Part shown: piece by piece, positions 1-64,000 of the stretch | Numbering within the stretch: position 1 is the first letter of the stretch | Layout: every line of letters begins with the position of its first letter | Assembly (NCBI GenBank): GCA_947053455.1 | Contig: CAMRSV010000001.1 | Span: forward strand, 36,937 to 100,936 | Reading direction: 5' to 3' | From: an uncultured Alphaproteobacteria bacterium | Lineage (GTDB): Bacteria > Pseudomonadota > Alphaproteobacteria > Rs-D84 | Length of the DNA stretch: 64,000 nt | Program-made: the position numbers and the translations under genes | Notes under the pieces: generated by a model | Database searches by the model: none | The model's input: only the letters and a program-made list of their open reading frames with translations | What the model was told of the DNA's origin: nothing

Positions 1-925
1 ATAATAATTCCAGCGCGGGTGACGCACTATCTATACGTCCCGCCGCATTCAACCGCGGCCCCAGCACAAACCCTAGCGCATACACCGACGGATGCTTTAC
101 CATGGCTACATCCATCAGCACACACAACCCCAAATTGTTTCGCAGCCCCATTACCTTTAGCCCCGTCGAAACAAATGCACGGTTTAATCCAATAAGCGGC
201 ATTGTGTCGCAAACAGTTCCCAACGCCACCAAATCCAGATAATTTAACAGGTTTATTTTTTCAATGCGCGACATAATTTGGTCGTCACCGCGCGATTTTA
301 ATTCGCGGTTTACCGCAACCAGCGTTAAAAAGGCAACGCCGACACCAGCCAGATACTGCATACCGGACGCATCATCTGAACGCTTTGGATTTACAACCGC
401 ATCCGCCGCAGGCAACGATGCATCCGGTGAATGGTGATCGGTCACGACAACACGCATTCCACGCATACGTGCATGCGCGACATCATCAACCCCACTGATG
501 CCACAATCAACAGTTATCATCAGTTTCGCACCGCAATCTGCAATTTCATCAATTGCCGCAATGTTTAAACCGTATCCCTCGCCCTCGCGCGTGGGCAAAT
601 GCCATATTACATCGCACCCCAGCGAACGCAAATACTTCACAAATATTGCAGTTGATGTTATGCCATCGACATCATAATCGCCATATACTGCAATTTTATC
701 ATGATTTAAGACTGCATCTGCAATTATGCGCGCGGCGCTATCCATATCGCGCAAGATGCACGGATCTGGCATATATTCCTTTATACTGGGATTCAAAAAT
801 TTTTGAACGTCGCCCGCATCAGATATGCCGCGGCTGGCCAATATTCTTTCTATCAAATCGCCGGTTGATGAAAAACCACACTCTGAACTGATATCATTTT
901 CCGTAACCCATGCCCGGCCAAGCAT
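1..925 (-). CDS. recJ: single-stranded-DNA-specific exonuclease RecJ (N-terminal part; gene runs off window start)
   Basis: Manual minus-strand translation from ATG at 925 gives MLGRAWVTEN... with DHH motif VVVTDHHSP (rev-comp of 400-426) and the GPRLNAAGRID motif. No stop before position 1, so it is absent from the ORF track. Confidence 0.85.
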   Translation of the reverse strand, partial: MLGRAWVTENDISSECGFSSTGDLIERILASRGISDAGDVQKFLNPSIKEYMPDPCILRDMDSAARIIADAVLNHDKIAVYGDYDVDGITSTAIFVKYLRSLGCDVIWHLPTREGEGYGLNIAAIDEIADCGAKLMITVDCGISGVDDVAHARMRGMRVVVTDHHSPDASLPAADAVVNPKRSDDASGMQYLAGVGVAFLTLVAVNRELKSRGDDQIMSRIEKINLLNYLDLVALGTVCDTMPLIGLNRAFVSTGLKVMGLRNNLGLCVLMDVAMVKHPSVYALGFVLGPRLNAAGRIDSASPALELL

Positions 926-990
926 GGATTTATCCACTATTTTTTTCACGCTATACTCTTTTTTCTTATCAAGAGTATTATAATCAAAAT

Positions 991-2634
991 TTATTCAAAT
1001 AGCAACGGCAGTATGCTATCAAGAATTTTTCCCGTTGTCGGAACCGCATTCCACGCCGCCGTACGCCATCCCCACGATTCCTGCGTGGCATGCGGTTCGT
1101 CTAAAACGATTAAAATCACATACTGCGGGGCATCGGCGGGAAATATTCCGGCAAAGGCTGTAACATTGCGATTCGAATCAATTTTTCCATTTACCGCCTT
1201 TTCCGCGGTTGCGGTTTTTCCACCTATTTTTATTCCGGCAATGCGCGCCCTTCTGCCGCTGGTTTCTTCGGCAACACGAACCATTATCGGACGCAGTCCC
1301 GCCGATATTTCATCAGCTAAAACACGCTGCCCCTGAACCACGCCCACAGAACGCTTTTGCAAAGTTGGATATATGTATATTCCGCCATTTGTTACCGCAT
1401 TCACCCCCAACATTAAATGCATCGGGGTAACGGCATACCCTTGGCCGTATGCGACAGTCGCACGTTCAACCGGCCCCCATTTGCGTTGTGGAATGGTGTT
1501 CTCGGTTCGCCCGAACTCTAAATCCAGCGCACTATCCATATGCAGTCTTTCAAAAAACTCCTTTTGCGCGCCATCCGGCAGTTCCAGTGCAATCTGTGCA
1601 CTGCCGACATTACATGAATGCACCATAATCTCTTCGACATTAATGCTGGGACGCGGTGGCTTGAAACTGCGAATATCAGAAATATTTTTTGCAACGCGGC
1701 CGAATTTGTCATATATCGGGAACGGTTTGGCGACATAATACTCTTTGTCCTTTGAAATTCCATTTTCCAGCGCCAACGCTGTATTGAATATTTTAAATAT
1801 AGAACCCATTTCATACACGCTGCGCATGGGCTTGAACAAACGATTCGCCACTGGGTCTGCCCGCAAATTTTCTGGATCATAATCCGGTAGTGACACCATC
1901 GCAATCATTTCACCCGTGCGCGAATTCATAAGCATGCCCATTGCTGCCTTGGTCTGATATTTATCCATGGCAATAGACAACTGTTCATAGAAAACAGATT
2001 GAATTCGCGAATCGAGAGACAGACGCAGCGGCGATGTATTTTCACGCAAATATTTGTCGTATGTTTTTTCCACCCCATCCAGGCCGCGCCCATCGCTACC
2101 AACAAAACCAACAACATGCGAAAACAGGCGCCGCTTCGGATATCTGCGTGTTTGGCGTGCCTCAACCTCCAGTCCGGGAATTTTTGCAGCACGAATCATA
2201 TGTCGCACTTCGTCAGATGCCAATTTTTTCACATATGTATAACGATTATTTTTCCTAGCCGCGTTCACCAATTTCAATGCATCGTTTAAAGAATATTCAT
2301 ACGGCAACGCCCTGTGAATCATTTCGGCCACGGCATCAGAATCACGAACCAGACCCGGCACAATTCCGATATGCCCCGATTCGACATTCTTGGCCAAGAT
2401 GTCGCCATTTCTGTCGACAATGTCCGCGCGTTCGGGAACCCATTGGGCATCGGCGCGCGCCAAACGTGACCGTGTAGTGCCATGAAGTCCCAGATATAAT
2501 GTACGCACTGCAAATATGGCAAACGCAATAACGAACAACAAATATATAAACCGCAACCGGCCACGCCCAAACCTGTCGCCGCCGATAACGCCGAAAAAAC
2601 CATATCTGAATATATCGGTTCCTATTTCAAACAT
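991..2634 (-). CDS. ftsI: penicillin-binding protein transpeptidase (FtsI/PBP3-like)
   Basis: 547 aa with N-terminal TM and a GSIFK (SxxK) active-site motif. Lies directly downstream of an FtsL-like gene. Confidence 0.8.
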   Translation of the reverse strand: MFEIGTDIFRYGFFGVIGGDRFGRGRLRFIYLLFVIAFAIFAVRTLYLGLHGTTRSRLARADAQWVPERADIVDRNGDILAKNVESGHIGIVPGLVRDSDAVAEMIHRALPYEYSLNDALKLVNAARKNNRYTYVKKLASDEVRHMIRAAKIPGLEVEARQTRRYPKRRLFSHVVGFVGSDGRGLDGVEKTYDKYLRENTSPLRLSLDSRIQSVFYEQLSIAMDKYQTKAAMGMLMNSRTGEMIAMVSLPDYDPENLRADPVANRLFKPMRSVYEMGSIFKIFNTALALENGISKDKEYYVAKPFPIYDKFGRVAKNISDIRSFKPPRPSINVEEIMVHSCNVGSAQIALELPDGAQKEFFERLHMDSALDLEFGRTENTIPQRKWGPVERATVAYGQGYAVTPMHLMLGVNAVTNGGIYIYPTLQKRSVGVVQGQRVLADEISAGLRPIMVRVAEETSGRRARIAGIKIGGKTATAEKAVNGKIDSNRNVTAFAGIFPADAPQYVILIVLDEPHATQESWGWRTAAWNAVPTTGKILDSILPLLFE

Positions 2635-2933
2635 TATTGCTGTGCGCCCTCGCGGTTTGGCAAATCTTCTATTGCGACAGATTTATTGAAACTAATAACC
2701 TCTGATTTTGGGGCAATGCTTGTCACCAGATTACGCAAAATTTCCGGACGGACATAGGATGCAAAATTGGCTTGGGCGACGGCTATCTCCTGCTGGGTGC
2801 GGACAATTTGGGTATGAACCCTGTCGCGGGCGCTATTTTGTGTGCGATAACATACCTGCAAACCAATCGTCAGCAGTATTACAATCCCCAGCCCCCAAAC
2901 ACCAATTTGAAACATTTTCTCTTCTTCACGCAT
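2634..2933 (-). CDS. ftsL: FtsL-like cell division protein (single TM + coiled coil)
   Basis: 99 aa with one TM helix then a coiled-coil-like segment. Overlaps the ftsI start in the usual ftsL-ftsI arrangement. Confidence 0.55.
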   Translation of the reverse strand: MREEEKMFQIGVWGLGIVILLTIGLQVCYRTQNSARDRVHTQIVRTQQEIAVAQANFASYVRPEILRNLVTSIAPKSEVISFNKSVAIEDLPNREGAQQ

Positions 2934-2970
2934 ATTATCGGCACCTGATTTTTATCCTGATTGCAGTTTA

Positions 2971-3333
2971 TCACAAATTCTGTAAAAATCTAACCATTGA
3001 ATTCAAGCCATTCATGCGCCCCGCCCCAAGGGTTAAGCCCAACCCGGCAAACTCGCCTAATAAATCCATATTTTTTATTTCGGACGGGGTACGCCCATCA
3101 ACCATGGCGGTCAAAATTGCAACAATACCACGCACCAATGCCGAATCGGCTGTGCCGAAAAATTTATCATCCAAACGGCATATTTCAACATACGATGCAC
3201 ATCCTGAAATAACGTGGCATTGCGCCGCGGCCGGTGGTGGCGGCATATGCGCCCCAAAATCCATAACCAATTCAAGTTTTTGAACCGGGTCATCCACCGC
3301 AAGAAGTAAGTTTTTCATTTGCTGATATGTCAT
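2971..3333 (-). CDS. sufE: SufE-like cysteine desulfuration (sulfur acceptor) protein
   Basis: 120 aa with an ISGCAS Cys motif and the C-terminal LGLTLGAGRMNGLNSMVRFL, typical of the SufE/Fe-S metabolism associated domain. Confidence 0.7.
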   Translation of the reverse strand: MTYQQMKNLLLAVDDPVQKLELVMDFGAHMPPPPAAAQCHVISGCASYVEICRLDDKFFGTADSALVRGIVAILTAMVDGRTPSEIKNMDLLGEFAGLGLTLGAGRMNGLNSMVRFLQNL

Positions 3334-3336
3334 GGG

Positions 3337-3648
3337 TCACCATCCCTGCTCTGTCAAATCAAGTTCCAGTCGCGCACTTTCAGACATTCGCGACAAATCC
3401 CACGGCGGATCCCACACCAAATCAACCCGCACCGGCATTTGTGCGACTTCTGATGCGGCATCGCGAACTTGAGCCAGCAAATCCTCCATCATAGGACATG
3501 TCGGACTTGTGAACGTCATTGTAATTATAACTTCATCTTCATTTATGGCAATGTCATAAACCAATCCCAAATCCCATATGTTTACGGGTATCTCGGGATC
3601 ATATACGGTTTTCAGGGCGTTTATAATATCCTCTTTTGTGGGCAGCAT
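3337..3648 (-). CDS. sufT: SUF Fe-S assembly protein SufT (DUF59/MIP18 family)
   Basis: 103 aa with the DUF59 signature (YDPEIPVNIWDLGLVY ... TSPTCP). Adjacent to sufS and sufE. Confidence 0.8.
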   Translation of the reverse strand: MLPTKEDIINALKTVYDPEIPVNIWDLGLVYDIAINEDEVIITMTFTSPTCPMMEDLLAQVRDAASEVAQMPVRVDLVWDPPWDLSRMSESARLELDLTEQGW

Positions 3649-3649
3649 G

Positions 3650-4750
3650 TTATTTCACCATATTTTCTATTATATCCGCAGTCCGCTGCATGTCATCAAT
3701 TGTATTCCAAAATCCCGGCGATATGCGAATACTGCCCTCAACCCCCAAGGCACGGTGAATCCATGTTGCACACATGTTCCCAACACGCAAACATACCCCG
3801 TGTGCACCGGCCAACACCCCGAAATCCAAAACATGCATACCGTCAACAACAAAAGATATTAATGCCGCATCCGGCCGTGTCAGTATTTTCACACGCGGCA
3901 TTTTTGCCAGCCTGTCATACATATATTTGACAAGATTTGAATCAGCCGGATGGGATTTTATGTTATCAATTGCAAACGGCATCCCAACAATCTGGGTAAG
4001 CGGCAACGTCCCTGCCTCAAACTTTTCGGGCGGTGCGCTAAAAATAATCTCGTCATCCATAACACGCGAAACCATTCCGCCACCGAACTTGTCCGGCAAA
4101 TATTTTTCCGGATTTTTTATATACATAACGCCGATTCCTGTATCCGCACCAATTTTGTGACCGGAAAAACACATAAAGTCGCAATCCCACGCGCATACAT
4201 CAACTGATGCGTGCGCCGCATATTGCGCCGCATCAACAATTGTAATAACATTTGGATTTTTTTTGCGTGCCGCGCGTACTATTTCCGCAACATCTTGCGT
4301 AACCCCAATAACATTTGACATTGCGGTTATAACCATAATATCGGCACGCGGAATTCTTGACACATCAATATTATATTGCGAATCAAGTGACATAACAGTC
4401 AAATCCGCCACCCCTGCCAAATGCGCATCCATCCACGGCAGACGCGCCGAATGATGATCCAAATCGGATACCGCAACCACAGGATGCGGTACATCTTTCA
4501 ATATATTGCGCACCCGATTCAATCCATCGGTCGCACCGGATGTAAAAACAATCTGCTGTGGTTTTGCATTTATAAAGGCGCCCACCGCGGCACGGGCATT
4601 TGATACCATTTCATCCACCCACGCGGTACGGGAACAAACGCCACGGCCTGAATTGGCATATTTATTGCGTAAAAAATCAGATTCTGCATCAATTACCGAG
4701 TCCGGTTTAAGACTACTAGCGGCAGCGTCTAAGTATATGATTTTATTCAT
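3650..4750 (-). CDS. sufS: cysteine desulfurase (SufS/CsdA class V aminotransferase)
   Basis: PLP-lysine motif FSGHKIGADTGIGVMY. The likely start MNKIIYLDAAASS is at 4750; the track ORF extends to 4927. Confidence 0.85.
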   Translation of the reverse strand: MNKIIYLDAAASSLKPDSVIDAESDFLRNKYANSGRGVCSRTAWVDEMVSNARAAVGAFINAKPQQIVFTSGATDGLNRVRNILKDVPHPVVAVSDLDHHSARLPWMDAHLAGVADLTVMSLDSQYNIDVSRIPRADIMVITAMSNVIGVTQDVAEIVRAARKKNPNVITIVDAAQYAAHASVDVCAWDCDFMCFSGHKIGADTGIGVMYIKNPEKYLPDKFGGGMVSRVMDDEIIFSAPPEKFEAGTLPLTQIVGMPFAIDNIKSHPADSNLVKYMYDRLAKMPRVKILTRPDAALISFVVDGMHVLDFGVLAGAHGVCLRVGNMCATWIHRALGVEGSIRISPGFWNTIDDMQRTADIIENMVK

Positions 4751-4826
4751 TTTATGTTTTCTCTTGCATTTTATGACGATTATAATACACTCTCGACGAA
4801 TATCAACAACGTTTAAGGAGAAAAAG

Positions 4827-5147
4827 ATGGCTTTAGAACACGCAAATGACCAAAATTTTGCAGATTTAGTAAAAAATGGGATAACCTTGGTGGATTTCTG
4901 GGCATCTTGGTGCGGACCGTGTCGCATGTTCGGCCCGATTTTCGAATCGGTTTCAGCTCAAATGCCTGATGTTAATTTCGTAAAATTTGAAATTGACGAA
5001 GGTAACCGCCGCACGCCGGCCAAATACGGAATCCGCAGCATCCCCAGCATTCTGGCATTCCGCAACGGTGAACTGATTGAAGCGCGCACCGGCGTCATGG
5101 ATCCGGAAACATTAACCGCATGGATATATGAATTAAAAGGAGCCTAA
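4827..5147 (+). CDS. trxA: thioredoxin
   Basis: WCGPC active site. AAGGAG RBS at 4815-4820 precedes ATG 4827. Confidence 0.92.
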   Translation: MALEHANDQNFADLVKNGITLVDFWASWCGPCRMFGPIFESVSAQMPDVNFVKFEIDEGNRRTPAKYGIRSIPSILAFRNGELIEARTGVMDPETLTAWIYELKGA

Positions 5148-5150
5148 CAA

Positions 5151-5582
5151 ATGGCTGCACAAAATTATAAGACTATGGAATTACCGCCAAAGTATTCGCC
5201 TAAAAAATCGGAACCCTATATGTGTCCTATGCATTTGGCATATTTTTACCAGGTTCTAAATTCGCAGAAAGATGAACTGATGCAGGAACGCGCATCTGTT
5301 TTAAGCGATGTACGCATGGCAGAAAAAACAGAAACCGCGGGCGTTGGCGACGAAGTTGACAATGTCATGGTCGATCAGGAAATAAACATGAATCTGCGCA
5401 TGTCGGAAAGAAACAATAAGCTGTTGGCGAAAATAAACGCTGCGCTGGAAAGACTTGAAAACGGAACATATGGCTACAGCGTTGTTTCCGGCGAAGAAAT
5501 TGGCCTGCCCCGGTTAATGGCACGCCCATTGGCCACAATGACTGTCGAAGAACAAGAAGAATACGAAAGTCGTAAAAGTTAA
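5151..5582 (+). CDS. dksA: RNA polymerase-binding transcription factor DksA (Cys-less alphaproteobacterial type)
   Basis: C-terminus RNNKLLAKINAALERLENGTYGY..EEIGLPRLMARPLATMTVEEQEEYE matches DksA. It lacks the 4-Cys zinc finger. Confidence 0.85.
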   Translation: MAAQNYKTMELPPKYSPKKSEPYMCPMHLAYFYQVLNSQKDELMQERASVLSDVRMAEKTETAGVGDEVDNVMVDQEINMNLRMSERNNKLLAKINAALERLENGTYGYSVVSGEEIGLPRLMARPLATMTVEEQEEYESRKS

Positions 5583-5592
5583 TAAGCATTAT

Positions 5593-5626
5593 AAAAAACA
5601 AACCCGCCAAATGGCGGGTTTTTATT
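5593..5626 (+). terminator. rho-independent terminator after dksA
   Basis: Hairpin AACCCGCCAAATGGCGGGTT followed by TTTTT. Confidence 0.8.
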
Positions 5627-5669
5627 AATTTTCCTTTACCATAAATCAAGTTTATGTAAAAATATGCAT

Positions 5670-5915
5670 ATCACAGAGAATTTCTGTGATGGGGCGTCGA
5701 AACCCCTTATAGAGGGTCCGAATAAATTCGGACATTAATGGCACAAGGAAATAATTAATTATTTTCATAGTTGTGCCGCCTTCCAACCACAAAAGGTTGG
5801 AGGATGGCTGAATATATTGAATAGGCCTGCAATTCTCTATAATTGTTTCGAACCTCCAACCACTTGAACTTTTCCAGTGGTTTTTATTTATTAAAAGATT
5901 CAATGGAGTATAGAA
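5670..5915 (+). promoter_or_regulatory. conserved structured 5' leader, copy 1 (candidate riboswitch/attenuator) upstream of cysteine-rich secreted protein gene
   Basis: Perfect IR ATCACAGA-N5-TCTGTGAT (5670-5690). Box GGGGCGTCGAAACCCC (5691-5706). Hairpin CCTTCCAACC-ACAAAA-GGTTGGAGG (5777-5807). Then GAACCTCCAACCACT fused to terminator-like hairpin AACCACT..AGTGGTT+TTTTT (5850-5886), then RBS GGAG and ATG 5916. The same architecture recurs at three other loci. Confidence 0.7.
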
Positions 5916-6518
5916 ATGAGAAAATATCTTATAACTATTTTTGTTTTGTCTTTATCTTTGCCCGCCCGCGGCAACTTGGTAAGTGGCTCATATAAAGAAG
6001 GTGATTGGTGCTATAGTGATTGCACCTATCAAGGATGCCCGTCCGTCCGCAGATTTTCGTGCGGCGGATATTGCAACATGTATGAAATGCCCGATTGGCC
6101 AATCTGCAATAGTTATAACGAAGATGAATCCTGCGTAATTTGGAAAAGCAGCACAGAAATGTATTATTGCAGCCTAGGTGGGGAACATGCCTGCTACGAA
6201 ATTATTGGTTATGGCAGTAGCAAATATGAGACTTATAACACGACAAACCATAGTGTAAAATACTCTGAAATTCAGTTCGAACCAGATGACAACTATTATG
6301 ACAATTGCTCCATAGAAGACATTATCGAAGTTTCTTATGGATGCGCGGCCGGATATTATGTTTCAAGCGGATATGGTTCTAATATTTATTGTTCGACATG
6401 TCCCAACGGCGGTACAAGTTATATCGGAAATATTTCTCAATCTAATTGTTATTTACCCGCGGGAAATTTTAGCGATGCAACCGGCACCGGACAATATACA
6501 TCAAACTGCTACTGGTAA
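5916..6518 (+). CDS. secreted cysteine-rich protein, paralog 1 (EGF/ephrin-receptor-like Cys repeats)
   Basis: 200 aa with a signal peptide and about 20 Cys. The C-terminal ~60 aa (CAAGYY..C..CP.GG..C.LPAGNF..TGTGQY..C) is shared with the 37001..37618 protein. Confidence 0.75.
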   Translation: MRKYLITIFVLSLSLPARGNLVSGSYKEGDWCYSDCTYQGCPSVRRFSCGGYCNMYEMPDWPICNSYNEDESCVIWKSSTEMYYCSLGGEHACYEIIGYGSSKYETYNTTNHSVKYSEIQFEPDDNYYDNCSIEDIIEVSYGCAAGYYVSSGYGSNIYCSTCPNGGTSYIGNISQSNCYLPAGNFSDATGTGQYTSNCYW

Positions 6519-6543
6519 AAGACCGGATATAAAAACGCAAAAT

Positions 6544-6578
6544 AAAACGGGACAATAATACCGCCCCGTTTTATTGTA
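6544..6578. terminator. bidirectional terminator between cys-rich gene 1 and tatA
   Basis: Hairpin AACGGGAC..GCCCCGTT flanked by A-run and T-run. Confidence 0.6.
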
Positions 6579-6583
6579 ATAGA

Positions 6584-6886
6584 CTATTTGCTTTTTGATG
6601 GTTTCTTCACTGTCTTTTTTGAGGAAGACACCGTTTTTTTATTGTTCGCTTTGGGTAAAGTTTTGGTTACCGGCTTTTTCACCGCGGCTTTTGCTTTTGA
6701 TGCAGGCTTTTTCGCAGAATCCATCGCAGGCGCATGTTCACTCTTTTGTTTTGTAATTTCCTTTTTAAAAATATTCAATCCATCCGCCAGATTTTTCATC
6801 ATGCCGGGAATCTTGCCGGACCCGAACAAAACTATAACTAAAACCACTATGATCAGTATTTCAGCCCAACCAAATCTTCCAAACAT
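6584..6886 (-). CDS. tatA: twin-arginine translocase TatA/TatB-family protein
   Basis: N-terminus FGRFGWAEILIIVVLVIVLFGSGKIPG..L..GL..FKKE matches the TatA/E signature, followed by a Lys-rich tail. Confidence 0.8.
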   Translation of the reverse strand: MFGRFGWAEILIIVVLVIVLFGSGKIPGMMKNLADGLNIFKKEITKQKSEHAPAMDSAKKPASKAKAAVKKPVTKTLPKANNKKTVSSSKKTVKKPSKSK

Positions 6887-6901
6887 ATTTATCCCCTTTT
6901 A

Positions 6902-7678
6902 TTATTTTGCAACATAACAGTCCAAACCGTCGGATTTCGCATTTCTGCAAAAACCGTTGGCATCATTGGCATTTGAAAACGCAATACGCAGTCTGTATGT
7001 CGTCGTTCCATTCGGCAATTGCGCGGCTAAAATTATGAACTGCTTTCCTGTAAAAAGACTACTGTGGGCCCCCAGAATTTGCTTTTCAGCGCGTTCGGCC
7101 AATGCACGTGTGCTATATGAACCAAATTGAACATACCATGCACCCTTTGGCGCTGCCTGCGGTTTCGGCGCAGCTTTTTTGGCCGTCTGTTTTGCCGCCG
7201 GCTTTTTTACCGCAGCGGGCTGTTTTGATTGAACTTGCTTTGGCGCATCCGCCTTATCCGGGTTAAATGTGACGGGCTTTCTATCCTCTACCACGCGGAC
7301 GGGAACCCCCGGCGTATCTGTTGTGGTGACCACTGGCGCAGCCGGCGCCACAGGTGGCGTCACCGGTGCAGGCTGTACAACGGGTTTTGGTGCATCCGGT
7401 TTTTGTGGTTCCACAACGGGTTTTACATCCGGCATCCCACTCGCCCCATCAATCACAACGACGGGTGCATCCAAATCAACATCTATTGAAGAAGATGAAT
7501 CATTACCAATTGTACGAACAATAATATATGTCGCCAGTATGATAACTACTACCCCTAACCCCAGCAACAACCACGGCTTTTTCGGGCGCGGCGCGACAAA
7601 CGGTGTTGCATCTGGCAATGCATCCATGGACACATCATCGTCCAGGTCTAATAAATCCAAATTTTTATCGTCATTCAT
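6902..7678 (-). CDS. SPOR domain-containing protein (Pro-rich linker, TM anchor)
   Basis: C-terminal SPOR-like domain (WYVQFGSYSTRALAERAEKQI...YRLRIAFSNANDANGFC). The likely start MNDDKNL is at 7678; the ORF extends to 7735. Confidence 0.7.
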   Translation of the reverse strand: MNDDKNLDLLDLDDDVSMDALPDATPFVAPRPKKPWLLLGLGVVVIILATYIIVRTIGNDSSSSIDVDLDAPVVVIDGASGMPDVKPVVEPQKPDAPKPVVQPAPVTPPVAPAAPVVTTTDTPGVPVRVVEDRKPVTFNPDKADAPKQVQSKQPAAVKKPAAKQTAKKAAPKPQAAPKGAWYVQFGSYSTRALAERAEKQILGAHSSLFTGKQFIILAAQLPNGTTTYRLRIAFSNANDANGFCRNAKSDGLDCYVAK

Positions 7679-7790
7679 AATGATTCCCCCATTACTCTTT
7701 GACTGTATTATATCATAAAAATATTCCCATAACAAAGAATATCTGGCAAAAAACAGTCTGTTTTAGCGGAAAATTTTCTTAAAATGCGCA

Positions 7791-7934
7791 TTATTTCGGC
7801 ATTTGACCAAAGTTTGGCGGAACAATCAACTTGTGATTTTCGCTGACAATGGGTTCAACCTCGCAACTGGACATGCATGCCGACAGCGCCAAAGGTAACA
7901 CGGCAACACACAATAAAAACAATATTTTTTTCAT
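7791..7934 (-). CDS. small lipoprotein (47 aa), not in ORF track
   Basis: Manual translation gives MKKILFLLCVAVLPLALSACMSSCEVEPIVSENHKLIVPPNFGQMPK*. It has a signal peptide plus an LSAC lipobox. Confidence 0.4.
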   Translation of the reverse strand: MKKILFLLCVAVLPLALSACMSSCEVEPIVSENHKLIVPPNFGQMPK

Positions 7935-7959
7935 TTTTATCCTTCCTTTTATTCACTTA

Positions 7960-7992
7960 AATATATGCGGCGTGCATGATGCACGCCGCATT
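7960..7992 (-). terminator. terminator-like hairpin downstream of thrS
   Basis: TGCGGCGTGCATGATGCACGCCGCA is a perfect palindromic stem. The flanking T-tract is weak. Confidence 0.45.
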
Positions 7993-7995
7993 AAT

Positions 7996-9729
7996 TTAGC
8001 ACGGCATTTTCACTGCATCACGCATTTTATTTACAAATGCGTCCAGTGACATTGTTTCCTGCTTTTCTACCCCAAGGGTACGCAGTGTTACATTTTTATC
8101 GGCCTGCTCTTTCTCGCCTACGACGGCGATAATCGGGGTTTTGGCCATTGACAGTTCACGAATTTTATAGTTTACCTTTTCATCGCGTAAATCGGCGTGC
8201 GCATTAACACCGGCATCACGCAGCGCGGTTACAACTTCATTCGCATATTCTTTGAACTTTTCTGAAATGGGGGTTACCACCACCGGTTCCGGCGACAACC
8301 ACAGCGGCAAATTCCCACCCGTTGATTCCAGCAAAATACCCATAAATCGTTCAATGGAACCAAGCATTGCACGATGCAACATAATCGGACGATGTTTTTC
8401 CCCGTCTTCGCCGATATAGGACAAATCAAACCGTTCCGGCAGATTCATATCCAGCTGAACTGTCCCGCACTGCCACGTGCGTCCCATGGAATCCTTTAGA
8501 TAATTGTCAATTTTCGGGCCATAAAACGCTGCATCGCCTTCTGCAATCTCGTATTCAATGCCGTTCGCATCCAACGCATGACGCAACGCGCCCTCCGCCT
8601 TGTCCCAGATTTCGTCCGATCCAATACGGAATTCCGATTCTTTTCGCGTCGCCAATTTCATTGAAATTTTTTCAAATCCGAACTTGCTGTAAATATCCTT
8701 AATAAAGCGCAGGATTTTTACAACCTCGGTCTCAAGCTGTTCTTCTGTGCAAAAGATGTGTGCGTCGTCCTGGGTAAATTCGCGTACACGCATCAGGCCA
8801 GACAGGCCGCCGGCCGCCTCATATCTGTTAACCTTGCCAAATTCCGCCAAATACATCGGCAGGTCTTTATAAGACTTTATTCCCTGACCAAATACCAGCA
8901 TTCCACCCGGACATGACATCGGTTTTACACAGAAAGTCTTGCCATCCTGTGTTTTACCGGAATAATTATGTTCGCCATATTTTGCCCAGTGGCCACTGCG
9001 TTCCCACAGGCACCTATCCATAACCGCCGGGGTTGAAATTTCAAGGTAGCCCGCCCGTTCTTGACGTGCACGAACATATTCAATCAAGCGCCGATAAATT
9101 CTATATCCCTTGTCATGCCAGAATACCGCACCCGGCGCGTATTCCGGTTCAAAATGGAACAAGTCCATATCACGCCCAAGCTTTCGGTTGTCGCGCGCGG
9201 CGGCCTCTTCTTGCATTTTAAGGAACGCGTCCAATTCCTCGCGCGTTGCAAATGCATCGACATAAATGCGCTGCAACATTTTATTTTTTGCATCACCCTT
9301 CCAGTATGCGCCGGCAACCGAACGGATTTTAAACCCGTCGCGTGGCAAATCCTTGGAACTTTCCACATGCGGGCCACGGCACAAATCCGTAAAATCGCGG
9401 AACGAATAAATCGAGAGTTGTTCACCCGCCGCATCATATTCACGCAACCATTCGGTTTTATACGGCTGCGCGGCAAAAATTTCCATTGCTTCGTCGCGCG
9501 AAACAAATCGCTGTTCAAACCGGCCATTTGATTTTATCAACGCGCGCATTTCCTTTTCAATTTTTTCAAAATCTTCGTTGGTAAATCTGTGTTCGGTATC
9601 AAAATCGTAATAAAAACCGTTTTCAATCGCAGGACCGCCACCAAATTTTACATCCGGATATAAGTTCTGAACCGCCGCCGCCAAAACATGCGCCAACGAA
9701 TGTCTTATTGTTTCAAGTTCATATGACAT
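7996..9729 (-). CDS. thrS: threonine--tRNA ligase (lacks N-terminal TGS domain)
   Basis: 577 aa starting at the N2/editing-like region (SLAHVLAAAV..NGFYYDFD), followed by class II core motifs. AAGGA RBS precedes ATG 9729. Confidence 0.9.
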   Translation of the reverse strand: MSYELETIRHSLAHVLAAAVQNLYPDVKFGGGPAIENGFYYDFDTEHRFTNEDFEKIEKEMRALIKSNGRFEQRFVSRDEAMEIFAAQPYKTEWLREYDAAGEQLSIYSFRDFTDLCRGPHVESSKDLPRDGFKIRSVAGAYWKGDAKNKMLQRIYVDAFATREELDAFLKMQEEAAARDNRKLGRDMDLFHFEPEYAPGAVFWHDKGYRIYRRLIEYVRARQERAGYLEISTPAVMDRCLWERSGHWAKYGEHNYSGKTQDGKTFCVKPMSCPGGMLVFGQGIKSYKDLPMYLAEFGKVNRYEAAGGLSGLMRVREFTQDDAHIFCTEEQLETEVVKILRFIKDIYSKFGFEKISMKLATRKESEFRIGSDEIWDKAEGALRHALDANGIEYEIAEGDAAFYGPKIDNYLKDSMGRTWQCGTVQLDMNLPERFDLSYIGEDGEKHRPIMLHRAMLGSIERFMGILLESTGGNLPLWLSPEPVVVTPISEKFKEYANEVVTALRDAGVNAHADLRDEKVNYKIRELSMAKTPIIAVVGEKEQADKNVTLRTLGVEKQETMSLDAFVNKMRDAVKMPC

Positions 9730-9908
9730 GATAAAAATCCTTAATATTCTTTAGTTATTTATTGTTTAACTTAAATTATACATAGCGCGCGGAAAACCGC
9801 AAATAGAAATTACACCCCCAAAGGGGTTGTAGTTGTTGTAAAAGCAATAAACATAAGAACACAATCTTTCATGACAAATATTATGTCTTGAATATGGTAC
9901 AAAGTCAA

Positions 9909-9937
9909 TAAAAAACGCCCCGTTTGGGGCGTTTTTA
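9909..9937. terminator. bidirectional rho-independent terminator
   Basis: AAAAACGCCCCGTTTGGGGCGTTTTT. Confidence 0.8.
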
Positions 9938-10684
9938 TCAGAAATCAATTATGCATCCGAACAGTACCGCGAAAAAGAAACACACCGTGCCACCAATTAC
10001 AAACAGATGCCATATTGCATGCGAATATTTCATGCGACGCCACAAATAAAATATCACCCCCAGCGAGTATGACAGGCCGCCCGCCAATATAAACCACATG
10101 CCGAGCGCCGGTATATGACGCAACATTGCCGGCAATATAAACAGCATTGTCCATCCCATAACCAGATACAGCAACACCATCCATTTCGGCTGCTGCTTTG
10201 GATTTCTGATTTTCATGACGGCGCCAAATATTACAATCGCCCAAAGTATTCCAAACACAGTCCACCCAATCCCGCCACGCAGATTCACCAGGCAAAACGG
10301 AGTATATGTCCCGGCAATAAGCGCATATATTGCAACACTATCCCAAACTTCAAAAAAGCATTCAGATTTTTGTCCGATGGACGCATGACACATGGTCGAA
10401 CCAAAATATAATGTAAACATTGTGACACCGAAAATTGCGGTCGACACAATCGCCCACGCATCCCCCTTTAGCGCCGCAAACACCACCAGCAGTGTCAATG
10501 CCGCAATTGCGATTCCAATTCCGATTCCGTGCGTCAATATGTTTAACGCCTCTTCGGCGCGAGTGCTGGGGCGTTCCCAACGAAACAGCCCGGTTGCCCG
10601 CAGCGCCCGCAATATGCACGACGCATGAGTATCACGCTTTACGGCCTTTAATTTTGTCTTAACTTGTTTTTTTGTTTTTGTCAT
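9938..10684 (-). CDS. hemolysin III / PAQR family membrane protein
   Basis: 7-TM protein with a C-terminal HAIWHLFVIGG motif. The likely start MTKTKKQ is at 10684; the track ORF extends to 10855 and overlaps gltX. Confidence 0.75.
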   Translation of the reverse strand: MTKTKKQVKTKLKAVKRDTHASCILRALRATGLFRWERPSTRAEEALNILTHGIGIGIAIAALTLLVVFAALKGDAWAIVSTAIFGVTMFTLYFGSTMCHASIGQKSECFFEVWDSVAIYALIAGTYTPFCLVNLRGGIGWTVFGILWAIVIFGAVMKIRNPKQQPKWMVLLYLVMGWTMLFILPAMLRHIPALGMWFILAGGLSYSLGVIFYLWRRMKYSHAIWHLFVIGGTVCFFFAVLFGCIIDF

Positions 10685-12258
10685 TTTAATATATCCCCTA
10701 TTCTTTTTATTACGCGATTCTCCCCCAGAACATTTATTATTGAATACAAATCCGGCGTGTTCGTGCGTCCCGATAGCGCCACGCGCAGGCTCATTGCCAC
10801 ATCGCCGTTTTTGACGCCCAGTTTCTCGGCAATAGAAACAATTTTCGCCCACCATGCATCCTTGTCGTCAGACGCATTATACACCGCCAAAAATTCACGC
10901 AATGCGTCACGGTTATATTCAAATTCAGTATTTGGCACAAACAGTGCATCCCAGAAAAACGCAACGTTTTCCAGCGTCTGGCGCCAAGTGATAAAATCCT
11001 TGCGCACGCGCTTTGGATTATCACGCTCAATCGAGAGCACATCGGTCAAATAATCCCTGTCTGCGACCTGCATTTTGTGTTTATCATCACCGTATTCGTT
11101 TGCCCAATTGGTGATACGCGAAACCAATTCCGACACCGGCAGCGCACCAATAAATTCCTTAGCCCACCATTCCAATTTTTTCATATCAAACAACGCGCCC
11201 GACATCGGAATCTTTTTCGGCCGCATTTCATATTCCCAAATGGATTTGACGGTCCCCTTGTTTTTCGCCTCTTCATATCCAGATGCTGCGATATTGAACA
11301 AATATTCCAGAACTGATTCTGTCGGCCACCCGTCGCGCAGGAAATATTCCACATTCGCTTCTGGATCCTTGCGCTTGGAAAGTTTGCGTTGCTTACCGGT
11401 TTCCTCATCAATCTTGTCAATAGTTGATGTATGGATATACATTGGCGCCGGCCAATCCATCATGCGAAACAGTGCCACATGCAACGGCAATGACGGCAAC
11501 CATTCTTCGCCACGGATAACATGCGTTGTGCGCATAAAATGGTCGTCCACCAAGTGTGCAAAATGATATGTCGGCAATCCATCGTTTGATTTGATTAAAA
11601 CCAAATCCTCGTTATTTTCGGGAAAACCGACGGAACCACGGACTGCATCCTTGCAGAATATACGGCGCGACGGGTCACCCATAGAATACAGGCGAATTGT
11701 CGGCACTTCACCTGCATCCAGGTGCGCTACAATTTCGTCTTCGGTTAAATTTCTATCGCGTGCAAATTCCCCGTAAATGCCGGTTGGGAAACCCGCCGCC
11801 TTTTGATCCGCACGGATTTTTTCCATATCTTCCGATGTCAAGAAACACGGATATGCCAACCCCCGGCGCAATAAATCCGCCGCGACCGAATGATATATGT
11901 CTTTGCGCTGCGACTGATAATATGGGCCATAGACATCATCATTATTATATTTCAAACCGAATCGCGCCATTGACGCAACGATAATTTTTACCGCGTCTGC
12001 AACCTCGCGCTTGGTATCGGTATCTTCAATACGCAGCATGAACACCCCGCCCGACTGTTGCGCCAATTTGCAATCAATCAAGGCACCATACAATCCACCC
12101 AGATGCATATAGCCTGTGGGACTTGGCGCAAAGCGCGTGACAAGCGCACCATCCGGCAAATCGCGCGGGGGAAATTTCTCTTCCAACTGCGCCAATGTAT
12201 ATCTTGGCGCCGTCCCCAGAATACGCGTAATAAGTTGTTCTGATAAACTCTGTCTCAT
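10681..12258 (-). CDS. gltX: glutamate--tRNA ligase
   Basis: Class I HIGH-like motif (PTGYMHLGG) and KLSKRK (KMSKS); 525 aa. Confidence 0.88.
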   Translation of the reverse strand: MRQSLSEQLITRILGTAPRYTLAQLEEKFPPRDLPDGALVTRFAPSPTGYMHLGGLYGALIDCKLAQQSGGVFMLRIEDTDTKREVADAVKIIVASMARFGLKYNNDDVYGPYYQSQRKDIYHSVAADLLRRGLAYPCFLTSEDMEKIRADQKAAGFPTGIYGEFARDRNLTEDEIVAHLDAGEVPTIRLYSMGDPSRRIFCKDAVRGSVGFPENNEDLVLIKSNDGLPTYHFAHLVDDHFMRTTHVIRGEEWLPSLPLHVALFRMMDWPAPMYIHTSTIDKIDEETGKQRKLSKRKDPEANVEYFLRDGWPTESVLEYLFNIAASGYEEAKNKGTVKSIWEYEMRPKKIPMSGALFDMKKLEWWAKEFIGALPVSELVSRITNWANEYGDDKHKMQVADRDYLTDVLSIERDNPKRVRKDFITWRQTLENVAFFWDALFVPNTEFEYNRDALREFLAVYNASDDKDAWWAKIVSIAEKLGVKNGDVAMSLRVALSGRTNTPDLYSIINVLGENRVIKRIGDILK

Positions 12259-12305
12259 ATTTATTTAACCTTGTTTTCTTAATCAATGAATTTTATACTA
12301 AAAAT

Positions 12306-12932
12306 ATGGAAAAACAAGAAATAAGAACTTTTGGGCGCAGGCACGGAAAAAAACTGTCCCTGCGAAAAGAATATTTGATAGCGCACGTTTTGCCGCAAAT
12401 TGCACCTGTAACCGACGCAAAAATACTTGAAATTGGTTTCGGCGCAGGCGAACATGTACGCCAATTGTCGTCGGATAATCCAGACACTATCATCATCGGT
12501 GCAGAACCATTTATGAATGGGGTTGCCTCCCTGCTGTCGGCGATAACGGACGAAAAAACAAACTTGATTTCGCCACAGTATAAAAACATACGCATATTTG
12601 CGGACGATGTGCGCATAATGCTAAAAAAACCAAATTTTAAATTTAGCGAAATATGGGTTCTGCACCCTGACCCGTGGCCAAAGGCAAAACATGAAAAACG
12701 CCGCCTGTTAAATGCAGAGTTTTTGACACTACTGTCAGAACATTTGGAAAAAGACGGTAAAATAATAATAGGCACGGATCATTGGGAATATTACGAGTGG
12801 ATAACTGAACGCATCCCAGAAACCCCGCTGCGCATTCTTGCAACAAATCTTGAAACAATACAAACCCGGTACCAGTCTAAAAACATGGCCGGAACAGATG
12901 CGCCTAAATACCTAATCTTGCAAAACAGGTAA
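12306..12932 (+). CDS. trmB: tRNA (guanine46-N7)-methyltransferase
   Basis: 208 aa SAM-dependent methyltransferase fold (EIGFGAGEH) with TrmB-like length and motifs. Confidence 0.8.
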   Translation: MEKQEIRTFGRRHGKKLSLRKEYLIAHVLPQIAPVTDAKILEIGFGAGEHVRQLSSDNPDTIIIGAEPFMNGVASLLSAITDEKTNLISPQYKNIRIFADDVRIMLKKPNFKFSEIWVLHPDPWPKAKHEKRRLLNAEFLTLLSEHLEKDGKIIIGTDHWEYYEWITERIPETPLRILATNLETIQTRYQSKNMAGTDAPKYLILQNR

Positions 12933-13106
12933 CGCGTTTGAACTATAATGGCGTGGCGCTGATTTTTTGTATCTAACCGGATGTTTTGCGACGGGCGCCG
13001 TACACACATTACACGCAGGAATCACTTTCAAGTTCGATGCCACGGCGCCATCCGGCGCGACACCAGCAAAAGCAAATATAAGAAAAACACATACAACACG
13101 CATCAT
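12912..13106 (-). CDS. small putative secreted protein (64 aa)
   Basis: Signal-peptide-like N-terminus. Its start overlaps the stop of the upstream gene (ATGA at 13103-13106), suggesting translational coupling. Confidence 0.3.
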   Translation of the reverse strand: MMRVVCVFLIFAFAGVAPDGAVASNLKVIPACNVCTAPVAKHPVRYKKSAPRHYSSNALPVLQD

Positions 13107-13822
13107 TTTCTACCCGCGGCTATAAAAAATCCGATACGATTGCATAGTTCGGGTCGCATAGATTTTACCAGCCGCAAAACCTGCTGAACACGAAAATCAG
13201 ACATCGGTGCAAATAAAACGTCGCCTTCAAATTCATTGTCAAACGAATCCAACATCCCATAAACTCGCCCTACAAAATCCGATTTATCGCCCGCATCGTC
13301 TGCAAATGCAAATATTACAGACGATGCCTTTATAGACTTTAAATTTTCAAAAACTACCGGCCAATCGCACGGCGCTATGTCGCCCAAATCCATCCCTATT
13401 GACAATTCACGGTTAAAAAATAAATCTTCGCGTATTGCGTGAAATTCATCGACGAACCACCCCAGCATTGAAACCGGCATAAAAACCTGGGTTCCGGCGG
13501 CGCCACTGCGAAATGCCGAATTTATGCGTGCGGATAAATCCACCGCGGTATTTGTGCGTGTGGCCACACCGCTTTTTTCAACAACAAATCGTGCGATTAT
13601 ATCGGTATTTGTTTTTTCCAACCACGGCCACAGGGACGCGACCGCATCGGGCGCCGCAGATATTCGCCCCATATTGTTTGCCAGCACATATTCCGCCGCC
13701 ACGGCCAAATCGGCCCCTTTTACATATGACGGAACCCATGCAAAAACATGCCCATCAAAATCTTCAAAAAACATATTATGTTCAATCATTATGCTTTTTA
13801 CTTTATCATAAATATGATACAA
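13103..13822 (-). CDS. hypothetical protein (239 aa)
   Basis: Long ORF with coding-like composition. No family recognised by eye. Confidence 0.55.
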   Translation of the reverse strand: MYHIYDKVKSIMIEHNMFFEDFDGHVFAWVPSYVKGADLAVAAEYVLANNMGRISAAPDAVASLWPWLEKTNTDIIARFVVEKSGVATRTNTAVDLSARINSAFRSGAAGTQVFMPVSMLGWFVDEFHAIREDLFFNRELSIGMDLGDIAPCDWPVVFENLKSIKASSVIFAFADDAGDKSDFVGRVYGMLDSFDNEFEGDVLFAPMSDFRVQQVLRLVKSMRPELCNRIGFFIAAGRK

Positions 13823-13832
13823 TTAAAGACAA

Positions 13833-14741
13833 ATGAGAAATAGAATAGATAATATATTGCTGGGAATATTATGGGTTCTAGCGGTGACGCTTGGAACCAG
13901 TTTTTGGTTTAACACGCAATTCGGATTCAACATGTTTTCCGACGCCCACTGGCAATATCTGGCCTATCTTCAGGCATCGCAGTCACATGTCCGACCAATG
14001 TTTTATGTGTCACTGGCGGCGGCTATATTTATATTAATATTTGGCCTATATATATTAATGCGCCCGCGGCGCCGTAAAATAAGGCTCGGTCAAAAACCAA
14101 TCGTTGCAGACATGAATAAAAAGCCTGTCAACAACACGCAAACTGATGCATCAACAATAGATATTGTAGCGGCCGAGCCCACCCCAAAGCCCGCCACTGC
14201 ATCACCCGTAATTGATTCAAAACGGCCACCGCGACTAAATTTGCCACCCATAACAAATCGCGCGCCCCAACCGCATCAATCGCAACCGCTGGGCACAACA
14301 ATGTTGCAGCCAAACACAAGCCCGGACGCCAATGCGGCGGAAATAAGAAAAATCTTTGAAGACGCTGGCTACTTAATAAAAAAGAACCCACAAATCGGCA
14401 ACACGCGCCCCAGCCTGTTTGCAATCGGAACAAACGAGGTATTGTGGATTGGCGCATCAAATATTTCCACGACTGATATGCGCCGCGCCATAAACAAACT
14501 GTCGAATATATTTACCGACACACTGGATAACATAGAAATAAATATTAATGGATTTGTAATAAACGCAACCGACGCCGCAACATCAGAATTTCAAGACATA
14601 CTTATGTTTGCTGATGTGAACGCCCTGCGCGACTATATGGCGGGACATCACAATCCCCCGCTGCCACCGGACGACGAAGGTAACTTTGACGCATATTCAG
14701 CATACATCGGAACAGTAATAGATTATATAGGTAAAATGTAA
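13833..14741 (+). CDS. hypothetical membrane-anchored protein with Pro-rich linker (302 aa)
   Basis: N-terminal TM helices, a P/T/Q-rich linker, and a C-terminal globular domain. First gene of a 4-gene + strand operon. Confidence 0.55.
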   Translation: MRNRIDNILLGILWVLAVTLGTSFWFNTQFGFNMFSDAHWQYLAYLQASQSHVRPMFYVSLAAAIFILIFGLYILMRPRRRKIRLGQKPIVADMNKKPVNNTQTDASTIDIVAAEPTPKPATASPVIDSKRPPRLNLPPITNRAPQPHQSQPLGTTMLQPNTSPDANAAEIRKIFEDAGYLIKKNPQIGNTRPSLFAIGTNEVLWIGASNISTTDMRRAINKLSNIFTDTLDNIEININGFVINATDAATSEFQDILMFADVNALRDYMAGHHNPPLPPDDEGNFDAYSAYIGTVIDYIGKM

Positions 14742-14742
14742 A

Positions 14743-15249
14743 ATGCAAATAAACCAGTCCACGGCAGAAAAAAGAATGCGAGAGCTTGGTATGGACGACA
14801 TGCCGTTGATGCAGTTATCCGTAAAGCCGGCTCGCGTTGAGGAAAACTGGTTTGCAAAATATCGGGAAACTGTTCGGAAATTTATGATGTCACTTACCGA
14901 TTCGGTTGAAAGTCTGGCATTTATGAACTTGTCCCAGGATGAATTTATGTCCCTGATTATGGGACGGGCGGTACCAGAAAATTTGTCTGTGCGTATGCGT
15001 GTGCCATTATTTTTGGGCGGCCCCATTGAAATAGACAACATGTTTTTGTGCCGTACGTTCCCACATTCGCATAATCTAGACAGATTTATAATTGAACAAA
15101 ACGGAGCCGCAACACTATGGTTGCCGAACCCATCAAAAAAAATATATCTGCCGGCGCACACCACAGGCGGTGGCGATGGCGGTAACGCAACCGAAGACCG
15201 CCTAGCGCAAATTGCAGCACAAATCGCCGCAGGCCGCGGTATGGAATAA
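14743..15249 (+). CDS. hypothetical protein (168 aa)
   Basis: Start is 2 nt after the previous stop (operon). Contains an FPHSHNLD segment of unknown meaning. Confidence 0.5.
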   Translation: MQINQSTAEKRMRELGMDDMPLMQLSVKPARVEENWFAKYRETVRKFMMSLTDSVESLAFMNLSQDEFMSLIMGRAVPENLSVRMRVPLFLGGPIEIDNMFLCRTFPHSHNLDRFIIEQNGAATLWLPNPSKKIYLPAHTTGGGDGGNATEDRLAQIAAQIAAGRGME

Positions 15250-15258
15250 GGAATCAAA

Positions 15259-15693
15259 ATGACCAATGACGAATTCTTGTCATCTATAAAGTCACGTGGG
15301 GCATCGTTCGCACCTGGGGCGACACAACGCGATATAATATTGGCAACAAACGCGCTAATGGCAATGCAGGCCGCCAGACTGCCGCAATATATGTCAGAAA
15401 TATATACAAATGCCGGCGGAATAAATCTTGGGTCAGGATATATTTTCGGCCCAACCGAATGGAAAACTAACCGTAAAGTGCCCGTACCGTCAATCGTAAA
15501 CATAAATAATGAAATCGCAAAAATTCAGTCGATGCATGGAAAAACCGTATTTGGTCGTAATGATTTATTCTGGTTTGTATTTGACACGTTCGGCACGTGC
15601 TATATGCTGGATAACGTGGCATTGCGCGAATTACGCAAATACGACAATCCATACAAGGCTATGACCGATTGCCTGGTTGCGGGGAAATTTTAA
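15259..15693 (+). CDS. hypothetical protein (144 aa)
   Basis: Third operon member. No recognised family. Confidence 0.5.
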   Translation: MTNDEFLSSIKSRGASFAPGATQRDIILATNALMAMQAARLPQYMSEIYTNAGGINLGSGYIFGPTEWKTNRKVPVPSIVNINNEIAKIQSMHGKTVFGRNDLFWFVFDTFGTCYMLDNVALRELRKYDNPYKAMTDCLVAGKF

Positions 15694-15695
15694 AG

Positions 15696-15896
15696 ATGAA
15701 AAAAATATCGGTTTCATTGTCCGGGCATCAAACCAGCATTTCGCTGGAACCCGAATTCATAGATACATTGCATGAAATTGCAGGCGCCCAAAATCGACCA
15801 GTTGGCGCAATAATAAATGAAATTGATAAAACACGTGGGCGAACAAACCTGTCGTCCGCTGTGCGTGTATGGATTTTGAAAAACAAACATTCCTGA
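15696..15896 (+). CDS. ribbon-helix-helix (RHH_4-type) DNA-binding protein
   Basis: MKKISVSLSGHQTSISLEPEFIDTLHEIAGAQNRPVGAIINEID..NLSSAVRVWIL matches the conserved alphaproteobacterial RHH family pattern. Confidence 0.7.
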   Translation: MKKISVSLSGHQTSISLEPEFIDTLHEIAGAQNRPVGAIINEIDKTRGRTNLSSAVRVWILKNKHS

Positions 15897-15937
15897 CAAT
15901 AATCTATTTTAACACCAGCTAATGTGACATCTATTTT

Positions 15938-17941
15938 TTAATCAGATTTTGCGCGTGCCCCACAAATCGCACCAATACAGGAAACAATCAAAATAATTAT
16001 CATCCATGCATTTCTCCCAACCACCCGATATGGGGTCAAATGCGCCGTGCCGACATTTCCGTCAAGCACCCCTGGGGAACCGACCGGCAAATATGACACC
16101 ACCCGACCCGCCGCATCAACAAATGCACTTATTCCAGAATAATTCGCCCGAACAATCGGCGTGCCCGATTCAATCGCATAACGACGAACCATATCCAAAT
16201 GCTGATAAACGCCGGGCGTGTTGCCGAACCATGTATCATTTGTTATGTTTACAATCGCATCGGGCATCGCACCACGTGGTATCAGGGAATCAGAAAAAAT
16301 GATTTCATAACAAATTGCGGGCGCAAATGTAAATTCGCCACCATTGGTCTTGATAGAAATTATTTCTGGGCCTTTGCCGCGGTTTAAATCCGCGGGCGAC
16401 GGCATGATTCCGCCCAATGGTGAATATTCGCCGAACGGCACCAGGTGCGATTTGTTGTATATTTTTTGAACCATGCCATCCGCATCAGCCACAATCATTG
16501 AATTATAAAGTTTCGAATCCAAAAATGCAGTCGCCCCCAATACGACGGGACGTTTCAAGGCACGCGACATCGGCATGTCATTATCAACTACGACAAATGG
16601 GTATGTCGTTTCTGGAAAAATTATAATATCCGGATTCCCACCCGCGGCGGCCAAATCAATTAATTTCACAACGCCCCGCTCTGCACTGGCGATGCGTTCG
16701 GCACGAGATGCGCCATACGATATCTTCTCGGACTGGGCGCGTGCCGGTTGAACAATACGAATTGTTACTGATGATGGAACATTATCAAAGTTTGACTTTC
16801 GAATATTTTCATATCCAAAAATGGCGCCACCAATCAATGCAGCAACAAAAAAAATCGCGGAAATCATGCACATACGACATTTTCTATTACCTATAAAATC
16901 AACCGCCGCCGCAATCAGACCGACAATTATAAACGTAAGTCCCAATGCACCCCACAACGACATTGAATTTGCAATCACAGGATATGGCATTGCAATGTTT
17001 GCGACCGGATTCCATGGGAACCCTGTTAGCACCCATTCGCGCATCCACAACACCAATGTCCAAGAACCTGCGAAAACAAATGCCCGAGATGCAACCGACG
17101 CAAAATGCGCAGCCATAACAAATGGAATTGCAAACACAACCGCCCCGGCCAACCCCATGGCCAGCAACGCCGGAACGGTCCAGACTGCAAATTCTGCGGT
17201 CAATTCTGGAACAACATAAATTGAATTTAATGCCCACCAAAACATTGCAATGGCATATCCTGCGCCAAAAGGTGCCACCCGTAAAAACGAGAGCCATATT
17301 GTTTTGCGTGTTTTCCGCATCAATATCCAATACGCGAATCCAATCCCAACAATCGTTGCAGGCCATATATAAAATGGTGCAAAACCAAGTGCGGAAACAA
17401 CGCCGCAAAAAAACGGCGCAATTATATTTAACAGCCACTTTGCACGCCGCGACACCTTGCCGGACGCAGTAACAGTAACGTCATCCATATATGGATTTTT
17501 TAACCCTAATTTTTCCATTATTTTTATTTCGAATGATTCCATAATTTCTGCATCATCATCTTTGATATGATCATACCCCTGCAGGTGCAGCATCCCATGA
17601 ACCACCATGTGTGCAGTATGTTCGGCAACGGAAATTTTTGCGGCCGCCGCCTCGCGACGAACAGTATCAATAGATATATATATATCACCCATCAACACTG
17701 GGTCACCCAGTTCAAAAGACAAAACATTAGTCGGCCGGTCAATTCCGCGATAACTTTGATTCAATTCATGAATTTCTTTGTCATTTGTCAGAATAATCGA
17801 AACTTCAGAATCTTTGTATGCAGCGCCCACCGCCATGCAGGCGATTTTTTCAAAATCTATTTTATACTTTTTCCAACGATTATCGTTATAATTAACCCAA
17901 ACCTTCATTATTTGCCCCCAACGATTATGCGGTGTAATCAC
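15938..17941 (-). CDS. YbeY endoribonuclease (N-terminal ~150 aa, HGxLHLxGYDH) fused in-frame to apolipoprotein N-acyltransferase Lnt (C-terminal ~515 aa, CN-hydrolase)
   Basis: A single 667-aa ORF. The YbeY motif HGMLHLQGYDH is followed, without a stop, by MDDVTVTAS... (internal ATG at 17488), Lnt TM helices, and the catalytic CYEIIF region. Confidence 0.7.
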   Translation of the reverse strand: MITPHNRWGQIMKVWVNYNDNRWKKYKIDFEKIACMAVGAAYKDSEVSIILTNDKEIHELNQSYRGIDRPTNVLSFELGDPVLMGDIYISIDTVRREAAAAKISVAEHTAHMVVHGMLHLQGYDHIKDDDAEIMESFEIKIMEKLGLKNPYMDDVTVTASGKVSRRAKWLLNIIAPFFCGVVSALGFAPFYIWPATIVGIGFAYWILMRKTRKTIWLSFLRVAPFGAGYAIAMFWWALNSIYVVPELTAEFAVWTVPALLAMGLAGAVVFAIPFVMAAHFASVASRAFVFAGSWTLVLWMREWVLTGFPWNPVANIAMPYPVIANSMSLWGALGLTFIIVGLIAAAVDFIGNRKCRMCMISAIFFVAALIGGAIFGYENIRKSNFDNVPSSVTIRIVQPARAQSEKISYGASRAERIASAERGVVKLIDLAAAGGNPDIIIFPETTYPFVVVDNDMPMSRALKRPVVLGATAFLDSKLYNSMIVADADGMVQKIYNKSHLVPFGEYSPLGGIMPSPADLNRGKGPEIISIKTNGGEFTFAPAICYEIIFSDSLIPRGAMPDAIVNITNDTWFGNTPGVYQHLDMVRRYAIESGTPIVRANYSGISAFVDAAGRVVSYLPVGSPGVLDGNVGTAHLTPYRVVGRNAWMIIILIVSCIGAICGARAKSD

Positions 17942-19694
17942 CGTGCATAAAATTCACAACAGCCGCATTTTTAATTGTGTCGTCATTATGCAGTTTTTTC
18001 AATCCGGAATTAAACCCCAGCCGCTTGCCACGTGTTGTCATTTCTTTTGCGGCCTTGATGTACATTTGCAATTTTTCAATGTCGTTAACATCACCATTTT
18101 CGTAATTATAAACTGCGTTTTCAAAATTTTTAGCAGCCTTGCGATAATTCTCGCGTGCTTTGTCCGGCATTTTACGCGACATATATATGTCACCCATCGC
18201 ACGACGCGCACATCCGGCGGTATAGTAAGATTCTGCCTTGACATCACGGTCCATCAACAGGCTTTTGTTCGCGTTCATTCGACTATTACATTTTACAACA
18301 ACATTTACCGCGTTTTGAAAACATTCAATATCATTGTTTTGTTCGCCCAATTTATTATACGCATCGGCAAGTTCACTATATGCCCCCATATTATCCGCAT
18401 CTATATTAATCGCCTGTTGAAACAGCTCTATTGCCCCTTTGAAATCCATTGATACAATCTTGGCGTTTCCCTGATTAAGAAGTGACATGGATTCTTCAAT
18501 ATTTTTTGCGAGCAAGTTATCTTTTATCGCTGTATGTGCAACAATTCCGCGATTTTTTACCACATCAAGTATTTTTAGTCCGGCATCAAACCCGGATAAA
18601 AATTTTTCAACAGTACCGTTAACGCTGGGGCGCGTCATCACATATTTTACGGTTTGCTCCCCCAAAAGGAAATGCCCGTTTCTATAAATATTATTTATAT
18701 CAACACTGGAAAACGCATCACGACGCATTTTCAACAAATCATTCGCCGTTATAATGCCGGCGGCATACGCCGCACATACCCAACGACGCTTTAACGTACC
18801 GTCGCGCCACCTAGATGGAATTTTACCCGCAGTAAACGCATCTGCAACTTCCTGAACTGTTTTAGCACTATCTAAACGCGCGGCAATGTGCACCATATCG
18901 GATGGTCGCTGATACCCGGCCAGCAACATCGCAATCGCATGCCGGTCCGTAATATTTTTACGATTCTTTACCGCCCTCACCAATGCAGGCATTGTGTCAA
19001 ATTCAAGATGACGGCGCACCTGCTCATAATTTTCATCCTTGTCACGAACGATTGTATCGTTATCACTCGGCGTTTGCTGCAATTTGCCGTTATTGTCATA
19101 AGAATATATCCACGTTGTCCCCAGCCCATAAGTATACCTAGATTCGCCGGCATATTTACGCGGTGTCGCACGATATGTTTCTAACTCGGTCAGTCCGACC
19201 GCAATATCAACCCAATAGGCATCTAACGACAAAACTGCACTATCAATAATTTCTTTGTCGGTGTCAGTATCATTAACAATTTCAATTTTTGCGATATTTG
19301 AATCATCACGGGCATCATCCATTAATCTGTTAGCCCCAATAACAATTCCAGACAACATCATGTAGTACGTAAGGTAAGACAATATCCACGGATTCTTTTG
19401 CATAAAATCAGAAAATTTGTCATCTGCGCGCTGTGCCTTGATTTCCGGCGTAAAGAGAGATTTATACCCATGTTCCATTGCGCGCAGCAATACATTGTTA
19501 ACAATTGCAATATCAAACGTTTTTACCATATATGAAAACAGAGACAGCAGAAAGTATCCACCAACCTTTGCGGTTTGCCCCAGTTTTGATTCTGGATATG
19601 TCTGAAGCAATTGTCGACGGATGTTATCAATTTTTCCCGCCGCCCAATCCGGACCACGCCCGATTTTTTCTGCAACTGTTTTTTTATTTGCCAT
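17925..19694 (-). CDS. TPR repeat-containing protein (589 aa)
   Basis: C-terminal third shows TPR-like repeats (AIELFQQAINIDADNMGAYSELADAYNKLGE...). The N-terminal part has no recognised family. Confidence 0.6.
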   Translation of the reverse strand: MANKKTVAEKIGRGPDWAAGKIDNIRRQLLQTYPESKLGQTAKVGGYFLLSLFSYMVKTFDIAIVNNVLLRAMEHGYKSLFTPEIKAQRADDKFSDFMQKNPWILSYLTYYMMLSGIVIGANRLMDDARDDSNIAKIEIVNDTDTDKEIIDSAVLSLDAYWVDIAVGLTELETYRATPRKYAGESRYTYGLGTTWIYSYDNNGKLQQTPSDNDTIVRDKDENYEQVRRHLEFDTMPALVRAVKNRKNITDRHAIAMLLAGYQRPSDMVHIAARLDSAKTVQEVADAFTAGKIPSRWRDGTLKRRWVCAAYAAGIITANDLLKMRRDAFSSVDINNIYRNGHFLLGEQTVKYVMTRPSVNGTVEKFLSGFDAGLKILDVVKNRGIVAHTAIKDNLLAKNIEESMSLLNQGNAKIVSMDFKGAIELFQQAINIDADNMGAYSELADAYNKLGEQNNDIECFQNAVNVVVKCNSRMNANKSLLMDRDVKAESYYTAGCARRAMGDIYMSRKMPDKARENYRKAAKNFENAVYNYENGDVNDIEKLQMYIKAAKEMTTRGKRLGFNSGLKKLHNDDTIKNAAVVNFMHGDYTA

Positions 19695-20072
19695 GTTTTA
19701 CATCCCTGCCGTTTTTGCCCAAGCCGGCCTTTTTTGCAATTGTCGAACGCCGGGCGGCATATGCAGGTGCGACAAATGGATAATTATCCGGCAGCCCCCA
19801 TTTTGCACGATACTGATCCGGCGACATACCAAATTTTCGCCGAATATAGCGCCGCAACATTATATGCCACGTGCCATCTTCTAAACATTGAATCTTATCA
19901 GAACGCACACTGTCTGCAATCTGTTTTGGCGTGGCACTAGCGCCACGCAAACTATCGCGGGCGGCGCGAACCGCTTCGTCCATAGATAGGGATGGGTTTG
20001 CCGCAATTGCCGCCGCCGCCAGATTCGCCACAGCCAGCGCAAATTCAGAATTTTTATCAGTATTTACCAATT
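19684..20072 (-). CDS. mucR: MucR/Ros family transcriptional regulator
   Basis: C-terminus ..MLRRYIRRKFGMSPDQYRAKWGLPDNYPFVAPAYAARRSTIAKKAGLG matches the Ros/MucR domain. The start is uncertain: the track ORF extends to 20220 but its N-terminus looks non-coding. Confidence 0.65.
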
Positions 20073-20145
20073 GCCAACACCTTATTTTTTTAATAGAATT
20101 ATTATACCATAAATAAAAAGCAAATAAAACAAAGTAAAACAGATT

Positions 20146-21426
20146 ATGAAAACCGATAACAGACCACTTGCCGACCAAATGCGCCCAAACACAATTGACG
20201 ATATTGTGGGTCAACGTCAATTGCTTGGGGAAAACGGCCTGGTACGAAGAATGGTTGAAAATGGTAAATTATCAAACCTGATTTTATGGGGGCCGCCGGG
20301 ATGCGGCAAGACAACAATCGCACGCGCATTGGCAAATTCAGTTGATATGGATTTTGTACCGATGTCGGCAGTTTTTGCCGGAACGGCAGACATAAAAAAA
20401 ACGATGGAGGCCGCAAAACTGCGGCGCGACATCGGACGCAATACGTTGTTGTTCATAGACGAAATACATAGATTTAACAAAACACAGCAGGACACCCTTC
20501 TCCCCTATCTAGAGGATGGAACCGTAGTCTTTATGGGTGCGACAACCGAAAATCCCAGTTTTAATTTGAATAACGCGCTGCTTTCGCGCTGTCATGTTGG
20601 CGTATTACAACCACTAGATACAGAAGATTTGGCCACCCTAATGACACGTGCCGAAGATTTTATGAAACAAAAACTTCCACTGGACGCACCGGCAAGAATT
20701 CATATTGCCGAAATGGCCGATGGGGATGCAAGGTTCTTGCTAAACACAGTGGAATATTTAATCAATGCAAACTTTAAACGCACACTGTCGCCAGATGAAC
20801 TGGACAAAGCCGTGCAAAAGCGCGCGCCGATGTCCGACAAATCCGGTGACGAACACTATAACTTGATTTCCGCCGTACACAAATCACTGCGCGCATCGGA
20901 TACAGACGCGGCATTATATTGGACGGGTCGCATGATGACATCCGGCCAAGACCCAATGTATTTATTTCGGCGACTTACACGATTTGCAATGGAAGATGTT
21001 GGCCTGGCCGATCCGAACGCATTGCAAATTGCGATAAGCGCATGGCAGGCATATGAACGCATGGGTAGTCCAGAGGGCGATTTGGCCCTGACACAACTTG
21101 TAATATATCTGGGAACTGCCCCAAAAAGTACCGCAAATTACCGTGCACAAAAGGCAGCCTATGCCGCCGCCCGCGAGAATGGCAGTTTAATGCCGCCCAA
21201 AAATATTTTGAACGCACCAACAAAAATGATGAAGGAACTTGGCTACGGCTCTGGGTATGTTTATGAACCTGATACGGCGTCGGGTTTTTCAGGTCAAAAC
21301 TGTTTTCCAGAATCCATGAAGCGACAAAAATTTTATGTTCCGATTGAACGCGGATTTGAACGCGAAATAAAAAAGCGTGTTGAATACTGGGACGGGCTGC
21401 GTGAAAAACTAAATTCAAAAAAATAA
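20146..21426 (+). CDS. rarA: replication-associated recombination protein A (AAA+ ATPase)
   Basis: Walker A GPPGCGKTT plus conserved RarA/MgsA C-terminal domain; 426 aa. Confidence 0.9.
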   Translation: MKTDNRPLADQMRPNTIDDIVGQRQLLGENGLVRRMVENGKLSNLILWGPPGCGKTTIARALANSVDMDFVPMSAVFAGTADIKKTMEAAKLRRDIGRNTLLFIDEIHRFNKTQQDTLLPYLEDGTVVFMGATTENPSFNLNNALLSRCHVGVLQPLDTEDLATLMTRAEDFMKQKLPLDAPARIHIAEMADGDARFLLNTVEYLINANFKRTLSPDELDKAVQKRAPMSDKSGDEHYNLISAVHKSLRASDTDAALYWTGRMMTSGQDPMYLFRRLTRFAMEDVGLADPNALQIAISAWQAYERMGSPEGDLALTQLVIYLGTAPKSTANYRAQKAAYAAARENGSLMPPKNILNAPTKMMKELGYGSGYVYEPDTASGFSGQNCFPESMKRQKFYVPIERGFEREIKKRVEYWDGLREKLNSKK

Positions 21427-21430
21427 TAAC

Positions 21431-22399
21431 TTACAAAGTGCGCGCAAGTGCCACAGACAATTCATTTAACATGTTCTTTACATTTGAAAAATTGTCGGTA
21501 TTGGAACATGTGCACCCAACATTTGCGCGATTAATTAATCCGGTCAATGTACGCCCAGGCCCAAGTTCATATGCACGCGTAATATTATAACTTGGAAATT
21601 TTTCCATTATCTCTGCCCAACGAACACCGTGCGTCATTTGGTCCGCCAATGCATCTTTGATATCCATTGGATTTGACATCACATTTCCGGTTTGATTTGA
21701 AAACCAGTTTGTTTTCGGCGGAATAATTTCTATTTCTTCCAAATGTTTTCTTAATAATTTTTCCGCGCCACTCATCAATGCGCAATGTGCCGGCACAGAA
21801 ATATTCAGGCGTTTCGCCACACGCGCCCCGTTGTGACGCGCCGCCGCCAACACCGCATCAAGCGCTTCATTTTGACCGCTTATTATAAATTGGTCACGAG
21901 CATTGTGATTTGCGATTTCAACGTAACCGTGCCCGACAGAGGCAAGCAATACTTTCTCTAGCCTCCCCTGGTCCAATCCAACAATTGCGCCCATTCCACC
22001 GCCATCCTTGTTTGTCATTGACATATATGTTGAACGCGCAGCCAATACATTAATTGCATCTTTTATTTTCATACTATCTATGCAGTACAGCGCAGAGTAC
22101 TGACCCATTGAATGTCCTGACATGGCATATGCAATTTTATACAACGGCATTGCAAATTCCGTTTCTATTATTCTGGCAATCGCAATAGAATGTGCAAACG
22201 TCGCCAATGACGTGTTTGCCGCCGTTGATAATTTATGTGCAGGTCCGTTAAAGCACATTTCGGCAATATTACAACCGGTGATTGATTCAATTTCATCAAA
22301 TGTATAACGAACAACAGCAAATTCCTTAAAAATATCTTTTGCCATTCCAATATACTGGGCACCCTGTCCGGGAAAAACAAATATTATTTTTTCTTTCAT
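21431..22399 (-). CDS. fabD: malonyl CoA-ACP transacylase
   Basis: GHSMGQYSA active-site motif. Likely start MKEKIIFVFPGQGAQ. Confidence 0.88.
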   Translation of the reverse strand: MKEKIIFVFPGQGAQYIGMAKDIFKEFAVVRYTFDEIESITGCNIAEMCFNGPAHKLSTAANTSLATFAHSIAIARIIETEFAMPLYKIAYAMSGHSMGQYSALYCIDSMKIKDAINVLAARSTYMSMTNKDGGGMGAIVGLDQGRLEKVLLASVGHGYVEIANHNARDQFIISGQNEALDAVLAAARHNGARVAKRLNISVPAHCALMSGAEKLLRKHLEEIEIIPPKTNWFSNQTGNVMSNPMDIKDALADQMTHGVRWAEIMEKFPSYNITRAYELGPGRTLTGLINRANVGCTCSNTDNFSNVKNMLNELSVALARTL

Positions 22400-22483
22400 A
22401 ACACCAGTTATGGCACAAATGCAATATTTTGTCAATAAATATTATATAAAATTATCCCGCATATAATGGGTGCGGGATTTTCA

Positions 22484-23203
22484 TTAAAACAAAATATTGA
22501 CCTTAACACCCGCCTGCACATCATCACTTTCAAATTCATAATCTATGTGCCCAATGTACTGTGTGCGGCCATATTGGCGAACGACCTTCCCGCCCAACCA
22601 TTCTTGGTCATAGTCTGGATTGGTCGCCTTGCGCCATGTAAAGTTCGCGCCCAATCTCCAATCGGGGGCAATGCGGAAATATGCCTCTGGCATAAAATCT
22701 ATGTATGCCATACCGCGCTTATCATCAAATATCCAGTTTGACTTTATAGTAGCAGCCAAAGTCATACCCGTCCATTGACGGCCAAAACGCAGACCCGCAT
22801 AATATGTTGAATTGGCAAAATACGGTGTGCGCACATGCGAAGAACCACCGATTTTCACACCAATCATAACATCCGATATTATACGTTCCGAATTATCCAC
22901 CGCGGTCGCCATACGATACGTCGCCCCTAAATCAACAGCGGAAAATCCATTTTCGTCATCTTTAAAATCTTCTTGGTAATGAATATTGGCACCGATACTT
23001 AATCTATCGTTTAGGCCATATGACAAAACTTGGCCAAAGCGTAATATATGATTCCAATAAACCAGACTGGTTTGTGACAATATCGCGTTATCTTGCAGAA
23101 TATACAGCGGATCGGCCGTATCACGCGCCAACAAATCGTCAGCCCGCGCTGCGCCGCACATGCACATTGCTAATATTAAAACCGATAAAAATTTATACTT
23201 CAT
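22484..23203 (-). CDS. outer membrane beta-barrel protein (239 aa)
   Basis: Signal peptide, alternating amphipathic strands, and C-terminal ..VKVNILF. Confidence 0.6.
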   Translation of the reverse strand: MKYKFLSVLILAMCMCGAARADDLLARDTADPLYILQDNAILSQTSLVYWNHILRFGQVLSYGLNDRLSIGANIHYQEDFKDDENGFSAVDLGATYRMATAVDNSERIISDVMIGVKIGGSSHVRTPYFANSTYYAGLRFGRQWTGMTLAATIKSNWIFDDKRGMAYIDFMPEAYFRIAPDWRLGANFTWRKATNPDYDQEWLGGKVVRQYGRTQYIGHIDYEFESDDVQAGVKVNILF

Positions 23204-23283
23204 AATAACACACCCCGTTTGTTATATAAATACTGCACACACATGCGCGCCGATGCGGCGCGCATGTGCCGACACAATTGCGG

Positions 23284-24540
23284 TTAGAAATAAAATATAG
23301 CCTGCAAACCAACCGACGTTTCCGCATAATCCTTTAATTTTACAGAACCGATATCGGTCAGGCTGTTAAATCCGACGGCCGGTTCCATGAAATATAACGA
23401 TAGATGCTTGTCATTTGCGCTGTCGTAAAACGCCGTTTTCGCATACAAGTTCAATGCAAACCAATCGTTCGGCTGCCATCCGATTGCACCACGAACTGAT
23501 GCCTGGTTGTGCCAATCATAGTATCCGAACACACCTTCCAGATTAAGCGTCCAGTCTTCATCTAAAACCGTAAATACACCGGCACCACCTTCTGCATAAA
23601 ATATATTGTCATCTATATTTGTCTGGTACGCGATATAAGTCATAGCATAGTTGTTTTTATCTTTGTTTTCGACGGTGTTTCCATATGTATTGCCATCAAA
23701 ATTCACATACCAACCACGCGCCAGACCATATATGGTTGACGAACCAACTTTATAACCGCCCTTTAATTCCAGAATGAAATTATTCGCGATATCCTTTTGG
23801 TGCTGGAAATATCCAGAAACATTGGCAATCCATTTATCATTGTCGACAAAACGCCAACGCGCCCCTATTCCGTACAAGTTCAAATCGTTATTGTCATCCT
23901 TGTCGTTGGGAATTAATGGATCGTCCCACTTGAATTTGTATTCCGAAAAATCATAGCGTAACATCGCCATAAGTGCGATTGTATCCGTTATACCATAACT
24001 AAAATCTTCCTGAATAGAAAACTGATCCATGTTCCATTTTGCATTAAGTCCGTCAAGCAGCAACTTATTGCTAACCGCGTCCGGCACGGTCTGGTGTATA
24101 TTAAATTTGTAAGAATTTGTTAAATATGAAAAATCCGTAACAGAGCCAAACTTTCCTTGCAACGGTTGAAAGAACGGATGCGCCAGATAATATTTGCGTT
24201 TCATTTCACGCCGAACCGTTTCCGCGCGGGACGTGCGAACCGTCGTTTGTGTAGTGGTCATTGTTGATGATGTACGTGTGGCATCATAATCCTTGTACAA
24301 TGCACTGCGATTGCGTGGCGCGGTATAATATATGTTTTTACCATCACCGGCGTTATAGGTGCGATTCATTGTACGCGTTTCATATTTTTGATAATTTACG
24401 TTTTCACGCGTGCGTGTTGCCGGCATTCCGGTAAGATCCGCACTGGACGCAGCGCGAGTTCCACCATTAGGCGCCGCCAAAACAGGCGACATACCAAACA
24501 ACGCCACCGCCCAAACAAACAAAGACATCTGTTTTTTCAT
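23284..24540 (-). CDS. outer membrane beta-barrel protein (418 aa)
   Basis: Signal peptide MKKQMSLFVWAVALFGMSPVLA, aromatic-rich strands, and C-terminal ..LQAIFYF. Confidence 0.6.
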   Translation of the reverse strand: MKKQMSLFVWAVALFGMSPVLAAPNGGTRAASSADLTGMPATRTRENVNYQKYETRTMNRTYNAGDGKNIYYTAPRNRSALYKDYDATRTSSTMTTTQTTVRTSRAETVRREMKRKYYLAHPFFQPLQGKFGSVTDFSYLTNSYKFNIHQTVPDAVSNKLLLDGLNAKWNMDQFSIQEDFSYGITDTIALMAMLRYDFSEYKFKWDDPLIPNDKDDNNDLNLYGIGARWRFVDNDKWIANVSGYFQHQKDIANNFILELKGGYKVGSSTIYGLARGWYVNFDGNTYGNTVENKDKNNYAMTYIAYQTNIDDNIFYAEGGAGVFTVLDEDWTLNLEGVFGYYDWHNQASVRGAIGWQPNDWFALNLYAKTAFYDSANDKHLSLYFMEPAVGFNSLTDIGSVKLKDYAETSVGLQAIFYF

Positions 24541-24611
24541 GATATAAATTCTCCTTGAATATAAATATTATATCACAAATCGGAATTACAAAAAAGCATT
24601 AAAATATAAGA

Positions 24612-24640
24612 AAAAAGGCCGGCATTTGCCGGTCTTTTTA
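24612..24640. terminator. bidirectional terminator (CCGGCA-TTTGCCGG hairpin)
   Basis: AAAAAAGGCCGGCATTTGCCGGTCTTTTT. Confidence 0.75.
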
Positions 24641-26887
24641 CAATATATGTCGTTTATTGTTTGCATCGGGCGGACTGACAATTCCTTCCTGCTCCATACG
24701 TTCCATAAATCCTGCGGCCTTGTTATACCCTACCTGCAGTCTGCGCTGTATATATGAAATCGTCGGTTTTTTATCACGCAACACACATTCCTTTGCCTGT
24801 GTATAAAGGTCTGCGTCCTTTTCCGCCTTGCCGGGAACCGCCGGCGGCATTCCAGGTATTGCGGCGTCATCTGCATCATCAACAATTCCCGCGACATATT
24901 CCGGTTCGCCCTGCGCTTTCAAGAAATCTGCAATCTGGTTTATTTCCGTGTTTTCTATAAATGCGCCATGAATACGCACAGGTACACGGCCGGCCTCGCT
25001 AAACAACATGTCACCACACGCCAACAGATTTTCGGCACCCTTTTCACCCAATGTGGTCATAGAATCGATATTGCTTCGCGCCTGGAATGAGATGCGCGTC
25101 GGGAAATTCGCCTTGATAACGCCGGTAATTGTCGTCGCATCCGGACGCTGGGTCGCCATAACCAGATGAATTCCGGCCGCGCGCGCCTTCTGCGCCAAGC
25201 GCTGCACACAAAGTTCTACATCCTTGCGCGCAATTGTCATAAGGTCGGCAACCTCGTCTATGATGATAACCAAATACGGCATATCAGACATGTCGATTTC
25301 TTGAGTTTCGAATTCCAATTCGCCGGTTTCCGGATCTGTTCCAACCGCCACCTGGCGTGTCAAGACTTCACCCGCCGCCCTCTTTTTTGCAATCGCTTCG
25401 TTATATCCCTCAATATTCTGAACCCCCAGCATCTGCAGACGCTTATAGCGTTCCTCCATCTCGCGAACAGACCATTTAAGACCGTTTACCGCCTCGTTTG
25501 CATCCTTCATAACAGGCGTAATCAAATGCGGAATATCATCCCAAAGCGTAAAGTCAACCCCCTTTGGGTCAACAATCATAAGTTTGCATTTGTCCGGTGT
25601 AAAATGATACAAAATCGACATTATTATTGATTGAACAAACACCGACTTACCCGAGCCTGTACGCCCTGCAATCAGAACGTGCGGCATTTTGGCCAAATCA
25701 AAGTACATGGGATTGCCGCCTATATCCACCCCCAGCGCCAACGGAATCTTATATTTACTGTTAACGAACAACTGATTATCGACAAGCGACTGCATGCGAA
25801 CAGTCTGCCGGTTCAGGTTAACCATTTCGACACCAATAAGTTCGGTTCGCGGTATATGCGCAATACGGATATTTTCCGTTGCCATGGCACGCGTCATATC
25901 CTTGACTGTTTTACTAATGTCCACCATGCGTACCCCGCTTTCAGGCATAAATTCGTAAAGCGTTACAATCGGCCCTGGTCGTATTCCAACCACGCGTCCA
26001 CGAACACCGTATTCAGCAAAATGAACTTCCATTGCGGCGGCATTACGTTTTAATTCAGGTGTTACAATATTCTTTCCAAAATTAGAACGCTCCAAAAAGC
26101 GCGGATCTGGTAACTCATAATCATGCCCCTCTTCATTTGCACGCCCGCGACGTGATGCGCGACGCGCAGTGCTGCGCGCTTGACGACGCATGGTACGTTT
26201 AGGTGCGACAACCTCATCAGCATCTTCGTCCTCGTCTTCATCTGCTTCTTGTGCATCATACTCTTCATCAGACTCTTCATAATCACCGGTATTTGCCGGG
26301 GAAACCAAGTGAAATACGGACAAAACCCACCGGCCAGACCGATAAATCATTTTTACCGCAGACATTATATTGACCCATCTTATATTAAGCAGCATCGCCC
26401 CCAGCAATAAAAACACCGCAAGCGCAAGAAAGCCAACCACAATTCCCCATGCCCCCAGCAATCTTGATACGTCCGCCCCAGCAATTGCGCCGATAAGACC
26501 ACCATATGTTCCCATGGGGGCAATTATGCCAAATCCGGCAGCCCCAGAAAATGTTGCGATAAAGCCGCGCAACAAATCATATTCAGGCGCCAAACCCAGC
26601 CCCCCTCCAATCATAAGAATAAGGCCAGTGCGCATGATACATAGCAGCACAAACAAACTTGGGACAAAACCAATAAAATATCTTACGGCACCAACAATGT
26701 TTCCCATCAATGACTGCACCCCAAATGTACCGGCGGCTGCAAAACCATCAAGATACGGGTTATGAAAAAATAATGTTACAGTTGCCCAAATTCCCAGCGC
26801 CAGTATCACAACACCCAGCACCCTGGCAATTACACTTTTTAATGCCCCTGATACGCTGTCCGGTAAAAATTTCGATTTCCTTTCCAT
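24638..26887 (-). CDS. ftsK: DNA translocase FtsK
   Basis: N-terminal TM segments, Walker A GRTGSGKSV, and a C-terminal gamma winged-helix domain (..ISYIQRRLQVGYNKAAGFMERME..). Confidence 0.92.
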   Translation of the reverse strand: MERKSKFLPDSVSGALKSVIARVLGVVILALGIWATVTLFFHNPYLDGFAAAGTFGVQSLMGNIVGAVRYFIGFVPSLFVLLCIMRTGLILMIGGGLGLAPEYDLLRGFIATFSGAAGFGIIAPMGTYGGLIGAIAGADVSRLLGAWGIVVGFLALAVFLLLGAMLLNIRWVNIMSAVKMIYRSGRWVLSVFHLVSPANTGDYEESDEEYDAQEADEDEDEDADEVVAPKRTMRRQARSTARRASRRGRANEEGHDYELPDPRFLERSNFGKNIVTPELKRNAAAMEVHFAEYGVRGRVVGIRPGPIVTLYEFMPESGVRMVDISKTVKDMTRAMATENIRIAHIPRTELIGVEMVNLNRQTVRMQSLVDNQLFVNSKYKIPLALGVDIGGNPMYFDLAKMPHVLIAGRTGSGKSVFVQSIIMSILYHFTPDKCKLMIVDPKGVDFTLWDDIPHLITPVMKDANEAVNGLKWSVREMEERYKRLQMLGVQNIEGYNEAIAKKRAAGEVLTRQVAVGTDPETGELEFETQEIDMSDMPYLVIIIDEVADLMTIARKDVELCVQRLAQKARAAGIHLVMATQRPDATTITGVIKANFPTRISFQARSNIDSMTTLGEKGAENLLACGDMLFSEAGRVPVRIHGAFIENTEINQIADFLKAQGEPEYVAGIVDDADDAAIPGMPPAVPGKAEKDADLYTQAKECVLRDKKPTISYIQRRLQVGYNKAAGFMERMEQEGIVSPPDANNKRHIL

Positions 26888-26942
26888 CTTTTATCCCCCG
26901 ATATCCCAGGTATGTCCCATAAATGCCACGATTCGACAAATT

Positions 26943-27626
26943 CTAAATACGGGAACATATTGCCGATTTCGCAAAGTCTGCAAACACCATTCCGACAAAG
27001 GCGCCCAGCAAAATATCCGTGGGCCAATGCGCGCCCGCACACACCCTTGACGCCCCAACAACAATCGCCAGCGACCATGTAAGCCACTTATATTTTGGCG
27101 CCAACAATCCTATCATTACAAGCCCGGCAAAAGACACCGCCGTATGACCAGATGGCATTGAATTAAACGCCCATTCTGTCGATGGCGGATAGAATCCTGT
27201 CATATTTAAAGCCTCAAAAAATATCGGTCGCGCCCGGCCAATAAACGTTTTTAACAACTTTACCGCAACGCCGGTTCCAAAAACGGAGCAAAATATAAAA
27301 AACGCATAACTAGTCTTTGTTTTTTCTACAAAATCCAGAAAACGAGCCTTTATATTAAACCATTTTGTACGTTTTATAACCGAATCAGTTGTATTTACTG
27401 TTTTTTTTACATAAACTACAAAGGTTGCCACGCCGGCCAAAATAATCCAATTTTTCCAATCAAAAACAATATTTATTGCATTTGCCCACAACCCGTCAAA
27501 ATTACGCAAGAACAAAAATAGCGGCTTGTCATACCAAAAAATACCGGTCAATACTAATACCAGTGTTACAACTGACGCTATCAGTAACCATTTCCACTTT
27601 ATTTTATTTTCATTTGTTAAAAACAT
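26943..27626 (-). CDS. PAP2-family phosphatase (phosphatidic acid phosphatase type 2)
   Basis: Motifs KxxxGRARP, PSGH and SRVCAGAHWPTD. Confidence 0.8.
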   Translation of the reverse strand: MFLTNENKIKWKWLLIASVVTLVLVLTGIFWYDKPLFLFLRNFDGLWANAINIVFDWKNWIILAGVATFVVYVKKTVNTTDSVIKRTKWFNIKARFLDFVEKTKTSYAFFIFCSVFGTGVAVKLLKTFIGRARPIFFEALNMTGFYPPSTEWAFNSMPSGHTAVSFAGLVMIGLLAPKYKWLTWSLAIVVGASRVCAGAHWPTDILLGAFVGMVFADFAKSAICSRI

Positions 27627-27635
27627 TTCCCTGCC

Positions 27636-29144
27636 TCACTGCGCAATCAAATTGTTATAGACCTTTTTATCAGTCAATATTTTTGCAGCCACCGCAGCGG
27701 ATAACGCATCTTCGTCCGTACCGCTGGATATAACTGGACATCCGCGCCGTATCGTGTCGGCCGGAATATCTGTCTGCTTATTAAAATCCTGGGCGTTAAA
27801 ATCATTATTTATAACATTTAAAAAGAACGCATTCTGCTGCGACGCTGACCTGATATTCGACAGACATACAATTGGAAACACACCGCGTCCATCAATTTCG
27901 CGCCCGGAACCCGTTTTTATGGATCGATTTAACAATTCCAATGCGGCACCTGAATCCAAATCAATACGGGTTGCAATTCTTGCCGCGCCACGCGTAGGCG
28001 TACCAACCAGTACTCCGCGTGCATTTTCATAGAATGCGGCAACCACAGCTTCGGCTGTGCCGCGTGTTTGATCGGACATCAATACAACAACCGGTGCTTT
28101 TGTCACCGCATTGCCACCGGGCACAACCTCCACTTCTTCTAGGGCAGTCTGTGCAATACGCATAACCGGCGTTTGCCCAATAAATAGCCCTGCTAGTTTC
28201 GCCGCCGCACGTTCATCATTACCACCACTGCTGCGCATATCCAAAATTATACCGGCCGCGTCGCCGTACTTGCCAAGAGCTTCGCTTACAATTGAAACTG
28301 AATTATCAGTTATATTATGAATAACAATTTCTAAAATATCACCTGAATTGTTGCCCGAACGGTGAACAACATCGGCATCTGCAACAACGACGGTTGCACG
28401 GCGCAAAACCACATCACGGTTACCAGATGGCGACAACAGTTTGATTTTTGCGGTTCCAGAATTAAATCCGTCAAACGCCGCCGCCAAATCTGCGTCATCC
28501 ATATCAGATGTTGCGCGACCGTTTATCCCCACTATCAAATCACCCGCCGAAACACCGGCCGCATCTGCGGGCGAACCTTTAAATACGCCATTTACACGGA
28601 AATTTCCACGCGAATCACGCGCACCCGTTAACCCAACCGTGGTCAGCATTCGATTATCTTCCATAACTTGTGCCGCATGCGACGGTATATAGCGCCCATT
28701 TTCATCAATTCCACGGGTAAGTGTTTCAACAACTTTTTTATATAAATCTGTCGGGGTTGCACGACGCAATGCGTCGTCGCGCGCGCGCAACTGTAAAACA
28801 AGTGCCGTTGTTATTTCGCCAAATCCGTTCCAGTCACGAGCCGCCGGTCGCGGAAAATTTGCCACAATCGCATCGTCCCATACCAATACAACACGTTCAT
28901 CCGTTGCCGCGATGTGCGCATGCGGATTTAATTTTTCCAGGCTTTCAACCGCAACATTTATGTTACGCCCCCCCCAACGCACCCCATCCAATTTTTCATA
29001 TATATCGGCAAATGTCTTGGATGCGTCAATTACATTGATACCATTTTGCACGGGTTCATCTTCGAAAAACAGACTGTCTGCCGATGCAGCCACGGGCACC
29101 GCCATGGCCAGAAACATCAGCAAAATAATTTTATTCAAATTCAT
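27636..29144 (-). CDS. ctpA: C-terminal processing (S41) peptidase with PDZ domain
   Basis: Signal peptide MNLNKIILLMFLAMAVPVAASA and PDZ segment (GSPADAAGVSAGDLIVGING) within an S41-like body. Confidence 0.75.
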   Translation of the reverse strand: MNLNKIILLMFLAMAVPVAASADSLFFEDEPVQNGINVIDASKTFADIYEKLDGVRWGGRNINVAVESLEKLNPHAHIAATDERVVLVWDDAIVANFPRPAARDWNGFGEITTALVLQLRARDDALRRATPTDLYKKVVETLTRGIDENGRYIPSHAAQVMEDNRMLTTVGLTGARDSRGNFRVNGVFKGSPADAAGVSAGDLIVGINGRATSDMDDADLAAAFDGFNSGTAKIKLLSPSGNRDVVLRRATVVVADADVVHRSGNNSGDILEIVIHNITDNSVSIVSEALGKYGDAAGIILDMRSSGGNDERAAAKLAGLFIGQTPVMRIAQTALEEVEVVPGGNAVTKAPVVVLMSDQTRGTAEAVVAAFYENARGVLVGTPTRGAARIATRIDLDSGAALELLNRSIKTGSGREIDGRGVFPIVCLSNIRSASQQNAFFLNVINNDFNAQDFNKQTDIPADTIRRGCPVISSGTDEDALSAAVAAKILTDKKVYNNLIAQ

Positions 29145-29173
29145 CGTATCTGCTTCCTCCCCCGGGCTGAATC

Positions 29174-30037
29174 TCAATATTTTGTATCGCGCAGATTAAA
29201 GTGATACAAAACAACATTCGAGATATAAATACTGGTCAATGTTCCCATTATAATCGAGAATGTCATTGCGATTGCAAAATCTTTCAACATTACACCGCCA
29301 AAGAAATACAGTCCCACCATTGCCAATATGGTTGAAATGCTGGTCATCAATGTTCTATGTAACATTTCATTGACCGATAAATCAATTAAGTCATTCATCG
29401 GTATTTTATGGTATTTTTTGATATTCTCATCAATACGGTCATAATTTACAACCTTGTCGTTTATGGAATACCCTATTCCCATTAAGATAACTGCAATTGA
29501 GGTTTGATTGAATTCTAGACCCACCACGGAAAAAAATCCGAACATCAAAATGAAATCCAGTACCAGCGACACAAAAGAGCCAACCGCGTACCCACCACGA
29601 TAACGAATCCAGATATACACACTCATCAGAACGAATGAAACCAGTATCGCCAAAATTCCGCCACGCACCAATTCACCACCGATTTTTGGACCGACAATCT
29701 GAACCTGGGAATACTGAACGTTGTCGCCCAGAATATTCTTTATTTCTGCGACACGAACATTCTGCTCTGCATCTGTCGCCCCCTTGGGCAGACCAACGCG
29801 CACCAGTATAGAATTATCGCCCACCGTCTGTAATTCGGGACTAAACGGCGCCAGTACTGCACGCATTTTGTCGATTGTATATTCGGGCGTGGTTGGCGTT
29901 ACCTCCATTGATATGCCGCCCGCAAAATCAATGCCATAGTTTAATCCACGTGTCGCCAACGACACAATTGACAACGCAACCAGGATTCCGGAAATCCAAT
30001 ACGACAATTTGCGATATTTCATAAAATGCAGTTTCAT
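29174..30037 (-). CDS. secF: protein translocase subunit SecF
   Basis: Conserved SecF TM topology and sequence. Lies immediately downstream of secD. Confidence 0.9.
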   Translation of the reverse strand: MKLHFMKYRKLSYWISGILVALSIVSLATRGLNYGIDFAGGISMEVTPTTPEYTIDKMRAVLAPFSPELQTVGDNSILVRVGLPKGATDAEQNVRVAEIKNILGDNVQYSQVQIVGPKIGGELVRGGILAILVSFVLMSVYIWIRYRGGYAVGSFVSLVLDFILMFGFFSVVGLEFNQTSIAVILMGIGYSINDKVVNYDRIDENIKKYHKIPMNDLIDLSVNEMLHRTLMTSISTILAMVGLYFFGGVMLKDFAIAMTFSIIMGTLTSIYISNVVLYHFNLRDTKY

Positions 30038-30047
30038 GACATTTTCC

Positions 30048-31607
30048 TTATTTATTTCTTATATATCCAATTTTTTTGTTTTTACCATTCATGTACCAGT
30101 CAATCAAAACACGCGACAGCATCAAACACGTAAACAGCGTTGTTATAACACCAATCGACAGCGTCACTGCAAAACCGCGTATCGGACCTGCACCAAACTG
30201 GAACAAAATCAATGAACAAATCAAATTTGTCAGATTTCCGTCCATAACCGTCTTGATGGATCGATTGAACCCAAGATCAACCGCGCGCAGCGGCGACACG
30301 CCCGCGCGCACCTCATCACGGATACGTTCAAACGGCAGAATATTTGCATCCACCGCCATCCCCAGCGTTAACACGATACCCGCAATTCCCGGCAGGGTAA
30401 GTGTCGCGCCCAGCAGCGCGGATATACCGATAATCATCCCCAAATTTACCAACAATACGATATCCGCAATCAAGCCGAACGTACGATACGCAAATATCAT
30501 GAACAATATAACGAACAGCACACCCACCGCAGAACCAATTTTTCCGGTTGCGATTGTATCCGCCCCAAGCCCTGCGCCAACAGTGCGTTCCTCTATCACC
30601 TGAAGCGGCGCCGGCAATGCACCAGATCGCAGCAACACAGCCAAATCCTTTGCACTTTGCAATGTAAAGTTCCCAGAAATTTGTCCCTTGCCGCCGGGTA
30701 TCGGTTCACGTATGACCGGGGCAGACAAAACCTTGCCGTCAAGGACAATGGCAAAGCGTTCGTTTACATGTTCGGTCGTAAGTCTGGTGAACTTGCGCCC
30801 ACCGGCCGCATCAAACGCCATTGAAACAACCGGCATCTGATTATTGTCATACGCAGCCTGGGCATCTTTTAGTGATTCACCAGAAACCTCAACACGGGAA
30901 TAAACCGGTATAACAGATGCGCCCGAGTCCATATCCGGCAGGAACTCTGTCCCAGCAGGCGCACGACCCGATGCCAACTGTTCGGCCGTAACGTTTTCAT
31001 TAACCAGGTGGAATGTCATCTTGGCCGTCTGACCAATCAATTCCTTTATACGTTCAGGATTATCGACACCCGGCAATTGAACCAAAATGTATTTACCGCC
31101 CTGGCTCTGGATAGATGGTTCCTTGGTTCCCAACGCATCAATACGACGACGTACAATTTCAATACTGCGACTTAACGCATCGCTGACCATTTCTTGTTTT
31201 TGTTTTTCAGAATAAGACAATCTTATTGCTTTTCCATCCGAAGTAATATCAACGCCGCCCCCCAGAACCGATTTCAAGCGCCCCTTGGCGGCGGAAACCT
31301 GCTCCTCATCACGAACAACGAACGACACGGCACCGTCCGCATTACGCAAGTTTGAAAAACGTATCACCCCTTTGTCACGATCAATCAGGGTACTGCGCAC
31401 CTCTTCATATAATTGTGCCGATTTCTCATGAAACATTGTATCGGTATCAACCTCTAACAACAGCTGCGCACCGCCTTTTAAGTCCAACCCTAATGGTATT
31501 GGACGTATCCAGGACGGAAAATACGGCGCAAGCCGCGTCGACATTGTCGGCACCGCCAGCAATACGCCAAACACTGCAACAAAAATTATCGCAAGTTTCT
31601 TAAACAT
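30048..31607 (-). CDS. secD: protein translocase subunit SecD
   Basis: 519 aa in the SecD family with a periplasmic domain and C-terminal TM bundle. Confidence 0.9.
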   Translation of the reverse strand: MFKKLAIIFVAVFGVLLAVPTMSTRLAPYFPSWIRPIPLGLDLKGGAQLLLEVDTDTMFHEKSAQLYEEVRSTLIDRDKGVIRFSNLRNADGAVSFVVRDEEQVSAAKGRLKSVLGGGVDITSDGKAIRLSYSEKQKQEMVSDALSRSIEIVRRRIDALGTKEPSIQSQGGKYILVQLPGVDNPERIKELIGQTAKMTFHLVNENVTAEQLASGRAPAGTEFLPDMDSGASVIPVYSRVEVSGESLKDAQAAYDNNQMPVVSMAFDAAGGRKFTRLTTEHVNERFAIVLDGKVLSAPVIREPIPGGKGQISGNFTLQSAKDLAVLLRSGALPAPLQVIEERTVGAGLGADTIATGKIGSAVGVLFVILFMIFAYRTFGLIADIVLLVNLGMIIGISALLGATLTLPGIAGIVLTLGMAVDANILPFERIRDEVRAGVSPLRAVDLGFNRSIKTVMDGNLTNLICSLILFQFGAGPIRGFAVTLSIGVITTLFTCLMLSRVLIDWYMNGKNKKIGYIRNK

Positions 31608-31618
31608 ACCAAACCCTT

Positions 31619-31933
31619 TTATTTTTCAACGCTTGCAACGGCGTTCTTGTTAACCTCAACAACGACGCCTTTGGCGATTTCAACTTCGATTGTCTGTTCG
31701 TTTATTTTTTTTATCGTACCAAAAATGCCGGCGGCCATAACACGATTGCCGACCTGCATGGAATCAAGCATTTTTTGATATTCGGCCATACGCCGCTTGT
31801 TCGGGCGAACCATGAATATATAAATTATCGCAAATACGACCACGCAATACATCGCCATGTAAAGCCAATCGCCCTGCTGGGCTGCATTGGCGGCAACAAC
31901 CGCATTGTCGGCAACAACAGTTTCTACTGCCAT
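31619..31933 (-). CDS. yajC: preprotein translocase subunit YajC
   Basis: 104 aa with a single TM helix and the conserved YajC C-terminal region. Sits in the yajC-secD-secF order. Confidence 0.85.
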   Translation of the reverse strand: MAVETVVADNAVVAANAAQQGDWLYMAMYCVVVFAIIYIFMVRPNKRRMAEYQKMLDSMQVGNRVMAAGIFGTIKKINEQTIEVEIAKGVVVEVNKNAVASVEK

Positions 31934-32008
31934 AACTTCTCCTTACCTTATTATAAATGCAGAATAGTAAAAAAAGGTGGCGCTTGTAAAGGCAAAAAAC
32001 GCGCAAAA

Positions 32009-33808
32009 CTACACGCGTTCAAACCATGCATCCATGTCCGAAATGGGTATTATTTTATAAACCGGGCGCCCATGATTGCACTGGCCTGCGCGTTCGGTTC
32101 GTTCAATATCCCGCAACAAAGCGTCCATCTGCTCTATGCTTAATTTCTGGCCGGCACGCACGGAATGATGGCACGCATAATTAGCCATTTTTAAGTGCAG
32201 CCGTTCGCCCAGACCTGACGAATAACCGTTTGCACGCACCTCGTCCGCAATCGTGCGCAGTAAATCCGCCCAATTCAAATCCCAATCGGCCGGCTTTTCA
32301 AATATGGCAACGGCATCTTCACCAAACGCGTCCAGACGCAGCCCCGCATTCGCCATTTCATTTGCAACTGTCAAAACTGCATTCACCTCTTCAGCGCGCA
32401 ACGCGATGACAATCGGGGTCAGTAACGGCTGCGTCTTTATCGCATGGCGTCGTATCTTCTCGTACGTGATGCGTTCATGGGCGGCATGCTGGTCAACCAC
32501 GACAAGGCCGTCACCACGCGCCGCCAATATATATTTGTTGCCAACCTGGCCGACGACACGCCCCAATGGCAATTCTTCAAAAGAATTTTGCGGCACAGAT
32601 TCCCGCTTTAAATCGGCACACGCGTCTGTCCGTTGAATTTCATCAGATGCATTTGCAGCGTTTCGGCGCGTCACCACCGGCGATGCGCCGAACATGTTGC
32701 TCACGCGGGTCTGGACAGTATCGCAAACGCGCGATGCCGCACCGCGCGCATTAAAATAATTCGGCGAAACGAAAGTCATTGGGGTTGCCACCGCTGATGC
32801 CGGCGCTGCGGCGGGCGATGAATATGACTCATCAACCATTGTCTGCGCCAGCGCATCACGCAGACTTTTTATCATAAAAGACCGCACGTGTGCAGGTTCT
32901 AAAAAGTGCACCTCCGTCTTGGCGGGCGAAACATTCACGTCCACGTTCTGCGGCGCCAACGTCAAGTGCAACGCGCAAAGCGGAAATTCACGCGCATGCA
33001 TAACATCCATGTATGCAGCACGCAGCGCACCGACCAGCACCTTGTCCTTGACGGGTCGGCCATTAACAAACAAATACTGGTCTATAGATGACGCACGACG
33101 CAGCGTTGGCTCCGACACAAATCCGGTCAGACGCATTTTTGCAGTTGATATGCTCTCGCTGTCTATTTCCAGCATACGACCCGCCACGTCATCCCCCATA
33201 ACAGCCACAATTCGGTCACGCATATCCTGATTTTTTGGGAACCGCCATTTGTTGTTCAACGTAAATCCGACATCGGGTCGCGCCATCGCCAGACATTTTA
33301 CAACCTCCAACACAGACATCATTTCAGCCCGGTCGCCCCGCAAAAATTTCAACCGGGCGGGCGTTTTTGAAAACAGGTTTTGAACGCGCACACGGGTGCC
33401 ACTTTCCCAGTCGGATGGCCGCACATCGCCGGTATTGGCATCAAGGCACCACCCGTTATCCTCACCATGCCGACATGTATCTATTGTCATATCGGCAACA
33501 CTGGCGATTGACGGCAGCGCCTCGCCACGAAAACCCATAAAATTTATATTCAGCAAATCATCGTCCGGCAATTTTGACGTTGCGTGCCTGGTGACGCTTT
33601 TCTCCAAATCGTCACGTGACATTCCCGACCCATTGTCGATAATTGAAATCATTGTACGACCGCCGTCCACCACATCAACAACAATCTGATCTGCACCCGC
33701 GTCCAGGGCATTTTCAATCAATTCTTTTACAACGCTGGCTGGACGTTCAACCACCTCGCCGGCGGCAATTTGATTGATAAGATAATCCGGTAAAATACGT
33801 ACGGTCAT
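32009..33808 (-). CDS. mutL: DNA mismatch repair protein MutL
   Basis: N-terminal GHKL ATPase motifs (INQIAAGEVVERPASVVKELIENALDAGA). Confidence 0.92.
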   Translation of the reverse strand: MTVRILPDYLINQIAAGEVVERPASVVKELIENALDAGADQIVVDVVDGGRTMISIIDNGSGMSRDDLEKSVTRHATSKLPDDDLLNINFMGFRGEALPSIASVADMTIDTCRHGEDNGWCLDANTGDVRPSDWESGTRVRVQNLFSKTPARLKFLRGDRAEMMSVLEVVKCLAMARPDVGFTLNNKWRFPKNQDMRDRIVAVMGDDVAGRMLEIDSESISTAKMRLTGFVSEPTLRRASSIDQYLFVNGRPVKDKVLVGALRAAYMDVMHAREFPLCALHLTLAPQNVDVNVSPAKTEVHFLEPAHVRSFMIKSLRDALAQTMVDESYSSPAAAPASAVATPMTFVSPNYFNARGAASRVCDTVQTRVSNMFGASPVVTRRNAANASDEIQRTDACADLKRESVPQNSFEELPLGRVVGQVGNKYILAARGDGLVVVDQHAAHERITYEKIRRHAIKTQPLLTPIVIALRAEEVNAVLTVANEMANAGLRLDAFGEDAVAIFEKPADWDLNWADLLRTIADEVRANGYSSGLGERLHLKMANYACHHSVRAGQKLSIEQMDALLRDIERTERAGQCNHGRPVYKIIPISDMDAWFERV

Positions 33809-33824
33809 GAGCTATTAAATTCCA

Positions 33825-34295
33825 CTATTGTCTGAACGTTACATTCAGAATTTCATATTCTTTCTCGCCACCGGGCAATTTAACAATGCATGTGTCGCCG
33901 ACGCACTTTCCAATCATTGCACGCCCAACCGGCGATGTACATGAAATAACGGTACGACCATCGGATTCTATATCAGACAAAATCCGGCATTGCATTTGGT
34001 TGCCATCCTCGTCTTCGGCTGTAACAATGGCGCCAAACACGACCCGGTCGCCGGACAAAGATTCCACATCTATCACGGCGGCGTTTTCTATAACACCTTC
34101 GATAAATCCGATACGTTTGTCAATCTGGCGCTGTTTTTCCTTGGCGGCGCTATAATCGGCATTTTCAGACAAATCGCCCAATGAACGCGCCCACTGCACT
34201 GTTTTTAATATTTCTGGGCGCTGAACTTCCTTCAAATCACGTAATTCCTTGACAAGGGCGTCAAACCCGGCACGTGAAATCGGCTTCTTTTCCAT
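33825..34295 (-). CDS. greA: transcription elongation factor GreA
   Basis: Matches GreA across its N-terminal coiled-coil and C-terminal FKBP-like domain. Confidence 0.9.
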   Translation of the reverse strand: MEKKPISRAGFDALVKELRDLKEVQRPEILKTVQWARSLGDLSENADYSAAKEKQRQIDKRIGFIEGVIENAAVIDVESLSGDRVVFGAIVTAEDEDGNQMQCRILSDIESDGRTVISCTSPVGRAMIGKCVGDTCIVKLPGGEKEYEILNVTFRQ

Positions 34296-34407
34296 TTTTA
34301 TCAACCTTGTTTTTTATCAAAATTATATCCATTCATTTTAATTTTGCAATTGCCAAATTAACAGGCTATACTTTTCCTGATACACATATAATATATTGTA
34401 AGGCATC

Positions 34408-35469
34408 ATGTTCAAATTTAATATTTTAAATAGATTTCTAATGCGCCGTTTTTTTGGCGGTGTGGGGCTTGTCATGCTGGTTGTGTGTGGAATTATTGTC
34501 GCGGTCACATTTGTAGAACGACTGCCGTCAAATCCAACAATTGGTGCAGCGCTTATGGAATCATGGATACGCCTTTTGGAATATATGCCGTTATTTTTGC
34601 CGATGGCGGTGTTTATGGGAACCTTGCTGGCCTCGTACAATCTGACCAAATCAACTGAAAAGATAATAATTGCCAGTGCGGGTTTATCGCCATACCAATC
34701 AGCGCGGCCATTTTTACTGGGGGCGGCGTTAATCGGATTTTTTGCGACAATGGTGGTAAACCCCTACTCTGTTAATTTAAGCGAAAAAAATATAACCTCG
34801 CATAATTTGAAACTTATCGACGACGCCGTCTGGCTGCGCGAGGCGGGGGAAAACGGATTCATAACCATGCGGGCGGGAAAAATGCTGGCCGCATCAAAGG
34901 ATGAAATGACGTTTGCAAACGCAACTGTATATATCCAGAATTCACAGTTTCGCCCCGTCCAGCAGGTTCAGGCGAATAAAATAACCCTGACAGATGACGG
35001 ATTAAATGCAGCGCGTGCACGTGTATGGGACGCAAACGGCGCCTTGAAAACAGAAAAGTGGTCTATTAAAACCCGCCTGACGCCACGCACGGTTTTGGAC
35101 AGATATCTTCAGCCGGATCAGATTTCATTTTGGGATTTGCCTGCGTTTATAAAAAAGATGAGTGCAATCGGAATTCCTATGCGCGGCCATTTAGTTCAGT
35201 TTTGGACACTGCTGTTTTTGCCATTGACCATGATTGCGATGGCGACATTGGGGGTTGCGTTTTCACAAACACGCCAACGCAGAAATTACAGTTTCGGCGT
35301 AAAATTTAGTTCCGGTGTCATAACTTGCTTTGCGCTGTATTTTCTAACAAATTTGTTTAACGCGCTGGGGGCGACGGGCGCGCTGCCGCCAATGCTGTCA
35401 GTTGTTGCACCGCCACTGATTATAATCGCGGCGGCAGGAATGTTCATAGCCAGTTTTGACTCTATATAA
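34408..35469 (+). CDS. LPS export ABC permease LptF/LptG (YjgP/YjgQ family)
   Basis: 353 aa with 6-TM permease topology and a central periplasmic domain. Confidence 0.75.
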   Translation: MFKFNILNRFLMRRFFGGVGLVMLVVCGIIVAVTFVERLPSNPTIGAALMESWIRLLEYMPLFLPMAVFMGTLLASYNLTKSTEKIIIASAGLSPYQSARPFLLGAALIGFFATMVVNPYSVNLSEKNITSHNLKLIDDAVWLREAGENGFITMRAGKMLAASKDEMTFANATVYIQNSQFRPVQQVQANKITLTDDGLNAARARVWDANGALKTEKWSIKTRLTPRTVLDRYLQPDQISFWDLPAFIKKMSAIGIPMRGHLVQFWTLLFLPLTMIAMATLGVAFSQTRQRRNYSFGVKFSSGVITCFALYFLTNLFNALGATGALPPMLSVVAPPLIIIAAAGMFIASFDSI

Positions 35470-35616
35470 AAACCAAAGGAAAACCAACATGCCGTTGCGT
35501 AAAAAGAACACTTTACGGAATAACATAATAATATGGACACTGATTGCAGTGCTGGTTCTGCTGATGATAATATCATTCGCCCCACATGCGCAAATGACCG
35601 AAATTGTACTGTTTCC

Positions 35617-36486
35617 ATGAATTATATAGATATATTTTTAGAGGCATTAACCGCTGAAAAAGGACGCAGTGAAAACACAATATATAACTATTCGGCGGAT
35701 TTATACGCGGCCGACGCGGCGATTGCGGGAGGTTTAATATCAGCCAGCGCAAAAGACCTGCAAAATTACATATCGTCACTAAAAGCAAAACCGTCATCCA
35801 TTGCGCGCAAGGCTAGTTGTCTGCGGTCTTTCTATAAATTTCTGATGTTGGAAAAAATAATATCGAAAAACCCGGCAATGGCGCTGGAACTGCCGCGGCG
35901 GGCGCGTACATTGCCGAAACTTTTAAGCGTGGATGAAATAAACCTGCTAATATCATCGGCCGGCGATACGCGAAACGTTGTAAGACTGCGGGCAATGATT
36001 GAACTGACGTACGCATCGGGGCTGCGCGTATCTGAATTGTGCGAACTGCCCGTGCGGGCGATACTTGGGGACAAGCTGCTTATTCATGGCAAAGGCGCCA
36101 AGGAAAGAATCGTCCCGATGCATCCGGGCGCGGTGCACGCCCTGGAAAAGTGGATGGAGGTGCGCGGCCCAGACCAATCAAAATTCGTATTCCCAGGGAT
36201 TGGCAAGGAGGGTCACATAACACGCGACGGTTTTTTCAAAATAATAAAAAAATGCGCGGTACTGGCCGGCATATCACCAGACAGAGTAAGTCCGCACGTA
36301 CTGCGTCATTCGTTTGCATCACACCTGCTGGCGGGCGGGGCTAATCTGCGCGCGATACAAACCCTACTGGGGCACGAAGATATTTCAACAACCCAGATTT
36401 ACACCCATGTCATGCCGGAAAAACTGATTGATGCGGTGGCGATGCATCACCCGCTGGGGGACAAGACAAAGGTAACAGAGAAATGA
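35617..36486 (+). CDS. tyrosine site-specific recombinase XerC/XerD family
   Basis: C-terminus LRHSFASHLLAGGANLRAIQTLLGHEDISTTQIYTHV with catalytic R..H..R..Y. Start MNYIDIF at 35617. Confidence 0.88.
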   Translation: MNYIDIFLEALTAEKGRSENTIYNYSADLYAADAAIAGGLISASAKDLQNYISSLKAKPSSIARKASCLRSFYKFLMLEKIISKNPAMALELPRRARTLPKLLSVDEINLLISSAGDTRNVVRLRAMIELTYASGLRVSELCELPVRAILGDKLLIHGKGAKERIVPMHPGAVHALEKWMEVRGPDQSKFVFPGIGKEGHITRDGFFKIIKKCAVLAGISPDRVSPHVLRHSFASHLLAGGANLRAIQTLLGHEDISTTQIYTHVMPEKLIDAVAMHHPLGDKTKVTEK

Positions 36487-36986
36487 TAAAAAAATGCGAC
36501 CATTCCGGATGCACCAAGGCCGGAACATGTCGCGCGCCCAAAACGCGCGACCTTAAGGAATACTGGTTCTTTTGCCAAGAACATGCCGCAGAATACAACA
36601 AAAATTGGAACTATTACGCCAATATGACCCCCGGCGAGATTGAGGCGGAATGGGAACGCGAAACATTCGGGGCGCCGCTGAAAGATAAAAATAGCGCCAA
36701 TGCAGATGCGGCCGATTACGCAAAATTTATAAATGATTTTTTAACAGGCCGCGCATCATTTGATAACGCATCGACGCGACGCACACTGCCCGGCCCGGTT
36801 ATGACGGCGTTAAAAACATTGGATTTGCCAGTAACGGCGACATTACGCGAAGTTGGTGCACGTTACAGGGCACTTGCCAAGAAATACCATCCGGACACGG
36901 CGGCCGACAAAAAATCCGCGGCCGATAAATTTGCAAAAATCGCCGACGCATACGAAACATTAAAAAAGCATTTTGCTAAAAAATAA
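36483..36986 (+). CDS. J-domain (DnaJ-like) protein with N-terminal Cys cluster
   Basis: C-terminal J-domain signature (YRALAKKYHPD) and N-terminal C-x4-C..C..C motifs. Confidence 0.7.
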   Translation: MIKKCDHSGCTKAGTCRAPKTRDLKEYWFFCQEHAAEYNKNWNYYANMTPGEIEAEWERETFGAPLKDKNSANADAADYAKFINDFLTGRASFDNASTRRTLPGPVMTALKTLDLPVTATLREVGARYRALAKKYHPDTAADKKSAADKFAKIADAYETLKKHFAKK

Positions 36987-37000
36987 TCTGCGCCCAATTC

Positions 37001-37618
37001 CTAGTTATATGTGCATTGCGCCGACATATTATAAGTTCCGGTATTATCATTGTACGTTCCGGCCGGCAGTTTACATTGCGTGACAGACGTGCTGCCGGCC
37101 GCGCTGGTACCATACGTCGTCGTGCCCGCAGAATTTAATTCACCGGGACAACGCGTGCACTTAAGCGACGATGTCGTACCAACGCCGTAATAGCCCGCCG
37201 CACATCTATATTCATTCGTCGCCGTCTCATCACCAGTTTTTCCGCATCCGGAAACAACATTATATTTTCTTTCGCGACCAGTGCCGGACGGGCGCCATTC
37301 ATTTGTGGTGCGCATTAAGCATCCGCAACCTATAAGGTTCGGGGGGTTATCGCTATCAACAACCGCCGTGGCACCGTTAAACACCTCTCCACACATGGAT
37401 TCACAATCTTCAACATTTCCCGAATATCCATCATCATAATAGCAAAGATTTGACCCATAGTCATAACACTCGTCAACATCATTACATTCGCCGGGTGATA
37501 TGGGCTCACTCACACCACCAAAAGTATAAAGCATATCCACTCCTGGATCATCACTATATAAATAAGCATTTGCCGCAAGCGGAAACACTAGAAACAATGC
37601 GATAACAATGCTTTTCAT
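37001..37618 (-). CDS. secreted cysteine-rich protein, paralog 2
   Basis: Signal peptide present. The C-terminal domain is homologous to the 5916..6518 product (CAAGYYG..C.RCPGE...CKLPAGTYNDNTGTY..C). Confidence 0.75.
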   Translation of the reverse strand: MKSIVIALFLVFPLAANAYLYSDDPGVDMLYTFGGVSEPISPGECNDVDECYDYGSNLCYYDDGYSGNVEDCESMCGEVFNGATAVVDSDNPPNLIGCGCLMRTTNEWRPSGTGRERKYNVVSGCGKTGDETATNEYRCAAGYYGVGTTSSLKCTRCPGELNSAGTTTYGTSAAGSTSVTQCKLPAGTYNDNTGTYNMSAQCTYN

Positions 37619-37795
37619 TTAACCCCTCTTTTTATTACAAAAAAACCACTAAAAATCAGTGGTTGGAGGTTCGAAACAATTATCAGGAATTGTGGGCTTA
37701 TTTAGTTATATCGCCACCCTCCAACCCATGGTTGGGGGAAAGTTTTTTCCTGATAAGGGGTTTCGACACCCCGTCCGCGCAACACCCGCCGACAA
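37619..37795 (-). promoter_or_regulatory. conserved structured 5' leader, copy 2
   Basis: Read in gene orientation: GGGGTGTCGAAACCCC box, hairpin CCCCCAACC-ATG-GGTTGGAGG, then GAACCTCCAACCACT-GATTTTT-AGTGGTTTTTTT terminator-like hairpin, then RBS and ATG. Confidence 0.7.
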
Positions 37796-37864
37796 ATTCA
37801 TTATAAATAAAATAAGAAATAATGTAAAATAAAATATGATTATGCAATCCAAACTTGACGCTAT

Positions 37865-37891
37865 AAAAAAGCCGGCATATGCCGGCTTTTT
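37865..37891. terminator. bidirectional terminator (GCCGGCATATGCCGGC)
   Basis: AAAAAAGCCGGCATATGCCGGCTTTTT. Confidence 0.8.
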
Positions 37892-37893
37892 CC

Positions 37894-39474
37894 CTACTCT
37901 TTGCGTATAGGGTATTGCCCGTCAATCAAGTTTTGCCGCACAACATGGTGTTTCACCTTTTGCGTGCTGGTGGTTGGCAAATCATCGGTTGTCATTGCAA
38001 AATGCGTGACCCATTTATAACTTGCAACCTTTTTATTGGCATTGGCGACGGCTGCCGATAGTTTTTCTAGCGTCATGTCATCTTCAACACTAAACACACC
38101 ATAAGTAACTGTTTTTCCCTTTACCTTGTGTTCAAAAACAGCGACGTTTTTTACCCCCGGAATTTCGATGAACATTCCTTCTAATTCATCGGGATAAACA
38201 TTCTTGCCCGAATCCAGAACAATCACCTGCTTTTTACGACCCGCAAAGTGCAATTCGCCATTCTTGTCCATGGAAACCATATCGCCCGTGTTAAAGAACC
38301 CACGTTCATCAAACACTTCTTCGTTAACACCTGGGTTGTTAAGATAGCCACCAAACACCTGATGGCCACGCAACCACAGAACACCGACACCATCTTCATT
38401 CATGTCGCGAATTTCGCATTCGTTGTTTGTTGTGGGCGCCCCAAAGGCAAATGGCATACGCTTTTTATTATGCTTTGAAATGCAGATTGGACCGACGGTT
38501 TCGGTCAAACCATATCCCTGAATAAAGCGCATTCCCAGACGTTCATAGAAAATCTCAACCTCCGGCTTGGTGGCGGCACCACCTGCAATCAGCAACGACA
38601 CACGGCCGCCGAATATTGCGCGCACAGGATTCTGCACTTTCTTTACCAGAAAACCAAGACCGATTTTATTCAAGATTTTTCCATATTTTAGCACCAACCG
38701 CGCAATCCACCATTTATGCTGCGCCTTTAGCGTATCTATTATTCGGTTACGAATTACCTCAAACAAACGCGGAACCGCCGGAATTGCATGCGGCCGGTAT
38801 TTCTTGAAGTCTTCCATAATTTCCTTTGGATTGACCGTCGGCTGCAACAGAACGCCCGCACCATAATGCAGCGTCGCCAGAATTTCAACCGCGAACCCAA
38901 AGATATGATACATCGGCAAGAAACCGTACATAATTTCGCCGGCATGAAAATATTCACGCATGTCATCCAGCGAATTTGCACACTCAATCAAATTAAAGTG
39001 TGTCAGTGGTACAACCTTTGGCGTGCCGGTTGAACCGGATGTGAACGACAATGTCGCAACGTCCAGCGTTTCCAGCGCGGCTGGTTTTAAGGCCGGGTTT
39101 ATTTTGCCGTCTTTCTTATTAATGTCATAAAACTTGAATTTATTGGTCTTATAAAAGAAAGACTTTTCCGCACACACAATGTGACAATCCGTTGTGGATG
39201 TCATGTTATCGTATTCAAACGGTGTTAGATTAGTATCCAGCAGCAACACCGTGCCCCCCAGATACCATATTGCGAACAAAGTTATCGGAAATTCGGGAAT
39301 ATTGTGCGACAACAGCCCCACGATATTTCCGCGCTTAACACCCGCCGCGGCAAGTGATGCGGCACGTGCCTTTACCATATCTTGGAAAGCGGAAAATGTG
39401 ACATTTTCACGAACCAAGAAAATATTATCCGGCCATGTTGCAACCGCTTTTTCCAGCAATTGATACATATTCAT
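37894..39474 (-). CDS. AMP-dependent synthetase/ligase (long-chain-fatty-acid--CoA ligase-like)
   Basis: AMP-binding region (FTSGSTGTPK) and the overall ANL-superfamily layout. Confidence 0.8.
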   Translation of the reverse strand: MNMYQLLEKAVATWPDNIFLVRENVTFSAFQDMVKARAASLAAAGVKRGNIVGLLSHNIPEFPITLFAIWYLGGTVLLLDTNLTPFEYDNMTSTTDCHIVCAEKSFFYKTNKFKFYDINKKDGKINPALKPAALETLDVATLSFTSGSTGTPKVVPLTHFNLIECANSLDDMREYFHAGEIMYGFLPMYHIFGFAVEILATLHYGAGVLLQPTVNPKEIMEDFKKYRPHAIPAVPRLFEVIRNRIIDTLKAQHKWWIARLVLKYGKILNKIGLGFLVKKVQNPVRAIFGGRVSLLIAGGAATKPEVEIFYERLGMRFIQGYGLTETVGPICISKHNKKRMPFAFGAPTTNNECEIRDMNEDGVGVLWLRGHQVFGGYLNNPGVNEEVFDERGFFNTGDMVSMDKNGELHFAGRKKQVIVLDSGKNVYPDELEGMFIEIPGVKNVAVFEHKVKGKTVTYGVFSVEDDMTLEKLSAAVANANKKVASYKWVTHFAMTTDDLPTTSTQKVKHHVVRQNLIDGQYPIRKE

Positions 39475-39543
39475 CTTAAAAAATCCTTGTTGTTTTTATA
39501 TTGGACAGTGTGTATTATAATCCCAATAAAAAGGATTGCAATC

Positions 39544-40314
39544 ATGAAAATTTTGACATTAAATATAAATTCAATTCGTGCGCATGCCGAAAGTTTTATC
39601 GATGTACTTAAATCCGGCGTATACGACACAATCCTGGTTCAAGAATTAAAGGTGGAAAATGCGGCATTTCCACACAACCTGTTTGACGATTATGGATATA
39701 ACATCAAGGTGTTCGGGCAAAAAAGTTGGAACGGCGTTGCGGTATTTTCAAAATTTTCAATCGAAGACGTGACACGCGGGCTACCAAACTATGCGGACAC
39801 AAACGCTAGATTTATTGAATGCGTAATAGATGGGCGCGTACGCGTAATATGCGTATACATGCCAAACGGCGATACGGTTCAGTCACCGAAATTTCCATAC
39901 AAACTGGAATGGATGCGCGCGTTCACCGATTACATTTCACAATATACCGCGTCACCGGAACCGGTCGTTATCGCGGGTGACTTTAATGTCGCAATCGAAG
40001 ACCGGGATGTATGGAAACCCGCAAATTATGTCGGCATAGCCATCGCCGCACCCGAGGCGCGCGAAATAATGCGCGGGTGGCTGAACGCCGGCTGGATTGA
40101 CGCATGGCGCACCTTGCATCCAGATACGATTGATTATACATGGTACGGATATCGCGGTGGCGACACAGTTGGCAAGAAAATGGGGTTGCGTCTGGATTAT
40201 TTCCTGTGTAATCCGGCCGCAATGGCGCATATCACATCATGCGAAATAGATATGTCTCCGCGCATGGCGCAAAAGCCCACAGACCACACCGGCCTTGCAT
40301 TAGAAATGGACTAA
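39544..40314 (+). CDS. xth: exodeoxyribonuclease III (EEP family AP endonuclease)
   Basis: MKILTLNINSIRAH start and C-terminal DH..L motifs typical of Xth. Start at 39544. Confidence 0.85.
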   Translation: MKILTLNINSIRAHAESFIDVLKSGVYDTILVQELKVENAAFPHNLFDDYGYNIKVFGQKSWNGVAVFSKFSIEDVTRGLPNYADTNARFIECVIDGRVRVICVYMPNGDTVQSPKFPYKLEWMRAFTDYISQYTASPEPVVIAGDFNVAIEDRDVWKPANYVGIAIAAPEAREIMRGWLNAGWIDAWRTLHPDTIDYTWYGYRGGDTVGKKMGLRLDYFLCNPAAMAHITSCEIDMSPRMAQKPTDHTGLALEMD

Positions 40315-40375
40315 AAACACGCGCCGCACAAAAACAGATTGCGACGTGAAATATTTTCTCATATAATAAAAAATG

Positions 40376-40567
40376 ATATGGGGTGTTCCCATATCGGGGT
40401 GTCAGAGCCTATGTCACGGCGTCCTTTGTTGGACGATAAATCTCCTGCCGGTCGGCAGGAGGGTTGATGTTATATATTGAAGACATCACACAATTTCCGT
40501 GAAATTGCTCTGAACCTCCTGCCACTCTAATAGAGTGGTTTTATTTTGATACGAGGGGTGAGTAAAA
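40376..40567 (+). promoter_or_regulatory. conserved structured 5' leader, copy 4 (compensatory-variant copy)
   Basis: GGGGTGTCAGAGCC box. The hairpin is CTCCTGCC-GGTC-GGCAGGAG instead of CCAACC/GGTTGG. The downstream segment GAACCTCCTGCCACT-CTAATAG-AGTGGTTTT carries the matching change. Confidence 0.7.
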
Positions 40568-41767
40568 ATGAAATTCAAAAAAATATCATATGCACTTGTT
40601 GCAATTATATGTACCATTGACGCATATGGCAAGGATATGCCTTCAAATATAAAAGAAGCATGGGGCAGCCCTACACTAATTTCTGAATCTTGGAGTCGCG
40701 GCAAAGGCCACGACAGCAGCACAAACATGCCAGACCAGACATTCTGGATGAGTAAAAAGGTTCGCGCCGATAACGCAAACGACGAAGCGATTGTAATTGT
40801 ATACATGGCGCGCCAAGTTGTAGAACACGGTGGATACTTTTGCGCGACGCAACTGCGTTCACGAAACAGCGGAAAATCCGGATGCCCGAACATTTGGACC
40901 CAATATCAAAATCCAACCGGCGATTTTGAACGCACATGCTTTTGGTTATGCGAACCGGGATACACCGGCGAAAATTGTGTCAGTGGTAAGGCAAAATCCG
41001 CAGACGCATGCAAATACACAAATTTATCCGCGGCCACACTATTAAAAGATATAGGGTTTCAACAAATGGGTGGCTATGACACCGCAACGGTGGAAAGCGC
41101 CATACATGATGCCGGCGCACGATTTTTTTATAGCAATACAACTCGCAAATCCGACGAATCTGATGTCATCCTTTTGGCAAAAGAATATCTTGAAAACGGC
41201 CACGGAATTGTTGCATCACCCGCAACATTTTCCGCGCACGGTGGCATGTGGAATGCAGAGAATTATTCCGATGAATGGCTGGATTGCAAATATGGCGATT
41301 CTAATTTAACCGTGACCGCTAATGGCGGCGGGTACACAACAAAAAAACTGTGCATGCCGGGATTTGACGGCGAAGATTGCACAACGACATATTGCAAAAC
41401 ATGCGACGATACGCTTGCCAAATACAATGATAAAACAGGTTCCTGCAGTGACTGTATTGAAAACCATATCCGCAACAAAGAAGGCAAATGCGAAAAGTGC
41501 CCGGCCGGAACAACTGCGGTACAGGATAAAAAAATCTGCCTAGAGTGCAAGAAAACCGAATATGTAAAGGATGGCGAATGTGTGCCACGTGATGTAATTG
41601 AAAAAAGCGTGCTTTATAACTGCTATCCGAATGAAAACGCAAATGATTTCAAGGCATGTGTATCAAGTACATGTACAAATGACGCAAAGGTAAAATGTGT
41701 AACCGCGCAAAAACAAATTGGCACCAAAAAATGCACCGGCGGTAAATGGGGTACATGCACAAAATAA
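40568..41767 (+). CDS. secreted cysteine-rich protein with EGF-like repeats (399 aa)
   Basis: Signal peptide present. Canonical EGF-like motifs CFWLCEPGYTGENC and CMPGFDGEDC, followed by a long C-x2-C-rich tail. Confidence 0.7.
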   Translation: MKFKKISYALVAIICTIDAYGKDMPSNIKEAWGSPTLISESWSRGKGHDSSTNMPDQTFWMSKKVRADNANDEAIVIVYMARQVVEHGGYFCATQLRSRNSGKSGCPNIWTQYQNPTGDFERTCFWLCEPGYTGENCVSGKAKSADACKYTNLSAATLLKDIGFQQMGGYDTATVESAIHDAGARFFYSNTTRKSDESDVILLAKEYLENGHGIVASPATFSAHGGMWNAENYSDEWLDCKYGDSNLTVTANGGGYTTKKLCMPGFDGEDCTTTYCKTCDDTLAKYNDKTGSCSDCIENHIRNKEGKCEKCPAGTTAVQDKKICLECKKTEYVKDGECVPRDVIEKSVLYNCYPNENANDFKACVSSTCTNDAKVKCVTAQKQIGTKKCTGGKWGTCTK

Positions 41768-41774
41768 TGGCAAA

Positions 41775-44279
41775 TTAATCCGCAATACGTGCTAAATCGT
41801 CGTATGCGCGGTATTTTGCATCCGTCGTCGCGCGGTATTCATATGGCGCGGTGCCTGCTGAATACATGTTAAAAAGTGCCGCCACCTTATCCACTGCTGC
41901 ACGCATCATCTGCGCGGTTGTCACCGCATCATATTTAATGGCACGCGCATCATTTGCGCGCAGTTGCAAAAATGTCATGACGGGTGTTGCCGGTGCGGTG
42001 ACATCCGAAAATCCGCCCGATTGCAGTATATACGCCTCAAGCGGTAATTGCGGCATGTTTCCGTCCATCAATTGTTTTGCCGACGGTGCGGCTCCTGTTT
42101 TTATATCCAGTACGCCCGCCGACCACACCAAATCGGCACGCGCACGAACGCGCCTGCCGGCAATATCGACCGCGCCGTCAATTTCTGAAAACGCGCCCGG
42201 CAATGCGTTCAACTCATTTGAAATAACCGGGGCAATTTCCAAAAAGCGTCGGTGCCAGAAATGAAACAGCACATTGTCCGCGCCCAATATTTCGACCGCG
42301 CGCCTATCCATGTCCGCGACAAGCGCCGCGGGCGCAAAATTACGTGCATCACTCACCGCATAATGAACCAAATTTCCAAACATGCGCGCATCAACCCCCA
42401 TCCAGTAATCGTCAATCGGCCGCAGCCGCAGGATATGACGCACGTAAAACGCATACGGATTATGTATCAATAATTCCAGTTCAGTTACAAAAACATCCGA
42501 CCAGTCCGCCGGTGGGCACGGCGCTGAATAATCCAACGGGCATGGCGACACATTATCGCGCGTGCGCACTGCGCCCAATATATCTGATGCAATGGCATCA
42601 TTGATATCCGCACCACGCACCACGCACCGCGACAAAAATCTGGATTCGGTCGTGGTGGCGCCACCGGCCGTTCTGCTACGCGTCCAGTACACATCCGCCC
42701 CACATGACAGGTTCATAAAGTCCAGTGACATTAATGACACTTTTCTATCAGCGGGCGGTAACCCTATCTTTTCCGCAAGCGCACGCGGCAACCATGAATT
42801 TTCATATCCACGCGCCGGAAACATACCGTCGTTAAGCCCGGTCAAAATCACGACATCGGCGGTTTGCATTCTAGATTCAATTGTACCCAAAACAGTTATG
42901 GCAGCGCAATCTGGCATTATGCCACGCACCGACACAGTAGACAGCGCGTCGCTTACAAATGCGCGCGCATCTGCCACAGAAAGTTTCAAGCCCACGCGTC
43001 CCACACAATCAGACAAATTTTTTATTGCCATAAAAACAGCCATCGATGACGCATCATCCAATAAAAACTGCGGCGCAAATTCATATAACTTTTCATCGAC
43101 CGTGCGGGCAATTATTTCAAACAAATCACCACCGCATGCAGCGTATAATTTTTCAAACGCGCCGTCATCCTTTTCAATCCACGCATCAAACATGTTAAGT
43201 ATCGCACGCCCCGCCGCCGTCATTGCGCCCGGCACGCCGCCAGAAAAATCGGCCGACAGTCCACGCGCCGCAAACGCGGTTGCAATACGCTGATTTGCGG
43301 CGGCATCGGGGGTTATTATTAAAACACTTTTGCCCGCATCCGCCGCACGTGATGCAATCTCTGCAACGGCAAGGGCTTCTTCTGACTCACGCGCGCATTC
43401 AATCAAACGACAATTTGAAAGTCCATATTGCCCACAATCGGTGCCGTCATTTCCAAATGCCACATTCATAAAGTCAATTGCAGACGGGCCAACATCAATC
43501 TGGATGACATCTGACGGCGACACGCCAACGCGTCGTAAAAACTTATATTCGCAATGATATGGATTTGTCGGCAGTTCAAAATCAGACGTGCGCCCGGAAA
43601 TTTTCCCCGGCAATATAATGCGGCCATTGGGCGCACTTGCCACGGCCGCCATCAAATCGGCCGTTGCAGGGACACTGGCGGTGGACGCGCACACAACAAC
43701 CAGTTCATATTCACCGATATAATCTATCCATGCACGTATCGTGCGATTACGCACAGCAGTTGTTGTTGGCCGCCCCCCGCGATACGCCGGCATTGCCGTT
43801 GACAATATGTTTAAAATTGCTGCTTTATGCTGAAAATGTGCGGCATATTTTTCATCAACCAATGTCGCCCAATCTATGGATGAAATATCAATCCCTTCAT
43901 TTTCCAGATATGACGACATACGCACCAAATCACGTGCAATCGGCAAAGCCGTAGACAGGTTTCCAATATCTGCATCCGCCGCAAGAAGCCCAGACAGAGC
44001 CGCAACCTGCTCTGTATCGGAAACGGCGTCGGATGCGTCAAAATCATCATCGGGGTCAAATTCATCTGCGCCCTCGCCTAGCGCCACAAGACGCGGCAGC
44101 ATGCATGCACCGCCGGCGCGTGCCACAATTGCCCGTTCCACGGTACGCACGGCGCGACGGCTGGGTAAAAATATCAAAACATGGGATAAATCAACCCCCG
44201 ATGCGTCCAGCACTCCGATTAATGCATCCGTCATTCGCGCCGGATTTGTCACACAAAAAATGTTTTTATTTGATACCAA
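41775..44279 (-). CDS. addB: double-strand break repair protein AddB (alphaproteobacterial type)
   Basis: 834 aa with a C-terminal PD-(D/E)xK nuclease motif (LDIKTG) and an inactivated helicase-like N-terminal region. Confidence 0.7.
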   Translation of the reverse strand: MVSNKNIFCVTNPARMTDALIGVLDASGVDLSHVLIFLPSRRAVRTVERAIVARAGGACMLPRLVALGEGADEFDPDDDFDASDAVSDTEQVAALSGLLAADADIGNLSTALPIARDLVRMSSYLENEGIDISSIDWATLVDEKYAAHFQHKAAILNILSTAMPAYRGGRPTTTAVRNRTIRAWIDYIGEYELVVVCASTASVPATADLMAAVASAPNGRIILPGKISGRTSDFELPTNPYHCEYKFLRRVGVSPSDVIQIDVGPSAIDFMNVAFGNDGTDCGQYGLSNCRLIECARESEEALAVAEIASRAADAGKSVLIITPDAAANQRIATAFAARGLSADFSGGVPGAMTAAGRAILNMFDAWIEKDDGAFEKLYAACGGDLFEIIARTVDEKLYEFAPQFLLDDASSMAVFMAIKNLSDCVGRVGLKLSVADARAFVSDALSTVSVRGIMPDCAAITVLGTIESRMQTADVVILTGLNDGMFPARGYENSWLPRALAEKIGLPPADRKVSLMSLDFMNLSCGADVYWTRSRTAGGATTTESRFLSRCVVRGADINDAIASDILGAVRTRDNVSPCPLDYSAPCPPADWSDVFVTELELLIHNPYAFYVRHILRLRPIDDYWMGVDARMFGNLVHYAVSDARNFAPAALVADMDRRAVEILGADNVLFHFWHRRFLEIAPVISNELNALPGAFSEIDGAVDIAGRRVRARADLVWSAGVLDIKTGAAPSAKQLMDGNMPQLPLEAYILQSGGFSDVTAPATPVMTFLQLRANDARAIKYDAVTTAQMMRAAVDKVAALFNMYSAGTAPYEYRATTDAKYRAYDDLARIAD

Positions 44280-44820
44280 TCACAGCCCTTAATTTATCAA
44301 GACCCGTTTTCTTTTCCGCAGATGTTTCCAAAATTTCAGCCACCATTGCACCGTGCGAATCATGAGATAATTTTAGTTGCTCGGCCTCTCGCACTTTTTT
44401 ATCTTTCTTTGTATACACGATTTGATACGGCACGGCATGCGCATCGCAAAAATCCATCAGTTCCAAATCCGCATTACGCGGCCCGATGCGTGAATCAATT
44501 AAAATAAACAAACGTCTCAATTGGCGCCGCGATAACAGATATTCCTCTAGCCGCTCCAGCCAGCGCAACGCATCTGTTTTAGATACACGCGCATATCCAT
44601 AACCCGGCAAATCAACAATCATTACGCGGTCATCTACATTGAATAAATTTAGCGACTGCGTGCGCCCCGGCGTGTTTGATGTACGCGCCACCGGCGCACC
44701 AAGCACCGCATTTATTAACGAGGATTTGCCCACATTACTGCGCCCAACAAAGGCGTATTCTGAAAACAGTGTATTCGGTAAATCTGCCACCCGTTCAAAA
44801 CTGCCAACAAATTTTATCAT
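44266..44820 (-). CDS. engB: ribosome biogenesis GTP-binding protein YihA/EngB
   Basis: G1 motif GRSNVGKSSLIN and DLPGYG. Confidence 0.88.
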   Translation of the reverse strand: MIKFVGSFERVADLPNTLFSEYAFVGRSNVGKSSLINAVLGAPVARTSNTPGRTQSLNLFNVDDRVMIVDLPGYGYARVSKTDALRWLERLEEYLLSRRQLRRLFILIDSRIGPRNADLELMDFCDAHAVPYQIVYTKKDKKVREAEQLKLSHDSHGAMVAEILETSAEKKTGLDKLRAVIGIK

Positions 44821-45614
44821 TCGTCCCCCTTTTCCAACAGGCGCTTGTAAGCTTCTTTCTTTGAAATTCCGGTTCGCGCGGCCAAGTCTGCCGCCGCCGA
44901 TTTTGTGGATGCGTTTGACACGACATCATTCACGATTTCTGATATCTGTGCGTCCGTCATAACGCGATCGGGGGCCGGCGCGACAACAATCACGATTTCA
45001 CCACGCGGCGGCGTTATGTTCACCAAATCCGCCGGATATCCGATTATGCATTCCTCGTGCAACTTGGTTATTTCACGAACTATTGCAATCTGGCGTTCCG
45101 GCATAACGCGAGCCATGGCGGCAACAGTCGCCATGATGCGGTTCGGACTTTCATAGTAAATTATGGTGTGGCGTATTTTATTGTCGGCGGATAATTTCTT
45201 TTCATCAAAAAATCCGCAAAATGTGAATCTGTCGGTTGGAAATCCCGACAACACCAACGCAGAAATCGCCGCCGTGGGTCCTGGTACGACAAACACCGGC
45301 AACCCGGCTGCACGCGCAGCTCGCACCAGACGAAAGCCCGGGTCACTGATGCCGGGCATGCCGGCATCGGACACGGCTGCCACCGCCGCGCCAGACGCAA
45401 TCTTTTCAATAATTTCAGGAACCGCGTCACGTTCATTATGCTCGTGACAGGAAACACGTGGTGTCTTTATATCAAAATGCGTGGCCAGCTTGCCAAAAAC
45501 CCGCGTATCTTCGGCCGCGATTAAATCCGCGCCACGCAATACGTCAATCGCACGCGGCGACATATCGGATAAGTTTCCAATTGGTGTTCCGACAATATAA
45601 AGCCCTGTTTGCAT
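44817..45614 (-). CDS. rsmI: 16S rRNA (cytidine1402-2'-O)-methyltransferase RsmI
   Basis: LYIVGTPIGNLSDMSPRA..AEDTR signature. Start MQTGLYIV at 45614. Confidence 0.88.
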   Translation of the reverse strand: MQTGLYIVGTPIGNLSDMSPRAIDVLRGADLIAAEDTRVFGKLATHFDIKTPRVSCHEHNERDAVPEIIEKIASGAAVAAVSDAGMPGISDPGFRLVRAARAAGLPVFVVPGPTAAISALVLSGFPTDRFTFCGFFDEKKLSADNKIRHTIIYYESPNRIMATVAAMARVMPERQIAIVREITKLHEECIIGYPADLVNITPPRGEIVIVVAPAPDRVMTDAQISEIVNDVVSNASTKSAAADLAARTGISKKEAYKRLLEKGDE

Positions 45615-45635
45615 TCGTAATCCTTTTGTAGTAAA

Positions 45636-47261
45636 ATGATACAAAATAAAATGGATTTTGCAATGTATATGAACAGATTTTTGATTTTTGGTGCTTTTGG
45701 GGCGATACTGGCGGGGTGTGCACAAAATTCGCAAAAACGTGACTGGTTTTCCGAATACGGTGAAATTCCGACCGGCACACCGGTTCAGATGCAATACGGC
45801 ACAACGCCCACATCTGCGGTAGATGTTGATACCCCACGACGCATGGCGGTAATGCTGCCATTATCAGGCGACGCGGCCACTGCGGGCAACGCGATACAAT
45901 CGGCAATAGAAATCGCCGTACTACAGAACGCGCCAAAAAACCTGTCTGTTTCGTTTTATGACACGGCGATTGATGCACCACGACAAATCGCGACCGCATT
46001 GGCGACAAATCCCGAAATAATTATCGGGCCGCTGTTCGCGCGCGATGCCAACATGGTTCGCACACAAAAGGGAATGGAAACCCCAGTTTTATCCTTTACA
46101 TCAGACGCGACCGCGGTGGGTGGCGGCGTTATGACAATGGCACTTATGCCCACCAATAGTGTCGAGGCAATTATCAACGAAATGGCTGCGGATCGCGTTG
46201 ATAATTTCATAATAATTTCCCCAGACAATGAATCAGGGCGACTAATGGCGGGTGTCGCGACACAGGCTGCAAAATTACAACAGATTAAGATAAGTGGCAT
46301 ATTCTACTATACGGAAAATGATACGGAATCTATAAAAAATGCGACGATTGATGCAACCATGAATAAGGCACGAACCGCCGCCAACACCCGTGCACGCGAA
46401 ATACTGTCGGACATACTGACAACGGAACGGCTAACAGCGATTGAAAAATCCGATTTGACTATGCAATTGGAAAAAATATCAAAGACCGACACAATCGGCA
46501 ATCTGCCCTATAATGCGGTTCTGTTTTTGGGGTCGGGCGACGACACAAAAAGTCTGGCATCCTTTATGCGCTATTACGGGTTGGGCGCGCGCGACGCACG
46601 TTTCTATGGAACGGCCGTATGGGATGGTGCGGACATAATGTACGACCTTACTATGTCTGGGGCTAAATTTGCGACATTACCGGTGGCAGATGCAGAATTT
46701 TCATTACTTTATGAACAGGTAACGGGCGCGCAACCGTCCAGACTTGCCACATTTGGGTTTGATGCCGCACGCATGGCAATAGGCATGATAAATTCCGAAA
46801 AATCCAATGCGGCATACCTGCTGGATCCGAGTGGATACATTGGCACAGATGGGCTGTTGCGACTGCGCCCCAATGGTGAAAATGAACGCGCATTGCGCAT
46901 AGTGCAATTAAACGGAACGGCCACACCACGTGAAATAAAACCAGCACCGCAAAATTTCATGAGCCCGATTTATAACATTGAACAGCGTCATATCTCGGCC
47001 GCGGACGCAATGGAATTGGAAACACCGGGGATTAACCCTATGGACTATATCAAAATACCAGACCGTTTGCGTGACAGATATAATGAGGAAACATACGGAA
47101 TGCATTTGACAGTTACACCGATTGAGGCCAACACAATTGACAATGTTGTAACCATACTGCCCGAAGACGACAGCGACGTAATTGTCACGCCGGATTTTCA
47201 ACCCGTAAATTTGGAATCGGTAAACCGAAAATATATAGAAGATGTTGAAATAACCGAATAA
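45636..47261 (+). CDS. LpoA-like periplasmic lipoprotein (penicillin-binding protein activator-like, PBP1 fold)
   Basis: Lipoprotein signal (ILAGC), a type-1 periplasmic-binding-like body, and divergent rsmI synteny as with E. coli yraL/yraM. Confidence 0.55.
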   Translation: MIQNKMDFAMYMNRFLIFGAFGAILAGCAQNSQKRDWFSEYGEIPTGTPVQMQYGTTPTSAVDVDTPRRMAVMLPLSGDAATAGNAIQSAIEIAVLQNAPKNLSVSFYDTAIDAPRQIATALATNPEIIIGPLFARDANMVRTQKGMETPVLSFTSDATAVGGGVMTMALMPTNSVEAIINEMAADRVDNFIIISPDNESGRLMAGVATQAAKLQQIKISGIFYYTENDTESIKNATIDATMNKARTAANTRAREILSDILTTERLTAIEKSDLTMQLEKISKTDTIGNLPYNAVLFLGSGDDTKSLASFMRYYGLGARDARFYGTAVWDGADIMYDLTMSGAKFATLPVADAEFSLLYEQVTGAQPSRLATFGFDAARMAIGMINSEKSNAAYLLDPSGYIGTDGLLRLRPNGENERALRIVQLNGTATPREIKPAPQNFMSPIYNIEQRHISAADAMELETPGINPMDYIKIPDRLRDRYNEETYGMHLTVTPIEANTIDNVVTILPEDDSDVIVTPDFQPVNLESVNRKYIEDVEITE

Positions 47262-47287
47262 AAAACCGGCATATGCCGGTTTTTTTA
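47261..47287. terminator. bidirectional terminator (ACCGGCATATGCCGGT)
   Basis: AAAAAACCGGCATATGCCGGTTTTTTT. Confidence 0.8.
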
Positions 47288-47307
47288 TTGTTTTTATCAG
47301 TCTTACA

Positions 47308-47889
47308 TTAGCGAATTTTGCCGCCATAGCATTTTTCCAAAAAAGCCTTATTTGCACGTTCCTGCTCTTTTGTAAATTCATCTGCCAAGCGTAATAATTC
47401 ATATCGCGACGACACCACATCTACAACTTCATATAGCCAATGTTCCTTCTGTGCGTCTAAATCATAATCTGTTCGCTCGTTTTGCTTGTCCAGCAGTACA
47501 CGCATTTTTATACGATCCTGTTTTTCCAATTCGGCAACAACAGAATCCAACCATTCCTGCGCAGGCGAAATCGCCGGCTGAAAATAATTATAGATATTCG
47601 CGCGGTAATTGCGGCGTTCAACACAGCGCCAGCCGCCCTGTACGCGCGATTTTATCTTTGATTTTTTGACCTTGCACTCTTTTACGTCTGTTTTAAAATC
47701 TTTCTTTTGCAAAAGCGGTATTTCATTTGGTCGTGGCGTTGCATGCACCTTCTTTACCGCAGCCACGTTACGCGATACTGCTTTCGGATTTTTTGAATTC
47801 AAAACAGAGCCATGCACATCAAAGAAAAAATGCGTCGGCTTAAATTTATATTTATTTTTCATTATATTTTCTTTTTTTAACACTTTCAT
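47308..47889 (-). CDS. hypothetical basic protein (193 aa)
   Basis: ORF with Lys-rich N-terminus; no recognised family. Confidence 0.45.
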   Translation of the reverse strand: MKVLKKENIMKNKYKFKPTHFFFDVHGSVLNSKNPKAVSRNVAAVKKVHATPRPNEIPLLQKKDFKTDVKECKVKKSKIKSRVQGGWRCVERRNYRANIYNYFQPAISPAQEWLDSVVAELEKQDRIKMRVLLDKQNERTDYDLDAQKEHWLYEVVDVVSSRYELLRLADEFTKEQERANKAFLEKCYGGKIR

Positions 47890-47962
47890 AAAATCTCCTT
47901 ATGGGGTTGCAATAATATACAAAAGAACAAAAACATTCAACAAAAAAATTTTTGGTCAAAAA

Positions 47963-49261
47963 TTATTTTCCAAGACACAACTGGGAAAAAGTAGCATCCA
48001 TAACCTCGGCCGCGGTGATTGTCCCCAAAATCTTGCCAATGGCGTCGGATGCACGGCGCGTGTGTTCGGCAAAAATATCATAATCGTCCCGGGGTGACAA
48101 TACGGCTGATTTCAATTCATCAGCCGCCATCTCCAGCAGGCCACGCGTACGCACATTTATGGCAAGCGCACCATCTGCCCCATCCAACATTTCATGCATC
48201 CGATCCGCTATCGCGCATAATAAATCATCAATTCCCGCACCAGTTTTAGCGGAAACGTAAACGGCGCCTGGAATATTGTTTTCCGAAATTAAATCCGATT
48301 TATTAATAACCAGCATTTCATTCGTACCAACGCACACATCAACATTTTCATCATAAACACGCAATACCAAATCCGCGTTTTCAATCTCGTCATGCGTTTT
48401 TTCAATCCCTATTTTCTCAATCGCATCCGACGCGTCATCACGCAGACCGGCCGTATCCGAAATATTTACCATGAATCCGTCAATATCAATTGTGGCACCA
48501 ACAACGTCGCGCGTGGTCCCAGGCGTGTCCGACACAATTGCGCGATTTGCACCGACAATGCGATTAAATATTGATGATTTTCCCACATTTGGCCGCCCCG
48601 CAAGCGTTATATTAAAACCGCCGCGCACCGCACGAACCGCCGCATAGCGCGACAATGCCGTATTTATTTCATCACACAGCGCGGATGCGGCGACGCGAAT
48701 TTTTTCACCAATATTTGCCGGTAATTCATCGTCCGCATAGTCAGTCATCGCGGCCGCGTATGCCGAAATTTCAATCATACGGGCACGCCATGCATCATAA
48801 ATTTTTGCGTCCCCACCCATCATTGAACGCAGTGCGGATTTTCGTTGCGCATCAGTTTTGGCATCCAACAATGCCGCCAAACCGTCAACATCCGTCAAAT
48901 CCATTTTATCATTGTAAAACGCGCGACGGGAAAATTCACCTGGCACGGCCATACGGGAGCCGCGTGCGCGTAAATCATCAAATATCTTTTCAATTACGGC
49001 CGCCGCACCGTGACAATGAATTTCAATTACATCTTCGCCGGTAAATGAATTTGGTGCCGAAAAATAAAGCATCAACACCTGGTCTATTACATCACCATGC
49101 ACATCGCGCAAATTTGCAAGATATGCGTGGCGTGCCCCTATTGATGCACGGCCGGTCATAGATAAAAACGCATCACGCAAATTGTCACCCGACACGCGGA
49201 TAACTGCAACCCCGGATTTACCATGGCCGCTGCTTAATGCAAAAATGGTGTCCGCATTCAT
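47963..49261 (-). CDS. mnmE: tRNA modification GTPase MnmE
   Basis: N-terminus MNADTIFALSSGHGKSGVAVIRVSG, a G-domain, and the C-terminal C(I/L)GK motif. Confidence 0.92.
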   Translation of the reverse strand: MNADTIFALSSGHGKSGVAVIRVSGDNLRDAFLSMTGRASIGARHAYLANLRDVHGDVIDQVLMLYFSAPNSFTGEDVIEIHCHGAAAVIEKIFDDLRARGSRMAVPGEFSRRAFYNDKMDLTDVDGLAALLDAKTDAQRKSALRSMMGGDAKIYDAWRARMIEISAYAAAMTDYADDELPANIGEKIRVAASALCDEINTALSRYAAVRAVRGGFNITLAGRPNVGKSSIFNRIVGANRAIVSDTPGTTRDVVGATIDIDGFMVNISDTAGLRDDASDAIEKIGIEKTHDEIENADLVLRVYDENVDVCVGTNEMLVINKSDLISENNIPGAVYVSAKTGAGIDDLLCAIADRMHEMLDGADGALAINVRTRGLLEMAADELKSAVLSPRDDYDIFAEHTRRASDAIGKILGTITAAEVMDATFSQLCLGK

Positions 49262-49824
49262 TTTGATATTTCCTTTAGCGCGCGCGGCACCAGTGCCGCA
49301 ACATCCATCCCCGGATTTTCCGATACCAATTTTTGCGCCATATCAACAACATCTATGCGCCGGTACCCCAACGCCTCTAACGCAGATAGCAAATCCGGCA
49401 ACGCGCCGCCGGGCGCCTCCATTACATCAAATGACGCGCCACCAACCTTGGACTTTAATTCCAAAATTATTTTTTCTGCGACCTTTTTCCCGACACCGGG
49501 CGCCGTCGCAATTGTTTTTGCGTCACCAGTTGCAATCGCAGACATTAACGTTTCGACCTTTATCGTAGATAGAATTGCCATTGCAACTTTGGGGCCGACC
49601 CCAGAAACGCCGGTCAACTGATTAAACAAATTCTGTGCACCAAGCGATGAAAAGCCGAACAAACGAATGGAATCTTCACGAACGACGGTTTCAATCCACA
49701 ATGTCACGGCCGCCCCCGGCGTCAGATATTCAGGGGTAAAAACCTTGTACCCCACAGGTCCCGCCATAACAATTGCGTAACCATCACCTAAAAAATCAAC
49801 AATGCCTTGCAATTTGCCAATCAT
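49258..49824 (-). CDS. ruvA: Holliday junction branch migration protein RuvA
   Basis: MIGKLQG... start, two HhH motifs, 188 aa. Confidence 0.9.
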   Translation of the reverse strand: MIGKLQGIVDFLGDGYAIVMAGPVGYKVFTPEYLTPGAAVTLWIETVVREDSIRLFGFSSLGAQNLFNQLTGVSGVGPKVAMAILSTIKVETLMSAIATGDAKTIATAPGVGKKVAEKIILELKSKVGGASFDVMEAPGGALPDLLSALEALGYRRIDVVDMAQKLVSENPGMDVAALVPRALKEISK

Positions 49825-49874
49825 TTGCTATCCTTTTGGGGTAATTGTAAACTAATAAAATTAAAAGGTCAAAT

Positions 49875-50591
49875 ATGAGTGGACACAGCAAATGGCACAA
49901 TATACAGCATAAAAAGGGTGCCGTGGACGCCGCCCGCAGCGGTTTGTTCACAAAACTGGCACGTGAAATAACGATGGCTGCAAAACTGGGCGACAAGAAC
50001 CCGGACAATAATCCGAGATTGCGTCTGGCAATTTTACAGGCACGTAAAAATTCCATGCCCAACGATAATATCAAACGCGCAATTGACAAGGCATCGGGTT
50101 CAAACACCGAAAACTATGTCGCCGTCCGATACGAAGGATATGGTCCTAACGCCGTCCCAGTTATTGTTGAGGCGTTGACCGACAACCCGCGCCGCACCGT
50201 ACCTGAAATTCGAAACATATTTGCCAAGAATGGTGGAAATATGGGCGAAGAAGGAAGTGTTGTTTTCATGTTTACACGTGCAGGACAAATCATGTACCCA
50301 GCGTCTATCGGCAAGACCGAAGATGAAATGATGGAAATTGTCATGGATGCGGGCGCAGACAATCTGGAATCATCACCGGAAGGATTTATTATCACAACCA
50401 AACCTGATGATTTTATTACCGTGCAAAAGACACTGTCAGACAAGTTGGGCGAACCGGAAAACGCGGAACTGACCTGGTTGGCAAACATGCCGGTTGATTT
50501 GGATGACGAAGCATACGCCAAGGTTGAAAAACTGGTTGATAGCCTGGACGACAATGACGACGTTCAAAAAGTGTTTACAGCGGCGGCATAA
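49875..50591 (+). CDS. yebC: YebC/PmpR family DNA-binding transcriptional regulator
   Basis: MSGHSKWHNIQHKKG start; 238 aa. Confidence 0.92.
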   Translation: MSGHSKWHNIQHKKGAVDAARSGLFTKLAREITMAAKLGDKNPDNNPRLRLAILQARKNSMPNDNIKRAIDKASGSNTENYVAVRYEGYGPNAVPVIVEALTDNPRRTVPEIRNIFAKNGGNMGEEGSVVFMFTRAGQIMYPASIGKTEDEMMEIVMDAGADNLESSPEGFIITTKPDDFITVQKTLSDKLGEPENAELTWLANMPVDLDDEAYAKVEKLVDSLDDNDDVQKVFTAAA

Positions 50592-50608
50592 AACCGTCTA
50601 TGTACAAG

Positions 50609-50633
50609 AAAACGGGGCATTGCCCCGTTTTTA
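50609..50633. terminator. bidirectional terminator
   Basis: AAAACGGGGCATTGCCCCGTTTTT. Confidence 0.8.
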
Positions 50634-51527
50634 CTTTAATTCAAACAAATGCATTATTATATCACCACCTTCATATGTTGCCTCGTCTGCCAAGCCGGTA
50701 ACATTGGTGTTATTAGTATTTGTATTCCATTGACCCACGGGGGCATATGATGTCGTCGCGGACACATATTTTTCATGTGCTGTGTCGATAAAAAATTGAA
50801 CAATATTATTCCCCAAAATCCCAGCATAACCCACCGGTTGATCAAACACTGCCATATACGCATATGACACGGATGCGGATCGCCCATCCAATGCATCAAT
50901 TAGATTTGGTTTGTCTGAAATCCCAGGCCCCTTGTAACGTGCAACAAACAGGTATGTTCCCGGTCCTATGGTTCCACCCATACACATTTCATCAACCGAA
51001 AAATCATCTATGTTTGAACTGTTTATATTCTGATTTATTTTCGCACAGGATTTTACCCGACGCCATACGCTTATGTCTGATTTCGGAATAAATTTTTCAA
51101 CCGCGGACAATGTCATAAATTTATTTACATTGCCAAGCCCATCTGGCTGTGCATTGGCATTGCGACTAAAATTAACTTCCGGACAACCTATTGCGCCATA
51201 TGTGCATACCGCGCGATGAAGCCCACCCGTACAGTAATGACCCATGCCGCAATTGACACATTCACTGTTATTCATCAAGTACTGGCCAGGCTCGCACCAC
51301 TTGCCCACCCAATAATCTTTCGCCCCCACCCGCAGGCGCAGCGCCCCGGTCGGCGCAGCGGATGAATACATTGCACCATACCATTTCTCGTCTGCAATAG
51401 AAACCGCCAACGCAGGCGAAGTATTTCGCGTGGAATTAAGTGGCACTGACCGGTCGCCAAAATGCAACATGCGCGCATAACATGCGGCATTAAAAAATAA
51501 TGTAAAAAATAAAACTATATATCTCAT
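50631..51527 (-). CDS. secreted cysteine-rich protein, paralog 3 (298 aa)
   Basis: Signal peptide present. The N-terminal half carries C..G.Y....C..C..G.YC.GG repeats related to the other paralogs, and the C-terminal half is Cys-poor. Confidence 0.65.
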   Translation of the reverse strand: MRYIVLFFTLFFNAACYARMLHFGDRSVPLNSTRNTSPALAVSIADEKWYGAMYSSAAPTGALRLRVGAKDYWVGKWCEPGQYLMNNSECVNCGMGHYCTGGLHRAVCTYGAIGCPEVNFSRNANAQPDGLGNVNKFMTLSAVEKFIPKSDISVWRRVKSCAKINQNINSSNIDDFSVDEMCMGGTIGPGTYLFVARYKGPGISDKPNLIDALDGRSASVSYAYMAVFDQPVGYAGILGNNIVQFFIDTAHEKYVSATTSYAPVGQWNTNTNNTNVTGLADEATYEGGDIIMHLFELK

Positions 51528-51713
51528 CTACCGTTACGACGTAATAAATGCCGTCATATAAATCAGACGGCTGGAGGTTAGAAACTATAAAACGGTATAG
51601 TGTCGTTTATTCAGTATATTCACGAGCCCTCCAACCGAATGTTGGAGTTTTTTTCGTCCACACGGACGCCGTTTTAAAGGTTTCTACACCCCACAGCATT
51701 TATCTTATGCTGC
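51528..51713 (-). promoter_or_regulatory. conserved structured 5' leader, copy 3 (diverged)
   Basis: Gene orientation: hairpin CAGCAT..ATGCTG, box GGGGTGTAGAAACC, hairpin CTCCAAC-ATTC-GGTTGGAGG, then CTAACCTCCAGCC fused to hairpin GCCGTCTGATTTATATGACGGC with an A/T tail, then ATG. Confidence 0.6.
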
Positions 51714-51773
51714 GAAGGAATTATAACATAAAATATTCTTTATATGCCACAGATAATTTCTTATAATAATCAC

Positions 51774-52253
51774 ATGACCAGAATACTTGGGATTGATCCC
51801 GGACTTTTGCATACGGGTTGGGCTGTGATAGAAAGTAAAGGTTCAACACGTAAATATGTCGCAAGTGGCGTTATTTTGCCGCCGGCGAAACTCCCGTTTG
51901 CACAAAGACTGGCCATAATTTTTCGCGGTGTGGATGAATTATGCGAACAATTTCAACCAGACTGTTGCAGCATAGAAGTCATATTCGTTAACGTAAACCC
52001 CAAGACAACATTGATTCTGGGTCAGGCACGCAGTGCGGCAATCGTCGCGGTTGCAAACCGAGATATACCGGTTTATGAGTATGAGCCAAATAAAATAAAA
52101 AAGGCGCTTACCGGTGCGGGACATGCGGACAAATCACAGATTGATAAAATGGTGCGAATATTGATGCCGGCAGCACACCCAAAAACACCAGACGAAGCTG
52201 ATGCAATCGCAATCGCATTGGCGCACAGCAATATGAATAAATTCGTTTTATAA
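51774..52253 (+). CDS. ruvC: crossover junction endodeoxyribonuclease RuvC
   Basis: MTRILGIDPGL start (catalytic Asp), 160 aa of RuvC-like sequence. Start at 51774. Confidence 0.9.
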   Translation: MTRILGIDPGLLHTGWAVIESKGSTRKYVASGVILPPAKLPFAQRLAIIFRGVDELCEQFQPDCCSIEVIFVNVNPKTTLILGQARSAAIVAVANRDIPVYEYEPNKIKKALTGAGHADKSQIDKMVRILMPAAHPKTPDEADAIAIALAHSNMNKFVL

Positions 52254-52303
52254 CAATTCCTTATTTTGTGTTATAATGACAAAAACAACAAAAGGGGAAA
52301 ATC

Positions 52304-52582
52304 ATGAAAAAAGAATTTATTGAAGCAGAATCAGAAAAACTACGCCAGCGCCAGCGGATACTGTTTCGCACATTTGGTGTGAATGTAATTTTGGGCGTTA
52401 TTGCATGGGCGCTGACTATGGTGCCGGGAATACTTTATTTCGGCGTATGGATGACAGGATTTTCAGCAATGCTGATGTATTATTCCGCAATAAGCGCGAT
52501 TGCCCTGTGGCAGATATTGAACGTTGCGTTCTTCTTTGCACCGGCCATCGCCACATGGTGGGAAAGAAAAATGATGAAATAA
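52304..52582 (+). CDS. small 2-TM membrane protein (92 aa)
   Basis: Two hydrophobic helices. Followed by a strong terminator. Confidence 0.45.
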   Translation: MKKEFIEAESEKLRQRQRILFRTFGVNVILGVIAWALTMVPGILYFGVWMTGFSAMLMYYSAISAIALWQILNVAFFFAPAIATWWERKMMK

Positions 52583-52583
52583 T

Positions 52584-52612
52584 AAAAAACGGCGGGTCAC
52601 CCGCCGTCTTTT
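52584..52612. terminator. bidirectional terminator
   Basis: AAAAAACGGCGGGTCACCCGCCGTCTTTT. Confidence 0.8.
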
Positions 52613-52630
52613 ATTAAACGCACATCGCGC

Positions 52631-53539
52631 CTATTGCATTGAATTTAGATATGCGATTGCATCCATGGCTGCCTCGCACCCGGTACCGACCGCGGTTGCA
52701 ATTTGCATCTTTATCCCCGAATGCACATCGCCCGCCACAAACAGACCCGCCGGCATTTCACCCGGCATCAGACGCCCCATGTTGTCGCGCGCTACATCTT
52801 CGCTTAAATAATCCGTATTCGCCTCATGCCCGATTGCAACAAACAGACCGTCAACAATTATTTCCTTGTCATCAGTTGTTGTCACAACAAGCCTGTCATC
52901 ATCGCGCTTTGCAATTTTTTTCAAATCCGTGTTGAACAGGCATTCAATATTTTCACGTTCCGCAACGCGGTTGCGTAATACGGCCTCGGCTCTGGTAAAG
53001 GCACCCTTGCGGTAAATAATTTTCACCGACCGCGCCTGATCCGCCAGATAAAGCGCATCGTTTAGCGCGCTGTTTCCGCCCCCCAGTACGATGACATCTT
53101 TGTTCATATAAAAGAACCCATCGCATGTAGCGCAGTATGATACACCCTTGCCCATAAGTTCGCGCGCACCTTCAATTTCCAGTCTGCGCGGTGACGCACC
53201 GGTTGCGATAATCACTGTGCGTCCGACATAGCGGTTGCCATCATCGCCCAGTACATTAAACCCGGACGCAGCATCGCCCGAAATGGATTTAGCGCCGACA
53301 AATTTTATTTCCGCACCAAATGATTCGGCCTGTCGCTTCATAAATTCCGCCAAATCCGTACCTGACCCCAAAAATCCCGGATAATTTTCCAATTTGGCGA
53401 TACCGGCCATCTGGCCCCCCAGTCTGTCACCACCCAGAACCAGCGTCTTTTTCCCGGCGCGCCCCGCATACAAAGCCGCCGTCAATCCCGCAGGACCTGA
53501 ACCCAAAATGATAACATCATGCATAACAATGTCGTTCAT
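52631..53539 (-). CDS. trxB: thioredoxin-disulfide reductase
   Basis: FAD motif ILGSGPAGLTAALYAGRAG, redox-active CATC (SYCATCDGFF), and NADPH GGGNSA motif. Start MNDIVMHDV at 53539. Confidence 0.9.
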   Translation of the reverse strand: MNDIVMHDVIILGSGPAGLTAALYAGRAGKKTLVLGGDRLGGQMAGIAKLENYPGFLGSGTDLAEFMKRQAESFGAEIKFVGAKSISGDAASGFNVLGDDGNRYVGRTVIIATGASPRRLEIEGARELMGKGVSYCATCDGFFYMNKDVIVLGGGNSALNDALYLADQARSVKIIYRKGAFTRAEAVLRNRVAERENIECLFNTDLKKIAKRDDDRLVVTTTDDKEIIVDGLFVAIGHEANTDYLSEDVARDNMGRLMPGEMPAGLFVAGDVHSGIKMQIATAVGTGCEAAMDAIAYLNSMQ

Positions 53540-53683
53540 GTTATTCTTCCTTTTATTATATTTCACGGCACACCATACCATAATGGATAACGACGCGCAA
53601 ATTAAAATATAGGCGTTATGAAAATATTGATTTTCCAATATAAATGAACTATATTTTATTGGAAATCAAAGGATTGCAATATC

Positions 53684-54961
53684 ATGCTGGATATAAAATT
53701 TATTCGTGAAAACCCGGAAATAGTCAAAAATGCCTGCCGGGTTAAGGGGTTTGACGATAATGTCGACGAAATATTGGCGTTGGACGCGCGGGTGCGCGAA
53801 CTTAAAACCGCAACCCAGACAATGACCGCCGAAAAAAACCGAATAACGCGTGAAATACCCATGGCATCGGACAAGGCGCCGCTGATTGCACGATCCAAAG
53901 AAATAGGCAATGAAATTGCCGCAGATATGGCGGAGTTGGCCGAAAAAGAGGATGCGCTTAATGATTTAATGCACCGCGTGCCACAAATCCCCAGCCAAAG
54001 CGCCCCAATCGGTCCCGACGACACATCAAATGTAGAGGTAAAGCGCGTCGGCACGCCACGCAAATTTGATTTTACACCCCGCGCCCAGTGGGATTTGTTG
54101 GACATGAACAATTGGTGGATGCCGGAAAAAATTGGCCAAATTTGCGGTACGCGCACATATGCACTAAAGGGCGAGGCCGCCGAACTGCAACTGGCGATTG
54201 AAACATATGTTATTCAAAAACTGATTCAAAAGGGATTTGTATTCGTTGAGTGTCCGTCAATTACAAAACCCCAGACAATATTCAACGCCGGCCACTTTAT
54301 GGGGGCAAACCCGGCGGTTATGGAAAACGATGTATTTATGCTGGCGGGAACTGACCGGTGTCTGGCCGGAACGGCTGAAATTATTCTAAATTCACTGCAC
54401 GGGGGCGAAGTTTTGAATGAATCCGATTTGCCGATAAAGTATGCCGGGTTTTCACCATGCTTTCGTAAAGAGGCGGGCGCGGCCGGCCGTGATACACGCG
54501 GACTTGCCCGCTTTCACCAGTTTAACAAGGTTGAACAATACATTTACTGTACCCCGGCGCAATCGGACGAAATGCATGAACATATTCTGCAAAATCTGTG
54601 CGAAGTCATGGAAGATTTGGAATTGCCATACCGCGTGATTGCAAATTCGACAGGCGACATGGGATTTAACAAAGTAAAGATGAATGATGTTGAGGCATGG
54701 GTGCCGTCGGAAAACGGCTACAAAGAACTTGGCAGCTGTTCATCAATCGGCACATTCCAGGCACGCCGCACAAACACACGATACCGTGCAAACGACGGTT
54801 CAATGCAATTTTGCGCGACACTGAACAACACAGGAATTGCCGTACCACGCGCATTGGTACCGGTATTGGAAAATCATCAAAATCCGGATGGCAGTGTTAA
54901 CATACCGAAAAAGTTGCAACCACTTATGGGCGGACGCACAAAAATCGGTGGCAAGCATTAA
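53684..54961 (+). CDS. serS: serine--tRNA ligase
   Basis: N-terminal coiled-coil arm (MLDIKFIRENPE..) and class II motifs; 425 aa. Confidence 0.92.
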   Translation: MLDIKFIRENPEIVKNACRVKGFDDNVDEILALDARVRELKTATQTMTAEKNRITREIPMASDKAPLIARSKEIGNEIAADMAELAEKEDALNDLMHRVPQIPSQSAPIGPDDTSNVEVKRVGTPRKFDFTPRAQWDLLDMNNWWMPEKIGQICGTRTYALKGEAAELQLAIETYVIQKLIQKGFVFVECPSITKPQTIFNAGHFMGANPAVMENDVFMLAGTDRCLAGTAEIILNSLHGGEVLNESDLPIKYAGFSPCFRKEAGAAGRDTRGLARFHQFNKVEQYIYCTPAQSDEMHEHILQNLCEVMEDLELPYRVIANSTGDMGFNKVKMNDVEAWVPSENGYKELGSCSSIGTFQARRTNTRYRANDGSMQFCATLNNTGIAVPRALVPVLENHQNPDGSVNIPKKLQPLMGGRTKIGGKH

Positions 54962-54987
54962 AAAACGGGGCGACGCCCCGTTTTTAT
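54961..54987. terminator. bidirectional terminator
   Basis: AAAAACGGGGCGACGCCCCGTTTTT. Confidence 0.8.
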
Positions 54988-55538
54988 TATCGCTGAAAAG
55001 AATACATCAATCTTTTCAATGGCCGCATCAACGGATTAGACTGCTGAATATCAACCATGGACTGTAACTGCCGTGACTGGGTGATAATGTCATGTGCAAA
55101 CTTAAATGATTGCATACGAAAAGTATCGCTGCTGGATGTGCGGTCATATTCCCAGTTCTGAACAGATTTACAAAAATTATAATACGCCTGACACAAGTCA
55201 TCGTTTTCATACATTGCCGCATCGGACGCATTAATAACAAAATCCATCGGGCTTTGAACAATATAATATGCCATTGTGGTTTCTTTTGCATTTTTTTCTT
55301 CCGTCCATTTGTCGACGCGCGAACGCCACATACCCAAAGTATACGCACGCGAAAAATAAATTTCCGGATTTTGCGCAACCCCGTTTATATATACCAACGC
55401 ACGACCTGCCAAATAACGCGATTTAATCGGCATCTTGCCCCAGCGCCGGGACAACGATTCCCTGGCCAAAATTTTGAAACAGGCAAAACCAGATTTTATC
55501 GCATTATAAACCTGAATATCTGACACTTTTTTTTGCAT
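54987..55538 (-). CDS. hypothetical protein
   Basis: ORF on the minus strand; no recognised family. Likely start MQKKVSD. Confidence 0.4.
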   Translation of the reverse strand: MQKKVSDIQVYNAIKSGFACFKILARESLSRRWGKMPIKSRYLAGRALVYINGVAQNPEIYFSRAYTLGMWRSRVDKWTEEKNAKETTMAYYIVQSPMDFVINASDAAMYENDDLCQAYYNFCKSVQNWEYDRTSSSDTFRMQSFKFAHDIITQSRQLQSMVDIQQSNPLMRPLKRLMYSFQR

Positions 55539-55749
55539 AACTAAACGCCCTCTGTTATCTCTTACAGTATAAGACAAAAAACACAAAATGTCAACATATT
55601 AAATTCAAATTTAATCCAGGGCATGCGAACGAAGTCTTTCCAAATATTTTATTATTTCGACAAAAAAATCAATTTTTATATACATAACTTGTTGAAAATT
55701 TGGATTTATTGTATAAACTTAAAAAAATTAAAATCTTAAAGGCACAAAA

Positions 55750-57582
55750 ATGAAAATTCGTAATATTGCAATTATCGCGCACGTTGACCACGGAAAAACA
55801 ACATTGGTTGATAACATGCTAAAACAAGCTGGAACATTCCGTGAAAACGAACGTGTTGAGGAACGCGTCATGGACAGTGGTGATATCGAACGCGAACGCG
55901 GAATCACCATTTCGGCAAAACCGACATCAATCCAGTGGGGCGAATATAAAATAAACATCGTTGACACCCCGGGGCACGCCGATTTTGGTGGCGAAGTGGA
56001 ACGTATTTTATCAATGGTTGATGGCGTCGTTTTGCTGGTCGATAGCGCCGAAGGCCCCCTGCCCCAGACAAAGTTTGTATTAAGCAAGGCATTGAAACTG
56101 GGCTTGCGGCCAATTGTGTGCATTAACAAGGTAGATAGAAGCGACGCCCGTCCGGACGAAGTTCTGACCGAAACATTTGATTTGTTTGATAAATTGGGTG
56201 CGACGGATTCGCAACTTGATTTCCCATATCTGTATTCCGTCGGACGCGACGGTTGGGCCGTTCGTGATTTAAATGACGAACACAAAGACCTGACACCGCT
56301 GTTCCAATTGATTGTAGACCATGTGCCGGCACCAGACTGCAACGGTGACAGATGCCAAATTGACGCACCGTTCCGCATGTTGGCCACAACGTTAGAGGCA
56401 GATCCCTATGTTGGCCGAATTCTGACTGGAAAAATTGAATCTGGGACGGTAAAGGTCGGACAATCGGTCAAAGCAATAAATATGAAGGGCGAATTTATCG
56501 AAAACGCCAAAATAACAAAAATTATTGAACATCGCGGCGTTGAAAAAATCTCGAGAGAGAGTGCCTCGGCCGGCGATATTGTCGTGCTTGCCGGATTTTC
56601 CAAGGCAACTGTGGCGGATACCCTGTGCGACACGTCTGTTACCGAACCGATTCCCGCCATGCCGATTGACCCGCCGACACTAACCATGACATTCTTTGTT
56701 AATACATCACCTTTGGCGGGGAAATCCGGAAAGAAGCTGACGTCACGAATGATTGGCGAAAGACTTTTCAAAGAGGCAGAAACAAATATCGCCCTGCGTG
56801 TAACACAGAGTGCAAACAACGAAGCATTCGAGGTATCCGGGCGCGGTGAACTGCAACTGGGTATTTTGATTGAAACCATGCGCCGCGAAGGATTTGAACT
56901 GTCCGTGTCACGTCCGCGCGTTGTTATGATTGAAGGGCCAAACGGCGAACAACTGGAACCGATTGAAGATGTCGTAATTGACGTTGACGATGAATTCTCG
57001 GGTGTGGTCATAGAAAAAATGACCAAACGCAAGGCAACAATTACCGAAATGAAATCGTCCGGCGCCGGCAAAACACGCATAGTTTTTTCCGCACCATCAC
57101 GCGGTTTAATTGGCTACCTGTCGGAATTTAGAACGGATACACGTGGCACAGGTATCATGAACCGCGTATTTTCCGAATACAGTGAATACCGCGGTCCGAT
57201 AATGCAATACCGACCGGGCGTGCTGGTATCTATGGAAAACGGTTCGGCCGCAACGTATGCATTATTCAATCTGCAGCCGCGCGGGACCTTGTTCATCGGC
57301 CCACAAACAGAAGTTTATTCCGGCATGATAATCGGCGAACACAGCAAGGAAAACGATTTGGAGGTAAACCCCATAAAGGGCAAGGAACTGACCAACATGC
57401 GTTCCGTTACGGCCGATGAAAAACTGTTTCTGGCACCGCCACGGCGCATATCGCTGGAAGAAGCGCTGTCATATATCCAGGACGATGAATTGGTTGAAAT
57501 AACACCGGCGACTATACGCCTGCGAAAAAAGGAACTGGATAGTAACATGCGCAAAAAGATGCACAAAAACACGGGGGCATAA
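55750..57582 (+). CDS. typA: translational GTPase TypA/BipA
   Basis: MKIRNIAIIAHVDHGKTTLVD G1 motif and EF-G-like domain order; 610 aa. Confidence 0.93.
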   Translation: MKIRNIAIIAHVDHGKTTLVDNMLKQAGTFRENERVEERVMDSGDIERERGITISAKPTSIQWGEYKINIVDTPGHADFGGEVERILSMVDGVVLLVDSAEGPLPQTKFVLSKALKLGLRPIVCINKVDRSDARPDEVLTETFDLFDKLGATDSQLDFPYLYSVGRDGWAVRDLNDEHKDLTPLFQLIVDHVPAPDCNGDRCQIDAPFRMLATTLEADPYVGRILTGKIESGTVKVGQSVKAINMKGEFIENAKITKIIEHRGVEKISRESASAGDIVVLAGFSKATVADTLCDTSVTEPIPAMPIDPPTLTMTFFVNTSPLAGKSGKKLTSRMIGERLFKEAETNIALRVTQSANNEAFEVSGRGELQLGILIETMRREGFELSVSRPRVVMIEGPNGEQLEPIEDVVIDVDDEFSGVVIEKMTKRKATITEMKSSGAGKTRIVFSAPSRGLIGYLSEFRTDTRGTGIMNRVFSEYSEYRGPIMQYRPGVLVSMENGSAATYALFNLQPRGTLFIGPQTEVYSGMIIGEHSKENDLEVNPIKGKELTNMRSVTADEKLFLAPPRRISLEEALSYIQDDELVEITPATIRLRKKELDSNMRKKMHKNTGA

Positions 57583-57597
57583 ACCCCGTGTTTTTTT
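57570..57597 (+). terminator. rho-independent terminator after typA
   Basis: CACGGGGGCATAAACCCCGTGTTTTTTT. Confidence 0.8.
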
Positions 57598-57670
57598 ATT
57601 CATAACATCGGCTAAATCCAGCATATATTCATTTGTTGAAAATGCGATTAAAAACATATATTATTCATAT

Positions 57671-58513
57671 ATGAAGATAAAAAGACTTTTCCTATTTGCC
57701 GGTTACGACCCAAAGGGTATAATTGACGAAGCACTGCTGTACTACGTTCGCGCATTATCTAAATTGGGCGACGTGGTTCTTTTTATGGACAGTGACTGCA
57801 GCGCAGCGCAACTAAAAAAACTGGCACCGTACGTTATATGGGCAGGTGCCACGCGACACGGCGAATACGACTTTGGCTCGTACAAGCGTGCATATGAATA
57901 CGCGGTGGATAAAAAAATTTTAAATAAATATGATTTCGTATACTTGGTAAACGATTCTGTATACGGACCGATGCGCCCGCTTAAACCAATAATCACCGGA
58001 TTAGAGGCACGAAAGCTGGACGCATTCGGCATGATTAAGAATCCGAACCATAATGCGCCGCATATCGGGTCATGGTTTATCGGCATGCGACCACGAGTAT
58101 TTTTGTCACCTATGTTTGATAAATTTATGCGCAGTATAACACGCCAACCAGACAAGGGCACGGTCGCCACTTTATACGAGCATGGATTTACCGCAATGAT
58201 AGAACGCGCCGGATTTTCATGGGGATGTAAAAAGACCATATTTAATCGCGGCGTATACAATCGGGTAAAGGCGCAATTTAAATCCAATGTGCCGTTCATA
58301 AAAAAATTATCATTTACGCGACATAACGGCTCACTTGGTCGACAAATAAATTATGTTCTGAAACATGCGGATGCACCCGCACGCATCGCAACGCTTGCGT
58401 CGGCACGGCGCACAATGGGCACGGAATATATCGACTGGTTGCTCCATGGCAGTAAAATGACGATGATTGTGCGTTTCCTGAAATATATGTGGAAAAAATA
58501 CAAGAACGGATAA
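57671..58513 (+). CDS. putative polysaccharide biosynthesis glycosyltransferase (RgpF/rhamnan-synthesis-F-like)
   Basis: 280 aa with weak by-eye resemblance to the RgpF family. First gene of the glycan locus. Confidence 0.35.
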   Translation: MKIKRLFLFAGYDPKGIIDEALLYYVRALSKLGDVVLFMDSDCSAAQLKKLAPYVIWAGATRHGEYDFGSYKRAYEYAVDKKILNKYDFVYLVNDSVYGPMRPLKPIITGLEARKLDAFGMIKNPNHNAPHIGSWFIGMRPRVFLSPMFDKFMRSITRQPDKGTVATLYEHGFTAMIERAGFSWGCKKTIFNRGVYNRVKAQFKSNVPFIKKLSFTRHNGSLGRQINYVLKHADAPARIATLASARRTMGTEYIDWLLHGSKMTMIVRFLKYMWKKYKNG

Positions 58514-58516
58514 AAA

Positions 58517-59350
58517 ATGCAAAAACAAAAGCGCATTGCCGCAATAACCATGGCTCGAAATGACGACTTCTTTCTGGGGCGATGGATTAAATATTATGGA
58601 AATGAAATAGGACGTGAAAACCTGTACGTTTATCTGGACGGACTAGACCAATCTGCACCACGCGATGCGCGTGATGTAAACATAACAAAACTGCCCCATG
58701 TGGAAGAAGCCGTACAACGTGGTGACAAACGCAGAATACTGCTGCTATCGGATTTGGCTAAAAAACTTTTTAATAATGGATACGACATTGTCATAGGATG
58801 CGACTGCGACGAATTTTTGATTGTAGATCCGGCGAAAAACAAAACTCTTGCCGAATATTTATCCGGGATACGAAATGTAACATCGGTATCGGGCCTTGGG
58901 TTAGATGTGGGCATGGATTTAAATACCGAATCCGCATTAGATATGCGCGCCCCATTTCTAACACAGCGTAGATATGCCCTGTTGTCGACGCGCTATACAA
59001 AACCCGTCGTAATGTTCCGCCCGGCAACCTGGGGCAGCGGGTTTCACAGTGTAAAGGGTAAAAATTTTCACATTGATAAAAATCTGTATCTGTTGCACTT
59101 TGGCGGCGTTGACTATAACATGATAAAAAATAAAATCGGCGACCGAAACCCATCATGGGAAAAACACCTAAAAAAACGCGCACGAACAATTGAAACAATC
59201 ACAAAAGTGCATCGCCGAAATGCATCACTTAAAATCGCGCGTACGCTGCAAACCTTACTGCGCCCTGTATACGACTGGAACAAGCCTGCGATGCTGGGGC
59301 TAAAAATGGTCACAACAATACCAGAACGCTTCAAGAAAATCGGTATATAA
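58517..59350 (+). CDS. putative GT-A fold glycosyltransferase (DXD-type motif CDCDEF)
   Basis: 277 aa with an acidic DxD-like motif after a beta-strand (IVIGCDCDEFL). Co-oriented and adjacent to the previous gene. Confidence 0.4.
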   Translation: MQKQKRIAAITMARNDDFFLGRWIKYYGNEIGRENLYVYLDGLDQSAPRDARDVNITKLPHVEEAVQRGDKRRILLLSDLAKKLFNNGYDIVIGCDCDEFLIVDPAKNKTLAEYLSGIRNVTSVSGLGLDVGMDLNTESALDMRAPFLTQRRYALLSTRYTKPVVMFRPATWGSGFHSVKGKNFHIDKNLYLLHFGGVDYNMIKNKIGDRNPSWEKHLKKRARTIETITKVHRRNASLKIARTLQTLLRPVYDWNKPAMLGLKMVTTIPERFKKIGI

Positions 59351-59376
59351 AAATGGGGTGCATCCCCCATTTTTTA
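59350..59376. terminator. bidirectional terminator
   Basis: AAAATGGGGTGCATCCCCCATTTTTT. Confidence 0.8.
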
Positions 59377-60378
59377 TTTCCGGTCAATCAATTTCAAAAT
59401 GCGCCGCCGATATTTTCGTGCGCGCATTGTTTGCACAAAATCCAGCGCACCGTCACGATACATTTTATCAAAATATATCCGTGCCGCATCCATGCCACCT
59501 GGAAACCCGCGTGCAGCGCGCATAACAATTATGAAAAATGGCCATAAAAATTCACGTGACCATGTCCTTAATTGTTTTGTATTGGAATGTTTTTTTGCAT
59601 ACAAGTATGATGCCGCCGTCGCACGTGATATATTTTCAAAAACGTTACGTGATGTTGCGGCATTTAATGCCGACGACATATTCGGCACATAATAGTACAG
59701 TGGCGTCCGCAAAATAACCGCATGTGGCCGACGCAGCAAAATCTCGGTCCACCAGAGAAAATCTTCAGCAATTTTTATGGACGTGTCAAATTTCATTCCA
59801 GAAATAAATTTGCGGCGCATTAAATGCATCCATGGATAGCAATGCCGAATGCGAAACAATCCAAACGAATGGTTTCGTTCCGTTGAATACCCCAGCAAAT
59901 TATCCGTCACGACACCCGTCACGCACGCCGGATTATAAACATGCGCCAAGGATTTTGGCACAAAATCCGCCGTATCAAGACCCGAACGCAACAGACGACG
60001 CATCCCCATTTGTGCACGCGCGTCAAAGCGAAAAGAAACAGTGTCGGCATTATTCTTATCCGCCAGGCATGTTGTTATTTCAAACAATTGCGGATGTATA
60101 AAATCATCGCTGTCTATAAATATCACATATTGCCCACGGGCAAGCTTTATACCGTCATTTCGCGCCGCAGATACACCCCCATTTTCTTTGTGGATTACAC
60201 GTATACGCTTGTCACGACGCGCATATTCATCCAGTATTTTTCCACTGTTGTCCGGACTGCCGTCGTCGACACATATCGCCTCCCAGTCCGTTAATGTCTG
60301 ACTCATCACACTGTCTAGACATCTGCGCACATATCTTTCAACTTTATATACTGGTATTATTACACTTACTTTGGGCAT
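59374..60378 (-). CDS. family 2 glycosyltransferase (GT2), tandem copy 1
   Basis: N-terminus VSVIIPVYKVERYVRRCLDSV..DWEAICVDDGSPDNSG..DSDD is the classic GT2 fold. Confidence 0.88.
   Translation of the reverse strand: MPKVSVIIPVYKVERYVRRCLDSVMSQTLTDWEAICVDDGSPDNSGKILDEYARRDKRIRVIHKENGGVSAARNDGIKLARGQYVIFIDSDDFIHPQLFEITTCLADKNNADTVSFRFDARAQMGMRRLLRSGLDTADFVPKSLAHVYNPACVTGVVTDNLLGYSTERNHSFGLFRIRHCYPWMHLMRRKFISGMKFDTSIKIAEDFLWWTEILLRRPHAVILRTPLYYYVPNMSSALNAATSRNVFENISRATAASYLYAKKHSNTKQLRTWSREFLWPFFIIVMRAARGFPGGMDAARIYFDKMYRDGALDFVQTMRARKYRRRILKLIDRK
60124..60378. repeat. 255-bp block 100% identical to 60922..61176 (5' ends of adjacent GT2 genes)
   Basis: Direct comparison: CACATATTGCCCACGGGCAAG...CTTACTTTGGGCAT is identical at both sites. 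Confidence 0.85.
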
Positions 60379-60381
60379 AGC

Positions 60382-61188
60382 TTATCCCCTAAAAAATTTT
60401 CCAACATACGGCAATTTCTGCAGTTTACGCATACGCCACAACCATATCAATCCGTGTTCACGCGCAAACGTGCGTCGAAACTTTTTACTGGCCTTGTAAT
60501 CCAGTTTCATTTTTTTTCTTTTTTCCACATCACGCGAATTCAACAACGACAAATCGTTGAACATATAGTGATATAGCACATCGGGCACAACCACCAAAAG
60601 GCGCATACGCGTCAAAATCCGCAGCAGGAAATCCATATCCTCCATTGTCATCATGCCAACCGGAAAAGAAATTCCGCAATCGGATAAAAACTTACGCGAG
60701 AAAACATACCGCCACACATACCCATCCGACAATGCATTTGTTCGTTTAAAAATTCCAAATGTAGTACGCACAACGCGCATACGGTTGTACAACAATCCTT
60801 TTGTATATTTAACATTTGTGACAAATCCGCTTACCGCGGCATCCGCACCGGTACTAACCAGTGCATCAATCATTTTCTCATAATAATCTGGGTCGATAAA
60901 ATCATCACTGTCCATGAAATGCACATATTGCCCACGGGCAAGCTTTATACCGTCATTTCGCGCCGCAGATACACCCCCATTTTCTTTGTGGATTACACGT
61001 ATACGCTTGTCACGACGCGCATATTCATCCAGTATTTTTCCACTGTTGTCCGGACTGCCGTCGTCGACACATATCGCCTCCCAGTCCGTTAATGTCTGAC
61101 TCATCACACTGTCTAGACATCTGCGCACATATCTTTCAACTTTATATACTGGTATTATTACACTTACTTTGGGCATTTTTACTGTCAT
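60382..61188 (-). CDS. family 2 glycosyltransferase (GT2), tandem copy 2
   Basis: The first ~85 aa are identical to copy 1 (MPKVSVIIPVYKVERYV...ARGQYV), and the C-terminal domain is distinct. An alternative start MPKVS lies at 61176. Confidence 0.85.
   Translation of the reverse strand: MTVKMPKVSVIIPVYKVERYVRRCLDSVMSQTLTDWEAICVDDGSPDNSGKILDEYARRDKRIRVIHKENGGVSAARNDGIKLARGQYVHFMDSDDFIDPDYYEKMIDALVSTGADAAVSGFVTNVKYTKGLLYNRMRVVRTTFGIFKRTNALSDGYVWRYVFSRKFLSDCGISFPVGMMTMEDMDFLLRILTRMRLLVVVPDVLYHYMFNDLSLLNSRDVEKRKKMKLDYKASKKFRRTFAREHGLIWLWRMRKLQKLPYVGKFFRG
60922..61176. repeat. 255-bp block identical to 60124..60378
   Basis: See paired repeat. Confidence 0.85.
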
Positions 61189-61190
61189 GG

Positions 61191-62216
61191 TTATTTATTT
61201 CGGGGTCGAATAAAATCATATATTTTTGCACGAACTTTGGCAGCCCACTTGAACGGCGGATTGTCCAACGCGCCAATTTTATTCATTTCTACAAAGCATT
61301 CACGCGCCGCATTCAAATCATGCGCATTGTCTATGTATTTTATCTTGCTGAACGCCTTTTTTATAAAAAACCATTTAAAATTGTCGGTCCAGCACCGTGT
61401 CTGATATTCATTGGCACTTTTATGATACAACATGTACGCGTCATTGATTCCGATGCACAATCCCTGCAGTATATGCAATGCCTTGGCCGACAAAACAATT
61501 CCACCAAAATTCGGGCGATAAAAAACCAAGGGCATGCGCGTAATTGTAGTTCGCGGCTGCTTAAGCAAAAGTGCCGACCACCACGGAACATCCTCAAACA
61601 AAATACCTTTTATAAACGCGATATCTTGAATCATTTCGCGCCGATACAGGTTTTTCCAAACCTGGCAATGCTTTACCAGCCATTTTCTTTTCAAATTAAA
61701 GGGGTTGTGCGTACGTTCGGTCGCATATTTAAATATATCGTCCGTTACACGTGTTTTTATTTTTGCCGCATCATACCGGCGCCGTATACTTTTCGGTACG
61801 ACATTATCTGTGTCCAAACCCAATTTATGCCGTATCATCATTTTCGGCCGATACGAACGGTCGTACGTAAACGCCACCATATCTGAATTGTCGCGGCGCG
61901 CCAGGGTATATGTCACCTCCATCGCCTGGGGATGCAAAAAGTCATCACTGTCCAGATACATGACATAATCGCCGCGTGCATGCTTCATTCCAGTATTTCG
62001 CGCAACGGACAGTCCCATATTTTCCTGCGTAAAGACCTTGAAGCGTTTATCGCGCGCGGCATATTCTGCCAAAATCTTGCCACTATTGTCTGGGCTGCCG
62101 TCGTCGACGCATATCGCCTCCCAGTCGGTAAATGTCTGCGCAATCACACTGTCTAGGCATGCCCGCAGATATTTTTCAACCTTAAAAACAGGTATAATTA
62201 TTGAAATTGCTGGCAT
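61191..62216 (-). CDS. family 2 glycosyltransferase (GT2), tandem copy 3 (diverged)
   Basis: MPAISIIIPVFKVEKYLRACLDSV..DWEAICVDDGSPDNSG..DSDD. The 5' DNA is partly similar to copies 1 and 2. Confidence 0.85.
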   Translation of the reverse strand: MPAISIIIPVFKVEKYLRACLDSVIAQTFTDWEAICVDDGSPDNSGKILAEYAARDKRFKVFTQENMGLSVARNTGMKHARGDYVMYLDSDDFLHPQAMEVTYTLARRDNSDMVAFTYDRSYRPKMMIRHKLGLDTDNVVPKSIRRRYDAAKIKTRVTDDIFKYATERTHNPFNLKRKWLVKHCQVWKNLYRREMIQDIAFIKGILFEDVPWWSALLLKQPRTTITRMPLVFYRPNFGGIVLSAKALHILQGLCIGINDAYMLYHKSANEYQTRCWTDNFKWFFIKKAFSKIKYIDNAHDLNAARECFVEMNKIGALDNPPFKWAAKVRAKIYDFIRPRNK

Positions 62217-62228
62217 GCCCGCCCCTTT

Positions 62229-63134
62229 TTATTTATTCATCTTGTTTATCATGACATCAGCAACACTGCCCGGAATCTGGCGCTTTGCCCACGGGCTTTT
62301 GTACGCCGTTTTCTGGAAAAACGCACCTGATGTGTATTTATCGAACAATTCCTGACTAAATGGTTCATTTGCAATTGACCACCACAGGGCATGCGTCGGA
62401 TCTTGATCTACATGCGGCATCTTTTCAAAATACTTGGCGGCCAATGGGTCGTTTTGAACCAGCGCCTTAAACATCAATTGATGCATGAAGTAATCAAATT
62501 CGCGTGGCTCGTTCAACCAGAAATTATGAATCACTGCACGCCATGCCTCTAATAGATATGCCCCCTTGCGGCCACGTATAAAACAGTTCTGAATAAAACT
62601 GTACGGGCTGCCAACATTTTCACCGGCCATAAATACAAAGAAATCTTGGTCTACGATATATTGCGGTATGGGCGATGTCACAAACCCCGTCGAATCCAGC
62701 CAGAATCCCCCGTGATTATGCAACAGTTCAACCCGGCAAATATCCAAGAAATGCGCGACCGCGATTTTGCCCTCATGAAACTTGTCCATAATTACGCCAG
62801 GCAAGTCTATGTAATTGAACAAAGTCTTTTCATCAAGCAACAATACTTTTTGTGTCAGGTTCTTTTCCGCACTGCGCATGCATGCCTTGACCAAATCGGG
62901 CATCGGGTTGTACCCCCAGAAAACGAACACGTTTTCATTTGCGTCGTTTTTTACCGCTGGCTTTTCTGCGACAGTACCCGGCGCCGGAACGTAACGCGCC
63001 AGATAGCGCGGTATCGCAACGGTTGCAACGGCACACCGATGGGCGCGGCGCTTATCACGCGGCCACCACAGCGGGTTTAATACGTGCGCGCGCAACGCAA
63101 TGTCCGTCAATGCTAATGTTCTGCTTAATTTCAT
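62229..63134 (-). CDS. putative polysaccharide-synthesis glycosyltransferase (Caps_synth/GT32-like)
   Basis: 301 aa. The layout resembles capsular polysaccharide synthesis proteins, assigned by eye only. Confidence 0.4.
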   Translation of the reverse strand: MKLSRTLALTDIALRAHVLNPLWWPRDKRRAHRCAVATVAIPRYLARYVPAPGTVAEKPAVKNDANENVFVFWGYNPMPDLVKACMRSAEKNLTQKVLLLDEKTLFNYIDLPGVIMDKFHEGKIAVAHFLDICRVELLHNHGGFWLDSTGFVTSPIPQYIVDQDFFVFMAGENVGSPYSFIQNCFIRGRKGAYLLEAWRAVIHNFWLNEPREFDYFMHQLMFKALVQNDPLAAKYFEKMPHVDQDPTHALWWSIANEPFSQELFDKYTSGAFFQKTAYKSPWAKRQIPGSVADVMINKMNK

Positions 63135-63214
63135 AAGGCACCCCTTTTAGTTATAAATTACAATAATATAAATGTTTTTACCATTCGTCTAAATCATGTA
63201 GCATTGTTTCCTCC

Positions 63215-64000
63215 TTATTCTTCTGTGACTGACATTTCATCCGCATCATCTTCGGCGGGGCCGGTTGTCATCTCTTCGGCAATACCCGACGCACGTGCCA
63301 TGATTTTTTCTAGCAATTCTTTCTGAACATCTTCGCGGTCACGCAGCCATTGGCGTGCATTTGCCTCGCCCTGCCCCATGCGCTCACTATTATATGAATA
63401 AAAGCTACCCGCCTTTTCAATCAGGTCGTATTTCACACCCATATCCAGAATTTCACTAACGCGACTTATACCTTCGCCGTACATGATTTTGAAATCAACC
63501 GTCCGGAATGGCGGTGCGACTTTGTTTTTAACAACCTTAACACGTGTTTCGTTACCAACAATGTTTTCCTTGTCCTTTATTTGACCGGTGCGGCGAATAT
63601 CCAGACGTACCGACGCATAGAACTTTAACGCATTACCACCAGATGTCGTTTCCGGGTTTCCAAACATAACACCGATTTTCATACGTATTTGGTTGATAAA
63701 GATAAGAAGAGTGTTACTGCGCGAAACAGAACCAGCAAGTTTTTTCAAACTCTGACTCATCAATCGCGCTGTGGTACCGACAAATGAATCGCCGATATTT
63801 CCCTCTAATTCCGCACGCGGAACCAGCGCCGCCACACTGTCAATTACAACAACATCAACCGCACCAGATTTTACCAACGTATCTGTGATTTCCAATGCCT
63901 GTTCACCGGAATCGGGCTGCGATATAATCAGATTTGATACATCAACACCCAGTTTTTTCGCGTAACTTGGATCCAGTGCATTTTCCGCATCAATATACGC
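63215..64000 (-). CDS. recA: recombinase RecA (C-terminal part; gene continues beyond window end)
   Basis: The track ORF from an internal Met matches RecA core and C-terminus (..[32 protein letters not shown]..). The reading frame stays open to 64000. Confidence 0.9.

Follow-up and report, generated by a model that had tools for sequence, protein, structure and literature searches.

Structured 5' leader RNAs with conserved alternative folds upstream of secreted-protein genes in gut alphaproteobacteria of the order Rs-D84: a probable family of transcription-attenuating elements

The non-coding stretch at 37619-37795 of the window, the 64,000-nucleotide stretch of uncultured alphaproteobacterial DNA analyzed here, is the minus-strand 5' leader of ORF 37618-37001. 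Sequence comparison indicates that it probably belongs to a new family of cis-acting, transcription-attenuating, riboswitch-like 5' leader RNAs in which an intrinsic terminator is built in before the gene. The leaders are about 140-200 nt long and have their own sigma-70-type promoter, a 5'-terminal hairpin, a multi-helix core, and the terminator. Compensatory changes maintain two alternative sets of helices, each of which would exclude the other. From the genes that follow it, the leader may be read as controlling a regulon of secreted or surface proteins together with XRE regulators.

Members of Enterousia (order Rs-D84) are uncultured gut alphaproteobacteria with genomes of 0.75-1.0 Mb from which the TCA cycle, respiration, and standard transporters are missing, and they have been interpreted as obligate symbionts or parasites that live off other cells (PMC12306168). 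The presence of four 140-200-nt leaders per 64 kb in so small a genome suggests that the leader matters to its host. The genes that it precedes are those likeliest to mediate contact with a partner, namely, secreted cysteine-rich proteins, some of which are TNF-receptor- or ephrin-receptor-like at sub-threshold scores. For RNA biology, the leaders represent a well-populated structured family with strong covariation and two conserved alternative folds that is absent from Rfam, and they offer a ready starting point in the search for a ligand or factor. In microbiome studies, the covariance model of the family provides a simple marker of the regulated secretome of this lineage and a handle on when it is switched on.

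Leader copies in the window and in related genomes

The leader upstream of ORF 37618-37001 (copy 2) lies on the minus strand. The terminator of the upstream gene (37866-37891) is followed by a promoter-like site, TTTACA-17 nt-TATAAT, with 11 of 12 consensus matches (37800-37828). A predicted 5'-terminal hairpin (GUC.GCG ... CGC.GAC, 37773-37793) directly adjoins a GGGG run (37769-37772), which forms a local hairpin, P0, with CCCC at 37757-37760; the loop of P0 carries the 5' strand of helix P1 (UCGAAAC, 37760-37766), and the 3' strand of P1 is GUUUCGA at 37671-37677. In P2, the 5' strand UUAUCAGG (37749-37756) has as its partner CCUGAUAA (37679-37686). The P3 hairpin, CCCCCAACC-AUG-GGUUGGAGGG (37717-37738), has a 3' strand that also serves as the 5' strand of an antiterminator. 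The P4 hairpin (37693-37716) displays a near-invariant 15-nt loop, GAUAUAACUAAAUAA, for which the family consensus is GAAUAUAUUGAAUAA, and the local hairpin P5 (ACAAUU...AAUUGU, 37676-37693) encloses the P2 3' strand as its loop. A long-range GYG:CRC contact is placed between C37694-A37693-C37692 and G37769-U37768-G37767. The switch segment ACCUCCAACC (37661-37670) has two partners, the 5' G-run in the closed fold and P3 GGUUGGAGG in the antiterminator, and it ends in the bases with which the stem of a terminator-like site begins, AACCACU-GAUUUUU-AGUGGUU followed by a U tract (37639-37664). A ribosome-binding site and then the AUG at 37618 complete the leader. The same order holds for the cassettes of the family: promoter, 5' hairpin, G-run, long-range P1 and P2, an optional insert hairpin, P3, P4, the switch segment CCUCCWRACC, the terminator, and the gene's own ribosome-binding site.

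An initial annotation of this DNA had reported that a segment of the leader is identical to one in a second leader (copy 1) and that both contain a GGGG-type box. Both observations were reproduced. The 26-mer ATAATTGTTTCGAACCTCCAACCACT was found at exactly two sites in the whole window, 5839-5864 (plus strand) and 37658-37683 (minus strand), with a chance expectation of 0 in 100 shuffles; no third site was found in the window with up to 3 mismatches allowed. The GGGGYGTCGAAACCCCTTAT box also occurred exactly twice, at 5691-5710 (plus strand) and 37753-37772 (minus strand), with a chance expectation of 0 in shuffles; for both motifs, shuffled sequences gave no match even at 3 mismatches. The longest block common to copies 1 and 2 measured 45 nt, with 87% identity. 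Comparison of the identity profiles of leader and coding sequence, one of the checks that the annotation had proposed, revealed higher identity in the leader among both paralogs and orthologs. The 3' halves of the two leaders were 81.5% identical, compared with about 63% for the two coding sequences in a forced global alignment, for which the shuffled baseline is about 51%. When copy 2 was compared with its ortholog in a related MAG (L001), identity was 92% in the leader, 77% in its own coding sequence, and 89% in the neighboring acyl-CoA synthetase gene, a housekeeping gene. The description of the downstream N-terminal parts as unrelated was likewise upheld by BLASTP, which aligned only about 69 C-terminal residues of the two proteins (39% identity, E=3e-9) and left the signal peptides and the N-terminal two thirds unaligned.

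The two copies noticed initially are both real, but their total was an undercount. A covariance model, built from 40 short-form copies with the closed fold supplied by hand, identified four copies in the window, all at E<=1e-17. Copy 1 (5687-5890, plus strand; 87.1 bits, E=2e-20) lies upstream of ORF 5916-6518 (200 aa), contains a two-hairpin insert between P2 and P3, and has a fold z-score of -5.7. Copy 2 was matched at 37636-37776 (minus strand; 123 bits). Copy 3 (40392-40548, plus strand; 77 bits, E=8e-18), upstream of ORF 40568-41767, carries a UGCC/GGCA variant in P3 and the switch segment and has GAUG/CAUC as its P4 stem. Copy 4 (51541-51696, minus strand; 127 bits, E=2e-30) lies upstream of ORF 51527-50631. 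The next-best match, at 17925-18062 (12.9 bits, E=0.12), contained no motif boxes and was taken as a chance match.

In the window and the listed related loci, about 1 Mb together, the covariance model detected 148 copies, all of them in Candidatus Enterousia (order Rs-D84) or in gut alphaproteobacterial MAGs; it detected no leader in the negative-control loci L093 and L008. A search pattern written from seven sequences and applied to one genome per species matched at least 119 loci. This pattern is strict, catching two of the four copies in the window, and the numbers of copies per genome that it yields are lower bounds. Among the matches listed, all but one came from Candidatus Enterousia or from gut MAGs designated "Alphaproteobacteria" or "Rickettsiales"; the source guts were those of ruminants, horse, pig, chicken, rabbit, human, and termite, and several leader loci were found per assembly. 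The pattern match in an actinobacterium (L093) is attributed to chance. One matching locus, L064, comes from a MAG listed in PMC12306168. Scanning of viral contigs with the family pattern gave 0 matches, and at the stringency of this pattern the leader appears not to be phage-borne.

Comparative genomics in relatives, the second check proposed in the annotation, revealed that the leader precedes unrelated genes in dozens of species. All homologs of the copy 2 protein with 43-74% identity carry the leader, with compensatory changes. At L004, these affect P1 (UCAGAAC/GUUCUGA) and the terminator (ACCACC/GGUGGU); at L006, P1 reads UGAUGAC/GUCAUCA and is accompanied by the UCAGGAGG/CCUCCUGA variant of the P3 3' strand and switch segment. 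The leader was absent from the locus of a more distant P0010 homolog (L008), so that the leader can be dissociated from the protein family. Searches of the whole window against Rfam 15 (4227 covariance models) at the gathering score gave 0 matches. At E<=10, the interval 37400-38000 yielded chance-level matches only, mostly at the neighboring terminator, and at E<=1 no match overlapped the leader in eight leader-bearing loci. The RNA was not described in the literature on Enterousia, Rs-D84, and riboswitch candidates, of which our coverage was incomplete, so that an earlier description may exist.

Covariation of the closed and open folds

Pairs were counted in a covariance-model-based alignment of 120 sequences. 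In the closed fold (P1, P3, P4, inner P5, and terminator), 97.4% of cells were paired, compared with 35-48% in slid controls, the percentages for this fold being somewhat inflated because the model alignment was fitted to it. Double (both-side) changes were found in 24 of its 26 pairs, and 0 of 500 shuffles was as good. Copies from the same genome are related, so that counts of changed cells are not independent and overstate the number of events. The bias toward the closed fold is mitigated by a mutual-information scan and by per-sequence partner-shuffle tests.

Among the individual helices of the closed fold, all seven pairs of P1 had double changes, with 99.9% of cells paired, and its four central pairs each occurred as all four Watson-Crick types. 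P2 cannot be aligned by column and was scored per sequence: the best contiguous helix averaged 7.0 bp, compared with 4.0 bp when partners were swapped between sequences, and 91 distinct partner loops/strands were present. The sequences of P1 and P2 are hypervariable yet always complementary. All seven P3 pairs had double changes. In the P4 stem, one pair was UA in 53, UG in 21, GC in 16, and CG in 7 sequences, and another was CG in 88, UG in 25, and UA in 6; in the P4 loop, positions G250, A252, and G272-A277 of alignment A3 were about 95-100% conserved. Five of the six terminator stem pairs had double changes (for example, AU 86 and GC 29), and the columns after the stem held T in 76-111 of 118 sequences. 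The mutual-information scan, which assumes no structure, recovered P1, P2, P3, P5, the terminator, and the antiterminator. It also detected an extra pair between the Y after the G-run (Y9) and R309 of the CRC triplet 5' of P5 (UA 90, CG 22), and the resulting GYG:CRC contact crosses P1 and P2.

Features upstream of the core recurred across the family as well. The -10 box was complete (6/6) in 75 of 121 instances and had 5/6 matches in a further 34; in 81 instances, 6-7 nt separate its end from the 5' hairpin. The contiguous stem of this hairpin averaged 8.4 bp, compared with 4.4 bp in shuffled sequences; it comprised 117 distinct sequences among the 121 instances and abuts the G-run.

The open fold had 94.4% of cells paired and double changes in 12 of 17 pairs. 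In P0, which joins the G-run to CCYN, columns 6 and 19 of alignment A3 were GC in 76, GU in 22, and AU in 20 sequences, and GAAG accompanies CUUC; the P5 core pair was AU in 74 and UA in 44. The switch segment CCUCCWRACC, which overlaps the stem of the terminator, shows three-way covariation with both strands of P3. A P3 3' strand with UCAGGAGG (DNA TCAGGAGG) was accompanied by CCUCCUGA (DNA CCTCCTGA) in the switch segment in 65 of 65 cases, and CUGGAGG (DNA CTGGAGG) by CCUCCAG (DNA CCTCCAG) in 4 of 5. UUGGAGG (DNA TTGGAGG) was consistently found with CCUCCAA (DNA CCTCCAA), and GCAGGAGG was seen with CCUCCUGC. The antiterminator core, GGAGG:CCUCC, is invariant, and the covariation evidence for this helix comes from the outer 3-5 pairs only.

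The near-identity of the switch segment among copies reflects this pairing with several possible partners: the G-run at the 5' end, the 3' strand of P3, and that of the terminator. The need to pair with two or three of these explains the conservation of the region. The name "3' switch region" given in the initial annotation was therefore apt, although it denotes a segment of multi-partner pairing rather than a single sequence-specific site. The annotation had further proposed purifying selection on the leader itself. Collectively, the greater identity of the leader than of the coding sequence, its recurrence, and hundreds of compensatory helix changes support this proposal.

RNAalifold, run on a MAFFT alignment, returned the open fold only (P0, antiterminator, P4, P5, and terminator) and missed P1, P2, and P3. 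The closed fold was therefore supplied by hand, and both folds were tested. Since the loop of P0 holds the P1 5' strand, the loop of P5 holds the P2 3' strand, and P2 and P5 follow one another in a-b-a'-b' order with practically no linker, P0/P5 and P1/P2 were taken as alternatives that would be mutually exclusive. Simultaneous formation of P2 and P5 as an H-type pseudoknot would be sterically prevented by the near-zero linker between their 3' strands and was rejected. An outer P5 pair (A3 columns 309-335) was also rejected; in the six cases with C335, the P1 partner compensates (G16) but the P5 partner (A309) does not.

In energy calculations, the closed fold was the minimum free energy structure in 99 of 116 leaders and lay on average 10 kcal/mol below the antiterminator-forced fold. 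Mean energies were -20.0 kcal/mol for the antiterminator duplex, -13.3 for the P3 hairpin, -10.1 for the terminator, -5.7 for the G-run with CCUCC, and -6.1 for P0. By these values, the antiterminator (about -20 kcal/mol) would come close to the combined stability of P3 and the terminator (about -23 kcal/mol). In the calculated ground state, termination requires no effector.

Genes behind the leader

The genes downstream of 129 listed instances of the pattern were classed by crude sequence rules. About 115 of these instances lie 40-65 nt upstream of a start codon, in sense orientation, and a separate ribosome-binding site serves the gene. By these rules, signal-peptide-like N termini followed about 85 of the 129 leaders and belonged to several unrelated families. 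These include proteins of about 200 aa with a YRCAAGYYG...CxxCP C-terminal module, proteins of about 145 aa with "YCWCKM", proteins of 70-100 aa with "IPSTEYVQQQIA", and large repeat proteins. Small proteins without a signal peptide followed 23 of the 129. Two of these 23 were scanned against Pfam; both matched XRE-type HTH families, one of them above the curated cut-off of HTH_31. In the remaining class, 15 of the 129 and most of them at contig ends, no ORF was found close by.

Three of the genes in the window illustrate the secreted class. The copy 2 gene (37001-37618, minus strand) encodes a cysteine-rich protein of 205 aa with a signal peptide, the copy 3 gene (40568-41767, plus strand) a cysteine-rich protein of 399 aa with a signal peptide, and the copy 4 gene (51527-50631, minus strand) a protein of 298 aa with a signal peptide. 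Only 13 relatives of the copy 2 protein were found among 5.8 billion proteins/clusters, and the proteins downstream of copies 1 and 2 had no match in Pfam. Apart from the HTH_31 match, other members of the regulon gave TNFR, ephrin-receptor-like, and PKD matches in Pfam, all of them sub-threshold; those of the cysteine-rich proteins were TNFR or ephrin-receptor-like.

Genes related to a ligand, for its transport or metabolism, were absent from the regulon as classed; a classical metabolite riboswitch is therefore without support. The regulon, consisting of secreted cysteine-rich proteins and XRE-type HTH proteins, is compatible with a signaling molecule and names none. Complete cassettes without a gene occur at L081 (4304-4464) and L021 (7105-7275), in each case in tandem before a second cassette. 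Such cassettes fit either a trans-acting RNA or decay.

Proposed mechanism, alternatives, and known systems

In the model that we propose, the two folds would set the outcome of transcription. In the closed fold, P1 and P2 would clamp the 5' and 3' parts of the leader together, the G-run could take CCUCC, and P3, P4, and the terminator would form. In the open fold, P0 and P5 would replace P1 and P2, and the P3 3' strand would pair with the switch segment, giving a 10-bp antiterminator that takes away the first bases of the terminator stem. The choice between terminator and antiterminator would turn on whether the P1/P2 clamp closes and the G-run captures CCUCC, and an effector that favors or blocks clamp closure would set the level of read-through. 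Candidate effectors are a small molecule (such as a second messenger), a trans RNA, or a lineage-specific protein that binds the RNA at its invariant P4 loop. Because calculation favors the closed, terminating fold as ground state, we lean toward a default-off leader with conditional antitermination. The near-invariant P4 loop and the GYG:CRC contact are the best candidate recognition sites. A bolder reading, which we put forward only tentatively, is that the leader is a new riboswitch class or a leader-plus-factor system through which one signal, a second messenger or a partner or host cue, governs the greater part of the secreted and surface proteome as well as the XRE regulators. If this is true, the leader would be the master regulatory device of the interface between the cell and its partner, acting through dozens of near-identical switches.

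The strongest competitor of cis-acting attenuation, itself unlikely, is that the cassettes are genes for trans-acting small RNAs, in which promoter, 5' hairpin, and terminator would yield stable RNAs of about 140-200 nt with a CCUCC segment resembling an anti-Shine-Dalgarno sequence, and that the genes behind them are merely read through. This would agree with the terminated form as calculated ground state, with the stand-alone cassettes at L081 and L021, and with the invariance of the CCUCC and GGAGG segments. However, the position of about 115 of the 129 listed instances, in sense 40-65 nt before a start codon that has a ribosome-binding site to itself, argues for a role in cis. Moreover, CCUCC is paired in both folds, and the covarying antiterminator pairing would be purposeless in a pure small RNA. 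The cis and trans roles could coexist.

Conservation at the level of DNA is considerably less probable. Here, the leader would represent an extragenic repeat or a tract of recombination or gene conversion; it might, for instance, be one of two flanks for swapping N-terminal coding parts, the C-terminal module being the other, and the conserved leader and C-terminal module around unrelated N-terminal parts in copies 1 and 2, like the multi-copy nature of the family in one genome, would be as expected. Conservation nevertheless obeys RNA pairing rules, down to the strand-specific G-U pairs and the complementarity of the hypervariable P1 and P2 strands. Orientation and distance to promoter and gene are fixed, and many unrelated gene families without the C-terminal module follow the leader, including cytoplasmic HTH proteins. 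Repetitive extragenic palindromes and MITE-like repeats were rejected as well; the leader always lies in sense between promoter and start codon, and its pairing is kept.

Two further mechanisms were judged very improbable. In a leader-peptide attenuator, translation of a short leader ORF would decide termination; an AUG does occur at the junction of 5' hairpin and G-run in 67 of 120 copies, and the GGAGG of P3 resembles a Shine-Dalgarno sequence. The ORFs that start at the junction AUG, however, run for 6-48 codons with scattered stops and encode unrelated peptides, no Shine-Dalgarno sequence precedes this AUG, and no start codon lies at the proper distance from GGAGG in all variants. This explanation was rejected, since the copies have no conserved short ORF in common. 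A self-cleaving ribozyme or other processed structured RNA that is not a switch was given comparably little credence. Multiple copies, high conservation, several helices, and a long-range tertiary pair would all suit such an RNA. No Rfam ribozyme family was matched, and attenuation better explains the terminator/antiterminator logic and the fixed position between promoter and gene. Least credible of all is the remnant of a recent segmental duplication, the explanation that the initial annotation had itself named, and set aside, as the alternative to selection on the leader: it would account for a 26-nt identical block within one genome, but is refuted by flanking coding sequences near the random baseline, by the compensated P2 changes (UUAUAGAG/CUCUAUAA in copy 1) and 50-nt insert that set the two leaders apart, and by ortholog and paralog leaders in dozens of species that keep the same structure.

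Cis-acting attenuation remains our preferred reading, and two features by which riboswitches are recognized were found in the leader: a conserved structured domain with covariation and, in silico, an expression platform in which a terminator is among the mutually exclusive helices. In its principle of operation, the leader is akin to terminator-type riboswitches and to T-box and protein-dependent antitermination leaders. The leader resembles the T-box (RF00230) in being about 150-250 nt long, in its mutually exclusive terminator and antiterminator, in the near-identity of the "switch" sequence across the copies of a genome while the rest is variable, and in its modular inserts. Unlike the T-box, it has neither a specifier loop nor the T-box sequence, its genes are not aminoacyl-tRNA synthetase or amino-acid genes, and its hypervariable segments pair in cis rather than with tRNA; cmscan gave no match to RF00230.

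The choice between terminator and antiterminator depends on a protein in the BglG/LicT-RAT, ANTAR-target, PyrR, TRAP, and HutP systems. The leader shares with these this choice itself, a probable default of termination, and, in its near-invariant exposed P4 loop with GAAUA twice, a possible protein site. Its structure is much larger than theirs, and no RAT hairpin, ANTAR double hexaloop, or triplet-repeat array was visible on reading the leader sequences. SreA and SreB of Listeria are examples of riboswitch- or leader-derived small RNAs that also act in trans. Unlike these, the leader comes with no evidence for any trans target; like them, it would, once terminated, persist as an abundant RNA that is both stable and structured, and some cassettes are without a gene.

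The c-di-GMP-I (GEMM-I, RF01051) and c-di-GMP-II (RF01786) riboswitches occur in many copies per genome, terminate transcription, and have surface and secreted regulons. No match of the leader to either model was found with cmscan even at E<=10. The leader differs from them in the elaborate conservation of its "off" fold, with 14 covarying bp in P1 plus P2, and in the genomes of its host lineage, which are smaller than 1 Mb. In common with both riboswitches, it is a 5' leader whose structure includes pseudoknot or tertiary contacts and an intrinsic terminator with a 5' strand that also belongs to an alternative helix. It is also multi-copy, and regulators and secreted or surface proteins, rather than metabolic genes, dominate its putative regulon. 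In its genomic behavior, the leader most resembles the regulons of c-di-GMP riboswitches.

Further leaders and a likely long-range contact in the leader RNA

The window holds two more full-length copies of the structured 5' leader RNA with its promoter and intrinsic terminator: copy 3 (40392-40548, plus strand), upstream of a 399-aa signal-peptide protein, and copy 4 (51541-51696, minus strand), upstream of a 298-aa signal-peptide protein. Neither was matched by the sequence pattern used for the genome scan. The P4 stem of copy 3 differs (GAUG/CAUC), and this copy carries a UGCC/GGCA variant in both P3 and the switch segment, which can pair with the 3' strand of P3.

A structure-blind mutual-information scan of A3, the model alignment of 120 leaders, revealed a long-range GYG:CRC contact between columns 8-10 and 308-310, represented in copy 2 by G37769-U37768-G37767 with C37694-A37693-C37692. 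The central pair was UA in 90 sequences and CG in 22. The contact crosses helices P1 and P2 and is likely to be a tertiary or pseudoknot contact. The P4 loop (37698-37712, minus strand) is nearly invariant, GAAUAUAUUGAAUAA, and contains GAAUA twice. A third GAAUA is supplied by GCGUCGGAAUA, with which many long-form inserts begin (insert hairpins of, for example, L006, L014, L022 and L032, related loci from other genomes). The repeated GAAUA of loop and inserts may be recognised by a protein or serve as a dock for a tertiary contact.

In 67 of the 120 leaders, an AUG was present where the 5' hairpin meets the G-run (A3 column 3; UGAUGGGG), as at window positions 5689-5691. The reading frames opened by this AUG ranged from 6 to 48 codons, with scattered stops and unrelated peptides. 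A role as the start of a leader peptide was therefore rejected, and the AUG appears to be a side effect of base conservation at this site.

Cassettes without a gene and secreted cysteine-rich proteins

At L081 (4304-4464, minus strand) and L021 (7105-7275, minus strand), a complete cassette of promoter, leader and terminator lacks any coding sequence after it. In each case a second promoter and cassette begin approximately 65-80 nt further on. These gene-less cassettes could represent small RNAs that stand alone, switches arranged in tandem, or copies in decay.

The secreted cysteine-rich proteins encoded after leaders form a diverse, lineage-restricted set, comprising window ORFs 5916-6518, 37001-37618, 40568-41767 and 50631-51527 and downstream ORFs in L004-L130. 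Some share a C-terminal module, YRCAAGYYG...CxxCP...CY.P.G, for which only sub-threshold Pfam matches, TNFR or ephrin-receptor-like, were obtained. For the copy 2 protein, a search of 5.8 billion proteins yielded only 13 relatives.

Other repeats in the window and related loci

Near-identical palindromic terminator-like sequences (AAAAAGCCGGCATATGCCGGCTTTTT) form one family in the window (5598-5623, 24613-24638, 37866-37891 and 47260-47285). They could permit termination in both directions, and one is predicted to insulate the copy 2 cassette from the acyl-CoA synthetase gene upstream. In L049 (3400-3490), the contig ends in a region with a long perfect palindrome that is probably an assembly artefact; its Rfam microRNA matches were sub-threshold and were rejected as spurious.

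Three tandem paralogous ORFs of 334, 268 and 341 aa (59374-62216, minus strand) look like putative family-2 glycosyltransferases from their N-terminal sequences. The first 300 nt of these coding sequences constitute repeat family D1, with identities of 94% and 69%.

Follow-up and report, generated by a model that had tools for sequence, protein, structure and literature searches.

The coordinated base changes in the fourth copy of a leader that recurs in the window (the whole 64-kb stretch of DNA that was analysed) are, as far as sequence data can establish it, real evidence for selection on RNA pairing, and on the same grounds the leader is a doubly pseudoknotted attenuator. It belongs to an apparently large and undescribed family: a scan of genome collections yielded more than 120 further copies, nearly all from uncultured gut Alphaproteobacteria (Ca. 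Enterousia / Rs-D84, genomes <1 Mb). The initial annotation had explained the triple co-substitution in copy 4 by selection that preserves both alternative pairings of a functional RNA switch, and the related copies support this view. Its three-segment switch was correct in the pairings it contained but incomplete, in that two pseudoknot helices were missed. A covariance model run on the window finds exactly four copies (E 3e-25 to 8e-19; the next match has E = 0.07), and the pattern CCAACC-N2-8-GGTTGG occurs there twice against 0.04 expected occurrences; together these results argue against a chance match.

Copy 4 and the other copies in the window

The predicted parts of copy 4 are the following.

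40375-40547, +: copy 4 leader
40339-40367, +: promoter, TTGCGA, 17-nt spacer, TATAAT (score 10/12)
40375-40395, +: P0, 5'-terminal hairpin GATATGGG-GTGTT-CCCATATC; the GNKUU loop type is the family norm
40396-40411, +: P1 (the 'box'), with Z1 (GGGG, 40396-99), linker UG and local 3' arm CCUA
40402-08, +: Z2, loop strand of P1, UCAGAGC
40414-40419, +: Y (UCACGG), PK2 strand and partner of the P3 loop
40420-40435, +: Px hairpin CGUCC-UUUGUU-GGACG, optional in the family
40442-40449, +: segment A (CUCCUGCC), 5' arm of the putative anti-antiterminator hairpin
40454-40462, +: segment B (GGCAGGAGG), partner of either A or C
40465-40488, +: P2 hairpin with AU-rich loop UAUAUAUUGAAG (family consensus loop GAAUAUAUUGAAUAA); all four pairs co-vary
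40491-40507, +: P3 hairpin CAAUUU-CCGUG-AAAUUG; its loop CCGUG(A) (40497-40502) forms PK2 with Y
40507-40513, +: J (GCUCUGA), forms the long-range helix PK1 with Z2 (40402-08)
40515-40523, +: segment C (CCUCCUGCC), putative antiterminator 3' strand, overlaps the terminator 5' arm
40521-40547, +: intrinsic terminator GCCACUCU-AAU-AGAGUGGU, then UUUAUUUU
40554-40570, +: Shine-Dalgarno sequence GAGGGG and ATG (40568) of the regulated gene

The other three copies have these coordinates.

5671-5886, +: copy 1 leader (A 5780-88, B 5795-5803, C 5853-61)
5697-5703 with 5845-51, +: PK1 of copy 1
5709-14 with 5835-40, +: PK2 of copy 1
5916-6518, +: ORF after the copy 1 leader
37638-37793, -: copy 2 leader (A 37730-38, B 37718-26, C 37661-69)
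37760-66 with 37671-77, -: PK1 of copy 2
37749-54 with 37682-87, -: PK2 of copy 2
37618-37001, -: ORF after the copy 2 leader
51541-51713, -: copy 3 leader (A 51641-47, B 51628-36, C 51569-77)
51680-86 with 51579-85, -: PK1 of copy 3
51669-75 with 51589-95, -: PK2 of copy 3
51527-50631, -: ORF after the copy 3 leader

The change of segments A, B and C in copy 4 to CUCCUGCC / GGCAGGAGG / CCUCCUGCC, from the AACC/GGUU/AACC type of copies 1-3, is confirmed, and after these base changes both A:B and B:C can still form, so that the alternative pairings are kept. At the DNA level copy 4 reads CTCCTGCC (40442-40449), loop GGTC, GGCAGGAGG (40454-40462) and CCTCCTGCC (40515-40523); 3' of CCTCCTGCC follow a hairpin (40521-40539) and then TTTATTTT. 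The segments CCAACC / GGTTGG / CCAACC had been ascribed to all three other copies. They are found in copy 1 (5780-5861, +) and copy 2 (37661-37738, -), but copy 3 (51569-51647, -) carries CTCCAAC / GGTTGGAG / CCTCCAGCC, and its B:C helix consequently contains one U.G pair. Copy 3 also contradicts the statement that the surroundings are unchanged across copies: it has GCCGTC..GACGGC instead of the terminator ACT..AGTGGTT, and where the flank GAACCTCC was expected it reads TAACCTCC.

A further change in copy 4 had been overlooked. The bases directly before the flank are GCTCTGA versus GTTTCGA, and this change is compensated in the 'box', which reads TCAGAGC versus TCGAAAC. The 'GGGGYGU box' is not a box as such; it is one strand of the long-range helix PK1. 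Nor is it duplicated in copy 4, as had been proposed: what stands in the upstream hairpin, GGGGTGTT, is simply the loop that P0 normally has. The sequence ATATGGGGTGTTCCCATAT is indeed present in that hairpin (40376-40394) but is not peculiar to copy 4: it represents P0, the 5'-terminal hairpin of the family. There the loop with its closing pair most often reads GGTGTTC (13 of 122 copies), and copy 2 likewise has GGGTGTT at P0. The gene downstream of copy 4 encodes a 399-aa Cys-rich protein with a signal peptide. In four other metagenomes, strain variants of copy 4 differ in the A:B loop and at the innermost pair of the terminator; A, B, C and the pseudoknot strands carry no variants there.

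Covariation and pseudoknots across the family

The loci retrieved number at least 118 and come from gut Alphaproteobacteria, Ca. Enterousia and 'Rickettsiales' MAGs. The covariance model gave 116 matches, about 11 of them copies that the search pattern had missed, and it recovered TGACC-class copies, which were absent from the seed, at E = 1e-12 to 1e-20. For most copies the pattern had fixed GGAGG, ATATA and AT.G.T...AACCTCC, and the conservation of these bases, including loop L2, is therefore partly due to ascertainment; several copies from outside the pattern vary or replace L2. The order of elements is P0, P1, Y, optional Px, an A-rich linker, A-loop-B, P2, P3, J, C and terminator, and the family form of P1 is a GRGG:CCYC stem with a UNNNAAC loop. 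Neither a scan of the whole window with Rfam at the gathering threshold, which found no family, nor the literature on Enterousia and Rs-D84, in which we found no paper describing an RNA element, gave a match.

At least six sequence classes (AACC, TGAC(C), TGCC, AGCC, CGAC and TGAACC) co-vary in A, B and C. Because a class is passed on by descent, the triple change has arisen independently about eight times and not about 120 times. The four variable positions of B:C are 97.6% Watson-Crick, against 63% for permuted partners and 0.6-40% for slid registers, with the register fixed solely by the search pattern. A:B is 96.9% paired, with all eight pairs showing changes on both sides, and chimeras across classes lose 5-6 kcal/mol. 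Divergent copies even alter the core in all three segments (GGAGU/ACUCC in L008; GGUCGGGA/UCCCGACC in L019 and L081). The pairings contain 249 G.U against 42 A.C combinations, an excess which indicates that the pairing acts in the sense-strand RNA. For the OFF structure as a whole, 91.5% of cells are paired and 24 of 26 pairs have changed on both sides, a level reached by none of 500 shuffles; eight of nine terminator pairs co-vary. For the ON structure, B:C is 99.3% paired in alignment A3. B:C was counted with pattern-anchored registers and on A3, not by column on the model-made alignment A4, where the extra base pair of the TGACC class makes a column-wise ON count impossible. Thus the mutually exclusive helices share strands and are each supported by covariation.

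The two additional helices extend this picture. PK1 joins the loop of P1 (the 'GGGGYGU box') to the 7 nt directly 5' of C, and in copy 4 it is compensated (UCAGAGC:GCUCUGA). Its free positions are 92% Watson-Crick versus 51% for permuted partners, more than 17 different complementary 7-mers occur, and positions fixed by the search pattern are compensated as well. PK2 joins the P3 hairpin loop to Y, the stretch directly 3' of P1. It comprises 83 distinct loop sequences, all compensated, and perfect complementarity of at least 5 nt is present in 94% of the leaders versus 2.8% for swapped partners. Covariation thus supports a multi-helix, aptamer-like upstream domain made of P1, P2, P3, PK1 and PK2, in which the 15-nt AU-rich hairpin loop of P2 is the most conserved unpaired element. 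An extension of PK1, in which GRGG pairs with CCUC of C, appears in all four minimum-energy folds; however, it has no covariation support and competes with the local, co-varying P1 stem, and we keep it merely as a possible detail of the OFF state. A search for a partner of the P0 loop in cis revealed no co-varying one (duplex energies -4.89 native, -4.81 swapped), and pairing of the P3 loop with downstream mRNA, the analogue of a2b2, gave no signal (-4.09 versus -4.21).

The proposed attenuator and competing explanations

A -10 element is present in 109 of 121 leaders, its end peaking 27-28 nt before the GRGG of P1, and in 114 of 124 family members C is succeeded by a hairpin with a T-run, the terminator lying 20-35 nt before the start codon. 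An ORF on the same strand begins within 300 nt after the leader in 113 of 124 cases; as C lies just ~40-70 nt from the ATG, there is no room for a separate promoter before the ORF. Signal-peptide proteins, often Cys-rich, are encoded by about 83% of the downstream genes. These genes are mainly lineage-specific secreted proteins, with some small XRE regulators and outer-membrane proteins; Pfam and NCBIfam assigned most of the proteins to no family, and no single metabolic or transport pathway among the downstream genes names a ligand. The neighbours of the leaders in the window are chromosomal (exonuclease III, AddB, acyl-CoA ligase). Ribosome-mediated attenuation through a leader peptide was considered and rejected: the AUG before GGGG is not conserved (GUU, UUG, GAC and GGC variants), the 18-codon ORF from 40411 in copy 4 has no counterpart in copies 1-3, and no start codon lies at a usable distance after the Shine-Dalgarno-like GGAGG of B.

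We consider it likely that the element attenuates transcription in cis, as the 5' UTR of the RNA made from the downstream gene, the response of termination to a signal being inferred. Judged from the sequences, a sigma-70-type promoter starts the transcript at P0. B can pair either with A, as anti-antiterminator, or with C, as antiterminator, and because C has 3-5 nt in common with the terminator 5' arm, B:C destroys the terminator. PK1 and PK2 lock the 5' domain onto the core. A:B presumably forms first in the course of transcription, and with A occupying B, C could not win unaided. Nearest-neighbour energies favour A:B plus terminator by 6-14 kcal/mol, which makes termination the default state and suggests that read-through probably needs an effector. 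By stabilising the pseudoknotted fold with B:C, the effector would let C displace A and permit read-through, i.e., the leader would be an ON switch. This direction is deduced from energy models in which neither pseudoknots nor tertiary contacts are taken into account. In 95% of copies B:C has a higher stability than A:B (mean difference 3.6 kcal/mol), and RNAalifold chooses B:C for the core alone, whereas the minimum-energy fold of the full leader is the terminator state. In one related locus (L046) the terminator is replaced by a hairpin of C (CCUCCAA) with the gene's own Shine-Dalgarno sequence (UUGGAGG); there B:C would likewise turn expression ON. The inferred regulon is the secreted and surface proteome, together with small XRE regulators, of a reduced-genome gut symbiont.

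No effector has been identified. We give a slight preference to direct sensing of a global signal (a small molecule, second messenger or ion) over an RNA-binding protein, since the known targets of protein-dependent antitermination are much simpler than this fold. A more specific version of direct sensing is possible, though we advance it only tentatively: the leaders may constitute a new riboswitch class, whose doubly pseudoknotted aptamer would sense a global signal (second messenger, ion or host-derived molecule) and, via tens of copies, switch on the whole secreted and surface proteome, with PK1 and PK2 as private 'address codes' against mispairing between paralogous leaders. Ligand binding is an inference here. 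The host bacterium in the riboswitch reading would be an obligately partner-dependent gut bacterium with a genome <1 Mb.

An alternative explanation, which we also hold to be no more than possible, retains the same attenuator and assigns the effector role to a sequence-specific RNA-binding antiterminator protein that recognises the invariant AU-rich P2 loop (GAAUAUAUUGAAUAA) and stabilises the B:C three-way junction. In its favour, that 15-nt loop is the most conserved of the unpaired elements, a similar GGAAUAUAU.. stretch precedes a second terminator-like hairpin in long-type leaders, and the regulated genes are tens of unrelated genes for secreted proteins that form no pathway. However, the conservation of L2 is inflated by the search pattern, several copies from outside the pattern vary or replace it, and no candidate protein was found. 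To our knowledge, protein-dependent antiterminator targets (RAT, ANTAR, PyrR, TRAP and HutP sites) are simple hairpins or repeats and not double pseudoknots, which also speaks against a protein. One could also assume that there is no dedicated effector, and that the competition between A:B, B:C and terminator is a kinetic or physical sensor (of RNA polymerase speed and NTP pools, temperature or Mg2+) or a fixed attenuator setting a low basal level. The small mean energy difference between A:B and B:C, the C toeholds that flank B on both sides, and a genome <1 Mb with probably few regulators (PMC12306168) are compatible with this assumption. We nevertheless regard it as unlikely, as two hypervariable, strictly compensated pseudoknots and the conserved P0-P3 exceed the needs of a simple kinetic attenuator.

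There are two further explanations. The unit might mainly be the gene for a trans-acting sRNA related to sRNA-Xcc1 or C4, with the terminated ~170-nt RNA as its product and read-through into the ORF incidental. The unit does have its own promoter and terminator, sub-threshold sRNA-Xcc1 matches recur on the B-to-C core (L011, L074, L009, L046), and weak c4-a1b1 matches lie on P0-P1. Yet no separate promoter would fit before the downstream ORFs, which follow on the same strand in most loci; the recognition loops (the P3 loop and J) already have partners in cis, namely Y and Z2; the P3 loop shows no complementarity to the downstream mRNA; and hypervariable loops speak against a common trans target. 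We therefore think this quite improbable. Finally, A and C repeat each other directly, B repeats them in inverted form, and multiple copies exist, so that the segments could be repeats that act as DNA (a site for protein binding or recombination, or a miniature mobile element) instead of forming an RNA structure. This reading is scarcely tenable and is already contradicted by the evidence: the copies vary in sequence yet stay complementary, for which a DNA-binding protein common to all of them offers no explanation; G.U exceeds A.C strongly and in a strand-specific way; and the element keeps a fixed position and orientation with respect to promoter, terminator and ORF.

Related RNAs and implications

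The proposed cis-acting attenuator shares much with riboswitch, T-box and attenuator platforms such as SAM-I and the T-box: a structured 5' UTR close to the promoter, an intrinsic terminator directly ahead of the ORF, an overlap between the 3' strand of the antiterminator and the 5' arm of the terminator, a third segment by which the antiterminator strand is sequestered, and an interchangeable platform, here a terminator in most copies and Shine-Dalgarno sequestration in L046. It differs from them in that A is a sequence copy of C, so that B chooses between near-identical partners, and in a sensor domain closed by two reciprocal loop-to-tail helices. It differs also in its estimated tens of copies per <1 Mb genome, its regulon of secreted proteins and its unidentified effector. 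Rfam riboswitch and T-box models gave no match on the leaders scanned. A T-box leader was rejected, with no RF00230 match on any leader scanned, the UGG of B absent in the TGACC class, and downstream genes unrelated to tRNA charging.

In the C4 system, coordinated changes between variants underlie heteroimmunity, loop-to-single-strand pairings give specificity, and the outcome is a translational block plus Rho-dependent polarity. The C4 antisense RNA of phages P1/P7, whose description is credited to Citron and Schuster in 1990, is said to be arranged as a1b1 - c4(a'b') - a2b2, with two target copies flanking the complementary element on one transcript. The leaders resemble C4 (RF01695, RF03163) in having two copies of a target sequence flanking an element complementary to both on one transcript, in variants that differ by coordinated changes, and in loop-to-single-strand pairing. 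However, they lack the phage immunity context (icd-ant) and have chromosomal neighbours, their outcome is intrinsic termination, and no a2b2-like copy of Y or Z2 lies downstream. The c4-a1b1 model scores only 16.1 bits on P0-P1 at 5657-5710 of the window and 19.7 in L023, below the gathering score of 46.7.

When copy 4, copy 1 and 15 related loci were scanned permissively with Rfam, the only matches were these to c4-a1b1 and others to sRNA-Xcc1 (RF02221), likewise below threshold. The B-to-C core aligns to the whole sRNA-Xcc1 model, which is a three-way junction: its closing helix has 9 bp (GG..GG.GG / CC.CC..CC), one hairpin carries an AAUA(C/U)A loop, and to these are added a second hairpin, a 3' junction of 6-7 nt (UU..A.) and a CCACC tail. 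Scores are 30.5-36.8 bits (L011, L074, L009, L046), with local E down to 3e-5, and do not meet the gathering score of 53. In the window sRNA-Xcc1 has no match at the gathering threshold, and copies 1 and 4 have none at E up to 5-10. In Xanthomonas, sRNA-Xcc1 is an RNA of its own, 88 nt long, whose ends have been mapped (PMC2996969), and sRNA-Xcc1 is found upstream of symE in integron cassettes (bioRxiv 10.1101/2025.06.18.660453). In contrast to this independent RNA, the leader core lies 100-150 nt within a longer leader that also contains competitor A and a P0-P1-Y domain; the leader promoter lies 100-150 nt upstream of B, and the criterion of an ~88-nt RNA starting at the closing helix is not met. 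Nevertheless, the sub-threshold resemblance of the core suggests that the poorly understood sRNA-Xcc1 family may be part of a broader class of three-way-junction RNAs in which a hairpin loop and the adjacent junction serve to recognise targets.

The design of the leader is unusual: one strand has two near-identical partners, and two hairpins each have a loop paired with the other's tail. If the model is right, a family with five co-varying helices and two pseudoknots would be a large, structurally rich addition to the short list of orphan riboswitch-like elements. A single RNA design would then control perhaps 2-6% of the genes in a bacterium of ~900 genes, an estimate based on four copies in the 64-kb window and, in related loci, roughly one additional copy for every 50 kb. 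Under its control would be the genes of the secreted Cys-rich proteins, those likeliest to mediate contact with a host or partner cell, and the leader would provide a concrete handle on regulation in the uncultured lineage Rs-D84 / Ca. Enterousia.

Coordinated change in the pairing segments

The initial annotation had claimed a triple compensatory substitution at 40376-40567, in the fourth of the leaders of the window (copy 4); the sequence there matches the description, and the observation is confirmed. Segment B of these leaders can pair either with segment A (anti-antiterminator, inferred OFF state) or with segment C (antiterminator, inferred ON state). Searched with a covariance model, the window yields exactly these four copies (E = 3e-25 to 8e-19; next match, E = 0.07).

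Leaders of the window and segments of copy 4
5671-5886 (+), copy 1; downstream ORF starts at 5916 (+)
37638-37793 (-), copy 2; downstream ORF starts at 37618 (-)
51541-51713 (-), copy 3; downstream ORF starts at 51527 (-)
40375-40547 (+), copy 4
40339-67 (+), copy 4 promoter, TTGCGA-17-TATAAT
40442-49 (+), copy 4 segment A, CTCCTGCC, then loop GGTC
40454-62 (+), copy 4 segment B, GGCAGGAGG, 52 nt from segment C
40515-23 (+), copy 4 segment C, CCTCCTGCC, running into the terminator hairpin
40521-39 (+), copy 4 terminator hairpin from the terminator scan, GCCACTCT-AAT-AGAGTGGT, then TTTATTTT

Copies 1 and 2 carry CCAACC / GGTTGG / CCAACC. Copy 3 has CTCCAAC / GGTTGGAG / CCTCCAGCC, with one U.G pair in B:C, and its terminator, GCCGTC..GACGGC, is unlike the others and internally compensated. 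The copy 4 locus in other metagenomes (L001:2890-2952, L002:1541-1603 and L004) has few polymorphisms in the leader: 40451-52 GT -> AC in the loop of the A:B hairpin, 40528 T -> G in the innermost terminator pair, and a difference of 1 nt in the A-run after the -10 element. Segments A, B and C and the pseudoknot strands described below are free of them.

A scan of one genome per species (GTDB) with the pattern GGAGG-N4-12-ATATA-N18-34-ATNGNTNNNAACCTCC, the variable tract left free, found at least 118 related loci (L-numbers). Among the matches listed, nearly all come from MAGs named, in the record titles, uncultured Alphaproteobacteria, Candidatus Enterousia or 'Rickettsiales', from the guts of humans, ruminants, rabbits and other hosts. 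Ca. Enterousia (GTDB order Rs-D84) has genomes of <1 Mb with most biosynthetic capacity missing and is believed to rely on other cells (PMC12306168). A covariance model (R1) seeded only from AACC-like copies recovered the TGACC class with E = 1e-12 to 1e-20, and also about 11 copies outside the search pattern. Most copies were collected with this pattern, in which GGAGG, ATATA and part of P3, of J and of C are set, so some of the conservation seen at these bases is built in. Covariation was counted only at pattern-free positions or in copies outside the pattern.

At the four B:C positions beside GGAGG/CCTCC, where only the pattern sets the register, 97.6% of pairs in the 124 copies listed are Watson-Crick, versus 63% for permuted partners and 0.6-40% for slid registers. 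In these copies position 1 is U-A in 76, A-U in 44 and G-C in 2; position 2 is U-A in 72 and C-G in 50; and position 3 is G-C in 82 and U-A in 38. The same tracts define classes, and in copies outside the pattern even the core is altered in all three segments.

Sequence classes of the A/B/C tracts (for the four larger classes, numbers are B/C pairings among the copies listed, rounded)
AACC/GGUU/AACC: about 72 copies
UGAC(C)/(G)GUCA/UGACC: about 38 copies
UGCC/GGCA/UGCC: 5 copies (copy 4, L024, L048, L093, L114)
AGCC/GGCU/AGCC: 3 copies
CGAC/GUCG/CGAC: with GGGAGG/CCUCCC
UGAACC/GGUUCA
L008, outside the pattern: (A)CUCC / GGAGU / ACUCC
L019 and L081, outside the pattern: UCCCGACC / GGUCGGGA / UCCCGACC
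L017, outside the pattern: GAUUGGAG / CUCCAAUC

Across the 116 copies of the model alignment, 91.5% of the OFF structure is paired, a level equalled in none of 500 shuffles, and 24 of its 26 pairs have changed on both sides; A:B is 96.9% paired with all eight pairs co-varying, and B:C is 99.3% paired (67 copies). Cross-class chimeras lose about 5 kcal/mol when an upstream region is paired with the B of another class, and about 6 kcal/mol when B is paired with a foreign C. G.U combinations exceed A.C combinations (249 vs 42), so it is in sense-strand RNA of the gene that the segments pair. The copies are related by descent and the classes inherited, so the independent triple events number nearer 8 than 120; nevertheless, every one required coordinated change at three places. 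The triple substitution in copy 4 is real and better supported than had been claimed, as one case of covariation throughout the family.

Two pseudoknots and the remainder of the leader

The RNA switch includes two pseudoknots that had not been noticed before. Whole-leader folding places the 'GGGGYGU box' in a small hairpin, P1 (stem GRGG:CCYC), whose stem co-varies by eye (GAGG with CCUC in about 28 of 29; GGGG with CCCN or CCUC). The loop 7-mer of P1, UNNNAAC, is exactly complementary to GUUNNNA in J, directly 5' of the A-CCUCC that starts segment C (PK1). In the 120 anchored copies listed, 92% of pattern-free PK1 positions are Watson-Crick, against 51% (maximum 57.5%) for permuted partners, and the ten or so copies that pair poorly are ones in which P1 was mis-anchored. 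The copies listed contain over 17 distinct complementary pairs, for example UCGAAAC:GUUUCGA (27), UCAGAAC:GUUCUGA (12) and UAGUAAC:GUUACUA (9), and copies outside the pattern are compensated even at pattern-fixed positions (GAC:GUC, CAC:GUG, UAC:GUA, AGC:(G)CU). In geometry, P1 together with PK1 corresponds to an H-type pseudoknot whose first loop is 2 nt and whose second stem is 6-7 bp.

In the second helix (PK2) the loop of hairpin P3 pairs with Y, a stretch 2-4 nt after P1. Perfect complementarity of at least 5 nt is found in 94% of the 108 leaders listed versus 2.8% for swapped partners, with 83 distinct P3 loop sequences among them. Together, PK1 and PK2 mean that the loop of each hairpin pairs with the tail 3' of the other.

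Pseudoknot strands in the window
PK1, copies 1 and 2: UCGAAAC:GUUUCGA
PK1, copy 3: UAGAAAC:GUUUCUA
PK1, copy 4: UCAGAGC 40402-08 with GCUCUGA 40507-13 (+)
PK2, copy 1: CUCUAU:AUAGAG
PK2, copy 2: CCUGAU:AUCAGG
PK2, copy 3: CCGUUU(U):(A)AAACGG
PK2, copy 4: CCGUGA 40497-502 with UCACGG 40414-19 (+)

The flank that the initial annotation called unchanged in copy 4 has thus changed, with a further compensated segment pair (PK1).

Of the 121 leaders listed, 109 have a -10 element (at least five of six TATAAT bases), whose end is sharply peaked at 27-28 nt upstream of P1; in 85 of these 109, TTG stands at -35. This placement implies that the transcript starts with P0, a hairpin of 8-9 bp whose loop is mostly GNKUU; the top loop and closing pair read GGUGUUC, as in copy 4, in 13 of 122 leaders listed. 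A co-varying partner for the P0 loop was looked for and not found. The box-like duplication described for the upstream hairpin of copy 4 is not peculiar to it, as this loop is the family norm and also present in copy 2. A third GGGGTG in copy 4 lies at 40555-40560, within the Shine-Dalgarno region of the regulated gene (GAGGGGTGAG).

P2, in which all four pairs co-vary, has an AU-rich loop (consensus GAAUAUAUUGAAUAA), and P3 covaries between CAAUU/AAUUG and CUAUA/UAUAG. The optional hairpin Px (GCGUC..GACG) is absent from 11 'short' leaders listed, simple in 75 and expanded in 36 'long' ones, which are mostly of the TGACC class. In short leaders such as L029, L033, L035, L080, L082, L087, L110 and L118, Y is followed by a linker and A. 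The long insertion has GGAAUAUAU..UUAU, resembling the P2 loop, then a G+C-rich hairpin and U5-6 (a T5 run in 24); examples include L011:1392-1500(-), L016, L018, L026, L031, L036 and L040. It looks like a second, upstream intrinsic terminator, and the 5' arm of its hairpin could pair alternatively with the GCGUC strand of Px. A hairpin and T-run lie 3' of C in 114 of 124 leaders listed. In L075:1756-1800(+), GGTTGGAAGGTGTCGGAATATAACTGAATACGGCGC directly follows the leader terminator; it resembles the beginning of a further B/P2-like module, perhaps a copy in tandem or a degenerate one.

Probable switching mechanism and effector

Sequence and covariation give B two partners, A and C. C and the 5' arm of the terminator share 3-5 nt (in copy 4, G40521-C40523 of an 8-bp stem), so that once B:C forms, only a short hairpin, separated from the U-tract, is left. 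One nucleotide separates PK1 from C. The small-loop hairpin A:B would form first. B:C is stronger than A:B in 95% of the copies listed, by a mean of 3.6 kcal/mol, and is the RNAalifold consensus of the core; in each of the four window leaders, however, A:B together with the full terminator is 6-14 kcal/mol more favourable than B:C (no pseudoknot terms). From this preference we infer that termination is the default and that read-through needs an input favouring B:C. Functionally the element is a terminator/antiterminator/anti-antiterminator attenuator, a conclusion drawn from sequence and energy models without experimental data.

The leader L046:2704-2854(-) is without a terminator. Its C (CCUCCAA) is followed by CCGACCAC and UUGGAGG, the gene's Shine-Dalgarno sequence 5 nt before the ATG, which forms a sequestering hairpin with C. 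B:C would open this hairpin, and this leader appears to act through a translational platform. The hairpin supports the assignment of B:C as the ON state. Riboswitch-like elements typically exchange their expression platforms in this way.

The effector is unidentified. The elaborate, strictly compensated double-pseudoknot scaffold argues for direct sensing by the RNA. The AU-rich loop of P2, which is invariant, the similar stretch in the Px insertion of long-type leaders and a regulon that is not metabolic argue for a protein or a global signal. We place direct sensing only slightly ahead, which is the weakest step of the argument.

Known RNA families and the regulated genes

No Rfam 15 family matches at threshold. 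In permissive scans RF02221 (sRNA-Xcc1) matches the B-to-C core of L011:1291-1365(-), L074:487-564(+), L009:1122-1199(-) and L046:2756-2833(-) with 30.5, 36.8, 36.8 and 34.3 bits against a gathering threshold of 53, and a local E-value down to 3e-5; the full model aligns through a closing helix, two hairpins, an AAUA(C/U)A loop, a UU..A junction and a CCACC tail. Model c4-a1b1 gives a weak 16-20 bits on P0-P1 of two leaders (window 5657-5710(+) and L023:3027-3080(-)). These sub-threshold matches recur at fixed places, sRNA-Xcc1 on the core and c4-a1b1 on the P0-P1 hairpins. The microRNA-precursor matches at L057:3400-3494 (mir-548 67 bits, mir-15 48 bits, both strands) are spurious and stem from an inverted repeat, long and nearly perfect, at the end of the contig. 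In c4 of phages P1/P7, two target copies flank a complementary element and variant differences are compensated, a logic similar to that of the leader. The Xanthomonas sRNA-Xcc1 is an independent 88-nt RNA (PMC2996969), found upstream of symE in integron cassettes (bioRxiv 10.1101/2025.06.18.660453) and beside C4 and IsrK RNAs in islands (PMC12189769). Membership in either family fails on score, context and transcript boundaries. A full-text search found no RNA element described in the Enterousia or Rs-D84 literature, and the leader family appears to be undescribed. The kind of regulator is known; the signal of this family is unidentified.

A same-strand ORF starts about 40-70 nt past C in most leaders listed. 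Of 113 first ORFs, 94 start with a signal-peptide-like segment and 63 have a Cys content of at least 4%. Pfam and NCBIfam assign the downstream proteins to hardly any family; the exceptions are weak Ephrin_rec_like or TNFR-like matches, one outer-membrane beta-barrel and, in a group of proteins of 60-116 aa, HTH_3/XRE domains. Several small members of this group follow short-type leaders. All four window genes (5916-6518, 37001-37618, 40568-41767 and 50631-51527) encode Cys-rich proteins with signal peptides. No shared family is detectable among the four, which have repeated Cys motifs of the type C..AGYY..C..CP.G and weak TNFR or ephrin-receptor-like matches; they are reminiscent of variant surface proteins. 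Most short-type leaders lie upstream of genes for small (60-95 aa) XRE/HTH-like proteins, which suggests a regulatory tier governed by the same switch.

Follow-up and report, generated by a model that had tools for sequence, protein, structure and literature searches.

The interval between yebC and ruvC in the 64-kb window (the whole stretch of DNA analysed here) is occupied by a minus-strand gene together with its own leader, as a preliminary description of this DNA had stated. The positions it gave for yebC, ruvC and ruvA were likewise right, and the gene calls were confirmed by Pfam (Table 1). The distance from yebC to ruvC is 1182 bp, with the opposite-strand gene between them, and the locus therefore differs from the E. 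coli-type operon, in which ruvC directly follows yebC on the same strand. The intervening gene encodes a predicted secreted protein of 298 aa with a hydrophobic signal-like segment at its N-terminus, one Cys block resembling those of TNFR and ephrin receptors (residues 78-115) and a C-terminal beta-rich domain, and it is preceded by a structured leader. The protein had been called Cys-rich. This holds locally, since six of its 9 Cys, all six invariant, cluster within residues 78-115, but not for the protein as a whole. No paralogue of it was found in the window with tblastn, and the proteins of the other three leader-bearing cassettes in the window belong to different families.

The yebC gene and the minus-strand gene converge on a common terminator-like hairpin at 50608-50632. 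On the other side, the promoter-like site for ruvC ends so close to the ATG that a leaderless ruvC mRNA is suggested, apparently transcribed from this predicted promoter of its own; the same geometry (TATAAT, 6 nt, ATG) recurs in four related loci (L075, L127, L145 and L162). Taken together, positions 50606-51773 make up a single, complete copy of an expression cassette that is standard in Candidatus Enterousia-like gut Alphaproteobacteria and consists of its own extended -10 promoter, a leader RNA of ~180 nt, a fast-evolving secreted-protein gene and a terminator shared with yebC.

Table 1 Features of the yebC-ruvC interval, its leader RNA and the other leader copies of the window.
Feature	Position	Strand	Evidence or remark
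ruvA	49258-49824	-	Gene call confirmed (Pfam)
yebC (TACO1/YebC family), upstream flank	49875-50591	+	Pfam PF01709, PF20772, E 1e-52
Bidirectional terminator-like hairpin (AAAACGGGGCA/TGCCCCGTTTT)	50608-50632	.	Terminator scan; inverted repeat I7, 11 nt, 100% complementary
Cassette gene, 298-aa predicted secreted protein	50631-51527	-	
Leader copy 3 (yebC-ruvC)	51539-51719	-	R2 160 bits, top among 84 hits
Intrinsic terminator: stem GCCGUC/GACGGC (51550-51571) and weak U-tract AUUUAUUA (51542-51549)	51542-51571	-	
seg3 (CCUCCAGCC)	51569-51577	-	Pairs with seg2 as P1 (antiterminator)
P3 hairpin CUAUA-CCGUUU-UAUAG (loop = X'), then a' (GUUUCUA)	51579-51600	-	Covariation
P2 hairpin, conserved apical GAAUAUAYUGAAUAA	51603-51625	-	Alignments A2, A4; compensatory stem changes
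P0 hairpin: seg1 CUCCAACA (51640-51647), loop, seg2 GGUUGGAGG (51628-51636)	51628-51647	-	
5' clamp strand: GGGU + a (UAGAAAC), X (UAAAACGG), Pb hairpin, A-rich linker	51648-51691	-	MFE; pair counts
Pa, 5'-terminal hairpin	51692-51714	-	Sequence varies between copies
-10 box TATAAT (TGt before), cassette promoter	51720-51725	-	Sequence
Promoter-like site for ruvC, TTTATA-17-TATAAT	51739-51767	+	Promoter scan; ends 6 nt before ATG
ruvC, downstream flank	51774-52253	+	Pfam PF02075 (RuvC), E 1.5e-44
Leader copy 1	5664-5892	+	R2 115 bits
Gene after copy 1, 200-aa Cys-rich secreted protein	5916-6518	+	
Gene after copy 2, 205-aa Cys-rich secreted protein	37001-37618	-	
Leader copy 2	37634-37799	-	R2 133 bits
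Leader copy 4	40369-40550	+	R1 57.9 bits; R2 121 bits
Gene after copy 4, 399 aa, Cys-rich	40568-41767	+	

The history of the junction was traced in 55 related loci that have both yebC and ruvC, among which its content varies widely. The two genes are adjacent and in the same orientation in 10 of the 55 (L124-126, L136, L137, L140, L145, L154, L162 and L193), and in two of these (L136 and L140) they overlap as TAATG. Because yebC and ruvC touch or overlap in related species, the cassette is a lineage-specific gain. The junction is occupied in the window and in L075, L127, L128, L204, L205 and L207. The order ruvC, leader plus gene, yebC is found again in L075, L204, L205 and L207. L127 has a homologous gene without a detectable leader, so that at least one lineage can do without the leader, and in L128 the junction likewise contains a leader, here followed by a different gene, Cys-rich and coding for 654 aa. 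Differences in presence and absence fall between species, not between strains, and the flanks are otherwise conserved (yebC is 86-95% identical across 80 metagenome loci). Furthermore, cassette-bearing loci are nested among cassette-free loci in a neighbour-joining tree, which is a rough one. The cassette proteins at the same site in five other species (L075, L204, L205, L207 and L127) share 37-73% identity, versus 66-77% for the orthologous leaders, among which X and X' covary. These data show that one sub-lineage gained the cassette at a yebC-ruvC junction that was ancestrally tight, and that the cassette is old and has been inherited vertically since its gain. The earlier proposal that leader and gene had been inserted into a conserved junction thus stands as a later addition, given the 10 empty sites, but not as a recent move, given the occupied site in the five other species. 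In L206 a leader and a homologous gene lie in a quite different neighbourhood, between a HAD gene and an ACR_tran gene, so that the two have been moved or duplicated as a unit at least once. The ruvA gene upstream of yebC on the opposite strand, which had been taken as a pointer to insertion, is not part of the event, since the mnmE-ruvA(-)/yebC(+) layout is universal in the clade (80 of the 80 relatives compared).

The leader belongs to a family present at no fewer than 117 genome loci, nearly all of them in Enterousia or uncultured gut Alphaproteobacteria MAGs, and 145 distinct copies were parsed. It measures ~180 nt from the extended -10 promoter to the intrinsic terminator. Four copies lie in the window, not three as previously counted, the one at 40369-40550 having been missed; in this copy seg1, seg2 and seg3, a and a', and X and X' are all altered, compensatorily. 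For copy 3 the bounds first given for the leader (51528-51713) came close to the single structured unit delimited by covariance model R2. The distance between a and a -10-like hexamer is fixed at 34-35 nt in 45 of 107 copies, and any such hexamer was found in 75 of 107 copies versus 22 of 107 in a coding control. The leader is always co-oriented with its gene and lies 30-160 nt upstream of it. The gene usually has a Shine-Dalgarno sequence, with no clear one before the cassette gene of copy 3, and no second promoter is evident behind the leader. Most genes behind leaders encode signal-peptide proteins, whose Cys content is 5-11% in many cases; others encode small XRE HTH regulators, including genes that follow short-form leaders; one leader precedes a UvrD-type helicase gene, a misfit for a secretome regulon. 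No Rfam family matched at gathering threshold anywhere in the 64-kb window, and E-value searches around copies 2, 3 and 4 returned chance sub-threshold matches only; the family is absent from the RNA-family catalogue. We found no description of the leader RNA in searches of the literature, including that on Enterousia, Rs-D84 and RF32.

Of 113 family members, 108 have a terminator hairpin with 5 or more T among the next 8 nt. The AACCACT..AGTGGTT terminator reported for the two other copies then known was recovered near 5858-5882 and 37644-37664, where none is expected by chance. The terminator of copy 3 has a 6-bp stem, a 10-nt loop and 5 T in an 8-nt tail, and its GCCGTC..GACGGC hairpin (51550-51571) overlaps CCTCCAGCC (51569-51577, minus strand). 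This stem had been singled out as swapped; the hairpin is real, but its sequence is ordinary family variation. Among the 113 copies the 5' arm, after the A ending CCTCCA, starts with ACCAC in 58, ACCGC in 45 and ACCGT in 7, and with GCCAC, GCCGT (copy 3) and ACCGA in 1 each.

Covariation shows, at the level of sequence, that two folds, each excluding the other, are open to the leader. Fold A, a nested one, comprises Pa, a long-range clamp, X paired to the P3 loop, Pb (CGUCC-GUGU-GGACG), P0 (seg1:seg2) and P2. In the clamp, GGGU plus a (UAGAAAC) pairs with a' (GUUUCUA) plus ACCU of seg3, so that the 5' part of seg3 is held by the 5' GGGU while its 3' part is left free to enter and complete the terminator stem. 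In fold B, seg2 (GGUUGGAGG; the window has GGTTGGAGG at this position, 51628-51636) pairs with seg3 (CCUCCARCC) as P1, which closes a three-way junction with P2 and P3 and deprives the terminator of its 5' arm. Seg1 and seg3 share one sequence, and all three segments change together in variant copies.

Several lines of evidence support these pairings. In independent minimum free energy predictions for 100 copies, a:a' and X:X' formed in 99 each, P0 and GGGG:CCUCC in 94 each, Pa in 88 and Pb in 86. At its variable base, a is paired with a' in 105 of 105 copies (35 A-U, 69 C-G and 1 G-C), and at least 18 different versions of fully complementary a/a' heptamers occur. X forms 8.6 contiguous pairs with its own P3 loop versus 5.0 with mismatched partners, and the window inverted repeats I2 and I5 support the P3/X'/a' region. 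Stems of Pa average 9.2 bp for their own halves versus 5.9 for cross-paired halves, with double changes in 8 of 8 pairs. The same own-versus-cross test, a crude one, did not separate P2 and the terminator because these stems fall in few sequence classes; their support comes from pair counts. Over 84 sequences, 93% of the cells of fold A are paired and 39 of 49 pairs show double changes, values reached by 0 of 500 shuffles and compared with 37-46% pairing in slid controls, bearing in mind that alignment A5, having been fitted to fold A, is biased toward it. Pairing in fold B amounts to 96.7% over P1 and P3, with double changes in 9 of 14 pairs, and again 0 of 500 shuffles reached the observed values. 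Compensated versions of seg2/seg3 include GGCAGGAGG/CCUCCUGCC, GUCAGGAGG/CCUCCUGAC, GGCUGGAGG/CCUCCAGCC and GGUUGGAGU/ACUCCAACC. As P1 varies little (the consensus is present in 135 of 145 copies, the first search pattern having had the P1 bases fixed), the evidence for its covariation comes from few sequences.

The folding of copy 3 has z = -5.2. When only nested pairs are allowed, fold A is favoured over fold B by ~24 kcal/mol. Fold A would be the thermodynamic and also the natural co-transcriptional outcome, in which case the default state would be premature termination with the gene OFF. Both antiterminator strands would be locked, seg2 by P0, and a', X' and seg3 by the clamp. Expression would need an effector that favours P1, or one that blocks the 5' clamp or seg1. 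The energy gap implies that such an effector must be strong, or that fold B retains a:a' and X:X' as pseudoknots. The only conserved elements outside the pairing scheme are the P2 apical GAAUAUAYUGAAUAA and the A-rich linker, and since pairing leaves them unexplained they are the best candidates for recognition. As the same leader stands before many secreted-protein genes and small XRE regulators, a switch of this kind would place a large share of the secreted and surface proteins under common control. We infer every functional step of it from sequence. Overall, we assign a probability of about 0.7 to the explanation as a whole, namely a standard cassette, vertically kept, whose leader has two folds and terminates by default.

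Among known RNAs, the closest resemblance is to sRNA-Xcc1 (RF02221), a small RNA of integron cassettes and genomic islands in Xanthomonas and Xylella. Of the eight leaders tested that gave any result, five matched this family at 29.7-37.9 bits (L026 29.7, L204 37.9, L030 36.8, L011 36.8 and L022 34.3), against a curated gathering score of 53 bits; window copies 2, 3 and 4 gave no match, and none reached the gathering threshold window-wide. The cmscan alignment spans RF02221 positions 1-87 with P1, P2 (AAUA..UAA), P3 and J3/1 in register. The two RNAs share a three-way junction whose P1 is G-rich and 9 bp long (GGCCGGGGG/CCCCCGGCC versus GGUUGGAGG/CCUCCAACC in the leader), an AAUA...UAA apical sequence in P2, a P3 hairpin with a ~6-nt loop, J3/1 of the form UUNGAN and a 3' ACC followed by U's, and both are multi-copy within genomes and lie upstream of protein genes. 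In Xylella, 5 of 7 sRNA-Xcc1 copies are clustered (PMC12189769), and the RNA has been found upstream of symE in integron cassettes (bioRxiv 10.1101/2025.06.18.660453) and upstream of an ORF6N gene in APSE phage (bioRxiv 10.1101/2020.03.17.996009). However, the Enterousia RNA is twice as long as sRNA-Xcc1, its additional parts being Pa, Pb, the a/X clamp, seg1 (P0) and a terminator hairpin that stands apart, and it is chromosomal, not carried by integrons, plasmids or phages. A BLAST search with the RF02221 consensus against plasmids gave no match, and a pattern scan of viral contigs for sRNA-Xcc1 returned unrelated GC-rich inverted repeats only.

The leader also shares features with several regulatory systems. 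As in attenuators and riboswitch platforms such as the trp leader and the T-box, hairpins that exclude one another have a strand of an intrinsic terminator in common (seg1:seg2, seg2:seg3 and seg3:terminator), and the whole lies between promoter and start codon; the leader differs in having no conserved leader peptide, in locking both antiterminator strands and in the identity of seg1 and seg3. A T-box reading, with UGGA in seg2 pairing to UCCA-3' of tRNA-Cys, was dropped because there is no conserved specifier and many of the proteins encoded behind leaders are not Cys-rich; the T-box is also not among the sub-threshold Rfam matches listed for the window copies and the other leaders tested. 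Regulons of c-di-GMP-I (GEMM) riboswitches comprise many copies per genome before secreted, surface and regulatory genes, often with intrinsic terminators and in tandem forms. Enterousia leaders are likewise numerous per genome before the same types of gene, and in L073 they stand back-to-back, comparable to a tandem, but their fold and sequence differ and no c-di-GMP riboswitch family was matched at its gathering score anywhere in the window. In systems such as BglG/SacY RAT, ANTAR, PyrR and HutP, one factor relieves default termination at many leaders by stabilising an antiterminator. The short direct repeat GAAUA-N4-GAAUA in P2 resembles such repeated protein-binding motifs, although the leader lacks the defining motifs and is far larger than RAT or ANTAR targets.

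Several other explanations have to be weighed. A metabolite or second-messenger riboswitch, whose ligand would bind the multi-helix fold or the P1/P2/P3 junction and shift the balance between terminator and antiterminator, is rather unlikely in our view. The RNA is large, pseudoknot-capable and strongly covarying, and it has the two features looked for in a transcriptional riboswitch, a structured domain with covariation and an attached intrinsic terminator that competes with an alternative pairing (seg3 is common to P1 and the terminator). The unpaired conserved stretches could be read in the same way, as could, by analogy with c-di-GMP-I, the many copies before secreted and surface proteins. 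Nevertheless, J3/1, which corresponds to a', varies freely as long as its pairing with a is kept and so is not a conserved pocket, three-way segment competition accounts for nearly all of the sequence conservation, fold A is stable without a ligand, and no known riboswitch model matches. Less probable again is a free-standing gene for a trans-acting sRNA of the sRNA-Xcc1 type, with the terminator as nothing but its 3' end. The leader core repeatedly gave full-length, in-register matches to RF02221, sRNA-Xcc1 has been described as a trans-acting sRNA and verified by Northern blot as an 88-nt RNA (PMC2996969), and termination in the default fold would yield an RNA of ~180 nt with a U-tail and an A-rich stretch. 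Those matches are all below the Rfam cut-off, however, and the window's own copies lack them; the constant orientation and upstream position relative to a gene with no evident second promoter, and the overlap of P1 with the terminator arm, a hallmark of expression platforms, also speak for a leader.

Attenuation by a leader peptide seems very improbable. Here a ribosome translating a mini-ORF of 6-8 codons (M-G-R/C-R-N-P) over the 5' clamp would block the clamp, which is exactly the strand it would have to cover. An ATG, TTG or GTG lies directly before GGG-YGU-MGA-AAC in about two thirds of copies, and an in-frame stop follows 6-8 codons on in 38 of 97. But ~31% of copies, including window copies 2 and 4, have no start codon, no Shine-Dalgarno sequence precedes the mini-ORF, and variation in a alters or abolishes the peptide; with stop positions not conserved, the conserved translatable ORF that defines such attenuators is missing. 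The reading of leader and gene as a recently mobile unit (MITE-like, cassette-like or integrative) inserted between yebC and ruvC is largely refuted, and we give it hardly any weight. It could appeal to the many copies in both orientations at many loci, to the variable junction with its different gene in L128, and to the leader and homologous gene found elsewhere in L206. Target-site duplications and att-like repeats had been proposed as something to look for, and neither these nor terminal inverted repeats are present at the cassette boundaries, where only short AT-rich chance repeats occur; the significant inverted repeats of the interval are the leader RNA's own helices. No integrase or transposase gene lies within about 8 kb, the flanks being housekeeping genes, no tRNA is present, the GC content is ordinary, and BLAST searches of the leader against plasmid and phage collections gave no match. 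Copies differ by compensatory changes and are not near-identical repeats, and the position is common to at least five species with proteins down to 37% identity. Shared arrangement in relatives and boundaries free of signatures are what the preliminary description itself had named as evidence against mobility.

Returning to the leader with termination as its default state, a further step is to regard it as an RNA sensor of a new class, distantly related to sRNA-Xcc1 and much extended, which acts as a double-locked terminator switch and gates most secreted and surface genes of Enterousia plus a set of XRE regulators. We put this forward as a tentative possibility, one that may well prove wrong. 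If it is true, ~50 genes per genome of <1 Mb could be gated at the density seen here, and the "sRNA-Xcc1" RNAs before symE and other cassette genes would act in cis as leaders of this kind, not in trans as sRNAs, so that the family offers a possible reinterpretation of a widespread RNA. Irrespective of this, the leader is a well-supported orphan regulatory RNA of unusual design, in which both antiterminator strands are sequestered and seg1 equals seg3.

The genomes of Enterousia-like bacteria, uncultured Alphaproteobacteria of the gut, are reduced; according to the literature, Enterousia belongs to the uncultured order Rs-D84 and its genomes are mostly <1 Mb. The yebC-ruvC locus shows how a conserved operon junction breaks up in this group, through the gain of a self-contained cassette, after which ruvC is apparently expressed from its own promoter. 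The switch would stand before dozens of fast-evolving, Cys-rich, eukaryote-like secreted proteins of the TNFR/ephrin-receptor type and, if real, would be the main control point of what these bacteria present to the host or to other microbes.

Gene positions given in the preliminary description for yebC, ruvC, ruvA and the minus-strand ORF between yebC and ruvC were confirmed, with Pfam backing the first three. The quoted hairpin GCCGTC..GACGGC (51550–51571) and the segments CCTCCAGCC (51569–51577) and GGTTGGAGG (51628–51636) were likewise found as described. The intervening ORF, which with its promoter and leader RNA is called the cassette here, encodes a protein whose N-terminus is hydrophobic, as in typical signal peptides, and which has six invariant cysteines in one block (residues 78–115). 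It matched no Pfam family at cut-off, and the sole hint was a sub-threshold TNF-receptor-like Cys repeat. Several gut metagenome assemblies contain identical copies of this protein together with its neighbourhood. The ruvC gene appears leaderless, with a TATAAT box ending exactly 6 nt ahead of its ATG (window 51739–51774), and this geometry recurs in four relatives whose ruvC lies apart from yebC (L075, L127, L145, and L162; L-numbers denote relatives' loci).

Features of the yebC–ruvC site and of its leader (copy 3), in window positions
Feature	Position	Strand	Remark
mnmE	47963-49261	-	behind ruvA
ruvA	49258-49824	-	Pfam
yebC	49875-50591	+	Pfam
Perfect 11-bp hairpin	50608-50632		serves as terminator for convergent yebC and cassette gene
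Cassette gene	50631-51527	-	298-aa ORF between yebC and ruvC
Pa hairpin	51714-51692	-	
GGGU + a	51691-51680	-	a = UAGAAAC
X	51676-51669	-	UAAAACGG
Pb hairpin	51668-51655	-	
A-rich linker	51654-51648	-	
seg1	51647-51640	-	CUCCAACA
seg2	51636-51628	-	GGUUGGAGG
P2	51625-51603	-	apex GAAUAUACUGAAUAA
P3	51600-51585	-	loop = X'
a'	51585-51579	-	GUUUCUA
seg3	51577-51569	-	CCUCCAGCC
Terminator stem	51571-51550	-	
U-tract	51549-51542	-	
ruvC	51774-52253	+	Pfam

The arrangement, including ruvA opposite yebC, had been taken to point to insertion or mobility of the leader and gene. We compared 80 metagenome yebC loci (YebC 86–95% identical), 55 of which hold both yebC and ruvC. As mnmE-ruvA adjoins yebC on the opposite strand in all 80, that layout is an ancient one that has nothing to do with the cassette. 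The yebC-to-ruvC interval was highly variable across the 55 loci, comprising an overlapping stop/start TAATG (L136 and L140), 81–138 bp with terminator and promoter (8 loci), a 202–395 bp gap in the same orientation (L175, L157, L143, and L142), a 1,067-bp gap with a 235-aa ORF (L155), a ruvC-orf92 pair inverted relative to yebC (17 loci, including L131–L134, L139, L141, and L148), a secB-mltA-dciA block (21 rumen loci, the L147–L200 group), and a minus-strand Cys-rich gene (L127 and L128).

The module proved to be present in some relatives and absent from others, as the preliminary description had proposed to check, with the junction occupied by the cassette in L075, L127, L204, L205, and L207. 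L075, which came from the genome scan and represents another species, has exactly the layout of the window, with identities of 92% for YebC, 85% for RuvC, and 80% for RuvA, and only 37% for the cassette protein. Among 5.8 billion proteins, only 16 belong to the family of this protein. Four were looked up: three lie at the ruvC|yebC junction (L204, 73% identical; L205, 41%; L207, 38%), and the last, L206 (44%), is flanked by unrelated genes. The leader accompanies the gene in all four and in L075; L206 demonstrates that the two can move together. L127 carries an orthologue (5758–6830, 43% identical) in the same position with no leader detectable, even with filters off, and is a natural leader-loss variant. 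At the same junction, L128 has a different gene behind a leader, encoding a 654-aa, 59-Cys secreted protein (5771–7735, minus strand). In a rough NJ tree of MnmE, RuvA, and YebC, the window paired with L127, beside L128 and the overlapping-junction loci L136 and L140, with cassette-free lineages outside. L204, the closest cassette-bearing relative, has an extra 228-aa gene with a faint Gad2 match between the cassette gene and yebC (1393–2079), a further addition at this junction.

Target-site duplications and terminal repeats were looked for at the cassette boundaries and are absent. No mobility genes lie within about 8 kb around the cassette, no tRNA is present, its composition is not anomalous (GC 0.443 vs 0.458 for the window), and no plasmid or phage counterpart was found. 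Together with the locus comparison, these arguments against recent mobility indicate that the cassette is an old, lineage-specific gain at a rearrangement hotspot and not a recently mobile element. The earlier proposal was right in direction and wrong as to recency and mobility.

Alignment A2 of 115 distinct leader copies, read further upstream, showed that the leader starts at the promoter. In 45 of 107 copies, the conserved GAAAC is preceded at 34–35 nt by a -10-like hexamer, which often has TG in front of it; counting any such hexamer, the figure is 75 copies vs 22 of 107 coding controls. This promoter position gives an RNA of ~180 nt. Copy 4 in the window (40369–40550, plus strand), missed by the preliminary description, precedes a gene (40568–41767) for a Cys-rich protein of 399 aa, in which a TNFR-like repeat scores below threshold. 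Its seg1/seg2/seg3 (CUCCUGCC/GGCAGGAGG/CCUCCUGCC), a/a' (UCAGAGC/GCUCUGA), and X/X' (UCACGG/CCGUGA) all differ by compensatory changes. A possible mini-ORF over the 5' clamp (e.g., window 51693–51673), of the form (AUG/UUG/GUG)-GGG-YGU-MGA-AAC-CCN-stop (M-G-R/C-R-N-P), occurs in roughly two thirds of leader copies, and about a third have no start codon there.

The minimum free energy (MFE) structure of copy 3 is fully nested (z = -5.2) and contains Pa, X:X', Pb, P0 (seg1:seg2), P2, and the terminator hairpin, with a clamp pairing GGGU.UAGAAAC with GUUUCUA.ACCU (fold A, terminator on). Separate MFE predictions for 100 different copies recovered a:a' and X:X' in 99 each, P0 and the GGGG:CCUCC extension in 94 each, Pa in 88, and Pb in 86. 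The variable base of a pairs with its a' partner in all 105 copies (35 A-U, 69 C-G, and 1 G-C), and at least 18 different fully complementary a/a' heptamers exist (e.g., UAAGACC/GGUCUUA, UGAUAAC/GUUAUCA, UCAGAGC/GCUCUGA, and UAGCGAC/GUCGCUA). Between X and the P3 loop, 8.6 contiguous pairs form within a copy vs 5.0 between different copies, and Pa stems average 9.2 bp vs 5.9 for cross-paired halves. These a/a', X/loop, and Pa tests, run in Python, are independent of the alignment from R2, a full-length covariance model of the leader whose search returned 84 copies from 65 sources. In that alignment, which leans towards fold A because it was fitted to this structure, 93.0% of cells were paired vs 74% in shuffles and 37–46% in slid controls, and 39 of 49 pairs had both-side changes; none of 500 shuffles reached the observed values.

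For the leader core, RNAalifold returned P1 (seg2:seg3) enclosing P2 and P3 (fold B, terminator off). P1 is nearly invariant partly because the search pattern fixed its bases. Profile searches found compensated seg2/seg3 combinations, namely GGCAGGAGG/CCUCCUGCC with seg1 CUCCUGCC (window copy 4), GUCAGGAGG/CCUCCUGAC with seg1 CUCCUGAU, and GGCUGGAGG/CCUCCAGCC; three copies have GGUUGGAGU/ACUCCAACC, in which the changed pair exists only in P1. P1 and P3 were jointly 96.7% paired, with double changes in 9 of 14 pairs, which none of 500 shuffles equalled. Because seg3 supplies the first 3–4 nt of the terminator 5' arm, P1 and the terminator are mutually exclusive; P1 is also excluded by the clamp, and P3 competes with X:X'.

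The terminator arm starts with ACCAC in 58 of 113 copies, ACCGC in 45, ACCGT in 7, and GCCAC, GCCGT (copy 3), and ACCGA in one each; the hairpin is followed by at least five T in eight positions in 108 of the 113. The G-U compatibility noted earlier holds: seg3 of copy 3 carries an A-to-G change that leaves pairing intact on both sides, as G-U with seg2 and as G-C within the copy's own terminator. Conservation of structure and not of stem sequence was also borne out: orthologous leaders, 66–77% identical overall to copy 3, keep every helix with different terminator stems (e.g., ACCGCU..AGCGGU in L075), and X/X' covary among them (AAAACGG/CCGUUUU, AAAACAG/CUGUUUU, and AAAGCAG/CUGCUUU).

In order of transcription, the clamp strand and seg1 would be made first, P0 could form once seg2 emerges, and X', a', and the 5' half of seg3 would each meet a waiting partner, so that the terminator would form. 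Fold A is ~24 kcal/mol more stable than the P1-enforced fold by nested-only energies, a gap overstated if fold B retains a:a' and X:X' as pseudoknots. Given this folding order and stability, the leader should terminate by default, and expression would depend on an effector, whether protein, small molecule, or RNA. Two features fall outside what the pairing scheme explains and are the likely recognition sites: the A-rich linker and the P2 apex, whose two GAAUA units are in some copies split by an additional hairpin.

The first ORF after 112 distinct leader copies nearly always has a signal-peptide-like start. Many of the encoded proteins have 5–11% Cys, and others belong to non-Cys families; one in L112 (5436–7391, plus strand) has 61 Cys in 652 aa. 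Besides HTH and helicase cases, Pfam recognized only a trypsin-like protease, a Listeria-Bacteroides repeat, and sub-threshold TNFR/ephrin-receptor-like repeats. The helicase, a UvrD-type gene in L114 (1209–3293, minus strand), does not fit the regulon pattern. A short leader form, with no Pb and a weaker P0, precedes small genes in L007, L027, L049, L059, L091, L122, L136 (1120–1281), and L140 (2889–3050). Those in L007 and L049 encode XRE-type HTH proteins of 70–78 aa according to Pfam, those in L027, L059, L091, and L122 appear to do so from N-terminal sequence only, and those in L136 and L140 do not encode signal-peptide proteins. The HTH proteins could be regulators inside the leader circuit.

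A leader-derived pattern matched at least 117 genome loci, and almost all matches listed were MAGs of Candidatus Enterousia, uncultured gut Alphaproteobacteria, or termite-gut "Rickettsiales". Enterousia belongs to the uncultured order Rs-D84, with genomes mostly <1 Mb (PMC12306168; order also from taxonomy). The window has 4 copies per 64 kb and the nearest yebC loci ~1 per 17 kb; extrapolating this density to a ~0.9-Mb genome would give on the order of 50 copies. A contig assigned in binning to uncultured Muribaculaceae (L008, CAZJGX010000004.1) carries a typical leader with a Cys-rich gene and is probably mis-binned from an Enterousia-like genome. L073 has five leaders inside 2 kb (2271–4207), three of them back-to-back with no intervening ORF (2271–2466, 2493–2685, and 2740–2920) and the first two weak (42–48 bits), a tandem arrangement or decaying duplicates.

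No Rfam 15 family matched at threshold. In permissive searches, RF02221 (sRNA-Xcc1) gave repeated full-length, in-register matches to the leader core at 29.7–37.9 bits (cut-off 53) and none to the window's own copies; by Rfam's criterion, the Enterousia leader is not a member. sRNA-Xcc1 is an 88-nt, Northern-blot-verified RNA of Xanthomonas (PMC2996969), and multi-copy in Xylella (PMC12189769). It precedes symE in integron cassettes (bioRxiv 10.1101/2025.06.18.660453) and an ORF6N gene of the APSE phage (bioRxiv 10.1101/2020.03.17.996009). Both RNAs share the three-way junction. The Enterousia leader adds a 5' locking domain, the seg1 competitor, and a separate terminator, and is chromosomal and evidently cis-acting. 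We read it as an analogue or a distant, greatly lengthened relative of sRNA-Xcc1. No description of it was found in the literature searched, and the main interest lies in this leader, an undescribed and very well supported two-state RNA before secreted-protein genes in poorly known gut symbionts.
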